Assembly (NCBI RefSeq): GCF_033153115.1
Contig: NW_026889803.1
Coordinates: forward strand, 27,404,001-27,468,000
Direction: 5' to 3'
Origin: Saccostrea echinata
Lineage: Eukaryota
Length of the DNA stretch: 64,000 nucleotides
The notes under the pieces were generated by a model, which was given only the letters and a program-made list of their open reading frames with translations, did no database searches and had not been told where the DNA came from. Both the position numbers and the translations under genes were made by a program. This document shows positions 1 through 64,000 of the stretch, piece after piece; position 1 is the stretch's first letter, and each line of letters starts with the position of its first letter.

Positions 1-684
1 CTTTGATGCAGTGATAATTTTCAACTTTGAACTCATCTGAAAACAATTCATGAAAAAATCACTCTTGGAGATGCGTCTTTTTTTGCGCAATTGCAATCAA
101 AGTTCTAAAAGTTTTGGGGCTATATACAACAGTTAATTTGTGACCTAACAGTTACTTCTTGAGTGTAATAACAAAGAAAACCAGTTTTGGTTGACATGAG
201 CACAATGTGAAGTAATCATACTTATCCATGCCTCATCGCGCACAAGGTGTGTACAGTTACTCAAACAGTGGGAATACATATTTTCCTTAAAAGTGATCAA
301 ACGCAGCAATGGTAAAACTATCTCTGCTTTAGATTGATTTTTAAATGATACCTAGAATAAATATTAGTAGACATTTTCTTGCGACTTTTTGTCTTTTTAA
401 AATAAAAAGCAAAATTGTGAAAAGTTGCCTTGAAATAGCTAAATAAAGCTACCTGAGGTAGGTAAATAAAGCTACGGTAGGTAATTTTAGCTACGTAGCT
501 AAATGTACTGATTGTACTGGACCTGTATATGAAACATGTCAATTGCTTTTGAACTCTAAAGTCCAATCATTTTATCAGAAATAAATCATATTTCATCAAT
601 TGTGACACAAATTTGGTATTTTACACTTTAAAAATGCTTCAGCTTGTAAATGTATAATTTATTGTGGACACATTTTATGTAGGC

Positions 685-3600
685 ATGGCCCCAAAGAGGA
701 ACAACGTTATCCCGAATGGGCATTTTCATAAAGACTGGCAGCGCTATGTGAGGAATTGGTTCAACCAGCCTGCCAGGAAGAAGAGGAGGCATGATAACAG
801 ACTTAAAAAGGCACGCCGTATCGCTCCCCGACCTGTAGCAGGTGCTCTTAGACCAATTGTTAAATGCCCAACTTTTAAATACAACACTAAAATCAGGGCA
901 GGCAAGGGATTCACACTGGATGAGTTGAAGGTAAATCTTGTTAACAAAATAAACTTGAATTCAAAAAAATAAGCTCAGTTGCTGATTGACTGTGTCATTT
1001 AAATGTACGTGCTAGAATAATGGGGTATGAAATATAATTGTGAAAAAAGATAGTTTTCAGTAGGCCCAAATTATCAAGAGTTATTTCCCGTTGGCCGCCA
1101 TATTGGAGGTCAACATGCTCATATTCCTTCATTATTCAACCAACTTTAAATTTAGCATTGTTTTTCTGAAAAATATACATTTGTTAAAGCCTCCTTTATT
1201 TCATAATTTTTATTCTATAAAGTTTTTTCCCCAAATATTTCTGATACACCCTCTTAGATTTGGTAAGACAAAGAGGAAAAATTACCAGGTTGACCACCAT
1301 TATGGTGGCCAAGGGAAATAACTCGTAGAGAAAATACGTCATATGAAAACTATCTATAAGGATTTTAGGCATAAAATATTTTATTTAGTAGCGATGATTT
1401 TTACATTCAGACATATCTATGAGTCTTCCTGAAACATCAAGACAAATTTAATTAGTCAAGTCAAGTCAAGTTACATCAGAGTTGTCAAAATTTTAAAACA
1501 CTGTTAGACATTTGGTCTGACAGAGTGAAAGGGTCTGTCTGACAAGATGAAGTTTCGTCTGAAATGTACCTTATTTTTGTACAGAAAGGAACCCCAAATG
1601 CCCTTATTGTTGTCATCAGTATTCCTTCTCATGATTTTCTTTTCTTACGGAAAGAGAAGTATTTCATCTGAGACATAATAACATGATTTAATTATCTCAT
1701 AAATGTGGTGGATAGTACTCAGACAATAAAGCTATGCTTTATTGCTTTATTCATGGATATGTTTTATCAATAACACTTCCAGTTTAGACACAACCCCTAG
1801 CTTCAAGATGTAAATTTATTGAAACTTTTTTTTTATTTGTGAACGTTCTTGCATTATCAAATGAATGCTGATGAGCAAAAATGTTTGTTAAAAACAAAAA
1901 AAAGACTTGTTTTACTTCAATGATATGTCTTCTTCTTTTTTACTGGATACTGTGATAACGAATGTTTAAACCCTCCCCCCTGCCCCTTTTCAACAGGGTT
2001 GGCCAGGAAATACCAGTGGTGGGAATTACCACTGGTTAATACCGGTATTTCCCGTCCCAGGAAATACTACAAATTTCTCTTAAGTGGGAAATACAAAGTT
2101 AAAGTTTTTTATTTCATTAATTCATTCAATCTTATGCAAAATTAAAATATGAAATAAACATAAAAACAGAAGATGAATAATATGGAATATGTCTCAAATT
2201 GCAATTGAACATATTCAGAATGTATCACTACTCCAGGTCCCATACCCATAAGCATTCTGAAACATTTCCCTGGCTGTATAAAACTGAAGTTTTCCAAATT
2301 AAGTTTCTTTTCAGTTTTGTAAAATTATTAAGTTTATTAATTATAAATCCAAGAACAAAAAAAAAAACAACTTGTTTTAATCCTTCTATAAACACTGTAG
2401 TCATTACAAAATATCATGTTGTTTTAACAAATTGATCTGGACAGTTTTGTGCTCCTGTTTTAAGAGATAATTACCTTGAGTAGAACTGAAAGGCTTATTC
2501 TTAGGTTTGATATTTATACCATACTCTACATTTAAGAATTTTCTTAGATAAAAACCCCAGTTGGGATCTTTGGGTTAATTTCATGGACCTTTATAGACTA
2601 GATCTGACTCAAGCATGAAACAAATGACACTCATGACTGGTATATAAATATGCTGTGTTATGATTATATAAAATGAATTACTTGGAAACCAGAATTTTTT
2701 AATCATGGAAAGTGATACCAGGTAGATATCTTAGCCAATAAGGTTGTACTTCATGTCAATATGAAAGAAATATGTAGCTATTTCATATTTCTCAGGAAAT
2801 ACCAGTAATTCCCGGTAAATACCAGTATTTCCCACCGTCCTGGGAAATACGACTATTTCCCAGTTTTTTGCCAACCCTGCCTTTCAATCATTCTCATTGG
2901 AAACGTTAGGCCTAGCAGTGAAGTTGGTGGTGCAAGATTCATTTGACCATACTGGCAAGTCTAGTCACTTTCAACAATGCTTTCCTACAATATACTATAT
3001 AACTTACCATGGATCTACAAGTAGCCTAGCACTGTCAGTCGCTGTACGGAAAAAAATTTAAAACAGGATTTATAATCCCTCAGTCCTTACAACACTATAC
3101 AACTTCCAGTCAAAAGTTATTAAAATGAATCTCCAACAGATTGTCACATATGTTTTATATGCAGCAGATATCATTCCAAGATTTCATGTTTTGTATCTAC
3201 AGATAACTTTCTTTCTGCTTTCTGCATGTCAACATCAACAGTGCGATGTCATCAATTTACATGTCATCGATTTGGGTAGAAATCAATTAATGTAGATTCA
3301 CAGGGGTTATCTCAAAGTTTTATTAAAAGCAAAAATCGTACGAGATAAATAGAACATCTATAATTGTGTGAATTGATATTTGCTTTATCCAACGAGTTGA
3401 AATGGTGTATATTCGCTCAGCAAGCCTCGCAAATATACACCATTTCAACTTGTTGTATAAAGCAGATATCAAATCACACAATATAGATATCCTCTGTTTA
3501 TTTCTCTGCTTTAACAAAGTTGATCAACAACTATCACAATGCAGCAATCTTTGTGTTCATGTGACCTTCACTTAATAAACCCTTATCTTTTAGAAATTTT

Positions 3601-4933
3601 CAGTCAGTTTTGACCATGGTCGGGTCTCATTTGAATTTCTTGGTAATACTTTGCTTCCATCTACTTTTCTCCTCCTTTTTCAGGGAGGGGGTGGGGGGCA
3701 GAGACTATACTTGAACTCCAGAAGTGATGACTTATGATCTTTTTTCTCTAAATAATTTAAAACTTGCAGTCAATTCAAAGATTCTTTGATTAATTCTAAC
3801 GAATGTTCAAGTACACCTGTAATAAACTGAAAAATAATAGTGTCATCTGTTGAATCTCGACTGAAATTAGTTGACAAGTTGATAACGGATTTAATTATTC
3901 TGTCCTTTCTAGGCTGCTGGAATTAACAAAAAAGTAGCTCTCACCATTGGAATTGCCGTGGATTACAGGCGCCGTAACAAGAGTCTGGAGTCCTTACAGC
4001 AAAATGCACAGAGATTGAAGGAGTACAAATCCAAATTGATCCTCTTCCCCAAGAAACAGAGCAATCCCAAGAAAGGAGATGCCACAGTAAGAAAATTTCA
4101 TTTTATTGTATTTGTTGATTTTCTTTGTACAGAAGGTTCAAGTCATGTTGAGTGTATATTCTCACTCACTTAGTATGTAATATTGAAGTGATAATGTATA
4201 ATACATTTTGTTTATTATGGCTGATTTATTTGCATTTTTTTAACACTCAAATGATTTTGAGGTTTGAAGAACGCAATCTCATGTTAAACTCTATACAGTT
4301 GAAATTCCTTATCTTGAACACCAATATATCTCAAATACAAGGGATATGTCAAAGTGTGTTGGAAATCCCAACCACTTTTTCTTGTGTTTTTTACCCTTGT
4401 TATCTCGAATCGTCTGATATCTTTAAAGTTTTTTCGAGTTCAAGATAAAAAGCTTTGACTGTACACATGTACTATTATATTTGTTGTTAATCATGCTAAT
4501 TCATGGAAGGATGGAGAAAACAGCTATACAGGGGAATATTTAAGAGAACAGTTGATATTTAAAAATTGAGCTTAGACAACCCCTGTACCTGAACATTTTT
4601 GCTTAAAGTATCGGAAATATTTAAGGGATGTATTCCAAAATTTTCTGTTATTTGTTTATCACAAGTGATAGACTTACCTTACTTATGTAAATGTTCTATG
4701 ATTTTTTTCTTTAGGAAGAGGAGATCAAGATGGCTACACAACTGTCTGGCCCAGTTATGCCAATCAGAAAGACCTATAAACCAGAAAAAGCCAGGAAGAT
4801 TACAGATGAGGAGAAGAAATTCAGTGCTTTCACCGCTCTTCGTCAAGCCCGTGCTGCCAAGAGACTGCAGGGCTACCGTGAGAAGAAAGCTAAAGAAAAG
4901 GCTGAGGAAGAAGCTAATAAGCCCAAGAAATAA
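685..4933 (+). CDS. RPL13: 60S ribosomal protein L13 (eL13), 3 coding exons, 212 aa
   Basis: Exons 685-930, 3913-4086 and 4715-4933 have canonical GT/AG junctions, all phase 0, total 639 nt. The protein reads [32 protein letters not shown]...[10 protein letters not shown]|[31 protein letters not shown]...|[17 protein letters not shown], a clear eL13. An acceptor AG at 681-682 implies a non-coding first exon upstream. AATAAA at 4950-4955. Confidence 0.98.
1078..1324. mobile_element. Small non-autonomous TIR element (MITE) in RPL13 intron
   Basis: Imperfect ~24-bp inverted ends GAGTTATTTCCCGTTGGCCGCCATA ... TATGGTGGCCAAGGGAAATAACTC. No clear TSD. Confidence 0.55.
1994..2879. mobile_element. 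hAT-like non-autonomous DNA transposon
   Basis: TIRs CAGGGTTGGC...GCCAACCCTG, subterminal GGAAATAC/GTATTTCC repeats at both ends, and an 8-bp TSD cttttcaa/cctttcaa (7/8 match). Confidence 0.8.
4294..4463. mobile_element. Tc1/mariner-type MITE (TA-CAGT...ACTG-TA)
   Basis: TACAGTTGAAATTCCTTATCTTGAA ... TTCAAGATAAAAAGCTTTGACTGTA. A related copy lies at 30655-30830. Confidence 0.6.
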
Positions 4934-5412
4934 ACTTCACAGTCTTTACAATAAATGTGTACAAAGAATTCTTGTTTGTTTATTTAGGACTTTTGTATAA
5001 AGAGTAAAGCTTAGAACACCACTTTCTCCCTCACTGAGGTTCTAGTATATTTTCAACACTCTCCTATACATGTATTTTATACATTTTATTTCTCAGGTTC
5101 TTATTTTGAGATTCTGGAGTTAACATGTATGTAGGGATTCTAAAATGTTTTCTCATAATTTGAGGGGCAACAAACTGAATAAGAACCCTGGCAATCGATG
5201 ACCAAATGACTAAGGTCATCTTTAAAAAGTTGTTTGTTTGCCCTCTCCTGACTGACTTACTAAAAATGGCCCAACTCGAATCTTTTTTTTAACCTCTGGA
5301 AATTTTTTTTATTCATTCCGAAGTTTTCACACCTATTAATTACTATTTTAACTTCATATTCGCAGGTGTTTTTGAATTGAAAAAAAAATCTTCCCCCTAC
5401 CATCCTACCTAA

Positions 5413-6123
5413 AGGAGAAGGGTGAACATGACGAGCGATAAGCCTATAGTGTGACAAACATGAAGATGAAAAATTAAATTTCAATTATATGAAAATTTTC
5501 CTTGATATTTCGTCTAACATTAAAATATACTTATGTAAAATCTCTACAATTTGCAAAAATCCCGCAAAGATTGAAATTATTTGCCTGTGAAATATTAGAC
5601 ACATACTAGAGCGGGGAAAAAGAGTCATTTTCGCATACTATAACACTATTTTTCGATATGAGTGGGTCTTGGCTCCACCTTTTTGAAAGTTAATTCTCAA
5701 AGTTTGCATAAAAATATACATTTTTTGGTTACCAAAAATATGGAGCAATGACCCATTATACCTCAAAAATATACTTTTATGACATAACATTCGCATCTTT
5801 TCGAGAAATACTTGAAGTTCATTAAGTCAAGGGTCATATCGTCAGGACTTGTGTAGTCTAGTGGTTAGCGTGCTAGTCTCGAAAGAAAATGATACTCAGG
5901 ATTTTTATTGCTAGGGTTCGAACCCCACGAATACCACATTAATTTTTTTTAATAAAAGAATAAATTTTTCCGAGAAAATTTTCCACAGAAAAGTTTTGTT
6001 TATCACAATTTCATAAATTTCAATAATGAGAACTTTACTCTGAATATTAAATTCACAAACTGAACATGATTTTTATATTTCTGAAGGCATAGGCTTTCTG
6101 CACGCTATGTTCGCCCATCTCCT
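5413..6123 (+). mobile_element. Kolobok-like non-autonomous element, copy A, containing a tRNA-like relic
   Basis: Ends AGGAGAAGGGTGAACA ... TGTTCGCCCATCTCCT. Homologous over its whole length, in inverted orientation, to 6645-7330. Confidence 0.65.
5845..5936 (+). pseudogene. tRNA-derived sequence (Pol III A and B boxes) inside a DNA transposon; second copy at 6833-6925 on the minus strand
   Basis: A-box-like TAGTCTAGTGG, B-box GGTTCGAACC, 3' end ACCA. The middle is extended and the acceptor stem pairs poorly, so it is not a functional tRNA. Confidence 0.6.
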
Positions 6124-6644
6124 TTTTTATCCCGAGTTAGAGAGGGCAAGCAAGCGATTTTTTAAAGATTGCCTAATAATGGCTAATGAGGAGAAATGTG
6201 GCAGACTATAACACCTTGCTGACTTCACTACAGCTCCATATGGCCTAAAAAAATCTTTTATGATTTTGAGGTCCAAAGGCCAAGGTCATAAATTCATACA
6301 TTCTTTCTGTGTGCAACACTTTCGGGCGATATCTTGAAAAGCATTTGAGCTTTTACTTAGAATTTTATAACACAACCGTCTATGGCCTAAAGGAGACCCC
6401 AATTGATTTTGAGATCCAAAGGTCAATGTCATAATTTTATTCATTCTGTCTGTGAAACACTTTCGTTTCTGATATTTAAAAAGCCTTTGAGCAACTAATC
6501 AGAGAATTCGATTAAGGTAGTCTGATCCTCAGGTTCTGAAAATTAGCTTTTCAGTACCGGTAATTGAAAATGCTCACAAAAATGTCTTGGATTTCACAGA
6601 ATAACGTGTATTTACCCATAGATTTCTTCAAAGTTCATCAGTAA

Positions 6645-7330
6645 AGAAGATGGGTGAACAAGGTGCGCAGAATGCCTATAGCTTCAGATATTAAAAAAAA
6701 TCGTATTCAATTTGTGAATTAAGTATTTAAAGTAAAGTTCTCATTATTGAAATTTATGAAATTATGATCAACAAGACTTTTCTGAGGAAAAAAGATCTCA
6801 GAAAAAATTATTCTTTTATTTAAGAAATGAAATGGTATTCGTGGGATTCGAACCCCTAACAATAAAAATCCGGAGTATGATATTGCTTTGAGACTAACAC
6901 GCTAACTACTACGCTACACAGCTCCTGATGAATAGTGACATTTAAATCATGTTTGTGATATGACAACTTAATGGACTTCAAGTATTTCTTGGAAAGATGC
7001 GAACGTTTTGTCATAAAAGTGTACTTGTAAGGTATAGTGGGTCCTTGCTCCATGTTTTTGTAAACCAAAAAATGGAGCGAAGACCCATTCAGATCGAAAA
7101 ATTTTGTTTAAGTATGACAAAATGATCCTTTTTGTCCTCTTCAGTGTGTGTATGCTATTTCGTAGCATATTTTAGTCTTTGTGAGATTGTAAATTGTAGA
7201 GATTTTACATAAAGTATACTTTAATGTTAGATGGAATATCAAAGAAAATTTTGATATAATTGAGATTTTATTTTTCACTTTGTGTTTGTCACACTGTAGG
7301 CACTTCGCCCGCCTTGTTCACCCATCTTCT
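6645..7330 (-). mobile_element. Kolobok-like non-autonomous element, copy B (inverted)
   Basis: Perfect 19-bp TIR AGAAGATGGGTGAACAAGG/CCTTGTTCACCCATCTTCT, flanked by GTAA and TTAA (TTAA-type target; RR..YY ends as in Kolobok). Confidence 0.7.
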
Positions 7331-8201
7331 TTAATCATATCAGGGAAAATTATCACATCTCAAATATATTTTCAGTACATGCGAATAAAAGCACCAGTTA
7401 TGGATTTTCTAATTGAAAACTGATCAACAAATATATTTTTTGATTCAAAATTATAGGTATCCAGGCATTTGGAGAAAATGGCATGTTTTGCACACTTACA
7501 CAGTATTTTAGTTCTTCTATTTACTTCAATTGTTATAAAATACATAGTGTAAAAAGTTTGTGTTATCATTGCAAGACATCCCAGATCACTTCTAATTTCA
7601 TATCATGCTAATAAGCATTGGGATCTAATACTAGATTAGATGAAATTTGATTTCTCTGAAAATGATTTATTTTTGTACTTTTGTGGGGTTCAATGTCAAC
7701 TTTTTATACGAACCTTAAATCATATTGAGATGCATAAAATGAAAATTGTTGCAAGAAAATATTTCAATTTCAAGCTTCATTTTGAGACTATTAAAATTAA
7801 ATAATAGATTTAAGAGTTATCGTTCCTATCTGAGGATCTGATATCCTTAAGTGTAGGAATTTTGTTGTGCATATATTTTTTTCAGTCCTGTGCACCTTTT
7901 TGTGTGTTCAGATTGGCTCAGTTTCAGAATGTGTGTTTTCCTATGTCTGCCTAAATGCATTGATAAAATGAAAATCCAAAATCTCTGAAAATAGCAGTCT
8001 TTGAAAATGTTGTAATTCTATATTGATTTCAGAGATTTTTTATTTTTATTTTAATCAATGAATTCAGACAGTTCCATTCTTAATTGGATCATAATGTGTT
8101 TGTTCAGTTTTTGTCGTGTTCATTTTTGTTTAGGCCATAAACGTATAAGAATGGGTCTCCTAGATCATCTTTAAAAAAAAAAAATGTTTGCCCTCTCTTT
8201 T

Positions 8202-10480
8202 GGAATCCTTATACGACAACCAACTGCTTACTGCTCACTGCTTACTGCCAACTGTTCACTGCTTACTGCCAACTGCCACACATATCTGAATATATTTTCA
8301 TATCTATATTGATATGTATTTGAATTTTCATAAAACCAGGCACGGATCCAGGATTTTTTTTTCCAGGAGGGGTCCACCCCAGTTAAAAAAAAATCCAACC
8401 CAGAAATATCTTTACAAGAAAAAAACGTAAACTCCTTTCCAAAACGTGAAAAAACATATTTCATGGTGGTGGTGGTGGTGGGGGTGGCTTCTTATGCTTC
8501 ATATCCAAGACTTTTCATACCAACTTAACACGGATCCGCGTTTTCTAAGGGGGGGGGGGTTTCCAAGGTCACTTTTAGTTGATTTAGTATATGCATTAAA
8601 TAGCACTACATATTCCGGGGGGTCCGGACCCCCCCCCCCCCCCAGTACCGCGCATGTAAAACATAACTTATTTGGGAAAAGAAAGAGATCATAAATCTTA
8701 AATTTGAGAAAATTTTTCACTATAGAAATTAATGGATAATGGAAATTGGTCTTCAAAACATCTTTCCCCGCGAAACAACAAATCCTTGTTTTCAGTTTTT
8801 ATGAATTGAAAACGTTATTTCACAAAATAATTCCAAATGTTATGTTGTCTCAGGGGAGGGGGGGGGGGGGTGGTTAAAGATTAAAAAGAGGAAAATAGTC
8901 ATTTTATTACCCATTTCAAATGAGATAACAAGTTAAAAAAATAATGTATTTTATCACTTTATCAATCTCATATGATGAATTTTACATAAGTAAAACATAC
9001 GGTGAGATTTAAGTGTCATTTATCCATTTCCATGAGTATTTGAAAATCTGGTGATGTTTTCAGCCTGATTTCAATTGATACCCCCTTATGAATTTTCTAC
9101 CCCCTTATGAAAGGAGTTGTAAATTAGAGCAATTAACTTTTTGTCACTGGTTTTCAAAATTAGTACTTAGTACTAATGAACTTTTCTTTGCATTCAAACA
9201 AGTTTTAATGTCCAAACTGCCATTTATATTGATTTAAGCAAAATTTGGCGGATTTAGGAATTTTCAAACTGCAAAGGCGAGGAAGGAGTAAATCGGAAGA
9301 AGGAGTATTTCCTCTTAAAAACAAAACAATAATTTCTGCATTTCCTTGCAGGCAAATAATTTGGTAGCTTTTATTGACGCGGAAATGGGGGGGGGGGGGG
9401 TGGTGGTCACATACGACAAAAGAAACTTTTAGAAGGGTCTTGAGTAATATTTGTTGGTATATGTATTTATACTAGAAATATTACTGAAAATTATAATAAC
9501 ATAACTTTTGCCTAGTGTAAAATATCTAGCAAAATCTTTCGGTGTTTCTTTTTACCCTAGGAAAAGTACCTCTATTTGGGAATTTTTATATGTGTCTTAT
9601 GTAAATCGATTTAATGGCTAATGTTAGATCTGTAAAATGTAGTGGTGATGGGGGGGGGGGGGGGCGTACCCACTAAATTTCTAACAATACATATACTATA
9701 CAGTAGTGCTCCCTCAATAAAGACGCCTGTGACTTTTTTGTTATTTTTTGTCAAGGGAATTATGTTTGGTTGTGCCCCCCCCCCTTCCCCCGGACTGAAA
9801 TTGCTTTTCCTTGTCCGAGATCAACTGTTTTTATATAGAGTAAAAGGCCTTTATGATTTTTTATTAGTATTTCTGATATAAATGCATATACCAACAAAAT
9901 ATTACCCAAGATCCTACAAAAAGTTTGCCCCCCTTTTTTTCTGACGTATATTTAAGCCTTTAATATCCCCCTCCCCCCCCCCCCCCCGTCAAAAAATCTA
10001 TTGAATTGTTTGTCTGCAAGGAAATGTGGGAATTAGATGTTTTGTATTTAAGAGGGAATACTCTTTCCTCCTATTTATTCCTTCCTTGCCTTCACTGCTT
10101 AAAAATTAAATTTTTTTGTAATTAAGGTTCATAAACCCTCTCACTCATATCAAATGTTTCTTTAACTCTTATGATTTTCCAAAAGAAATGTATTTTTAAG
10201 TAAAATACAAACAAATATAGCATAGCTTGCGGGGCAAAATTGGACAAAAAAGACACTTCAACTTGACAAGATTATAAAGGAATAGACATTTACATGTATA
10301 TCATTAAGAGTTGTCTCTCTTATCAGAGTATCGATGAACCTTAATATTATTGTTATCTATCATAGGGTTTATTCAATTAAGCATGCCTATTAAATATATT
10401 AAAGATAACAAAACAGGCAATATCATCTATGAGCAGTGGCAGTTGGCAGTAAGCAGTTGGCTGTCGTATATGGAATTCCA
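8202..10480. mobile_element. ~2.3-kb TIR element with 7-bp subterminal repeats and nested insertions
   Basis: Left end GGAATCCTTATACGACAACCAACTGCTTACTG mirrors the right end CAGTAAGCAGTTGGCTGTCGTATATGGAATTCC. (ACTGCTT/ACTGCCA)n repeats. An internal inverted pair lies at ~9250-9365/~10000-10105. Confidence 0.65.
8337..8656. mobile_element. Short hAT-like MITE with 6-bp TSD
   Basis: CAGGCACGGATCC ... GTACCGCGCATG, flanked on both sides by TAAAAC. Confidence 0.6.
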
Positions 10481-10873
10481 TAATTCTGAACTTTCAAAAT
10501 TTATTGAAATATTGAAGGTATTAAAATAAATGGTTGTAGAAGGGATGAAAAATTAAGGAATGAATAAAAACAAATAATCGTTTTCTGGAGGTTATAAAAA
10601 AAGTTTTGAATATGGCCATTTTAGTCGGTCTGTTGGGAGAGGGCAAACATGACCCCCGCCACCTCCCGGTCTGACAATTTTTTTATTTAATTTTTGAATT
10701 AATGTACTAAAAAAATATTTTGCCACAGTGAAAGATATTCGCTATTCTCAATGACATCCAAACGATAAAGACGCAAGACTCAAGATTTCTGGTATGTATC
10801 GATTATAGTAACTTAGCATATTATAATTAATATCGGGCTCGATGTGCACTTTTGACCTTGAAGCGAAAGTAGC

Positions 10874-13056
10874 ATGTTTCGCTGTTTGGTTACTGTGCAT
10901 AGATGCATCAAAAACAACGAAATATTGAAGTTGTCTTTAAAATCCTGTGTCTTATTTGTAAAAGGAACTAATAACGCCTGCACACATTCGGCAAGAACGG
11001 CAAGTTTTGATCTTGTTGGACTAAAAGCATTTGTAAGGGAACCTGTGCACTGACAGAGTTGTCTTGGTGTCTGTAGTATATATATTCTATTTTGCATATT
11101 TTGTAGCTATATCTGTGTTCTGTGCCTACTCAAAAATGTTAGAAAGTTGATTTTTAGGCCAAAATTTAAATCAGCGAATCTGATTAGGTTTGGTCAGCTT
11201 GAGGATATAATCAGATAATAGCCTTTATGGGCATTTTTAGAGGGAAAAAATGAGAAAAAAGTGAGCTAAAAGTATTGTAAAACTATTGATAAACAAATTA
11301 TTCTGTATTCCTAATGTTTAGAACAACATTGATCCAACAGAAGTACAAAGTTGGGATCAACCCCTCAAAACATCTTTGCAAACCAAAGGTTTCCGACCCA
11401 CTCCTCTGCTCTCCAACCCAATTCTTGAAGAGGAGTGGATTGGAAACATTGGCTTTTTAAGATGTCTCACATACTGTATGGTTTTGGAAAAATTTAGTTG
11501 CCAAAAGTTTTTGCATTCCATGCATATTCATGCAGTTAACTTAGGAAATATAACTACACTGAGCACTGATCCCCTTTCAGATACATGTAGTAAATCCCAG
11601 ATGTGCTATTATATCCCATTTGGGCAATTGATCCCATGTTTTTGGTCCATTTGTCTGTCCTCCCATCACTGCAAGCTTAAATACATCATTTTGTCAAGTT
11701 CAAAAAAGCAGTTATATGTGATTGTTATGCCCCCGCCATGAATATGGTTTGGGCATATAGTGTTTGCCATGCCCGTCCTCTGTCCTCCATCCTTTTGTCA
11801 CATTTTGTGTTTAGCTCAGTTTCAAAGAAACTGACATGTTTTTATCAAACTTTATATGCTGATACATATTGGTGAGGGCTTTTCCATTTCATCAACATTT
11901 TTTACTCTGATCTTTCCTTTGATGTTGACTGAAACTTTTCAAAATTATGTGTTTAGTTCAGTATTCAAGATGTTTTTATCAAACCTTATATGCTGATACA
12001 AATTGGTAATTAAAGTTATTCAACTTTATCAACATTTTTTGACCTTGACATTTCCTATGACCTTGACCTCTCTTAAATTTTGTTTTTAGTTCATTTTAAA
12101 AGAAACAAATCAAGATATTTTTATCAAACTTTATATGCTGATGCATTTTAGTGAGTGCTATTGAATTGCATTTTTCAGCAAACTTCATACTCTAATAGAA
12201 ATTTTCATGTTGTATTACTAATGAATCCTGGGTGGGGCATTCATGTCCTTTGGACATATTTCTAGTTTAAATTTGGGGGGGGGGGGGGGGTCCTAAAATT
12301 TGTGTATTTAAAAGATTCCATGATGTTTTTGAAACTTTGAATATATGTACTTTGTTGTTTTATTTTATAATGTATATTTTCTTATTTCAGACAAATCATC
12401 AACATGTTCACGTGGTGTACTTAAGTTACAAGTCTCCAAATCCATTTGCACAACCTGAAGGAACTGGGTCTGATCCATGTGACAGAGATTACAAGGATGG
12501 CGTTGACAGGGAATTCCGCTTGGTTTATGCTCTGGGCAATATTGATAAGGGATACATGTTTATTGCAGGCATTGCATTAGGCTTTCCTCTGCTATTTCTG
12601 TTCAAGATCAGCTATTTCTTTTACAAAGAACATAAGGAATTAGAGTATGCATCCAATGACCTGTGGGAGATATTTAATAATTGTGTGGAAATTTACAACC
12701 ATCTTCCTGTATCATTTGAGTGGCTATATGTGACATGTCATATCACTTTATTTGGAGGACTCGTATATTTTCTTTTTGCAAAGAACACCATCGGTAGACT
12801 GTATTACAGTGCCAAACAGGATCGCTATATAGCAATCGTGTATAAGTATGGATTTAAGAGGAAGATAGAATTCAGTAGAAAAGACATTGAAAGAAAACCT
12901 GTTTTTTATGAAAAATACATAGATAAATTACGAGTAGACATTGGAAAGAAAAAAAAATACTATGTTTATGAAAATTGTTTTAGAGACACAAGTGACCGTA
13001 ACAGGTTTTTCTCTGATATAGCTTCTGATGACTATATTGATGAATTAAATAAGTAA
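10874..13056 (+). CDS. Putative mitochondrial inner-membrane protein, TMEM70/TMEM186/TMEM223-like
   Basis: Terminal exon 12391-13056 follows the acceptor ttatttcag and encodes FRLVY, two hydrophobic segments, and RLYYSAKQDRYIAIVY (compare TMEM70 RLYHEATTDTYKAITY, from memory). The candidate first exon starts at 10874 (MFRCLVTVHRCIKNNEILKLSLKS..., presequence-like) and has phase-0 donors after 10999 (GCAAGT) or 11032 (GTAAGG). The first exon is less certain than the second. Confidence 0.6.
11725..12268 (-). mobile_element. Degenerate Helitron/HINE (pearl-like) element with ~120-bp internal repeats
   Basis: End hairpin ATGCCCCGCC...GGGCAT, repeated tttatcaaactttatatgctgat units, and a ...CATATTTCTAGTT end in a T-run. 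Confidence 0.5.
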
Positions 13057-13141
13057 ACATGTATTAGAATTTTTGAAAAATGTTGTGAAAATAAAATAGA
13101 TGTAGTATAAAAGTTATTTGTGTCATATTTATCTGTATTGA

Positions 13142-14516
13142 TAAGGTCAACTTTAAAATAAAGTTTGTTTGACCTCTCCTGACTCAGGATGGGTTGGTAG
13201 GTAGGTAGGAAATATTTCTTTCCAGAAAATTTCAACATCAATGCTGAATTTTCAAAATCTATTTTCCAGAATGATTAAAACAAGAGGCCCATGGGCCACA
13301 ACGCTCACCTGAGTAACTTTGGCCCTGCTGTTCTTCACCAGACTTTCCCCCATGTAATACACCTATTGTGGTCCCATCCTATCCCAGGGGTCATGATTTT
13401 AACAATTTAGAATCTACACTACCCCAGGATACTTCTACATTAGTTTCAGCTTTTCTGGCCCAGTGGTTCTTGAGAAGAAGATTTTTTAAGATTTTTTCTA
13501 TATATTTCAATGTAAAACTTGGATTCCCTATTGTGGCCCGGCCCTACCCCCGGGGGTCATGCTTTTAACAATTTATATCTACACTACCCCAGGATACTTC
13601 TACATTAGTTTCAGCTTTTCTGGCCCTGTGGTTCTTGAGAAAAAGATTTTTAAAGATTGTTTCTATATATTTCAATGTAAAACTTGGATTCCCTATTGTG
13701 GCCCCGCCCTACCCCCGGGGGTCATGATTTGAACAATTTAGAATCTACACTACCCCAAGATGCTTCCACATTAGTTTCAGCTTTTCTGGCCCAGTGGTTC
13801 TTGAGAAGAAGATTTTTAAAGATTTGTTCTATATATTTCAATGTAAAACTTGGATTCCCCATTGTGGCCCCGCCCTACCCCCTGGGGTCATAATTTTAAC
13901 AATTTAGAATCTACACTACCCCAAGATGCTTCCACATTAGTTTCAGCTTTTCTTGCCCAATGGTTCTTGAGAAGATTTTCAAAGATTTTTTCTATATATT
14001 TCAATGTAAAACTTGGATTCCCTATTGTGGCACCGCCCTACCCCCGGGGGTCATGATTTTAAAAATTTAGAATCTACACTACCCCAGGATGCTTCCACAT
14101 TAGTTTCAGCTTTTCTGGCCCTGTGGTTCTTGAGAAGAAGATTTTTAAAGATTTTTCCTATATATTTCTATGTAAAACATTGATTCCACATTGTGGCCCT
14201 GCCCTACCCCCGGGGGTCATGATTTGAACAATTTAGAATCTACGCTACCCCAGGATGCTTCCATATAAGTTTCAGCTTTACTGGCCCTGTGGTTCTTGAG
14301 AAGAAGATTTTTTAATGACCCCACCCTATTTTTGTCTTCCCTTGATTATCTCCCCTTGTGAGGGGACTTGGCCCTTCATTTTAACAATTTAAATTCCCCT
14401 TCACCCAAGGATGCTTTGTACCAAGTTTGGTCAAAATTGGCCCAGTGGTTCCTTAGAAGAAGTCAAAAATGTGAAAAGTTTACAGACGGACAGACGGACG
14501 GACGACGGACAAAATG

Positions 14517-14549
<33 letters not shown>

Positions 14550-14667
14550 AGTGAGCTAAAAACTAATTGTTTCCTGGAGGTTAAAAGAAAAGTTTTGATT
14601 TGGGCCATTTTTAACCAGTCAGTCGCAAGAGGACAACCAAACAATTTTTTTTTCAAAGATGGTCTTA
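13142..14667. mobile_element. Harbinger-like MITE (TAAGGTCA...TGGTCTTA) interrupted by a HINE
   Basis: Inverted ends TAAGGTCAACTTTAAAATAAAGTTTGTTTGACCTCTC ... GAGGACAACCAAACAATTTTTTTTTCAAAGATGGTCTTA. Same-family ends also occur at ~5211-5340, ~8161-8198 and ~10545-10650. Confidence 0.55.
13279..14560 (+). mobile_element. Helentron-associated non-autonomous element (HINE) with ~166-bp satellite array
   Basis: Starts ACAAGAGGCCCATGGGCCAC, subterminal IR GCTCACCTGAG, 5-6 monomers, (GACG/GACA)n microsatellite, end hairpin GCTCACTTGAGCCTTCGGCTCAAGTGAGC. Inserted in an A/T run with no TSD. Confidence 0.9.
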
Positions 14668-15935
14668 TGGACCTTTTTTTAAATAACTATTCACTTTTTT
14701 GCAAATGAATGAATTGATTTTATTTTGCTTAACATGATTCAGATGAAAGTGTGTCTTTATCTGTTTGTAAACTTATAAAAATTTGAGATTTGGATGCATT
14801 ATTTTTGGAAGGACTAGATCTCTAACCCCCAAATCCCCCAAAATTATAGTCATCAGTTGGCAAACAAGGTGTTAAGAAATGGGGACAGCAGAGATGTATT
14901 TTTGTCCACTTCTAAAGTGCCAAATGGGATACAAAAATTCTTGTCAGCTTTTGTGAATGCACATTTTGGAGCTTTCAGATTTACTAATAACTGGTTTTTA
15001 AATGCACTTTTTGCAAGCAGGATAAGGATATTTTTACTTGTTCTTTTTCATTTGGCAGATATTTTGTATTTTTTAATTCATAATTATCAGTGAGGGTGGT
15101 TTGAGACAAATTATACATTCATATTATACTGGGATTCAAAAAGGGGTTTGCATATTCATGATATGCTTCAAGATAGTCATGACTTGTTGGTAGGTTGTCC
15201 TTTGTCAGCTGCTACTATTTTAAGGAGGTAAAAAAGGTCAAAACTGATGTCATTTAGAAAACCTATCATCCAGTAACCCCCCCCCCCCTCTTTCCCCCAG
15301 TATGGTCTTCTCAGCATGCTCAGTATAGAGTTAAACTTCCCATCAGGTGATTAAATATGTAGAAAAAATTTCCATATCAATTTACTCTATGTAAAATAAT
15401 TCCCGGGGGGGGGGGGGGGGGGTATTCTCTTCATAGAAAACATTCCTTTGGTTTGGAAATCTCAATACTTCATGGAAGAGTTTGTTTTAATATATTTTTC
15501 TCACTAATCCTGATTATTCTTCCTTAGTGATTTGTCATAGTTTAAGAGAAAGTATTCCTGTTTCACCCTAGTTTCCAATTTTGCCTGAGGAGACAGTGGC
15601 ATAGCTAGGAACGAACAGTTCTAAGTGCATGATTGCTCAAAATGACAAGCAGACTGAGTTTGCCCTAAGGCCCACAGTGGGTCCAGGGCAAAGTTCTGGT
15701 TGGGGCCCAGGGGTCAAAACCCCCACAAGAGTCAACTGAAGAAATCAAAAGTTCAGATAGTGATATCTTTAATTGAATTATTTTGGTCTCTTTATAAGTA
15801 TTGATGCACCCATTAATTCCTCAACAAAGTTAAAAGAATAATTCAAGATATCCTAATTGAATTTAAGTGATCAACAGGTGTTCAACTTGTGCTCAGCTGA
15901 TATGCTTTTCTGTGAAGTTGATATACCTATGGATT

Positions 15936-16217
15936 CAGGTCCCTAGCAACGGATTCAAAAGGGGGGCAACTTCCCAAAAAATCTGACAAGCAAAAAAAAA
16001 ACTGACCAAAAGTGGGGGGGGGGGGGTTAACTTCCAAAAATTATCTGACAAGCAAAAAAAAAAGGTATTTTACTGTCCGAATCCTGAAATTTGCCAGTGC
16101 TCGACCTTAAAACATTAAAAGGGGGGGGGGAGGCATTATTTAAAGGAAAATTTACTATAGCAAAATAGTAATACTCAGAAAAAAGTAGCCCCCCCCCCTC
16201 CGCGTTCTACGGGCCTG
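15936..16217. mobile_element. Short hAT-like MITE with 5-bp TSD
   Basis: CAGGTCCCTAGCAACGG ... CGCGTTCTACGGGCCTG, flanked on both sides by GGATT. Confidence 0.65.
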
Positions 16218-17126
16218 GGATTTATGAATTGACTGAATCAAAGGGTTACATTTGTTATATTATTTTCCTCGGAAAAGAAAGACACAACAAATTCATTATA
16301 TATAGGAATTTGTATGTTTTAAAGAGTTTATAAACACATCTTTGGATTTTCCTTAAGTTATTTTTAATAACTCAAGTCAATATCGTAAAATATAATTTTG
16401 CACGTGCAATTTGTTATTATTTCAGTAATTGAATATAAAAACCTTCTAAATCAATTTATATAAATAAATACAACTGTAGTAATTTTTTATTTTTTTATTT
16501 GTCAGCACTAAAACTAATTTAACATGCAAAAAATTTTAAAACTTAACAAAGTACATGGAATGGTATACTAAATTGAACAAGCACTACATTTTAAAACGTG
16601 AACATTGAATGATGTAAATAAATGCACTAACACTAGATTTTAAAATTTGAACTTTGATGTGTTTTTTTTTTTTCCTTAAAAAGTACAATCATTCACGGTC
16701 ATATTTCACAAACACGTCACTTAAAAAAACTTGTCCAGCATATTGTCTGTGCAGTCTTGGATCGCTTCATCACAAGCAAATTTTCAAGTTGTAGAATGAT
16801 TTCTCCAGTCATGGGCTTAAACGTTAATATTTAGCGCTCCATATGTATACATGTATATTTCGCGCAAGGTACTATTTCTGATAGAAAGATAGGCGAAATG
16901 GAAATGTAAAAAACGAAGGTTTTTGTACGCAACTTAAACATTTTTGTTATATTTAATACATGTACTGGAACTTGATATCACCCAAACCCATTTCATTAAT
17001 TTGGCCCTCCTTGATCTTAGGAAAAATTAATCCTAATGAGAATCAGACAAGTTCATTACTCCCTGTATACTCCCATACACATAGGGCCTTGTCTTCCGGA
17101 TTGTTAATTGTAAAATAAATTAATAA

Positions 17127-17304
17127 AATTTTGAATCTTAAATACACTTAAAAGTTGTTAAAATAAAAGATTCTGACACCGACCTTTAGTCAAGAAAAAC
17201 CACTTTTAAAAAAGACGTACCATAACTATATACACATACTCGAAAAGTGTCAGAATCTTTTATTTTAACAACTTTTTAAGTGTATTTAAAGTAGATTCAA
17301 AATT
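17127..17304. repeat. AT-rich inverted repeat (~55-bp arms) upstream of the N4BP1-like gene
   Basis: AATTTTGAATCTTAAATACACTTAAAAGTTGTTAAAATAAAAGATTCTGACAC at 17127-17179 versus its near-exact reverse complement at 17247-17304. Confidence 0.85.
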
Positions 17305-17696
17305 TCAAAATTTTGTTAACTTATTTTACACATTGCCCACACACTAAAATAATGATGAAAAAATCCAGCAGCTACCCAATATGTCTATGTTTCGATGTTG
17401 CATGCGGAAATGTGTATTTGATTGATATTCAAACGAAAACCACTTCTATTTCACGCATATCGGTTTTACGGAACTTCCTATCGGGTTTTCTCTAGAACTT
17501 ATTTTTAAAATTAGGTCTTAGAAACGTTTAAGAGATATACGGGAATACACAACTGTATTTATTAACAATGAAAAGGATTTTCCCCTGTTTTATATTTTCT
17601 TATCGAGACGATCATTCATAATATGAAATCATCTTTATTTTTTACCGTTTGCTCAACATCTTTATATTTGTGAGGACATATCAATCAGTATACAAC

Positions 17697-31546
<13,850 letters not shown>

Positions 31547-34500
31547 ACAGTTCTTGCAATGTGCACCTTCATTTAACACAGGATTGAAGCTTGGCACTGT
31601 TTTCCAGTTCTGACTAGTCTTTTGATCGTCTGATGTAATCAGGTTGTCTCTGTATTAAGAACCAATGTTTGGTTGGAAGCCACTTGGTATAAAATAGTGC
31701 TTTGTGAAAGTGCTGTTCTCCCATTTTCATTTGCAGAATAAAACTTTTTCCATGTAAAGTAACATGTTTAGTAGATAACCAATGTGATAGGAACTATTGA
31801 AGAATCAAGAAAATTACTTTGTTTTATTTGCAAGAACAAGTTTAAGTTTTGAAAAAAAAAAAACCAAAACAACAGCATTAATCATGAAGGATTTAATCAA
31901 AAATATTAATGGAAATATTTTGATGTTTGCACATGTAAATAAGGCAGCATATTGATGAAATGAATCCATATAAATGTAAAGAACACCAGGTAAAAGGAGG
32001 CCTCATTATTTACATTATATATAGATGCACTGTTTACTTTTTTGTGCAATAATTGCCATTATTAAACTTGCTCTTTGAGAGATGTCAATTTATTTAAGAA
32101 ATTTGTTTCATGTTTAGTTTATGAAGGTATTATCTGATACATTTCCACCAGGCACACATATTTCCTCATGAACTTTGAAATACACCATACATTACCAATG
32201 CATTTACATGTACATTCCAAATATTTAATTATTTCATTTGAACACAAAGATGGCGACAGACTGTCTAGGGTTTATTTCCTCATTTTAGATTAGAGCTGTC
32301 TCACTGCAGCGTTATTCCTTGTAGGAATGTGTAAGAATTTCTTTCAAAGGAATCTTAAAAAGAAATCAAATCTTGATTACCTTGCATGAAGTGATTTCAC
32401 CTTCGGATGGACATTGTCAGCCATCTTAACCAGACTAGATCATTATTATTGAACTGTGCAGCTTATCTAGAATGACTGGGTTTTTACTGAATTCATATTC
32501 AATCTGACTAAAAGTCATACATGTTACTTTGTAATTTGTATATAGGGAAGGGTTCAACTTTTTCCCTATAACCCAAGTACTTGGTCCCTTTTCTTGTAAG
32601 TATTTAGGGGCTGGGACACAGATTTGAAGCTCATATTTTCTAAAATTTTGTAAATAATGTTGCTAGAGCATTTCACACTGAAATATATTAAAAGCGTGTT
32701 TAGAAACTTCTAATAAAACTACAAATTTCGGGACATGTTTCATTGACACATATCCTTGCACTTTCACAAAGTAAACTTTATCCATATTACATAAGAAAAG
32801 TAGAAATTTTGTTTTGTATGAATGAAAAATATGAAAACTACTATCCAGAAAATTCAGAGTAGAAATGGGAGAAAGCAAAACCAACTCACCAGTACATGTA
32901 TTGTCAGTCTGTGCTCAGTGATGTGTACAGACTAAACAAATTGAACATACCCGGTAAAACATAAACACTAACAATAACCAAGTCTGTGCCCTGTTTACAG
33001 ACACAGGTGTTTGACGTGATGTTATTGTCATTGAATTCTTAGATTATTCATGTAAGTTGAAATCATTAAACTAAAGTTATTTTTGAAAAAAATAGACATT
33101 TAAAATTGTAAAGTTTGCATACTGTGTCCAGGCCCCTTTAAAGAAACATACTATTTTGTTACATATGAAAAATTCATGATTGATATGGACCAAGACTTTT
33201 TACAAAGGCATACTTGCTAGTAATTCTGTTGGTGTGGAAAAACTAACATTAATCACTGTGATATTTAAAATCCACATGTAGTATAAATTGAAGTTTGTTC
33301 ATAGGCCCTGCCTCAAGATCTGGGTGCCCTAAAGTACTAGAAATCACCTGGTCCATCCAACACAATAACTTAACTTTTCACCCCCGAGACTTTATTTTGA
33401 CCTCAAAGATGGTAAGATTCCTTCAGCATAATTTTTGGGTCAGATGTCTTTCTGGGTCAGATGTCAAAGGTCAGGTTCAAAGTACAATCACCATTGTACA
33501 TTTATATGTACAATGTAATGCTAACACTACTCTTTTTTTATACTAAAAACTTTTTTCTTTAGAAAGAGAAATACTTAAGGGGTCATTTGATTAGATGTCA
33601 AGGTCAAAGTTTGACATTGATATTCGTCATGGTCATTGTGATGCAATAAATTGAAGGTTCTTGTAACTTTCACACTTCACATTTACTGTATAGGTGCAAA
33701 ATGCCTTTGAAACAAGATAATTGATACAAGTACCATGCATGGCCCCGTATGATTTTTTCAGTGTCTGTACTATTTACAGGAAAAGTATACACCTATAAGT
33801 TTAATGCAAATGTCTTCATTTCCATTCTGTTAATCTGTGACTCCATTTCTAAGCAAAGAAAGCACAGATCACAATAAAACCCACTAGCTCTGATCATTCC
33901 TTATTCCATTATGTTTCACATCAAGATCTGTGGGGGTTTTTTTTGTTGTAATACACATAAAGTACTAGCATTCACATTCCAAATTTGCACAAAATCCATC
34001 GTACATTGCAAAATAGTTGTAAAAGGAAGGAAGTCTATGTATTTATATCAAGAGGATGTAAATCTTTCTTCACAGACTGGATACTGTTTTCACATCAACA
34101 AAACTAATGTTTCAGTTTCTTAAATCTTTATTGAAACATGAAAACAACTGTTGGTCAACCGAGAGACACATCACATTTTTAATTTAAATTCATTCTGACA
34201 ACATCAGGATATAAGCTATTCATAATCAACCATTAACAAAATGTAAGCATGTGCCTTGATTTGCACAAGTGTAATATATACATTTGCAATTAAATTTAAA
34301 AGTATAACTTTTTTCCTTTAAGTGACAAAATTGATGCAAAGTTTTTTGAATGGTATAAAAGGTAGCACATTGTACATACAAATTCAAATACAAATATCTG
34401 TGCTTCCTAAAATAATGTCCATATGGTGTTCTTCAGCAACTGGCATTCATGCAAATGAAGAATAATTTTTAAACTACATTATTTATTTTTTAATGTAAGA

Positions 34501-35421
34501 AGTGAAAACATAGATATGTGCCTCGTAAATAAGGCATCAATGCACTAGCTTCAGCAATTACATTTGCTAAACACTCACAATTACACCAAGCAAATAAAAA
34601 AAAATGTCCATTCCCAGATTTCATTCATCTCTTAACAATTACATGCATAGGGAAATGTTTTCAACCTGAATTTAGAAAATAGCAAGTGTAAAAGAAAAAT
34701 TCTAATAAAAATAAATGTTTACATTGCTACATAGAATTAAAAAGACACTTAAGAACACATACTTTGGAAATGAAAATGCCATAAACAAAAAAACATTTTT
34801 CTTCAAGTATTATATATAAAAATTTTCCAAGCAAAAATTACCCGGTAACTGAAGATTAAATTTTATGAGGGAGAATGGTTTACAGGTTACTGAAATATTT
34901 GTATGTATGAAAAAATAGAAAGACTAGACAATGTGTAACAATAGCAGATATATAACATAAATCTTGTATGATTTAATATAAATCAATTAACTTTGTAAGA
35001 TATGCAAGGCTGTAAAAAGTGCACAGTCTGTAAGTGAATACAGCTGAGGCGCTGACATGTATTGTTGTTCACCAGTAGTAACTTCAGTAGTAGAAGAGAG
35101 TAACCATAAATGTACACAAAGGCTTTTCTCTAACCATGAAGTGCAGACACCAGATTCTTGATCAAGTGTCTGAAAAACAAAAAACCAGATGTGAATTTTA
35201 CAGCAATTGTGCAAAAAATCTAATGAGTCTAAAGTTCAGATGAAATATGAAAGACAACTGTACAAATATAGGATTTAGGGTGACATCCACATAAATCAAT
35301 GCACCTTTTTTGGTTACCCTAACAGCAAAGTGAGAAATAAATAACAACACTCTTAAGGATCAGTTCTGCACCAATTTAGAATACAATGCTTACAGGCACA
35401 ATTTTTTTTTCAGAAAGACTT

Positions 35422-38400
35422 TCAACGTTGAGTTTTGAGGGTTACGGGTTTATACACAGGGGCCTTTGAGCGAGGTAGAGGTGGATTTCCAATGATGATA
35501 TCCGCTGCTTTTTCAGCAATCATAATTGTAGGTCCATTTAAGTTGCCACTAACAACACTAGGCATTATGGAGGCATCAACAACCCTCAATCCCTCTACAC
35601 CATACACTCGTGTACTGGGATCTACGACAGCCATGGGATCCGTCTCTGATCCCATCTTACATGTACATGAAGGATGATAGGCACTGTCTGCCATATTTCG
35701 ATTATATTCATCAATCTGTTTGTCAGTCTGGACACTGTCCCCTGGAGCTAATTCTGGACCTCTGAAGGAATCAAACGCCTTCTGTTGGAAGATCTCTCTT
35801 GTTAGCTTTATGCTGTCTCTCATTTCCCGTATATCCAACTCTGTTGTAAGGTAATTTGCAACCAAACGGGGATGCTCTTTGGGATCAGCAGATTTCAACT
35901 TAAGGTATCCTCTACTCGTTGGGCGCATTGGTCCTACATGAGCTTGGTAAGCATGTCTATCTCCTGGTTTCCTTCCATGGTCATTGACGGTAGAGGGAAG
36001 GAAATGGTACTGAATGTTGGGATGTTCGACTCCTGGCTCACTCCGGATAAATCCTCCAGCTTCCAGATGAGCTGTTGCTCCATCCCCTGTCTGCCTGAGA
36101 AACCATTCAAGACCAATCTTAATCATCACATGAGGAAACTTCCATTGGGCCTTGTAAAGTGTGATAGGCTTTTTACACTCTTGTTGAACATAGACTTCCA
36201 GATGATCCTGGAGGTTTTCACCAACCCCTGGTAGATGCTGAACAACTGGAATATCCAATTTTCGTAGATCATCTGCATTTCCAATTCCAGACAGCATTAG
36301 TAGCTGAGGAGAATTGATTGCCCCACCACTGAGTATGATTTCTTCTCCATAGACTGTCTGGATATCAGAATGCCTTTCATATTCTATTCCTACTGCCCGC
36401 TTGCCATTAAATATGATGCGTCTTGAAAGAGCACTGTTCAGTGTAGTCAGGTTGGCTCTTTCTTTTAAAATAGGATGTAGATATGCTGCAGCAGAACTGC
36501 ATCTCTTGCCTTTACCAATTGACATGTCCATCCATCCAAATCCCTCTTGTTGGAAGCCATTCATATCATCTGTGTATGGGTATCCTGCTTGAATTCCAGC
36601 TTCTATAAAAGCATTGAAGAGAGGGTTGTTCGTCTTTCCTCGGGATACCTGGAGTGGACCATCACCCCCTCTATAATCATTTGCTCCTAATTCATGGCAC
36701 TGAGCTTTACGGAAGTATGGTAGGCAGTCAGCATAGGACCAGCCCTTTGCTCCTTCTTTTTCCCACCTATCATAGTCCAGAGCATGACCTCGGATGTAGA
36801 CCATTGCATTGAGGGCTGAGGAGCCTCCCCAGACTCGCCCTCTGGGCCAATACATGACACGGTTGTTCATGCCTTTTTCTGGCTCGGTATGGTAATACCA
36901 GTTGTACTTGTCATCACATAAATTATACATTAAAGCAGCAGGCATGTAAATCTTCCAGGAATCCCAAGCCCACAGGTCACGAGGTCCTGCCTCCAGAAGG
37001 AGGACACTTTTAGCTCGGTCAGCAGTCAAGCGATTTGCTAAAGTGCACCCAGCAGAGCCAGCCCCAACAATAATGTAGTCATATTTGTTCTCCTTAGAGG
37101 ATATATGATCCATTCGCTGACTAGATGTGCTAAAATATCTACGAGGCTGATGTAAATGAGAAGCTCTCGATGATGATGATGGAAAGCTTGAAGCAAATAA
37201 TTTCCTACCTGCTCTCTGAGCTTGCTGTTTTGTGTTTTCAGTATAATTTTCATTTTGAAGAATAATATCAGAAATCCCTTCTATGCTAGGAATGATACTG
37301 TCTGCATACAGCTTCAACTGTTCCTCTGAACCCACGCCTGATAAAACTCCGATTTTCTGCTTGACGAAAGCAGACTGTCCCATCTGTAGATCTCCAACAG
37401 AATCTCCCACAACAATAGTTCTAGATGGACTAACATGTAGTTCATCACAAATCAACAAAGTGTTATGTCCTGATGGACGAGGCTGAGAAATTGGATCATC
37501 CCCACATATTAGCATATCCACATATTTAGTTAAACCCAAGTTCATCAAGTCTGAAATCACAAATTCTCTTGGTTCACCAGTATTAATGGCAATTTTCATT
37601 CCATTTTGCTTCAGTTCTCGGAACAATCCCTCAATATTGGAACACAGTGGTGATGGTTCAGCTTTCAGAATGACGTCTGCTTCTCTCCATATCTGGTTGA
37701 CAATCATGATGGCTTCCTGGTAGAATATCCCCTCCCTCCTCAGAGCCTCTACCAGGGCCCCTCTGACCTCTGATGGAGTGCCCTCTGATAGGACCCCATG
37801 CATCACTCGAGTAGCCTCTTTATTTAATCCAAGTAACCTACTGACTTTTTCTGACATGTCCAATCCAGTCATTTGCTTCAATCTAGAAAAAAATTAGAAA
37901 TATTTCTATTAAAAATTTATACAGTTTTAATAATTTCCAAGGCCAAAAAACGACCAGATTACAATTATCAAAAAAATAAAAATTATAACCGAGATGCAAA
38001 ACTCCTGAGAAAAATGAATAAAATTACTTCAGTATCAGGAGGTAACTCTCTTAAAATTTGACTTCATTAACAATGTAACTTACTACTAAACAATTATTTT
38101 ACCTAGAACAGAGAAATTCCACAAATTTGGGATATTTCCTATGTATACAGATGAGAGTTCCATGAAAATCAAATATCACCAAGTCTGCCGGGGCTTTCTT
38201 TGTGTTGGGTATAGGGGTATCCTGCTCAGTGGGTTCCACCAAAAACCTCTCATACTGGGAATAGGCGTAGCAACTCTTCAGGTCCTCTGAAGGTAAAATC
38301 AGGGGTAAAATATCCTCAATGTCATTGACTACATGGTCAGCATGAGGCAGCAAATCTCCTGTCTGCCCCACCCCACTTAGGACTCCCACACTCCACCCCA

Positions 38401-39824
38401 GCTTTGCTGACTTTCCTAGAAGCATGTCTGTTTTAGTATCTCCCACCATTACTGCATCAGATGGATCAATTCCCAGTTTCTCACAGATCTTCAATGCATT
38501 GTATGGAGCAGGTTTTGGTTCCGTATCGGGATCATCTCCACAAATGACATGCTCAAAGTACTTTGTTAAGCCTAGTTCCTGTAGCAAGGCATCTGTACCT
38601 TTGCGGTTGTCAGATGTAATGAGAGCTATTTTGACTTTGTTTTTCTGTAGGATTTTGAAGAGAGTCTCTAGATCTCCAAGCTTTTTCATTTCCTCTGGGT
38701 TTGTGACATTGCCCTCGGACCACACCGAGTCTAGAATTTCTCGTACTTGTGATTCTTCCATTCCCTCTCCAACCAACATCTTTGTCATTTCATCCTGAAG
38801 TATAAACAATCTTGTATATTTTCTGTAGTATTACCAATTTTTGTTTTGGAAGATAATATATAAATGATTTATTTACAAAAATAACCTTATCTATGACAAC
38901 AAGATGTGTTGGTGAAACACTATGTCTCAGACATCAACAGATTTCCTCCATTTTACATTTGACCTTGAAAGGGGGGAGGAATAAGGGTCAAGAGATTGAG
39001 ATACACTGTAACTGTCATACCTTGATCTCGCCAGATGTGGCTTCTGCCAGAAGTCCTGGCATCACCCTTTGTTTCTTGGTGCAAAAACCAAGGACATCAT
39101 AAATCTTGTCCTGGATCCCTTTACGACCAGTCGCTTCTTCAATACTGGAACAGAAATAACAATTTATTCATACAGGTTCACTACAGAGTACCATAGTTCA
39201 AACAGAAAAAGGAAATCATGTTATTCTTTAGCTTTCTCAAATGGGACTTTTCCATAGCGTTTTAGTGTGACATCTGATTTTTTTTTTTCTTTTTCTATAC
39301 AAATACTCTTAATATTGTAATCTGTTAACCTTTTGCATCTAAGTTTTCTGAATTATGAAAAAAAGGCTAACATTCAGAGACACTTTAAATTTACAAAAAA
39401 AAAAAATATATATATATACCTTGTGACTAATTTTTTGGCCCAAGGTGTCCACATTGAGTGAAAACATATTAGAGTGCCATCTTTGTCAAAAATGACAAGA
39501 GATGCTTTCTTAACTTTGTCTGTACGGCGTTTGACATTATTGACTGTAACACTGCCTTGGAAACTGGCTGCTGACCAAGACACATTCCTGGATTTCAAAG
39601 GCTTTCCCTGTTTATCTGTTTCAGAAAATATAATAATTAAAAGTACAGTTTTGATCAATTATGACTAATCACAATCTTCTGGATGTTGTTAATTAAAGCT
39701 TACATGATTTTCTTGAGATGCTGCATCCTACTGCAGTTGTATGAAGAGATCTGGACTGCACAAACCGCTGGGCTTGATAAGATCTCGTCATTACACGACG
39801 CAACAAATGTGTTCCTGACATCAT
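35422..39824 (-). CDS. CHDH: Mitochondrial fusion protein: presequence + 2x HAD-like hydrolase + choline dehydrogenase (GMC oxidoreductase), ~1197 aa, 5 coding exons
   Basis: Exons 39824-39704, 39615-39420, 39144-39021, 38794-38103 and 37882-35422 have GT/AG junctions and join in frame (3594 nt). HAD1 motifs: [28 protein letters not shown]2 motifs: [28 protein letters not shown]/BetA-CHDH motifs: [83 protein letters not shown]. Confidence 0.92.
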
Positions 39825-40107
39825 GAAGTATCTGTTATCAGTTACTTTCCATCAGAAAACCTATGAAAAAAAAAAAGAAATTAACAAAGATGTCAATCTG
39901 ATGAATGAGAAACCAGTCATCATGTGGCAACTTCCACTCCTCGTAACATTGAATCCTGAGTCTTCTATTCATATGTACACATCTGAAGTCTTATATGCCC
40001 AAAACTGAAGGATTCTCATAATTGAACGATTTTAATGCACAGACCAGTTAAGGTAATAAATTGTTAATCATCAATAATTTTGATGATGAAACTATTCATT
40101 GACAAGC

Positions 40108-40949
40108 GTAACAGGAAAGGAGAAAATGTATGGCTGGATAGGGAACCGAACACAGGACCCCTGCATCACTAGTCAGGTGCTCTACCGACTGAGTTACCCA
40201 GGTCGATATCCACAGCCGAAACCATTACATTCCTCCCTCCTTAAATTGTTTTCGAAGACACAACCCAAGTTCTTATTTGCCCCTGGCAGGACTTTCACCT
40301 GCAATTCCAGTGGTGGTCACAGGCACCAAATCAGTAACAGGAAAGGAGAAAATGTGTGGCTGGACCTCAAATCAAACCTGGGACCCCTGCATCACTACTC
40401 AGGTGCTATACAAGCTGAGCTACCCAGGCTGATATCCATGGCTCAAACCATTACACAAGTGTAAAAGAAGATAATTAAGGTATCAATTTGGATAAAACAG
40501 AATTATTGTTGGTGTAATGGTCTGGACTGTGGATATCAGTCTTTGTTGCTCTGTTGGTACAGCACCTGACTAGTGATGCAGGAGTCACAGGATTAATTCC
40601 TGGTCCCAGCCTTACATTTTCTCCTTTCCTGTTACAACCATTTGGTGCCATTGACCACCCTAGGACTTTCAGGTGAAAGTCTGCCAGGGGCAATTAAGAA
40701 TATGGGTGGTGTCTTCGATGGCAAAGACAATTTAAGGAGGGATCGAGGAATGTAATGGTTTGGGGCATGGAGATCAGAAGCATATAATATATTTTATAGG
40801 CTTCAGATGTGTACAAGACAATTTAAGGAGGGATCGAGGAATGTAATGGTTTGGGGCATGGAGATCAGTCGGTAAAACACCTGACAAATGATGCAGGTGC
40901 CCTGGGTTTGATTATTGGTCCAGCCATAAATTTTCTCCTTTCCTGTTAC
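40108..40949. repeat. Foldback of tRNA-derived (SINE-like) ~226-bp units: two on the minus strand, two inverted on the plus strand
   Basis: GTAACAGGAAAGGAGAAAATGT at 40108 and 40334; reverse-complement copies end at ~40635 and ~40949. Each unit has a tRNA-like core (TCAGTCGGTAGAGCACCTGACTAGTGATGCAGGGGTCC...GTTCG). Confidence 0.8.
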
Positions 40950-43739
40950 ATATTGGTGAAGAGCAACATAATACAGACGGTCCCAGGTTCGACCCCCAAG
41001 ATGGGTAACTGCCTATAAAATTTAAATAAGAATATTACGTTTACAATTGTATTACAATGTCCATTTTATAGGTCTAATTACAACATCACTTACATGTTTA
41101 TAATGCTAATGCTTCACATCCACCATGTAGTCGTACAGTCAGTTTAATGTTAAATTCTTACTGAATGACCATGTCTGTCTGACCTTTCCTTTATCTATTC
41201 ATGGTCATCACACAGGGTTACCGAGTTCTTGGTCTACACCAGCATCACGTTAGTCTATCCCCCCCCCCCTTTCCAATAACCGGTCTTTTCAATAATCGTC
41301 AGATCTAACATTTTGATCAATTAATCCACTATATTGTCCATCACTGAGACATCGTACATAATGTACTGATGTCATTATTTAAGGCCTACCTGTAAATTTC
41401 TGTCAAACGAGTGCACCGGTTGATTTGTTGATACTGTAAACCGACAAGGCCTTGGAAAAAACACGGTAGTTTTCCAACATCGTGTGCTTTTCACGCTTCA
41501 TTGATAAGATTCTAAATACTAAGTAAAGGCGGGCCAATCAGAGCTCATTTTACATTACAAATCATGAATAAACATATCGGAAATGAGAAAATACACGCGT
41601 GTTGAAAACATGCGGTTCTTTTAAGGTTTTTTTTTAAAGGGGGGTCTTCATTATGATATTTAAGTTAATCATTACAGTTCTTGGGGAAAAATCAAATTAA
41701 ATTCGTTTAAGGACAGATGATAGAATAGAATAGAATATTTATTCAACCAATTTGGGCCCACAGTGGAGCATAAAGATGAACAATTAATGTCCGAAATCAT
41801 ATAAGTCATAAATAACAATAAACAGAACAAAACAAACAATTGTATATTGAACAGAGAGTTAGTCGTCAACTTTAAGGATGCATAAAATGTATACAAATAG
41901 TATATTCAATTTCAATTCGTTTATTGACCAATTAAGGGCACTCACAGGGCAAAAAGAAAGTACATTGTTAAAATGTATATAATGATTATGATCGTACACA
42001 CGAAATACAATATACATATACATAAGAGGGAAAGAATTGCTTGATTGATAGAAAAGACATACAAGTAGGGGAATACCCAAAATATTTTATATGAACATAA
42101 GACTTGTTTTATAGGTATATACATATGGAGATACAGTACATCATATATATATATGCATACATTAATAAACCATATACTTGAAAGTATCATACTTTTACAT
42201 AATTAATAATAATAATAAAAAAAAGTTACATTCCTTATGATAATGTTTTTTGGAAAAATCTTCCAAGAGAGTTTAGTATATTTAGTTCTTCGCAATTTAG
42301 AATCCAGAATAATTTTTGTTTATCAGGCAATTCTGTAAAATGTTTTACTTTGGATGAGATAAAGTTAAATAGGTCTTGTCTTTCCTTTGTAAATTTGCTA
42401 CAGTGAATAAGGAAATGTTCTTCATCTTCAATTTGATTAAGCGTACAATTTTTACATATTCTTTCTGATCTGGGTGTGTTATTATATCTGCCTAATTCTA
42501 TGAAAAGTCTGTGCGCTGATACACGTAATCTACATATTGGTTTTCTGTATTCAGGTTTTAATAAAATTAGATATTTTTCCAATCTAAAATTGTTCTTCAG
42601 AAATAAATAAGTGACAAGTTTGCCCTCTTTTAGTGTTTCATTTGAGTGTTGCCAATCAAGTGAGTATTTTTTATTCATGGATTGTTTTAATGAATTCATA
42701 AAATTACTCTTAGTATAGGACATTATGTTTGGGATATCAAGAATTTTTAGTAATTTTTCTATTGAGGAGTACCAAGTTGTTTTTTGGGCGAAATGAAGTT
42801 CCTTACTACATATAAATGCATCTTTTAGTAAAGGGAAATCTGAATTTAAATTTTCTAATCTGTAGCAATATTTAAGTAACATGTTGATAATATCATAATG
42901 TAAAGGATATCTACCTAATTCTGAAAGAGAGGCATGGTTCGTACTTTTCCTTTTCAAACCTAGTATAGTTTTACAGAACTTGATGTGTAAATTTTCTCCT
43001 GTAAAGTTTTTATAGCATAGTTGCATCAATATTTGATTAGATTGCTTTATTTTTGAATTATTAACATTAAATATTCCCCATATTTCTGAGCCGTAAAGTA
43101 ATATAGGCTTAATTGTGTGATCAAAGACATTGAGGCTAGTGGATATCCCATTATATGTATAATGACTGTAATATGCCTATATTGTACTATGTTGTTTTCT
43201 CATTTAAATGTTGGCATAATATAAAACAACAAAGTTAACTCAGAATCTTCATTTGACATTATCCATGTAAATAGGTCCACATTATTAAGCAGTATTAAAT
43301 TTGGAAAAGTTTTAAAGATTTTGTTTAAAAACTCTCCTCTAGAATCATTATACAATGGACATATTCTAGCAAAAAATGTATTTCATCCTCAGTTGGACTT
43401 GAAGTACAGTAACGACAGACTCTTTCACTCCTAGGAAGAATTTCATTTTAACCACATTTATTAAATATCCTTTCATATCTACCCGTCTCTACCCTTAAGC
43501 AATGATTACTAATTCTGAATTTTGTGAGAATTACCCCGATTGTCCCGGTTTTTCATATTAGTATTTTTCAAAATTGAATGACCTTTTATACTTAATCATG
43601 GAGGAGATTGTGTAAACACATCAAATAGTTTCAACAAGCAAGGATTGATAAAGTGTTGTGATGCTTTAAGCATTTCATTTGAAATATTGTCTAATCAAGG
43701 TGTTTTTTTTTTCAACTTAAGTTTAGAAAATGCTTCTTG

Positions 43740-44573
43740 TAAGACTGCGAAACATTAACTGGCAAAATTGGAAATATGCAGCTTACGTCATTTCCATCTG
43801 TTACACTCAAAATATTTAATGATAGACAATGAAATGGGCGATTACAATTCGACACGGACGTCCGAGAAAACATTGGATTGAAATTCTAGTTTGAAATTTA
43901 TTTTCAGTCCACCTCAGCTACAGTAGAACGCACGGTGTTACTGATTGACCTAGAAGACAAATAATTTCAATTTCTGAATAGTTTGAAATTTATATTAATC
44001 AGAATTTTCTGTCCAGTGTTTTTAAATAAATATAAAGGGACAAATATTTGATTTCTGAGAAGGTTTGGTATGTGTGTGTTGGAGGGGGGGGGGGGCTAAA
44101 CGATCTTGGAAATAAATAAGAATTGAACAACCCCTCCCTGTTTTTGTTTGTCAAACATTTTTCAGTGAAGAAGAAACAAAAAAAGCTCCTGTCATCCTAG
44201 AAATAAATATATTCTGTCACGTGAAGACATGATGTGACTTCACGATTTTTGACAATCCCTCTAGAATCAAATGGCTGTCACCTGAAAAAATAATGTCTGC
44301 ATTCTAATACTTTTACGTGTCCTAAAAATTATAGGCTAAAAACCTCAAAAATATAAATTTCATTTCAATGTATTTGGGAATTGAAATTAATTGTCTTTTG
44401 GATCACACTTTAGGTTTGAAAATAGCTGAGGTGGATTGAAAATGAATTTCAAACTAGAATTTCAATTCAGTGTTTTCTAGGACGTCCGTGTCGAATTGTC
44501 TAATCATTTTGACGGTAACAGATGGAAATGACGTAAGCTGCATATTTCCAATTTTGCCAGTTCTGCGGTCTTA
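43740..44573. mobile_element. MITE with ~180-bp terminal inverted repeats, inserted in the LINE
   Basis: AACTGGCAAAATTGGAAATATGCAGCTTACGTCATTTCCATCTGTTAC and TCGACACGGACGTCC...CCACCTCAGCTA are mirrored at 44423-44573. TA at both ends. Confidence 0.85.
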
Positions 44574-45689
44574 ATTCCGTGTTTGTAATTTTTTTTTGTC
44601 TAGCATGGAAAAACTGCAATTATTATGTTCCATTACCTTTAGCTTTTCTCCTAAAGTATCTATAATTTTTTTTGCATATTATCTGAAATAGAAGTAAGAT
44701 CTGAAAAATATTGGAACCAATTATCACCCTCGATGCAGTTTTGATCACCTATTTTTTTCATTCCGAATCTGGTTCATTAGGGACCAGTACTCTTTAGGAT
44801 TATTAGACTCTAATTCATCAAGCTGGTTTAAAATGCTTTGTTTAAATTTTCTTCTCTTTTTTCCCCTTAGTTTTGAATATTGTTTGTTTAATTTGAAAAA
44901 AGGAACCTCGCATGTTCGGATCTTTAGGGAAATGAGACAGAGTTAATGCTTTATTTTGAACCAGTTTTTTTCTTCATTTTTAATAGGTCTTCATCAAACA
45001 TTTCTTGTTTTCCATTTTTAACTTCTTCTTTTTCTTTAGTGAAGCTATACAAACTTTATTATAAATCATATGAACATTGTTAGTGGCATTATTTATTCCA
45101 AAATTAATTGTCTAAAGAGATTTCTTCATCTAAGAACTGTCTCATTTCCTTTTGTATTACAGGGTGTGCAAAAGTCTCTTGAAAATTTAATGCGTTATTT
45201 GCATTCCAAACATATCTCACAGGAAAATCATCTAATCTAGAATCATTATTCATACATTCATTATCAAAAGATGCTAAAATCTTAAAAGAGAGTTTACAGT
45301 GGCAATAAAAAAAATTGCTTTAAAATCTGATACACCCATATAAAGAATATCATGAAATAAAGTTTGTGAGACAAGCACATAATCAACTACACTACATCCA
45401 TAAGACTTTGCCTGAACTATCAACAAAGCACCTTCCATTCACAATACGTATTTGGTTACTTATGCAAAATTCTGATAAATCTTGCCTCTAAGATCAACAA
45501 CATTATCTTGGCTAACTCTCTAGATCTGTTCAATCACAACATCAATATTATAGTTATTATTGTTATATAACTGGAATGTGGAGGATACTGTCTCCTGCTA
45601 TATAGTCTGCATCTGATCCTGTTCTGGAATTAAAATCACCATGAATATCTCCTAAATTCTTATATTTCTCTAAAATGTTATTTTCCAGT

Positions 45690-45982
45690 CAGGCGCGGAT
45701 CCAGGAATTGAAGTTAGAGGGGGCGCCAAACGTAGGTAGGGGGTCTGGGGGCCACCTTGAGGCCCCCAGTGGGTCCAGGGTGAAGCCCTGGTTTGGGCTT
45801 AAGGGGTGAAGCCCCCGAAAGCCCCTGGATTCTAGAGATTTTGTAGGGTAAAAATGAGGTCTACCAAGTAGACATTTTTACATTTTCTCTAAGAAAATAT
45901 GATTTACGCTAACTTTGACAATTTTAGGGGGGGGGGGGGGTCGGGCGCCGGGTGCGCCCCCCCCCCCTTAAATCCGCCACTG
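45690..45982. mobile_element. GC-rich hAT-like MITE with 5-bp TSD
   Basis: CAGGCGCGGATCCAGG ... TTAAATCCGCCACTG, flanked on both sides by CCAGT. Confidence 0.75.
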
Positions 45983-46449
45983 CCAGTAATCCTAATAAGT
46001 CAGTATTACTTTTTGGTGCATAATATACAATGCATAGATATATATCTCTCTTAAAATTAAAGTAATCCCTACACAATTTTATCCACTGGTATTCTGAAGT
46101 GCCAGCATTAAGGATCTTAATTCCCTTTTTAATGCTTTTACGTAAAGAAAGGATGCCTGGATTGGTATATATTATGAGCCTATTTTATTGTAAACCATCA
46201 GTGATGCAAATAATAAATTTCTAAAATATTAAGAAATTTTAAACCTTCTATGCTGTTCAAAATTCTACCTTTCTGCAACCATCCTTATTAATCTTTACAA
46301 ATTTTTGTCACTTCAAATCCCATTATTGTGAAACTTTGAATGAAATACTAAAAACTATGCGGTTAAACTTGTTCATTTTACTTATATACACAGGACTCAA
46401 GTTGTTATTTTCAAATTTTTTGATAAAAGTTTGTTTTTATCACCTGTCC

Positions 46450-46846
46450 TTAAACGAATTCTAAAATTGTTATAACGATTTCAAAATTTGTTAAAACGAA
46501 TTCTTTAATGTAATAGCGAATTAAATTCTTGTAGACGAATTCGAAATTCGTTATTTCGTAAATATTTTCTGACTATAGGCCCTAAATGTCGAATTCTATT
46601 CAACGAATTTAATTCGTTATAAAAAAAAATGAAGAAATTGTTTAAACGAATTTAATCTGTTATATCAATTTAAAAAAAAATCGCTTTCACGAACTCAACA
46701 AATCTTTCATAACAAATCAAGTTTAATTCGTGCTAACGTATTCGAAAAAATGCTATATAGCAAATTAAATTCGTTTTTAAAAATTCGAAAATTCGTTATA
46801 TCGATTTCACAAATATTTTTTGATAGGTCCTAAATGGGCTTCTGTA
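46450..46846. repeat. Degenerate AACGAATT/AATTCGTT motif array, probably the subterminal region of a DNA transposon
   Basis: Many direct and inverted AACGAATT motifs, ending TAGGTCCTAAATGGGCTTCTGTA. Confidence 0.55.
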
Positions 46847-49800
46847 TGCATGAAAAAACAAGTTATTATATTTTAAGACTTCAATAATAAAAAGATTTGT
46901 TTGTCCAAGAAATTTTAAAGAAAAATTTACATTCTGAGATACTGGTTTCAGAAAGGTAAAGGCAGACCTGCATTTGATTTTTTTTCAGGTTATCGAATAT
47001 TTACGTTATTCTAATATATACAAAGTATCTCATACATATTATCAGATGGACTGTTTGTTCCACTTTTTTTCTGTATATGAATTTCTTCAAGAGTTTAACA
47101 TCATGACATCAGATTCTTACAACTGCCTGATCATATGAGGTTTGCCGAATTAATTTTTTTTATGAGGAAGAAGGGGCGTTGGAAAGGGGGAAGGGTTCTT
47201 TTCATGTATACTAAATCTCACAAAATAGAAGACCCAACAAAATCTAGTTGTGAACAAAATAAACGAACAATTATATAAGCAGATACACTGAAGGTTAAAA
47301 ATTAAGGAACGGTAACGTTATGGCTTATTATGTAACTACAAGGCCAAACATTATGAAAACCGGTTAGTGGAGTATCTCTGATGTGTACAAAAACTTGTAC
47401 CCAAAATTACTCAATGAGCAATGTCTAACATCGTGTAAGACCTTGCAAAGAATCATCTTAATATTGTAGATGAACTAGAATTTTGTACACACTTACAATA
47501 ATAATCTTGAAACAGAGTTTCGTGGTGAAAATATGGATCACGTTTAGTGCTGATTTTTCAACAACCGACTGATTTCCGATTTATGGATTTCGACAGAATT
47601 CACTACTGCAAAAGATTTATTCTTTTATCACATTGGTGATAACAAATAAGTTTGTTCACTTTCCATGTTTACTGAGCGAGAAAGGTGGATGGGGGTGTCA
47701 TCTCAATACATATATTGCTTATATTTTTACTGACATGATTAAGAAAATACGAAGAATATAATAGAGAATATCATAGACATATTGTCAGTCTCTTCATCAG
47801 CCCTCTGCCATTAACATTAGTCTGTTGTTTCTCTAGCCAAGCGTTTTTAAAAACAATCTAGAGGACTATTGTAAAGCAGACCCTCAAAAGGAACACAGTA
47901 TAGGTACCTAGATGCATGTATTTTTATTGGTTTTAAGAGCCAATCTGTCTGAAAACTGTGCAAAAACAAAATTTTTGTGTTTTTTTTTTCAATTACATGT
48001 ACATATTAGGTGGTCTTCCTATACACCAAATTTCATCAAGATATGGAAGCCTTCGATTTGGACAGTATTGCATGATGTTATGGCAGACCGGCCCCTAAAC
48101 GAGCTTTAAGTAAGGGTCAAAGAATATTCAGCATCTGAAAAAGAGTGTACACACTACACCATTTACTCCTCAAACAAGTCATTGAAATAAATGATGACAA
48201 ATAATATAAATATTTTATTTATACAATATGATTAATGTTAAAATGGAGTTTAAATGTCTTATTATTAATCATAATTTTACACCAATATTTTTCTTCACCA
48301 AAGGAGAACATTTCTAATTACTTACACATGTAAGTATCTCAAAAACTTAAAGATGAATTGGTGTCATTAAAATGAGTTATACATTTTATAAAATTTACAA
48401 TAAAAAGAAGAGGAAGTTTAAAAGAAAAGAAATTTTAAAAACCCAATGCAATACAACTGAACATAGGAAAACTGATACACATTAAATGTCAACAATGTTA
48501 AATGACTGTACTGCTTTATTTCCAAATTGGAAAAAAAATCTTTAAAATGAGCAGAAATTGTACCAATAAAAGATGACCATCATCTTTGTTTTAAAATAAT
48601 TCCAACATTTTTACTGTTGCTCTTAAATTATAAAAAAAAAATTCTGTGTTCAGTAAATTTCTTTATAAGACAATCTAACATTTTCAAAAATTACATACTG
48701 TAAATGTACATACAGTGTATGTAATTGCAGCATTTTTTAAAGACACTTTATAAAAAAAAATTATATTGTCAGACCATGTAAGATTGATAAATCATAAAAC
48801 TGATTTAGGTAAATAAATAACAATTGCCCAATTGGCCTTAAACATCACTTGAATATCATTTAACAACTTTCATCCTTGTAAATTAAAAAGAAAATTACAA
48901 AAATGACAAAGGATGTAACTTTAATTGATTACTTAATTAATTTGGAAATTTTTAAATAAATACCAGGAAATTGCATTCATTTAAGCAATGACAGAAGATT
49001 AATGCCACAATTTAGATATCACCACATTTCAAGCACATATAGTATTGTTTTTGAAGGGGGGGGGGGGCAGCCAGAAAAAATATTTGACAATGGAGTTCCA
49101 ACTTTTTCCACAAAGGACAAGGTATGGATACAGCTGAATTTGGCCCCCTATTTGACATAAAAATCAAAACACCTTAAAATTGTGATAGTTTGCAGTCAAG
49201 AACTTTAAATGATGCTTGTTTCAAAATCAGCACTAAATTTGATCAAAGCATACAAGGAGGCCACAAGAGGGTGCCAAAGTACAACATTTTACCAAATTTC
49301 TTCACTCCTGGTGGAATTTTGCCAAATTTGAAAATTAATGCTTTTCACTTCGGGAAACATAGAGCAAAAGCTTGCCTATCTGAGATTTTTATAAGATGCA
49401 TGTGATACATGTACTTGTGCATGAAATATTTAACTTTGGTAGATAGGCAAGCTTGTGCTCTGTGTTTTCTGAAGCATAATCTGCTTAAAAATTGATGAAA
49501 ATGTTCTTAAAATGAGACAAATTAAAATCAATATTCACTTTGAATCGGAGATGACCACAAGTTTTTTTATGATGAACTATTGCATTGTCCTTAGAGAAAC
49601 CCCAAGCTAGGGGGCAAAAAAGGGTCTTAGTCTATCCTGTCCTTTATTAATGCATTATCATGGGACAATTTGACTTTACTGCCAAAAAAAGTGTGGGCCA
49701 ACCTCCCTTTCAATGAAAATTGTCAACAGTAAAAGGTTATATTTGGAAAAAAGTCGGGGACAGCCCCCCCCCCCCCCCCCCCCCCCATGTGTCTGAAAAT

Positions 49801-50045
49801 TTAATTTAAGATTTATTGCCAGTCTTGGTTTCATCTCAATTTGAAGTAGACGTGAATAATTAAGTAGGATATTTCAGTTCAAGACTGCAATTTACACTTC
49901 TTTTTTTTTTTTTTTTTTTTTAAGAAAAGGCTAAAGTATGGGAGTGGGGGTGGGGTGGGGTGGGATTACTGTTTAAAGAAAACTGTGTCTTTAATCTTCT
50001 GTATAAAAAGTTATTGCACAAATATAACTTCATATGATAAGCTTG

Positions 50046-53000
50046 TCACACAAGAGTGAAATGTTCAATGGATAATTCTGTCAGATGTCTCAGAATAGAA
50101 ATCACATGCTCTTCTGAATAAATCTGAAAAATAGAAATATGAAAACAATAAACATCAATAGCACTAATGGAGCTTTTCTTAAATTACAATAAAAGCAAGG
50201 AAGTATCCCTATTTCAGCAATTACAAACTGAAGTGATCTGTAGATCACAGACTATTTACTGTAAATCCCTTTTTATTCACAAGAACTTCATTTTCAAGAA
50301 ATTATGTGAGACAGTCTGCTCACCAAAATTATATTCTCACGTATATTTGTATTCTTAAAGATTATTTAGGGCAAAAACAAAAATTTGTGAATTTTTTGTC
50401 TACTTAATAAAGAGTAAATGACTATCTTGCTAAAATAAGGTGTCACAAAAAATTTGTTGATCTACAGTACAGACTTGTCGAAATTTTGAAATCACTGTCA
50501 GACATTTGGTCTGACAAAGTCAAATGTTCTGTCTGACCGGACGAAGTTTTGTCAGACCAGATACTTGTACCTTATTTTGACGCTGAGAAAGGAAAATAAA
50601 TAACAGCACCAAAATGCCCTTTATCATTTTCAACAGCCTTCAATCTCACAAGTTTCTTTTCTTAGGATAGAGAGTCTTTAATAAGAGACATAAATAACAT
50701 ATTTTATGTCTTTGCTGTAACAATTTAAATTGACCATCGTCCCCATGCTGATCACACAGTCATCTTTTCTGTGTTTGTGACCTTCAGTTGCGCATCCCGA
50801 TCTCGACTTTTTTAAAATTTGCATCACGCTCGATTTTTTCAAAGGGTCATTTGGACCGACGTTTTCTTAAAAGTTATCAGTCCAGACAAATTTTTACCAG
50901 CCCTGCCGACAGGACCGACAGATTTCGACAAGTCTGACAGTATTGAATAAAGTGCTGCCTACCACATCTATGTGAAATCATATTTTGGAATAGTGAATAA
51001 GTGCACTAAAGAAAGTTCACTTATATGTTATTGAAAAGTATTTCTTCTGCTTGCCTTTGTACTAAAGCACCTTAGCTCAATAAAAACTAACCTTTCAATT
51101 TACTGGTTTAATAATTACATGCTTAAAAGAAATCAATTTTAATTTTACTCTTTGTTCTTGGCCAGGATGGTAATTAAACATGATCCAAAGAAATACACAG
51201 TGTATATTTATAAACAAAGTTACATACCTTAAGTAAACCCTCTCTACCAATGTAACATAAGGAAGTACCAACACATGACAACTGCATTGCCTACAATGAC
51301 CGATTAATCTATTAACCATAAGCAATATGAACAATTAGTGTTTCTTTTTACAATTAAACTTAAAATACATTATTAAAATTATGTCAAAATCAAGAACTTC
51401 ATATAAAGAAGAGATCAAAATTATCAATTGATTCTCAGCACACACAGAGGTACAGAGGATGAAAACTACAGATAACATATTTTAGTCAAAATGGGATGAT
51501 GACATGAACTGTTAATTTCAAAGGTACACAACTTTGAATAAACTAGGTAAACTTCCCAGTCAAGTCTTTGTTAGTATTTTTTTTATACTTGTACTTTGTA
51601 CCAATATTATTACTTTTGGAAACAAGTATCCTCTCTGTCACATATATGTGTATAAATCAAATTTCTTTCCTATTTGTAGTAGTACATCACTACATGTAGT
51701 AGTAGTACTAATAGTACATGCAAAAACAAATGTACTTTTTTTTCATTTATGAAAAGTTCTTGTCTCTTCTCACAAGGACATCATTTTTTTGAAACACATT
51801 ACAACAAACATATTACATCATAAATGGCTATTAAAATAAGTATTGTTTTAAAAAAGAATATCATTTAAAAACTCACATTTAGCTTTATTCTAAAAAGCGA
51901 ATAAAAATGTTCCTCTAGACACGAAAGGAAAGTTGTCATCTCCTCTTCTGTGAACATATCTGATCTGTGATCATGAATGCTGGAAAATGTTACAAACATC
52001 ATTGATTATTGTACTGGGGTAAAATTATGAACTTAACTAACACTGTAGTTATACTGATATATTTCATAAATAACTAGAAATCTGACCAGTCAGCAAGGGC
52101 CCCGCTGAGGGTTAGAAATATTAGGGTGCAGATTAGGGGATAAGAATTTTACTTGATTCCAAAAAATTTCAAAATATATAAAGAATAAGCAACAGCAACT
52201 GCTAAATATCCAACAATCTGTAAATAGTATCCTTGTATTTACATAAGGCAGTAAAAAACATCATATCTATAATAACTCAATTAAATGTATATTTAAAAAT
52301 GAATGAAGCATGTGTTTTCTAAAATGCCAGCCTTCAGTGAATGCAAATATCACCCAGGCTTGACCTTTACTTCAAAACAAATATCAGTTGCAGACAAAGG
52401 TGTTAATTAATCTTAAAGTGACAGAAAGATAACCCTCTAAAATATTCTGCAAACCAGCAAGATAATCAAACCCACGGGATTAATTATACTGCTCTCTCAA
52501 CCTTTTCTTCTAAGTTTACAATAAGAACTTTTTCAGCAATGATAGAATGAGGTTATTATCTGAATACCTGTCAAAATAAATAGTATTCTTGAATTTACAT
52601 AAGGCAGAAAAAAAGAAAAAAAAGAAAAAGAAAATAATAATAAAAACGATATCTTTATCTATATCTTGTTTTTAGAGTTCAATAAAATCATAACTCATTT
52701 TGTATTTTAACAAAATAAAGTATGAACATTATTTAAATCCACATTTCAGAGAAGGTAAACATCATTCAGAATTGACCTTAACTTCAAAACAAACTTCATT
52801 TGCAGACAGAGGTGTTAATTAATCTCAATGTGGCAGATAAAGATAAATGCTTTGGATTTTCTTCAAGAGGAAAGTTAATTAATCCCAAGAGACTCATTGC
52901 AGCGTTTCATGATTTACAATAGAACATTCTCAGCAGTTATCTCTCTTTGCCCATTCACTCTTATATAAAGTTAAGGAATCTACCCCACCACTCCAGCTCC

Positions 53001-53142
53001 AAACTGGATGACATAGAGAACCAAACTTAGCATCAAAATATGTCTTACTGCCTACTCAACCAACATACCAAATTTGAACTTAATTGGTCAACCCTAAAAA
53101 AAGTTATTAGAAAAAAGCAGAAAATTTGTGGACGGAAGAATG

Positions 53143-53181
<39 letters not shown>

Positions 53182-56100
53182 ACTATAGGGCACCCGCAAA
53201 TCCTTGCGGGGCCCTAATAATACAAATAGAAAACTGAATTCTTGCTGGAACAGAAATATCAGAATTTGTTTAAATAATCACAAACACAAATGAAATAAAA
53301 ATAAATAAAATCTGTCAACAGTATTCCTTTCGTGTAAAAAAAAAAAGATATTCTATTTTGATGATCAACTGCAGATGACGTTATCGTTGATAATTCCAAG
53401 TTTACATCAGTCATTTAATCAAATGGAAAGATTCAGACTTGAATTATTCATACAACCCTTATTTCTCAGATACATTCAGTCCAAATGATTCAAATCAGTA
53501 CCCCTGACATTACAAGTACCTGTTCCAAACTTTAAGACAATCTTCTGCTTCTATGGTGTATGTGACTTTCTTGATTCCCTCACATTCACTAGGCACCTGA
53601 TAGACAAGTTCTACAGGCTTCTTCTTACGACCTGAAATAATGGAAAAAATTAAAACTGATGCTCAGTTACTTTAATTCAAGAAGGAATAGTTCTCAAAAT
53701 ATAGGAATAACCTGCCTTTAAAATTTAGTTCATAAAAAGGGGGGAAAAATCCAATTAAAATCAGATCCTTTGATCTATGACATAGATCGCTACACAAGGA
53801 TCAAGTTCTCATATCAAAGGATCTGATTTTTATCAAAAGGATTAATTTTGAAGTTGCATGGTTTTCAAAAGAATTGTTACCAATACAATGCATAACATCA
53901 TGAGCTATCAATAAAAATTGTCCTAATCAGGGAAAAATAAAATAAATAGCACAAGTGCTCACAACCTTTACCATATTTATGTCTCCAAAAGAATTTGTAC
54001 CTGTATTTTCAAATCCTTACTTGTATTTGCCAGAGCTCCACTCCACATACCAATCATCCAGGCAAGATGTACAGGAGGAAAAACCATTGGGGTAACTTTG
54101 CAGTCAAAATGCATCTGGAAATGAAAAGAATACATTCAAAACTTGTAACTACTGTAAACCAATTATTATTCGCGACAACTTTTATTTTTGATTTATCAGT
54201 TTGAAACCCATGCTCGAGGATTAATGATCGTGACTGGAAATATATTCTACATAGATACTCAATTAAATTAATAGTTAGCTGTGAGAAATATTCAGGAGTA
54301 AAATATGGTCATAAAACTCATGGATATATCTTGAATGCGAATAAAAATTGGTTAACAGTATTCCCTCTGACCATCTTACATCCAACTTTTTCCATTATGG
54401 GAAAATTTCATGACTTTTGTTTATGGATTAAGAAGTGGATACCAAAACATCCAAACAAATATAAAGCAGAGATGCTTTATCTAAACCATACAAACAAATA
54501 CATGTATAAAGCAGAAATGCTTTATCTCTTGCTTTGACTACTCCCGTTGAAGTCCCAACCCTGAATTTCATATTTGTATAATGTCTGCAGGTATGCATTT
54601 GTCTATGGTGAAATGGTACTCAATAATGTAATAGAAAACATGCTTATAAATGATACTGCAGCTTTCTTAAATACCCTAAAGTGGAAAACGTTCACATTCA
54701 GTCAAAAAATAAAATAGCAAAGTTTAGAATCTAGTAAATTGATTTAACATTATGATAGACATTTCCATACTTAATACTTCTGATTTTTACTAAAAACACC
54801 AACAGTTTACTGTATGAAGGAAAATGTTCTACCTGGAGCCAGGTGATAAGGACATCAGTGAGGGCTACAGTAGATTTCACAAGGAGTACAGGGTAGTAGG
54901 TAAAATGGTCCTTCACATCTGGACCCAGCTGTTCCCCCTCCATCTCCACCCCACAGAGTGTGGCTGTCAGCAGGACGGTGTCTGTAGTACCTTCAACAGT
55001 GACCACCACCAGAGGTATATGTCAATATTTACTTAATATACAGCGACCAGCCAATTCAAGAGGTAAAAAACACATCACGCAAAACTAATCAATATAATGT
55101 TTTTAAAAGTAAACATGATAAAATGAAGCATATAATTTAAGAAGAATTGCTCAAAAGGACCACCATTACACTATCTTAATAATGCTCAGTGTTCCAAACT
55201 AAGATTCAGAAAATAATTTATGACATCAAAGGAAATGAGAAAGTTTAATTTAATGAAAAATTTAAATATATAATTTCTGTTCAGAATAACATCTTTGTAT
55301 TTACTGTAAGCCATGTTAACTGATATGTCAGATAGAGACTGCAAAGTCCTTTTTCTTAAAAGGATCTAACATTTACTATTAACTTTACCACACCCATGTA
55401 AATCAATTCCAATAAAAAAAAAATCAATCCCATAAGTAACATGTTAAAGACAATGGTAAATAATAACTGGGAAAAAGGTGAAAAATCAATTCAAAAAATG
55501 AAGGAGGGTGTGACAATCTAAGCACAGGAGTCTGAAGTTTTTATTGTTAAAAAAATATATATTGGGAAAAAAATTCCATCCTTACCAAGTGGAGGGGTAG
55601 TAGAGAGTGAAATATTTTTTTGCAGTATTTTTCTAAAAATAAAAACTTCAGACTCCTGTGATCTGAGTAATATACAGCCTATAAAATACCAAACAGTAAC
55701 AATCAGTTTGATTATGGTTACCTTTTCTTTTAATAAACGACTTCTTTTAATATTATTGTGTTCTTTCAGTATTTACCTGCACTCCTCTTTCCTTTTATCA
55801 AAATTTGTACAGCATCAGGGTCATCTGTAAGAATTTTTTTTTTCTTTTTGGTAAGTATGGAAAATGTGCATTACATGTAAAATCAAAATTCATTTCCTCA
55901 TTTTGATAACAACCACATCACTCTCCAAATCTAAAAATATTGTACAATAATGTTTAATAACACAATGCAAAGTACATATAACTTGTTGAAATAAAGTTTT
56001 CAATCTAAAACCAAAATTCATACATTCACTCTTTTTCAGTCCGTCTTGGATACAGAACAGTGCCTTTCCAGAGATATTGTTCTCCACAAACATTCCCTTC

Positions 56101-57684
56101 TGACTGGCCTGAAAGTGAAGTAGATAGACTTCATCTAATATGTAACATACTGGAAATGCATTTCTACATGAACAAACGTGAAAGTTGCTATGTTATAAGG
56201 TCAGCACAATTCATGTGTATACACTGTATCAACAGGGCTAATTAGCCTGTCAACAAGTCTGATAAACCAGAAAAACTTAAAGCATTGACTGTTGATCACA
56301 TTGAGAAAACCATATCTACATGTATAAATAATAGACCATATGCATGTACAAAACATGGATACAATTATAATGATTAGTAGACCCAATGATGTCATTAGAT
56401 ACATGTATGTAACTTGGTTGAGACTGATAAAACTAAACAAACGAATAGAAAGTAAAGAAGCTTCTCACCGCTACTACACAGGAAGACAAAAGCTGGCCAT
56501 ATCGCTTAAGGTCTTTTGAGGAGCTGCTGAACTTGTACAGGGGAGATAACTTGAACACTCTCCATGTTTTGTTGGTGAACCCTGTTAAGATAATTAGTAC
56601 AGGTACTAAATAAGAAATCATTGTAATATATATTTTCAAATAGATGGCATAATATTATTATATATTGTATACAGTCAGGGGCATGACTTTTGAAATTACT
56701 TTTCTAAATAATTAAATCATATTATTATGAATTATCTATCCTTGACTGTATTTTGCTCTACGAACTTGTTGTTAACCTACTGGTATCTGAACAGCTTTAT
56801 ACTGAACCATTCACAAAATTCTAGAAAATTATTCAGTCTTAGAAAAATTACAAGAATGTGTGTAATTGACCATTGAAATGTTCATAAAATACAAATAACA
56901 CTCTATTCAAAGAATATCATCTTTACTGTTTAGGAAATGAAGTCTGTCATCTGAAATACATGCAACTCCCTTAAACTAATATCATCATGCCTCATATAGG
57001 ATTAGTTTCAGCAGAAAATTTTAAATTTTGATGTTTTGATAAAGAAGAAGTTCTGGTTTTTAAGAATAACTCTTATGGATGATTTCTTTGCTTCTTCACA
57101 AATACATGTCAGTCAAATAACTTCAGTGAGTTAAAAATAACTTGCTTCCATTACCCCCCTGACTGACATATATTTGGAAATTTGGTGTTTCAAACCTTTG
57201 AACTCTCCCGATTCAGCAACACTCTCAGATTGGGTTTTTGATTTTGCTCTGACTGTTTTCCTTTTGCCTAGAACAAATTATTTCTACATTAAACATCTTT
57301 TCAAAGGAAAGTGTGCAGATATTTGCAAGTTTTTTGGCTCTGTTTTATTCATTCTATAAATATCTGCATTAATTACTCAATAATTGCTTAATATAATTGA
57401 AATGAAGAAAAATATATACTAGGTCAACTAGATATAATTAATGTAAAAAAATTAGCTCAAAATACTGAAATAAAACAGAATTCATGAGGACATCCAAAGG
57501 ACACTGCTGATATTCTTTAACCTTGAGTGGATGGTAATACTGTTGCAATCCTCCGACTCTGTGGGGTTCTCCCGTAAGGGGTAAACCTCTTTGGAGTGAA
57601 CCTCTGTGACAACCTTGACTTCAATGTATTGCCAAACTGTGGTGTGGTGTAGTTTTCTGATGAGCGCTTCTGTTGTGTAGCCAT
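50046..57684 (-). CDS. CENPL: Centromere protein L, ~360 aa, 11 coding exons
   Basis: Exons 57684-57522, 57267-57196, 56581-56469, 56108-56030 (or 56024), 55824-55777, 54990-54833, 54114-54021, 53631-53520, 51979-51877, 51290-51228 and 50123-50046 join in frame. Motifs KTWRVFKLSPLYKF, DPDAVQI, TWLQMHFDCKVTPM, LAWMIGMW, EEEMTTFLSCLEEHFYSLFRIKL, VGTSLCYIGREGLLKI and LRHLTELSI parallel vertebrate CENP-L. Confidence 0.88.
50470..50936. mobile_element. Non-autonomous TIR element with 6-bp TSD, in CENPL intron
   Basis: Perfect 15-bp TIR CAGACTTGTCGAAAT/ATTTCGACAAGTCTG, flanked on both sides by ACAGTA. A diverged partial copy lies at ~1477-1690 in the RPL13 intron. Confidence 0.85.
52071..53220 (+). 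mobile_element. Helitron/HINE-type element with (GACA)n and 3' hairpin, in CENPL intron
   Basis: Start AACTAGAAATCTGACC...AAGGGCCCCGC, two diverged internal repeats (~52215-52560 and ~52570-52940), (GACA)n at 53143-53173, and hairpin TAGGGCACCCGCAAATCCTTGCGGGGCCCTA. Confidence 0.7.
54150..54360. mobile_element. TA-flanked MITE (TACTGTA...ACAGTA)
   Basis: 25-bp TIR with 3 mismatches: TACTGTAAACCAATTATTATTCGCG / TGCGAATAAAAATTGGTTAACAGTA. A similar type lies at 50257-50469. Confidence 0.75.
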
Positions 57685-60622
57685 TATTTTACCTAAAGGC
57701 AAAAAAAAAGAAAAAGAAAAAAAACTCTGTTTAGTTATCGGGTCTGTTCACATAGAATATTGGTACATGTTCAACTGGGAAATGCTTGCTCAGGGTCCCT
57801 TCGTTCCAGTATTGCATAGTATAACTGGGAAGCAAACATAATTAGATTAATTAGATTAGTAGTTCGAATTTTCTCGAATGTCTCCCAGGTGTCGCAGTGC
57901 GAGCAGCTCTGCGCTGCTCGCTTTTACATCACATTTGGGAGATTTGTCCCAACCTGATTAAAGGAGGCCTAGGGGCATAGAGTCCATTTTCATCCATCAA
58001 TACTTCTTACCTTGAATGGAACTTTGATATGAAGTTGATATGAAATGATGCATGATGAAGTTGAGGAATTTCAACAAATTGAGTTCAGAGAAAACATTCC
58101 CACCGAGGGCCGAAATTTCAAGTATAAAACAGCTCTTTAAAGAAACTTTTTACTTACTCGTAAAAGAATTTACTTACAATGAATAGCTGCTAACATACAA
58201 TTTCATTGCTTTAGATGGATCGTTCTTCGAAACTACCGCCATAATGTATAAGCGGAAATGCTGATTGAAAGGCTATTAGAAAGAGCTTTCATGAACGACA
58301 ACGTTTTTCCGGTGCTTTTACTAAACTGTTTCATCTTACTGTATAAATAAAAAGAATACTTCCTTTTAAAAAATGATAGTATCACATTGTACTATATGTG
58401 GACCGTCAAATTAACATTAAATTCAAAGAATTGGAGATATCTTTAACTATTGATAATATCATCCATTCAATATTATTTTACTGTTGCGCAACTTTTTGAT
58501 GAATTTTATCACGGAAAAGTAGCAAATATCCAAATAAATGGGACAACGTGTCAAACTAAATGTATGCTTGTAAATAGACACATTTGAAATGCGAGTACTT
58601 TATTTCTTATCATTTGAGCTTTAGTTGGTTAGTTAATTGATTATATGGATTATATGTACACTTTTAATTAATGATAAACATTCGTTGTAACACGTTTCCC
58701 CTGCAAGTGAATAAATTCAGCCACGTTATCATTCCATAAAACAGTCATACAAGTACTGCATGTCTATTTACTTAAAAAATAAAATGAAAATAAAAATAAG
58801 AAAAGAAAAAAAAATAAATTTAATGCGGCATGCTGATAATTTATATCTCTGAAGCAATGTGATTTTTAATTCAATTACATTCGTGTTCTGCAAGTTATTT
58901 CCACTCTCCTTCTGTTCTTCTCTTGTAATGGAAACTGTTAAGAAGTTTTAACTGCCACTTGAAGGGGTGAATGGAGGTTTACAAATGTTGGAATCATAGA
59001 AAATGTGGTAATAAGATACATAAGCAAACATGACTGAAAAAGTTTGTTTTAAAAAATATTTAAGTTGCAACAAAATTTCTGTCGTAGAGTATCGGTTGCA
59101 GGGGTTTTTTAAGGTCTTAAAATCAAGGGACTGGACCTTTCCATTTGGGAAAAAAATAGCGTCATTTAGTTAAAATAGGGAAATATCATAAATCACATTT
59201 TTCGAGATAAATTCAAATAGGAGCCATTTTTTGGATTTGAAAAGCATTTATTGACTAATTTACATTCAATAAATCTTTATTGAAAATCAGCTTCACTTAA
59301 TTGTTTGCTGTTCTGAAGTTTTATTTAATTTAAGTTTAATTTTTTTTCTATTATATTTAGAATAACATTAATGTCATGTTTCGAATTGTCTTTTGGGAAT
59401 TTTCTGCAATGAAATTGGGAAAAACACACACTTTTTACCATTGGGAATGGAGCCTATTACAGGCCCCCTACGACCCCTAAAAAAATCCTGAAGTAGCAAG
59501 TGTAATGCGAAAGTTGAACTTAAGGAAGCTCTAAACACTAATATTCAAATGTTTTTTGGACTTTGAGACAAATATATCATAAAAAAGTGCTCATATTGAG
59601 TGTATCTAGTTCATTTTCACTATAGATTATCTGCCTTATTTCTTCAGGAAAAATGTTGAAAGGCAATGAACGATTTGTAATCAGAAATCACTCACACTGG
59701 GAAAATTAATGAAAATAATGTATTCAATTACTAAATCTCCGTGTTATATAACGTTAAGAATACTTTAATTAATTACAAATTGTGTCATTAACTATAGATT
59801 CCCATTTATTCTATTTTTCTTCTAAAGGCAGATGTCACTCCATCTGAATAAAACTACCCTACAAACAGAACTCTTTGGTGTGCAGTGTTTATAGCTTCCT
59901 TAAATTCAAGTACATATACTAGTAGTTTGATCTGCCCTTTGATGTTAAGTGGAATAAACGAAAATTTTCATCTAATGACGTAACTTGAAATCGAGTAAAG
60001 TATTCGTAACACTATATAACAACAAAATTTAAGTAATTGAAAACATTATTTTCATGTATTTTCCAAATGTAAGTAAACGACAGTGATTTCTAAGTGTTAT
60101 CTATCACTTCAATACTTTTGATCATTTCTCCTAGAGAAATATGGCAGGTAACCTATTTTGACATAAGGGCAACATGTACACCATTTTCTAGAAATCTAAA
60201 AAAAAAAAAAAAAAAAAAATAGTGTTTATGGTAAGGTTAAATTATTTTTTCTTCTTCACAATACATGTATCAGTAGCACATTGCACAATCTTTGCATAAT
60301 TTGATTTACAATCCCTTATAATAAAGTTAACAATTTATTGACACAATCTTTGACGGAGGGAAAGGCGGAATTAATTATTCCGTTTGGTGTCTGTTTCATT
60401 ATTAAGTTGACCGGAACTTGTTTACTTAAATATTATTGTGCAAAATATATTCCTTATCTAAAATATATTTTGAAACTGATTACTTATTCTTTATGAAGTA
60501 AAAATAAAGTTAAAAAAACAAAAACAACATTTATACTTAACAATAGGTTTAATTAAGTTCTTTATGTCCAGCGCCAAATACTGCTTTCGGAGCGATAACG
60601 TGTAAAAGGAACTTCCTCCAAG

Positions 60623-61009
60623 ATGGATTCCAATGAGCGACGTGTAATGAGAGTCGTAATGATGCTGAGGTTGACAGTGTTTATCGCATTTGTTTTTCAA
60701 GTGAATGGACAAGGTGTAGGTGTTAGGAATGTTCCAACTGTCTCATATAAACAACAAGACATGAAATTACAAGACGGCAAGCTGGGACAACCTGTTGTTC
60801 ATCATCAACAGGGACTCGACCCTGGAAAAGAGAATATGCAACAGAAGCATGGAGCAGGTGGAACAGGGAGACAGCTTGGTGCTGGGAAACCAGCAGCTTT
60901 CAGACTTTCAGAGAGCAGGGAATGTGCAGATGATATTGTTAAGCACTGTAACCCTAAAATATACAAAAATAATTTCGCCATTCTGGATTGCTTACAGAAT
61001 GACATTAAG
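60623..61009 (+). CDS. GLG1: Golgi apparatus protein 1 (cysteine-rich FGF receptor/ESL-1), first exon only; gene presumably continues downstream
   Basis: Signal peptide (MLRLTVFIAFVFQVNG), Q/G-rich spacer, then RLSESRECADDIVKHC...NNFAILDCLQ matching the first GLG1 Cys-rich repeat. Donor AAG|GTACCT after 61009. Confidence 0.85.
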
Positions 61010-61044
61010 GTACCTGCATCTTTGCATTATCTAAATTTGTTTTA

Positions 61045-61957
61045 ATATGTTGACGGTGCGACCGTTGGGGCGAGCGCATTTTTCACTTAATTTTAAGATC
61101 CGCCTCTTCAAACCGCACGAGACATTTGCAACGTCTAAACTGTGACGTCACATGACGTCGTATGTTAGCTGCATTTCCATAAACGAAGTTTGAAAAAGTG
61201 CTAAAATTTTAACAAAAAACGTTTAATCTACTATCTGTTTGCAATATCCATTAAATTAAGGTGAGTTTATTTTTTGTGAATTTTTAGTTGTTGTTAGCGC
61301 GCGAACGAAGTTAGCAGCGAGAACAAGAAGCGATGCATTGTGGGTCCAGAATTACTGCGGAAAAAAATTCTATTGAATGAATGTGCAGTAGTCTAAATTT
61401 TCTCTTCGCCGAGGTGTTGTCGTTAGAGCTCGCAGTGACGAGCTTTGCCGCACTTTGTGCCGCTCACTGCACTCGCTATGAGTATAGAAGACAGTAATAA
61501 ACATATGTTGACGGTGCGACCGTTAGGGCGAGGGCAGATGATTTACATCATCTGTTCAAACTGCACGTGTCAATTTGGTACGTCTAGACTCTGAGGTCAC
61601 ATGACGTTGTATGTAAGTTGCAAAAACAAATCTTAGCCTGAACAGCGTTAGTTTTTATGAAGAATGTTTAATGTACTGTTTTTTCTGCAATATCCATTTA
61701 ATAAATCAATGTAATTTTATTTTTTGTTGAACTATTCAACTTTTGTTGCTACCGTGAGAACGTAGTTTGCGGCGAGATGCAATTTGCAAAGCATTATGGG
61801 ACCACAGGTTAATGCAGAAAAAAATTCGTTGAAATCAATGTGCACAGTTTGAACTTTCTCTTCGCCCAGGCATTGCTTTAAGAGCTTGCAGTGATGAGCG
61901 ATGCTTTGCGCCACTTGCTGCGCTCGTTATAACGTAACAATAATAGCATATGGTGAC
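61045..61957. repeat. Tandem duplication of a CpG-rich ~455-bp unit in GLG1 intron 1
   Basis: ATATGTTGACGGTGCGACCGTT at 61045 and 61503, with collinear similarity throughout. A third start, ATATGGTGAC, occurs at 61948. Confidence 0.85.
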
Positions 61958-64000
61958 TACAAGGATAAAAAATGTCAGTGTAAAATATAACTTTTTTTTC
62001 GGGGGGGGGGCTACAATTCCTGGTGCAGGAATTAGTAACTCCCGCAAAAATCTTGGCTCAAATCATAATTTTGTGAATATACATGTATTTCATTTGCATT
62101 TCATACCTGAACTCAAAAAAATGTAGCCATGCAGACTATAATATATAAATTAATCCAAATCAACTGTCAACCATATTTACTGACCTGATTTATTTATTTT
62201 GGAATATCTGGTTAGAATTTGGGAAGGGATCTTTTAACTAGATATTGGAATCTCTTGTTTGTCAACTTTGCAACTTGAATATGTCCACCTTGTTTACTGA
62301 CCTTCAGGCTTATTTTTTTTTTCTTTGGGACATCAAGATTAGAATTGGGGAATGGATCTTGTAACTGAAAATTAGAATCCATAATTTTAAGCATAAGCAT
62401 TATTTTTGTATGAATTTTGTTTACTTTGAATGCATTGATTAAGTGATCCATACAAAAACAATTGTATATCTACACCAATATTTACTTTATCAAACCTAAT
62501 CTTAATTTCAAGTAAGTCTCAGGAAATCAAGTGAGACATGTCATGCCAAGGACAAAAATAAACATGCTGCTGTATTTTAATCTGCGAATATTGAATAGAG
62601 GGTTAGGTTGTGATCATGAATATATTCTCTCTTATTTGAAGGAAGTTTAACTCAAGAGCAGTTTAATGTTTATTTTGCCAGAAGTCACCCTCAGTAAAAC
62701 AAGAAATTTTGCACCATTATGGGGAGGTCTACATTATTGCAGCTATAAAATGTATTTATCTATAAATTGTGCAGTACCCTAGGTATGGTGTGCAGTATCC
62801 AGTAGTTCACACAGCAGACTTGTAATAGTGTAACATTGTTTTTATTAAATCAAGTGAACTTTTCCAGATGCATGTCAGACATGTCAAAAATTTGAAGCCT
62901 GGCCATCTTACAAGTCACTTGGCCACTGATTGATCAAAATTAGAAAGTCCTGTCGTCAGACTAAGCTTCAATGTTTCACAATTTTGAGAGATGGAAATGA
63001 GCATTTAATTACATGTCTAGGATGACAAAGTTCTCTGTAATTAATTGATGATTTTCTTGAGGAAATATTTTTTAATGCACTTAACTTATTTTCTTACTTG
63101 CATCAAAATTTTGCAAAATTACAGACCATATCATTTTAAGTTTGTTCAATTTGTGGGGTCAAAATAGGGGATCAATGTTGAAAAAACATTTCAAGAACAA
63201 ATGTTCATAGTTAGTCATATTAGTATTATTATAAATATTCTCATGTAGTGTAGATTTAAATTTGTGAAAATTTTGGTCCCAGAGGTTTGGGTGAGGCTTA
63301 GTACAATTGAGGATCAAAGTTTATGTAGGTATATAAAGGAAACATCTTTAAAATTCTAATTCTTAAGATCTGAGCAGGGTCATAGTTAGTCATTTTAAAT
63401 TGGCAGCATATGTCAATGTAGTGTAGATGCAGATATGTTTAATTTTTGGCCCCAGAGGGTTGGGCCACCATATGCGGTTTTATACAGAAAGTATATAATT
63501 TCTGCAAGAAGACCAAGGTTACAGTTTGAAACTTTACATCAAGCTTCAATAAACTGTAATTCTCAGATCTGACAAATTGCACGTTGTCCTTGAACCCAAT
63601 CAATGTTTTTTGTATATATATTGTCACTCATTGTAGACAGTGAAAAAAAATAATAGTTTATAATTAAAATTAGACCTCCATTTTTTCAATGACAGTAATG
63701 TTTTTGCAAGAATGATGCTGCTATTTTATAGTCTTGTACACCTTACCCGAACTATGACATAGATCCTTGTGGTGATTCAGATTCTTTTTTTTTTCAGATA
63801 ATATGAGTCTTAACAAAATACTTGTATTGAATTGTACTGCTTTTGTAATAATTTCTGTGGCAAACTTTGATGATATCATCATGTTCTTGAGTGTAATGAA
63901 AACACCTAAATAATTTATTTTACCAGCAGCTTTTGTGAAACTTTTACTGCTTTAAAGTAATAGTGAGTATTTCATCTTCATTTAGGATATGTAAACCATA

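What the first reader, a model, noticed from the sequence alone, without database searches (positions are those of the whole stretch)
35422..39824. Tandem HAD phosphatase-choline dehydrogenase fusion: candidate one-gene route from a phosphorylated precursor to betaine osmolyte
Seen in sequence: five exons splice in frame into ~1197 aa. HAD2 runs into the GMC domain within a single stop-free exon, so the fusion does not depend on my gene model. Established: CHDH/BetA (~550-600 aa, standalone in vertebrates and bacteria) oxidises choline to betaine aldehyde, glycine betaine is a major bivalve osmolyte, and some HAD enzymes (PHOSPHO1, Pseudomonas PchP) are phosphocholine phosphatases. Inference by Rosetta-stone logic: the HAD module supplies choline from phosphocholine or a related phosphoester inside mitochondria. 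Alternatively, since the HADs resemble Gph/PhnX-like members and molluscs are phosphonate-rich, it may act in (methylated) aminoethylphosphonate catabolism. I know of no characterised enzyme with this architecture.
Basis: partly seen in the sequence, partly recalled or inferred. Interest (0 to 1): 0.93.

Follow-up and report, generated by a model that had tools for sequence, protein, structure and literature searches.

The report
Oyster choline dehydrogenase fused to HAD phosphatases
This oyster gene really does encode one 1197-residue mitochondrial-type protein that joins two HAD phosphatase-like domains to choline dehydrogenase; the design is old and widespread in invertebrates and appears in public annotation, but I found no study of it.

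Summary
Confirmed. On the minus strand, five coding exons plus one 5' non-coding exon give a 3594-nt CDS of 1197 aa. Single spliced contigs from two independent studies span all coding exons. RefSeq holds the same model at 99% identity (Saccostrea echinata, "uncharacterized protein").

The C-terminal part passes NCBI's betA equivalog cut-off. It is the only CHDH type in this genome, alongside a near-identical copy and a 76% paralog.

HAD1 keeps every catalytic motif. HAD2 has D-x-H-G-T in nearly all molluscs (Asn in Aplysia) and a variable motif III lysine, so it is probably impaired or regulatory.

The architecture is not mollusc-specific:
- HAD-HAD-CHDH occurs in molluscs, nemerteans, an annelid and a free-living flatworm.
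- HAD-CHDH occurs in amphioxus, hemichordates, crinoids, a copepod, a nematomorph and an acoel.
- The same HAD is free-standing in nematodes (C. elegans F45E1.4) and cnidarians.

The HAD-CHDH linker is disordered, basic and acid-free, and carries a conserved R-x-[F/Y]-S-T motif. It looks like a retained presequence, so internal MPP cleavage is possible.

The phosphocholine-to-betaine idea is plausible but untested. One indirect support exists: the marine nematode orthologue rises at high salinity. The phosphonate alternative has no support. Two other first-stage notes of this scan on the same window (s1-816105, s1-816226) had already raised the linker and the HAD duplication.

The parts
41390..41470 (-). 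5' non-coding exon 0. The 3' end at 41390 is defined by a GT donor at 41389-41388. The 5' end is approximate.
   Evidence: The loose ends of the spliced contigs at 39859-39862 match 41389-41413 uniquely. The sequence was read.
39704..39860 (-). Exon 1. ATG at 39824-39822. It encodes residues 1-40 and part of 41, a basic, acid-free N-terminus that looks like a presequence.
   Evidence: Residues 1-72 contain no Asp/Glu and 13 Lys+Arg. pLDDT is below 30.
39420..39615 (-). Exon 2. End of the N-terminal extension and HAD1 motif I (FDKDGTL, nucleophile D84, acid/base D86).
39021..39144 (-). Exon 3. First part of the HAD1 cap domain, including the conserved PGLLAEAT motif.
38103..38794 (-). Exon 4. 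Rest of the HAD1 cap and core (motif II T207, motif III K241, motif IV GDTKTD 265-270), the inter-HAD linker, and HAD2 motif I (FDFHGTL: D356, H358).
37110..37882 (-). Exon 5, first part. HAD2 cap and core (motif II T, motif III Arg in place of Lys, motif IV GDSVGD), then the disordered presequence-like linker (protein residues about 588-641, with RRYFSTS).
35422..37109 (-). Exon 5, second part. BetA/CHDH-type choline dehydrogenase (GMC_oxred_N and GMC_oxred_C, FAD motif GAGSAGC) and the stop codon. The 3' UTR continues below 34900.

Best explanation
This is the oyster's choline dehydrogenase gene. It is transcribed as one mRNA and translated as one 1197-residue precursor. The parts in order are a basic N-terminal presequence-like segment, HAD1, HAD2, a 50-residue disordered presequence-like linker, and a BetA/CHDH flavoenzyme.

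Shown:
- the gene model;
- the fusion transcript;
- the domain identities;
- conservation across bilaterian phyla;
- the origin of HAD2 by a tandem exon duplication in the lophotrochozoan stem;
- the loss of the Asp+2 acid/base in mollusc HAD2.

Inferred:
- The precursor is imported into mitochondria.
- HAD1 is an active Mg-dependent phosphomonoesterase. Its most likely job is to release choline from phosphocholine, or a close amino-alcohol phosphate, for oxidation by the CHDH part to betaine aldehyde. This would feed the osmolyte and methyl donor glycine betaine.
- HAD2 is a catalytically weakened partner, either a pseudo-dimer mate or a regulatory domain, as described for the DxD-deficient HAD of human ACAD10.
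- The conserved R-x-[F/Y]-S-T linker may be cut by the mitochondrial processing peptidase, so that the two enzymes are made in fixed stoichiometry and then separated.
For: Fusion and gene model:
- ORFs and domains.
- Spliced contigs from two studies across all exons.
- Identical RefSeq model.

CHDH identity:
- TIGR01810 betA scores 754.5 against a 732.1 cut-off. NF002550 scores 833.9 against 605.
- The best solved relative is 9lq0, an oxygen-dependent choline dehydrogenase, at 605.7 bits over the full length.
- No other CHDH-like locus exists in the genome apart from the fusion copies.

Conservation:
- HAD-HAD-GMC occurs in bivalves, gastropods, cephalopods, nemerteans, Owenia and Macrostomum.
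- HAD-GMC occurs in Branchiostoma, Glandiceps, Ptychodera, crinoids, Lepeophtheirus, Gordionus and Convolutriloba.

HAD1 activity:
- D-K-D-G-T, T207, K241 and GD..D are kept in every mollusc HAD1 and every single-HAD relative aligned.

HAD2 state and origin:
- Asp+2 is His, or Asn in Aplysia, in all molluscs. Motif III Lys is variable.
- Mollusc, nemertean and annelid HAD2 form one clade with 97/93 support.
- Introns 2 and 4 sit at the same position, 22 residues after the nucleophile, in phase 2.

Mitochondrial and polyprotein reading:
- In most of the 20 fusions examined (15 of 20 on the table), the segment just before the FAD fold is the longest or second-longest acid-free basic run, and the N-terminus is among the top three runs in 13.
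- R-x-[FY]-S-T lies just before the FAD fold in protostomes and deuterostomes.
- The linker has pLDDT about 27, while both HADs score 80-92.
- Precedents for internal MPP cleavage are Arg5,6 (PMC8734313), Atp25 (PMC5063612) and ACAD10 (PMC11342911).

Osmolyte link:
- The Litoditis marina orthologue of F45E1.4 is up at both mRNA level (1.8- and 2.2-fold) and protein level (2.2- and 2.9-fold) at high salinity (PMC9025465 Table 2).
- Oyster CDH expression and betaine content track salinity (PMC11849188).
Against: - No substrate data exist for any member of this HAD subfamily.
- Its nearest solved and curated relatives are generic HAD-IA enzymes (Gph, PpaX, NANP, AlnB, MtlD phosphatase). All score far below family cut-offs.
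- It is not related to the known phosphocholine phosphatase family PHOSPHO1 (no PF06888 match).
- Phosphocholine is not known to occur in mitochondria (my own knowledge).
- Trematodes keep a HAD-HAD protein without a GMC domain. Nematodes and cnidarians keep the HAD as a separate protein. The HAD function is therefore not strictly tied to CHDH.
- Salinity induction in a nematode would fit a glycerol-3-phosphate phosphatase equally well.
- Targeting and cleavage rest on composition and motif only. No predictor and no protein data were available.
- The full-length model has pTM 0.47, so nothing can be said about domain packing.
Confidence: 0.45

Rival explanations
1. The HAD module is an active phosphatase for a substrate unrelated to choline, for example glycerol-3-phosphate, phosphoglycolate or another sugar or acid phosphate, or pyrophosphate. 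It would be joined to CHDH only because both are mitochondrial or osmotic-stress enzymes that benefit from co-expression.
For: - The best curated model matches are Gph and PpaX types.
- Structural neighbours are Gph-like, NANP and the mannitol-1-phosphate phosphatase domain.
- Trematodes have HAD-HAD without CHDH.
Against: - All curated matches are 3- to 9-fold below their cut-offs.
- A fusion held for more than 500 million years in at least ten phyla usually marks steps of one pathway.
- The family has its own invariant cap residues, W96, W99 and E140. These would suit a cationic head group, although that reading is only an inference.
Confidence: 0.3
2. The HAD domains are mainly regulatory or structural for CHDH, through allosteric control, membrane or complex assembly, or import. 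They would not supply a substrate, as proposed for the HAD domain of ACAD10.
For: - Mollusc HAD2 lacks the Asp+2 acid/base and often the motif III Lys.
- The ACAD10 HAD, which has an incomplete DxD, restrains the neighbouring kinase (PMC11342911).
Against: - HAD1 and every single-HAD relative keep all four catalytic motifs without exception across cnidarians, nematodes and deuterostomes. This indicates selection for catalysis.
- The HAD exists as a free enzyme in nematodes and cnidarians.
Confidence: 0.12
3. The HADs act in catabolism of aminoethylphosphonate or methylated phosphonates (PhnX-like C-P cleavage), feeding a trimethylated product to the GMC enzyme.
Against: - The scores are far below the cut-offs of 220 and 218.9.
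- Gph and PpaX models score higher on the exon 4 piece. On the exon 5 HAD2 part, PhnX-like is marginally the top HAD model.
- HAD1 has the phosphatase-type D-x-D. PhnX uses a different Asp+2 residue and a cap lysine (my own knowledge, not tested).
- The family is present in nematodes and amphioxus, where phosphonate richness is not established.
Confidence: 0.04
4. The fusion is an artefact of assembly, read-through or gene prediction, and the HAD and CHDH parts are separate proteins from separate mRNAs.
For: The linker looks like the presequence of an independent CHDH. An internal transcription start could not be examined with contig-only runs.
Against: - HAD2 and GMC share one stop-free exon.
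- Spliced contigs from two studies join all exons.
- The same architecture is present in dozens of species.
- In this oyster no Met lies between residue 544 and the one 13 residues before the FAD fold, so no internal start gives a presequence.
Confidence: 0.02

Closest known systems
Choline dehydrogenase BetA / mitochondrial CHDH (GMC oxidoreductase; TIGR01810, solved relative 9lq0)
   Same: The C-terminal 557 residues match over the full length and score above the equivalog cut-off. The FAD motif is present, and the invariant His and Asn of the GMC C-terminal motifs are kept.
   Different: It carries about 640 extra N-terminal residues: a presequence-like segment, two HAD domains and an internal presequence-like linker. 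Vertebrate and bacterial enzymes are stand-alone.
HAD superfamily subfamily IA phosphatases with a C1 cap (Gph, PpaX, NANP/HDHD4, AlnB)
   Same: The fold and four-motif catalytic core of HAD1 match, with PF13419 and PF00702 hits. Foldseek gives E about 1e-12 to 3d6j, 2w4m and 2hsz.
   Different: Only about 20% identity, and all curated equivalogs fail. The subfamily has its own signature ([12 protein letters not shown], MWx[10 protein letters not shown]) and is restricted, among named hits, to animals.
Bifunctional mannitol-1-phosphate dehydrogenase/phosphatase MtlD of Acinetobacter (7ocn-7ocu)
   Same: One polypeptide joins a HAD-IA phosphatase to a dehydrogenase to make a compatible solute. 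Its HAD domain is among the nearest structural hits.
   Different: The dehydrogenase family differs. The order of the reactions also differs: the phosphatase acts last there and would act first here. MtlD is bacterial and cytosolic.
Mitochondrial tandem precursors cut internally by MPP: yeast Arg5,6 and Atp25, human ACAD10
   Same: An N-terminal presequence, a second presequence-like segment with an Arg-containing MPP-type motif between two enzymes, and a disordered linker. ACAD10 also carries a HAD domain with an incomplete DxD motif (PMC8734313, PMC5063612, PMC11342911).
   Different: Cleavage is not shown here, and the enzymes are different.
Phosphocholine phosphatases PHOSPHO1 (animals) and PchP (Pseudomonas)
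   Same: They are HAD-superfamily enzymes that release choline. PchP feeds the BetA/BetB route in bacteria (my own knowledge).
   Different: There is no PF06888 match, so any shared activity would be convergent within the superfamily. PchP was not compared.

Membership tests
BetA/CHDH choline dehydrogenase (GMC oxidoreductase) | GMC_oxred_N and GMC_oxred_C domains over the full length | tested here: met
   PF00732 at 2.7e-56 and PF05199 at 7.1e-38.
BetA/CHDH choline dehydrogenase (GMC oxidoreductase) | Score above the curated equivalog cut-off for choline dehydrogenase | tested here: met
   TIGR01810 scores 754.5 against 732.1. NF002550 scores 833.9 against 605. The margin on the equivalog is narrow.
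BetA/CHDH choline dehydrogenase (GMC oxidoreductase) | N-terminal FAD-binding GxGxxG and the conserved C-terminal His/Asn active-site motifs | tested here: met
   GAGSAGC at 651-657. H1114 and N1158/N1160 are invariant in 28 orthologues. Their assignment as catalytic residues comes from knowledge of GMC enzymes and was not superposed.
BetA/CHDH choline dehydrogenase (GMC oxidoreductase) | Oxidation of choline to betaine aldehyde | not testable with these tools
   Needs an enzyme assay.
HAD superfamily phosphatase, subfamily IA | Motif I DxDx(T/V), motif II S/T, motif III K, and motif IV (G)DxxxD in HAD1 | tested here: met
   D84-K-D86-G-T88, T207, K241, G265-D266...D270. All are invariant in relatives.
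HAD superfamily phosphatase, subfamily IA | The same four motifs in HAD2 | tested here: not met
   Motif I is D356-F-H358-G-T. The Asp+2 is His in all molluscs, or Asn in Aplysia. Motif III is Arg here and K/R/P/N elsewhere. The nucleophile, motif II Thr and motif IV are kept.
Phosphoglycolate phosphatase Gph / pyrophosphatase PpaX | Score at or above the curated equivalog cut-off | tested here: not met
   NF009695 scores 70.4 against 225. TIGR01449 scores 50.8 against 180. NF009804 scores 61.3 against 218.
Phosphonoacetaldehyde hydrolase PhnX | Score at or above the curated cut-off | tested here: not met
   TIGR01422 scores 42.4 and 29.5 against 220. TIGR03351 scores 53.5 and 51.8 against 218.9.
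PHOSPHO1-type phosphocholine/phosphoethanolamine phosphatase | Match to Pfam PF06888 (Put_Phosphatase) | tested here: not met
   No such match at E <= 0.01 for any exon product.
MPP-processed mitochondrial tandem precursor (Arg5,6 / ACAD10 type) | Internal presequence-like segment with an Arg-containing MPP-type motif between two folded enzymes | tested here: met
   Residues 594-635 are acid-free with 8 K+R and contain RRYFSTS. The motif recurs across phyla. The linker has pLDDT about 27.
MPP-processed mitochondrial tandem precursor (Arg5,6 / ACAD10 type) | Mitochondrial import and demonstrated internal cleavage | not testable with these tools
   Needs protein-level data. No targeting predictor was available.

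The most novel reading that the evidence does not exclude
Across Bilateria, a dedicated mitochondrial HAD phosphatase and choline dehydrogenase are made as one tandem precursor. It is imported and then cut by MPP at a retained internal presequence, which yields a stoichiometric two-enzyme route from phosphocholine to betaine aldehyde. This would identify the unknown phosphatase step of animal betaine synthesis and add a metazoan-wide example of a mitochondrial polyprotein. In lophotrochozoans a duplicated HAD would have become a pseudo-enzyme partner.
Probability: 0.22. Interest if true: 0.8.

Novelty: new variant of a known kind. Interest (0 to 1): 0.6.

Why it matters
Glycine betaine is a main osmolyte and methyl donor of marine invertebrates, and oyster work treats "CDH/CHDH" as an ordinary stand-alone enzyme. 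The enzyme in oysters, and in many other phyla, is in fact half of a larger protein. Its other half is an uncharacterised, animal-specific HAD phosphatase family with a tractable C. elegans member, F45E1.4.

If the HAD supplies choline from a phosphoester, it fills a gap in animal betaine synthesis. It would also explain how salinity could control flux at one gene. If the linker is cut by MPP, this is a widely conserved animal mitochondrial polyprotein. Both ideas can be tested with standard assays.

Tried and rejected
I therefore could not inspect gene neighbourhoods of the C. elegans orthologue, or of the unnamed 800-aa ENA/Logan proteins. Those proteins most likely are exon-5-type open frames of other invertebrates.
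- Sequence and profile searches of the PDB and Foldseek with a confident model of the free-standing HAD (pLDDT 84.7) gave only generic HAD-IA neighbours. No substrate could be inferred.
- The ESM Atlas look-up added nothing on vertebrates. A label on copepod and nematode entries hints that a fish protein might carry the HAD ([quoted passage not shown]).
- The full-length model has pTM 0.47, so I draw no conclusion on contacts between domains.
- Complex prediction was not used, because the report does not claim a specific interaction.
- Literature searches for the fusion found nothing relevant.
- The sequencing runs were contigs only. Transcript starts, strand and expression level could not be read, so a minor internal start cannot be excluded.
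Exons were searched by reference, and full-length analyses used the public model P0001 returned.
- An acid-free run of 42 residues is not unusual for a single protein (12% of shuffles). The argument for the linker therefore rests on its recurrence at the same place in most orthologues.
Full report
**Observation**

The finding lies on the minus strand. A single stop-free frame of 819 codons (35422-37881) holds three things in order:
- the C-terminal two thirds of a HAD domain (PF00702, PF13419);
- a linker;
- complete GMC_oxred_N and GMC_oxred_C domains.

A 236-codon frame at 38099-38809 holds the core of another HAD domain and, at its end, a second motif I. A 94-codon frame at 39374-39658 holds the first motif I.

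Reading the strand gives five coding exons:

| Exon | Coordinates |
|---|---|
| 1 | 39860-39704, ATG at 39824 |
| 2 | 39615-39420 |
| 3 | 39144-39021 |
| 4 | 38794-38103 |
| 5 | 37882-35422 |

All four introns are GT..AG, with lengths of 88, 275, 226 and 220 nt. The CDS is 3594 nt, or 1197 aa.

Each exon was used by reference. Full-length analyses used P0001, the RefSeq model "uncharacterized protein LOC133197787 [Saccostrea echinata]" returned. The exon translations match P0001 with 6 differences in 1193 residues.

**Transcript evidence**

Five runs from two studies hold more than half of the sampled words of the stretch. Laid on 34900-40300, one contig in X1 (4631 nt) and one in X2 (3613 nt) pass colinearly through all five coding exons with the introns removed. 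A third sample shows the same joints in overlapping pieces.

The contigs continue 5' into a non-coding exon that maps uniquely at 41390 and upstream. They continue 3' beyond 34900. These runs are contigs, so starts, strand and level cannot be read from them. The absence of introns shows that they derive from spliced RNA.

**What the parts are**

The GMC part passes the curated models for choline dehydrogenase. TIGR01810 betA scores 754.5 against a cut-off of 732.1, and NF002550 scores 833.9 against 605. Its best solved relative is an oxygen-dependent choline dehydrogenase, 9lq0, at 605.7 bits over the full length.

A six-frame search of the whole assembly found no stand-alone CHDH. It found only three fusion loci:
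- this locus;
- a copy on another contig that is 98-99% identical including introns, which is a haplotig or a very recent duplicate;
- a paralog 28 Mb away on the same contig at about 76% protein identity, also with HAD exons.

Other GMC hits are weak single-exon matches to other subfamilies. This gene type is therefore the oyster's CHDH.

**The HAD domains**

Both HADs fold confidently in a full-length AlphaFold model, with pLDDT of 80-92. Both belong to one distinct subfamily. All curated bacterial equivalogs (Gph, PpaX, PhnX and others) score 3- to 9-fold below their cut-offs. PF06888 (PHOSPHO1) does not match.

Solved structures are related only at the level of generic HAD-IA C1-cap phosphatases, by sequence, by profile and by fold.

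HAD1 keeps D84-K-D86-G-T, T207, K241 and G265-D266...D270. HAD2 has D356-F-H358-G-T and Arg at the motif III position.

Introns 2 and 4 interrupt the codon 22 residues after the respective nucleophile Asp, both in phase 2. This is the footprint of a tandem duplication of exons.

**Distribution**

Three protein searches and one exhaustive HMMER search gave the following picture.

| Architecture | Length | Taxa |
|---|---|---|
| HAD-HAD-GMC | about 1150-1235 aa | Bivalves, gastropods, cephalopods, nemerteans (Tubulanus, Lineus), the annelid Owenia, the flatworm Macrostomum |
| HAD-GMC | about 860-1110 aa | Branchiostoma, hemichordates (Glandiceps, Ptychodera), crinoids (Anneissia, Antedon), the copepod Lepeophtheirus, the nematomorph Gordionus, the acoel Convolutriloba, and a second Mytilus gene |
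| Free-standing HAD | about 290-330 aa, with a basic N-terminal extension | Nematodes, including C. elegans F45E1.4 |
| Free-standing HAD | with a 150-residue extension | Cnidarians |
| HAD-HAD without GMC | 432-985 aa in the models seen | Trematodes |

RefSeq names these proteins "choline dehydrogenase, mitochondrial-like" or "uncharacterized". The fusion is thus old, probably dating to stem Bilateria, and is visible in public annotation.

A maximum-likelihood tree of 47 HAD domains places the HAD2 of molluscs, nemerteans and Owenia in one clade with 97/93 support. This indicates a single duplication in the lophotrochozoan stem. Flatworm second domains form a separate long branch and may be independent.

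The family signature is intact in every single-domain relative and in mollusc HAD1. It comprises DKDGT, W96, W99, E140 (His or Ser in a few relatives), T207, D209, R211, K241 and GD..D.

In molluscs the degenerate copy is HAD2, with Asp+2 replaced by His, or by Asn in Aplysia. In Owenia the divergent copy is HAD1, which has DKNGT and Arg at the motif III position. The nemertean HAD1 keeps the core motifs and diverges only at cap and flanking positions. One canonical plus one relaxed copy per protein suggests that a single active site suffices, with the second domain serving as partner or regulator.

**The linker and the N-terminus**

Residues 1-72 and 594-635 of the oyster protein are its two longest acid-free runs, with 13 and 8 Lys+Arg respectively. 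Both are disordered in the model, with pLDDT below 30.

In most of the 20 fusions examined from different phyla (15 of 20 on the table), the stretch just before the FAD fold is the longest or second-longest acid-free run. It ends with R-x-[F/Y]-S-T, sometimes twice. This motif fits MPP R-2/R-3-type sites (my own knowledge of presequence motifs).

A run of this length is not rare in one protein (12% of shuffles). The argument rests on its recurrence at one place while the surrounding sequence diverges.

Internal MPP cleavage of tandem precursors is established for yeast Arg5,6 (PMC8734313) and Atp25 (PMC5063612), and is supported by mutagenesis of MPP-consensus sites for human ACAD10. ACAD10 also carries a HAD domain with an incomplete DxD motif that acts as a brake on the neighbouring kinase (PMC11342911).

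Two other first-stage notes of this scan on the same window had raised the internal presequence (s1-816105) and the duplicated, non-canonical HAD (s1-816226). My tests agree with both and extend them to other phyla.

**Mechanism**

Shown: one mRNA and one open reading frame; an intact CHDH; an intact HAD1; a HAD2 that lacks the acid/base residue; deep conservation.

Inferred:
- mitochondrial import;
- phosphatase activity of HAD1 on phosphocholine or a close analogue, feeding CHDH;
- possible MPP cleavage at the linker.

Three lines of indirect support exist:
- The fusion persists across phyla.
- The L. marina orthologue of F45E1.4 is among 69 genes raised at both mRNA and protein level at high salinity, with protein ratios of 2.19 and 2.91 (PMC9025465 Table 2).
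- In oysters, CDH expression and betaine content follow salinity (PMC11849188). That paper's reference list also cites physiological work on betaine synthesis in oyster mitochondria.

Several points count against the model:
- No member of the family has a known substrate.
- The family is unrelated to PHOSPHO1.
- Phosphocholine is not known in mitochondria (my own knowledge).
- Trematodes keep HAD-HAD without CHDH.
- The nematode induction would fit a glycerol-3-phosphate phosphatase equally well.

I put the structural statements above 0.95, the phosphocholine role near 0.35-0.4, and the cleavage near 0.4-0.5.

**Comparison with known systems, and novelty**

The CHDH part is a member of the BetA/CHDH family. 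The HAD part is a member of HAD subfamily IA but of no characterised equivalog.

The nearest functional analogue of the whole is the bacterial MtlD, which joins a HAD phosphatase to a dehydrogenase for compatible-solute synthesis. The nearest analogues in biogenesis are the MPP-cut tandem precursors.

I found no paper that describes or tests a HAD-CHDH protein. The models are in RefSeq and UniProt, so the sequence itself is not new. The unexplored points are the recognition that invertebrate CHDH is a fusion, the animal HAD family behind it, and the conserved internal presequence. I class it as a new variant of a known kind, with moderate to high interest.

**Limits**

- No raw-read RNA runs were available.

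Noticed in passing
G000:C30:35823542-35829908 (loci L002, L007): A second copy of the whole gene lies on another contig, 98-99% identical at nucleotide level including introns. It is either the other haplotype kept in the assembly or a very recent duplication.
   Followed up: partly
G000:C54:55546927-55553194 (loci L003, L009, L012): A paralogous HAD-HAD-CHDH gene lies 28 Mb away on the same contig, at about 76% protein identity. It has the same large HAD2+GMC exon (825-codon open frame) and a HAD exon. Oysters therefore have two fusion paralogs and no stand-alone CHDH.
   Followed up: partly
window 26128-27855 (+): A 575-codon open frame without any Pfam match, rich in Ser, Pro, Lys and acidic runs. 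It ends in ...[15 protein letters not shown], which resembles the start of a NYN/Zc3h12a-type RNase domain (from memory). It is probably a large exon of the neighbouring gene on the plus strand.
   Followed up: partly
window 40100-40300: Inside intron 0 of the gene, many short RNA-derived contigs of high depth end or jump here, with several loose ends. The sequence recurs in two similar copies (open frames at 40099-40464). It looks like a transcribed interspersed repeat. ARAGORN finds no tRNA.
   Followed up: partly
proteins P0277, P0273, P0281 (cnidarians): The free-standing cnidarian members of this HAD family carry a conserved extension of about 150 residues before the HAD domain (motifs such as PW.RP..PR and FSSLAGDG). 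Its function is unknown.
   Followed up: no
proteins P0235, P0340: Nematode and copepod HAD-only fragments are labelled after a fish protein ('Choline dehydrogenase mitochondrial-like [Xiphophorus maculatus]'). This hints that some teleosts may also have a HAD-CHDH fusion. It was not verified.
   Followed up: no

What the first reader, a model, noticed from the sequence alone, without database searches (positions are those of the whole stretch)
37090..37260. Internal mitochondrial presequence with MPP-type site between HAD2 and CHDH: possible tandem precursor (polyprotein)
Seen: the linker [40 protein letters not shown] is Arg/Ser-rich, has no acidic residues for ~40 aa, and ends in RRYF-STSS just before the FAD-binding motif. 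The true N-terminus carries its own presequence ([30 protein letters not shown]). Established: R-x-[FLY]-S(T/S) is a classical MPP (R-2/R-3, or R-10 with Oct1) cleavage context, and MPP splits tandem precursors such as yeast Arg5,6 and S. pombe Rsm22-Cox11. Inference: the product is imported as one chain and cut into a HAD-HAD enzyme and a mature CHDH, giving stoichiometric co-delivery. This would be an unusual case in an animal.
Basis: partly seen in the sequence, partly recalled or inferred. Interest (0 to 1): 0.88.

Follow-up and report, generated by a model that had tools for sequence, protein, structure and literature searches.

The report
Cleavage-site motif inside oyster HAD-CHDH fusion
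An oyster gene encodes two phosphatase-like domains and choline dehydrogenase as one mitochondrial protein, and their floppy linker holds a short motif, conserved across many animal phyla, that looks like a mitochondrial processing peptidase cut site, so the chain is probably split in two after import.

Summary
On the minus strand, one open exon (37882-35422) encodes the end of a second HAD domain, a 53-residue linker (37254-37096) and a full choline dehydrogenase (CHDH). Spliced transcript contigs from two studies carry the whole 1197-aa reading frame with no joint in the linker.

AlphaFold2 models the linker as disordered. It contains R-R-Y-F-S-T-S-S, 16 residues before the FAD-binding strand.

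The main new result is conservation. Of 81 non-redundant HAD-CHDH fusions (molluscs, annelid, nemerteans, flatworms, acoels, hemichordates, crinoids, amphioxus, a copepod, a nematomorph, two protist transcriptomes), 85% carry R-x-[F/Y/L]-[S/A]-[S/T] in the last 60 linker residues. Shuffled linkers give about 3%. The motif occurs 0 times in about 66,000 other residues of a 77-protein subset. The rest of the linker is unalignable.

The motif matches the MPP/Icp55 (R-3) consensus and is also compatible with the MPP/Oct1 (R-10) consensus. It sits where stand-alone CHDHs end their presequence.

Best reading (about 0.7): a composite precursor cut in the matrix into HAD-HAD and CHDH. Cleavage itself is unproven.

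The parts
39704..39824 (-). Coding exon 1: start codon at 39824 and the N-terminal presequence-like region. Together with the start of exon 2, the first 72 residues carry no Asp/Glu and 13 Lys/Arg.
   Evidence: ORF. Exon ends from transcript contigs, joint 39704/39615 with GT..AG on the minus strand. Composition.
39420..39615 (-). Coding exon 2: rest of the N-terminal extension and HAD1 motif I (F-D-K-D-G-T).
   Evidence: The boundary 39420 was fixed by the GT-AG and reading-frame check.
39020..39144 (-). Coding exon 3: HAD1 cap region.
   Evidence: Transcript contigs. Frame check gives 1197 aa, matching P0001.
38103..38793 (-). Coding exon 4: HAD1 core motifs, an acidic HAD1-HAD2 junction without any MPP-type motif, and HAD2 motif I (D-F-H-G-T, second Asp replaced by His).
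   Evidence: Pfam HAD_2/Hydrolase hits. Joints 38793/39020 and 37882/38103. No motif hits outside the linker.
35422..37882 (-). Coding exon 5, a single exon: rest of HAD2, the linker, the whole choline dehydrogenase, and the stop codon at 35424-35422.
   Evidence: 819-aa ORF. Contigs run uninterrupted from 37882 to 35300 in runs X1 and X2.
37096..37254 (-). Disordered inter-enzyme linker (exon-5 ORF residues 210-262, P0001 residues about 588-640).
   Evidence: AlphaFold2: pLDDT below 50 over residues 210-262 with no secondary structure, flanked by domains with pLDDT above 85.
37186..37206 (-). Upstream weak site (R-K-L-F-A-S-S; relaxed K-x-F-A-S). It lies about four residues upstream of the columns where the global alignment places a second R-x-F-S-T island. 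25% of the 77-protein set carry two or more strict motifs in the last 60 residues.
37120..37143 (-). Conserved core motif R-R-Y-F-S-T-S-S. The predicted MPP cut is between Tyr and Phe (37135|37134). Icp55-type removal of Phe would leave a Ser N-terminus at 37131-37129. Alternatively Oct1/MIP would remove an octapeptide.
   Evidence: Coordinates. Logo R 100% (anchor), F/Y/L 67/27/6%, S 97%, T 89%. Controls. Consensus motifs from PMC13672106 and PMC8835746.
35425..37083 (-). Choline dehydrogenase module, from [13 protein letters not shown] (FAD fingerprint, 37083-37045) to the last codon.
   Evidence: Pfam GMC_oxred_N/C. NCBIfam betA equivalog TIGR01810 scores 753.6 bits against a cut-off of 732.1. 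Well-folded model.

Best explanation
The gene encodes a composite mitochondrial precursor: N-terminal presequence, HAD1, HAD2, a disordered presequence-derived linker, then choline dehydrogenase.

Proposed mechanism (inferred). The N-terminal presequence drives import into the matrix. The mitochondrial processing peptidase (MPP) removes it and also cuts the linker at R-R-Y|F-S-T-S-S (Arg at P2, aromatic at P1', Ser and Thr at P2' and P3'). An Icp55/XPNPEP3-type aminopeptidase then removes the Phe, or Oct1/MIP removes an octapeptide. A weaker upstream site may also be cut, releasing a spacer peptide.

The products would be a HAD-HAD protein and a CHDH of about 569 residues (about 63 kDa), made in a 1:1 ratio from one mRNA.

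Shown: one ORF and one mRNA, two folded modules, a disordered junction, and deep, specific conservation of the motif. Inferred: mitochondrial import, the identity of the protease, and the cleavage itself.
For: 1. A continuous ORF encodes HAD2, the linker and CHDH. Spliced contigs of 4631 and 3613 nt from two studies carry all five coding exons and show no joint in the linker.

2. The linker (residues 210-262) has pLDDT of about 30 between well-folded domains, so it would be accessible to a protease.

3. The strict motif R.[FYL][SA][ST] is found in the last 60 linker residues of 69 of 81 non-redundant fusions; the relaxed motif in 73 of 81. On the earlier 77-protein set, shuffled linkers give 2.9% and there are 0 hits in 65,921 other residues.

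4. In a global alignment, R/F/S/T form a 67-83% identity island among columns of 10-30% identity.

5. The paralog L003 (82% identical in CHDH) has a rewritten, partly acidic linker yet keeps H-L-H-Q-P-R-R-H-F-S-T-S-S.

6. The predicted new N-terminus lies a median of 16 residues before the Y-D-Y strand. Stand-alone CHDHs carry F-S/A-T/S-type endings of their N-terminal presequence at a comparable place.

7. The stand-alone clam CHDH P0106 nests within the fused bivalve clade. Its N-terminal region aligns to the distal linker of the fused P0010. This shows that the linker and a true N-terminal presequence are interconvertible.

8. The motif equals the published MPP-Icp55 motif (R/K at -2, then Y/L/F removed; PMC13672106). 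It also fits R-X|(F/L/I)-X-X-(T/S/G), the MPP/MIP motif (PMC8835746).

9. Precedents for internal MPP cuts: Arg5,6 (PMC8734313), Atp25 cut three times (PMC5063612), and mammalian ACAD10 cut at two MPP consensus sites in its linker (PMC11342911).

10. 34 of 69 fusions have no Met within 45 residues upstream of the motif, which argues against internal initiation.

11. M16 peptidase and AMP_N aminopeptidase loci exist in this genome.
Against: - There is no protein-level evidence. No N-terminomics, western blot or import assay was found for any species.
- No dedicated predictor (TargetP, MitoFates, iMTS-L) could be run.
- The positive charge of the linker is only moderate (median top 9% of windows). 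The acid-free stretch is not conserved, so the presequence-like helix that MPP is thought to need upstream may be weak in some species.
- About 10-15% of fusions lack a strict motif. These include Lineus (nemertean), Schistosoma and Opisthorchis (flukes), and one Mytilus paralog.
- R-x-x-S also resembles basophilic kinase sites.
- Contig-based read evidence cannot exclude minor isoforms.
Confidence: 0.7

Rival explanations
1. The protein stays as one tri-domain chain. The conserved motif serves another purpose, for example an internal targeting-like element that helps import through Tom70/Tom20 binding, or a basophilic-kinase phosphosite (R-x-x-S) that regulates import or activity.
For: Internal MTS-like elements that aid import without cleavage are described (PMC5881500, listed). 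R at -3 from Ser fits R-x-x-S kinase sites (my own knowledge). Fusion of sequential enzymes usually acts without cleavage. No protein data exist.
Against: What is conserved is not general amphipathic or basic character. It is four precise positions, R, F/Y, S and T, that match MPP subsites. Kinase motifs do not normally demand F/Y at -1 and T at +1. The motif sits in a 53-residue disordered tether. The same segment serves as a cleavable N-terminus in stand-alone relatives.
Confidence: 0.15
2. The linker is the N-terminal presequence of a CHDH-only isoform made from an internal promoter, an alternative first exon or internal initiation. The motif is conserved for that isoform, and the long form is not cut.
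For: Some species are annotated with shorter isoforms (X2 entries of 1051-1056 aa in scallops). Contigs can miss rare transcripts. Half of the fusions do have a Met within 45 residues upstream.
Against: In this gene the linker lies in the middle of an exon. No joint or contig end falls there in four runs. There is no Met between the HAD2 core and the motif here, and none at all in the paralog's linker. 34 of 69 fusions lack any upstream Met. The scallop X2 forms are only about 140 residues shorter than the full-length models and their 510-515 residues before the FAD motif still hold HAD sequence, so they are not CHDH-only isoforms.
Confidence: 0.07
3. The motif is a functionless relic of the presequence that CHDH carried before an upstream HAD gene fused to it.
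For: Position and sequence correspond to the presequence ends of stand-alone CHDHs. The CHDH tree follows taxonomy, consistent with an old fusion.
Against: A neutral relic would have decayed, as the rest of the linker has: 10-30% column identity against 67-83% at the motif. The strict motif is more frequent in fusions (85%) than in the true N-terminal presequences of stand-alone CHDHs (19%). Paralogs with rewritten linkers keep it.
Confidence: 0.04
4. The fusion is an annotation or assembly artefact that joins two neighbouring genes.
For: Many database entries are automatic models, and some are labelled low quality or partial.
Against: In this window there is no stop codon between HAD2 and CHDH, and both lie in one exon. 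RNA contigs span it. Independent ORFs of about 800-840 aa from many other assemblies show the same continuity. Three loci in this genome agree.
Confidence: 0.01

Closest known systems
Mammalian ACAD10 (HAD-kinase | ACAD), cut internally at MPP consensus sites (PMC11342911)
   Same: An animal mitochondrial multi-domain enzyme with an N-terminal presequence and N-terminal HAD domain(s). One of those HAD domains lacks the full DxD motif. An inter-domain linker carries more than one MPP-type site, and the C-terminal flavoenzyme is released as a separate protein. The authors propose the same rationale of fixed stoichiometry.
   Different: The partner enzymes differ (kinase plus acyl-CoA dehydrogenase against tandem HAD plus a GMC-family choline dehydrogenase). 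ACAD10 cleavage is shown experimentally, whereas here it is inferred. In this case the site is conserved across many invertebrate phyla, and the fusion is absent from vertebrates.
Yeast and fungal Arg5,6 tandem precursor (PMC8734313)
   Same: One precursor holds two enzymes of one pathway. It has an N-terminal presequence plus an internal presequence-like junction cut by MPP, and the junction is conserved among species that have the fusion.
   Different: The lineage (fungal) and the enzymes differ. Arg5 and Arg6 form a complex, and nothing is known about a HAD-CHDH interaction. The pathway link between the HAD domains and CHDH is unknown.
Atp25 (PMC5063612) and the S. pombe Rsm22-Cox11 and Etp1 composite precursors (listed in PMC8734313)
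   Same: Composite precursors with MPP motifs at the junction. Atp25 is cut at several sites, comparable to the double motif seen in many HAD-CHDH linkers.
   Different: Those join functionally unrelated proteins in fungi. Here the C-terminal part is the ortholog of a well-known metazoan enzyme that is stand-alone in vertebrates.
Stand-alone mitochondrial choline dehydrogenase (vertebrate CHDH; bacterial BetA, TIGR01810)
   Same: The C-terminal 553 residues pass the betA equivalog cut-off and group with animal CHDHs in the tree. The linker motif corresponds in position to the end of the CHDH presequence.
   Different: Here the presequence-like segment is internal, preceded by about 590 residues of HAD-HAD. 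Bacterial BetA has no such extension (lengths of about 550-560 aa).

Membership tests
MPP-processed composite (tandem) mitochondrial precursors (Arg5,6 / Atp25 / ACAD10 type) | N-terminal matrix-targeting presequence | tested here: inconclusive
   The first 72 residues have no Asp/Glu and 13 Lys/Arg, the longest acid-free run in the protein. Orthologs have similar basic N-termini. No targeting predictor was available, so this rests on composition only.
MPP-processed composite (tandem) mitochondrial precursors (Arg5,6 / Atp25 / ACAD10 type) | Two independently folding enzymes encoded by one ORF and one mRNA | tested here: met
   Continuous ORF. Pfam HAD and GMC domains. Spliced full-length contigs from two studies. 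AlphaFold2 gives two well-folded modules.
MPP-processed composite (tandem) mitochondrial precursors (Arg5,6 / Atp25 / ACAD10 type) | MPP consensus (Arg at -2 of the MPP cut, bulky hydrophobic residue next, Ser/Thr after it) at an accessible junction | tested here: met
   R-R-Y|F-S-T-S-S at 37143-37120 lies within the segment of pLDDT below 50. The consensus motifs are taken from PMC13672106 and PMC8835746.
MPP-processed composite (tandem) mitochondrial precursors (Arg5,6 / Atp25 / ACAD10 type) | Junction site conserved among species that carry the fusion | tested here: met
   69 of 81 strict and 73 of 81 relaxed. On the 77-protein set, shuffles give 2.9% and there are 0 hits elsewhere in the proteins. 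Conservation island.
MPP-processed composite (tandem) mitochondrial precursors (Arg5,6 / Atp25 / ACAD10 type) | Physical cleavage into two mature polypeptides by MPP | not testable with these tools
   This needs western blot, N-terminomics or an in vitro MPP assay. No such data were found in the searchable literature.
Choline dehydrogenase (BetA/CHDH, GMC oxidoreductase) | Full-length match above the curated equivalog cut-off, plus the FAD fingerprint GxGxxG | tested here: met
   TIGR01810 scores 753.6 bits (cut-off 732.1) and NF002550 scores 833 bits (cut-off 605). G-A-G-S-A-G is invariant in the alignment.
HAD-IA phosphatases (phosphoglycolate phosphatase / PhnX-like) | Motif I D-x-D-G-T with both aspartates, and a score above a specific family cut-off | tested here: not met
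   HAD1 has D-K-D-G-T, but HAD2 has D-F-H-G-T. All specific NCBIfam HAD models score below their cut-offs; only generic HAD-IA/IIIA models pass. This supports superfamily membership only, and the substrate is unknown.

The most novel reading that the evidence does not exclude
HAD-CHDH is an ancient composite mitochondrial precursor, shared across most bilaterian phyla (the two protist entries are unverified) and secondarily lost in vertebrates, tunicates and nematodes. Its internal MPP site has been kept under stronger constraint than ordinary N-terminal presequence sites. It would be the first phylum-spanning animal polyprotein of this kind, a natural model for how MPP finds internal sites, and a sign of an unrecognised phosphatase step coupled 1:1 to choline oxidation in betaine-accumulating invertebrates.
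Probability: 0.55. Interest if true: 0.7.

Novelty: new member of a known kind. Interest (0 to 1): 0.6.

Why it matters
Internal cutting by MPP has been shown for only a handful of proteins, mostly fungal, plus mammalian ACAD10.

This case offers dozens of natural sequence variants across many phyla. They show which positions an internal site must keep (R, F/Y, S, T) and that such a site is more canonical than ordinary presequence ends. That makes the rules of internal MPP recognition directly testable.

It also changes how invertebrate 'CHDH' genes should be annotated and interpreted. CHDH catalyses the first step of betaine synthesis in osmoconforming molluscs. In Saccostrea every CHDH copy found is fused to a tandem HAD module of unknown substrate.

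If the chain is not cut, the result would instead define a conserved tri-domain enzyme, which is still undescribed.

Tried and rejected
- Acid-free run and net charge as evidence. The 42-residue run is about what chance allows (about 0.7 expected). It is absent from the paralog, and the charge rank is only moderate. I do not use these as main evidence.

- Internal initiation or an alternative isoform. There is no joint or contig end in the linker, no Met upstream here or in the paralog, and none in 34 of 69 fusions. I rank this low, but it is not excluded.

- Gene-model artefact. Rejected.

- Search for stand-alone relatives of the HAD module, to name its substrate. Only exon fragments from mollusc contigs came back. 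NCBIfam gave no specific family. A PDB search on exon 4 failed because I gave the wrong frame, and I did not repeat it.

- Literature on a HAD-CHDH fusion, or on oyster or bivalve CHDH protein size. Nothing relevant was found. One search call failed on syntax. One review did not contain the motif terms I searched for.

- Mature N-terminus of vertebrate CHDH from N-terminomics papers. Not pursued beyond, because the supplements were unlikely to be held.

- The spliced 1197-aa model was joined only inside a script, to check frame, length and GT-AG boundaries. It was not sent to any search. Searches used exon references or the database protein P0001.

Full report
**What is there**

The finding lies on the minus strand, in a gene whose last exon is one long open frame (37881-35425, 819 codons). 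Pfam places the C-terminal half of a HAD domain at ORF residues 60-195 and the two GMC-oxidoreductase domains at 267-789.

The quoted N-terminal presequence lies at 39824-39735.

Contigs assembled from sequencing runs of two studies were laid on 35300-39900. They skip 37883-38102, 38794-39019 and 39616-39703, each bounded by GT..AG on the minus strand, so they derive from spliced RNA. Single contigs of 4631 nt and 3613 nt carry all coding exons, and they run through the linker with no joint.

A frame check with GT-AG boundaries gives these coding exons: 39824-39704, 39615-39420, 39144-39020, 38793-38103 and 37882-35422. The product is 1197 aa. That is the length of the database protein P0001 (Saccostrea echinata LOC133197787), which is 99% identical over the stretch searched. 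The joined model was used only inside that script and was not sent to any search.

**The three modules**

NCBIfam scores the C-terminal part above the curated cut-off of the betA choline dehydrogenase equivalog (753.6 against 732.1 bits). The two HAD domains match only generic HAD-IA models and fall below every specific family cut-off. HAD1 has the canonical D-K-D-G-T motif. HAD2 has D-F-H-G-T.

An AlphaFold2 model of the exon-5 product, built from a 56-sequence alignment, has a mean pLDDT of 86. HAD2 and CHDH are well folded. They are separated by residues 210-262 with pLDDT below 50 and no secondary structure.

**The key result: conservation**

The same architecture is widespread. HAD-HAD-CHDH proteins of about 1200 aa occur in bivalves, gastropods, cephalopods, an annelid, nemerteans and a flatworm. 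HAD-CHDH proteins of about 860-1120 aa occur in amphioxus, hemichordates, crinoids, a copepod, acoels, flukes and a nematomorph, and in two protist transcriptome entries.

Reading the 75 residues before the FAD fingerprint in all of them shows an R-x-[F/Y]-S-T-[S/T] motif in nearly every one, and often two.

| Measure | Result |
|---|---|
| Strict motif R.[FYL][SA][ST] in last 60 linker residues | 66 of 77 non-redundant fusions; 69 of 81 after adding sequences |
| Same motif in composition-preserving shuffles | 2.9% (maximum 10.4% in 1000) |
| Same motif elsewhere in the 77 proteins | 0 hits in 65,921 residues |
| Relaxed motif in linker | 73 of 81 |
| Relaxed motif in shuffles | 8.6% |

Anchored on the Arg, the logo is [Q/P]-[R/K]-R-x-F(67%)/Y(27%)/L(6%)-S(97%)-T(89%)-[S/T]-[S/A]. 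The predicted new N-terminus lies a median of 16 residues before the Y-D-Y strand.

In a global alignment these four positions reach 67-83% identity, amid linker columns of 10-30%. A second, weaker island lies about 17 residues upstream.

Within this genome a paralog (L003, 82% identical in CHDH) has a rewritten and partly acidic linker but keeps H-L-H-Q-P-R-R-H-F-S-T-S-S. So the conserved feature is the motif. By simple arithmetic that character is not beyond chance, and the linker's charge rank is only moderate.

**What the motif means**

The published MPP-Icp55 pattern is Arg or Lys two residues before the MPP cut, followed by a bulky Tyr, Leu or Phe that Icp55 then removes (PMC13672106). 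The MPP-MIP pattern is R-X|(F/L/I)-X-X-(T/S/G)-X-X-X-X| (PMC8835746). The linker motif fits the first exactly and the second in most sequences.

It sits where stand-alone CHDHs of fish, amphibians, oomycetes and clams end their N-terminal presequence with similar F-S/A-T/S strings.

The CHDH-domain tree follows taxonomy. Vertebrate stand-alone enzymes form one clade, and a few stand-alone forms nest among the fusions. One of these, the clam P0106, aligns through its N-terminal region to the distal linker of the fused clam protein P0010. The same segment therefore works as a true N-terminus in one paralog and sits internally in the other.

Internal MPP processing is established for Arg5,6 (PMC8734313), for Atp25, which is cut three times (PMC5063612), and for mammalian ACAD10. 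ACAD10 also starts with a HAD domain and is cut at two MPP consensus sites in its linker (PMC11342911).

The oyster genome has M16 peptidase and AMP_N aminopeptidase loci, as expected. These hits are family-level evidence only.

**Mechanism proposed**

These steps are inferred:

1. The N-terminal presequence, which is acid-free for 72 residues with 13 basic residues, directs import.
2. MPP removes it and also cuts R-R-Y|F-S-T-S-S, at 37135|37134.
3. Either the Phe is trimmed, giving a CHDH of 569 residues (about 63 kDa) that starts S-T-S-S, or an octapeptide is removed.
4. The relaxed upstream site K-L-F-A-S (37206-37186) may also be cut, releasing a spacer, as in ACAD10 and Atp25.
5. The acidic HAD1-HAD2 junction has no such motif, so the two HAD domains should stay together.

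**Rivals**

- An uncleaved tri-domain enzyme whose motif serves import assistance or phosphorylation (0.15). This does not explain why exactly the MPP subsite positions are the conserved ones.
- A CHDH-only isoform that starts in the linker (0.07). This is disfavoured by the absence of joints or contig ends there and by the lack of any upstream Met here, in the paralog, and in 34 of 69 fusions.
- A neutral relic (0.04). This is contradicted by the conservation, which is stronger than in true N-terminal presequences: the strict motif occurs in 19% of stand-alone CHDHs and in 9% of the fusions' own N-termini.
- An annotation artefact. Excluded for this locus.

**Limits**

There is no protein-level evidence, and no dedicated targeting or cleavage predictor was available. 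About 10-15% of fusions lack a strict motif, among them a nemertean, flukes and one mussel paralog. The read evidence comes from contigs, which cannot show rare isoforms or transcript ends. The HAD substrate is unknown, and a search for stand-alone relatives returned only exon fragments. No paper in the searchable library describes this fusion or the size of a mollusc CHDH protein.

**Verdict**

It is a new member of a known kind, so it is less exceptional for an animal than claimed. It is still interesting for its breadth and for the unusually strict internal site.

Noticed in passing
L002 (G000:C30:35826750-35828408) and L003 (G000:C54:55548427-55550085): The genome holds a copy of the CHDH part on another contig that is 100% identical at the protein level (a haplotig or a very recent duplicate). 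It also holds an 82%-identical fused paralog 28 Mb away on the same contig. No stand-alone CHDH was found at E <= 1e-20.
   Followed up: partly
P0001-P0089 N-termini against linkers: The internal motif is much more canonical (85% strict) than the cleavage region of the same proteins' own N-terminal presequences (9%) or of stand-alone CHDHs (19%). This hints that internal MPP sites need stronger determinants than N-terminal ones.
   Followed up: partly
window 38120-38160 (HAD2 motif I); orthologs: In molluscs the second HAD copy has D-x-H/N-G-T in place of D-x-D-G-T. In the annelid Owenia it is the first copy that is altered (D-K-N-G-T), and a nemertean keeps both copies canonical. Either the duplications were independent or the copies decayed differently.
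   Followed up: no
P0106 and P0099 (venerid clams): Stand-alone CHDH paralogs nest inside the fused bivalve clade and start with the distal linker sequence. They look like a natural fission of the fusion gene.
   Followed up: partly
P0069 and P0070 (EukProt transcriptomes): HAD-CHDH fusions with the same linker motif appear in two protist transcriptome sets and group with oomycete CHDHs on long branches. They could mean a pre-metazoan origin, or contamination.
   Followed up: no
window 39859 and beyond: All four runs' contigs continue past 39859 with the same unaligned letters. A further upstream non-coding exon of this gene therefore lies outside the stretch that was laid.
   Followed up: no
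window 42235-43029 (minus strand): A 264-aa ORF with a Cys/His-rich tail looks by eye like the C-terminal part of a non-LTR retrotransposon ORF2. It was not tested.
   Followed up: no
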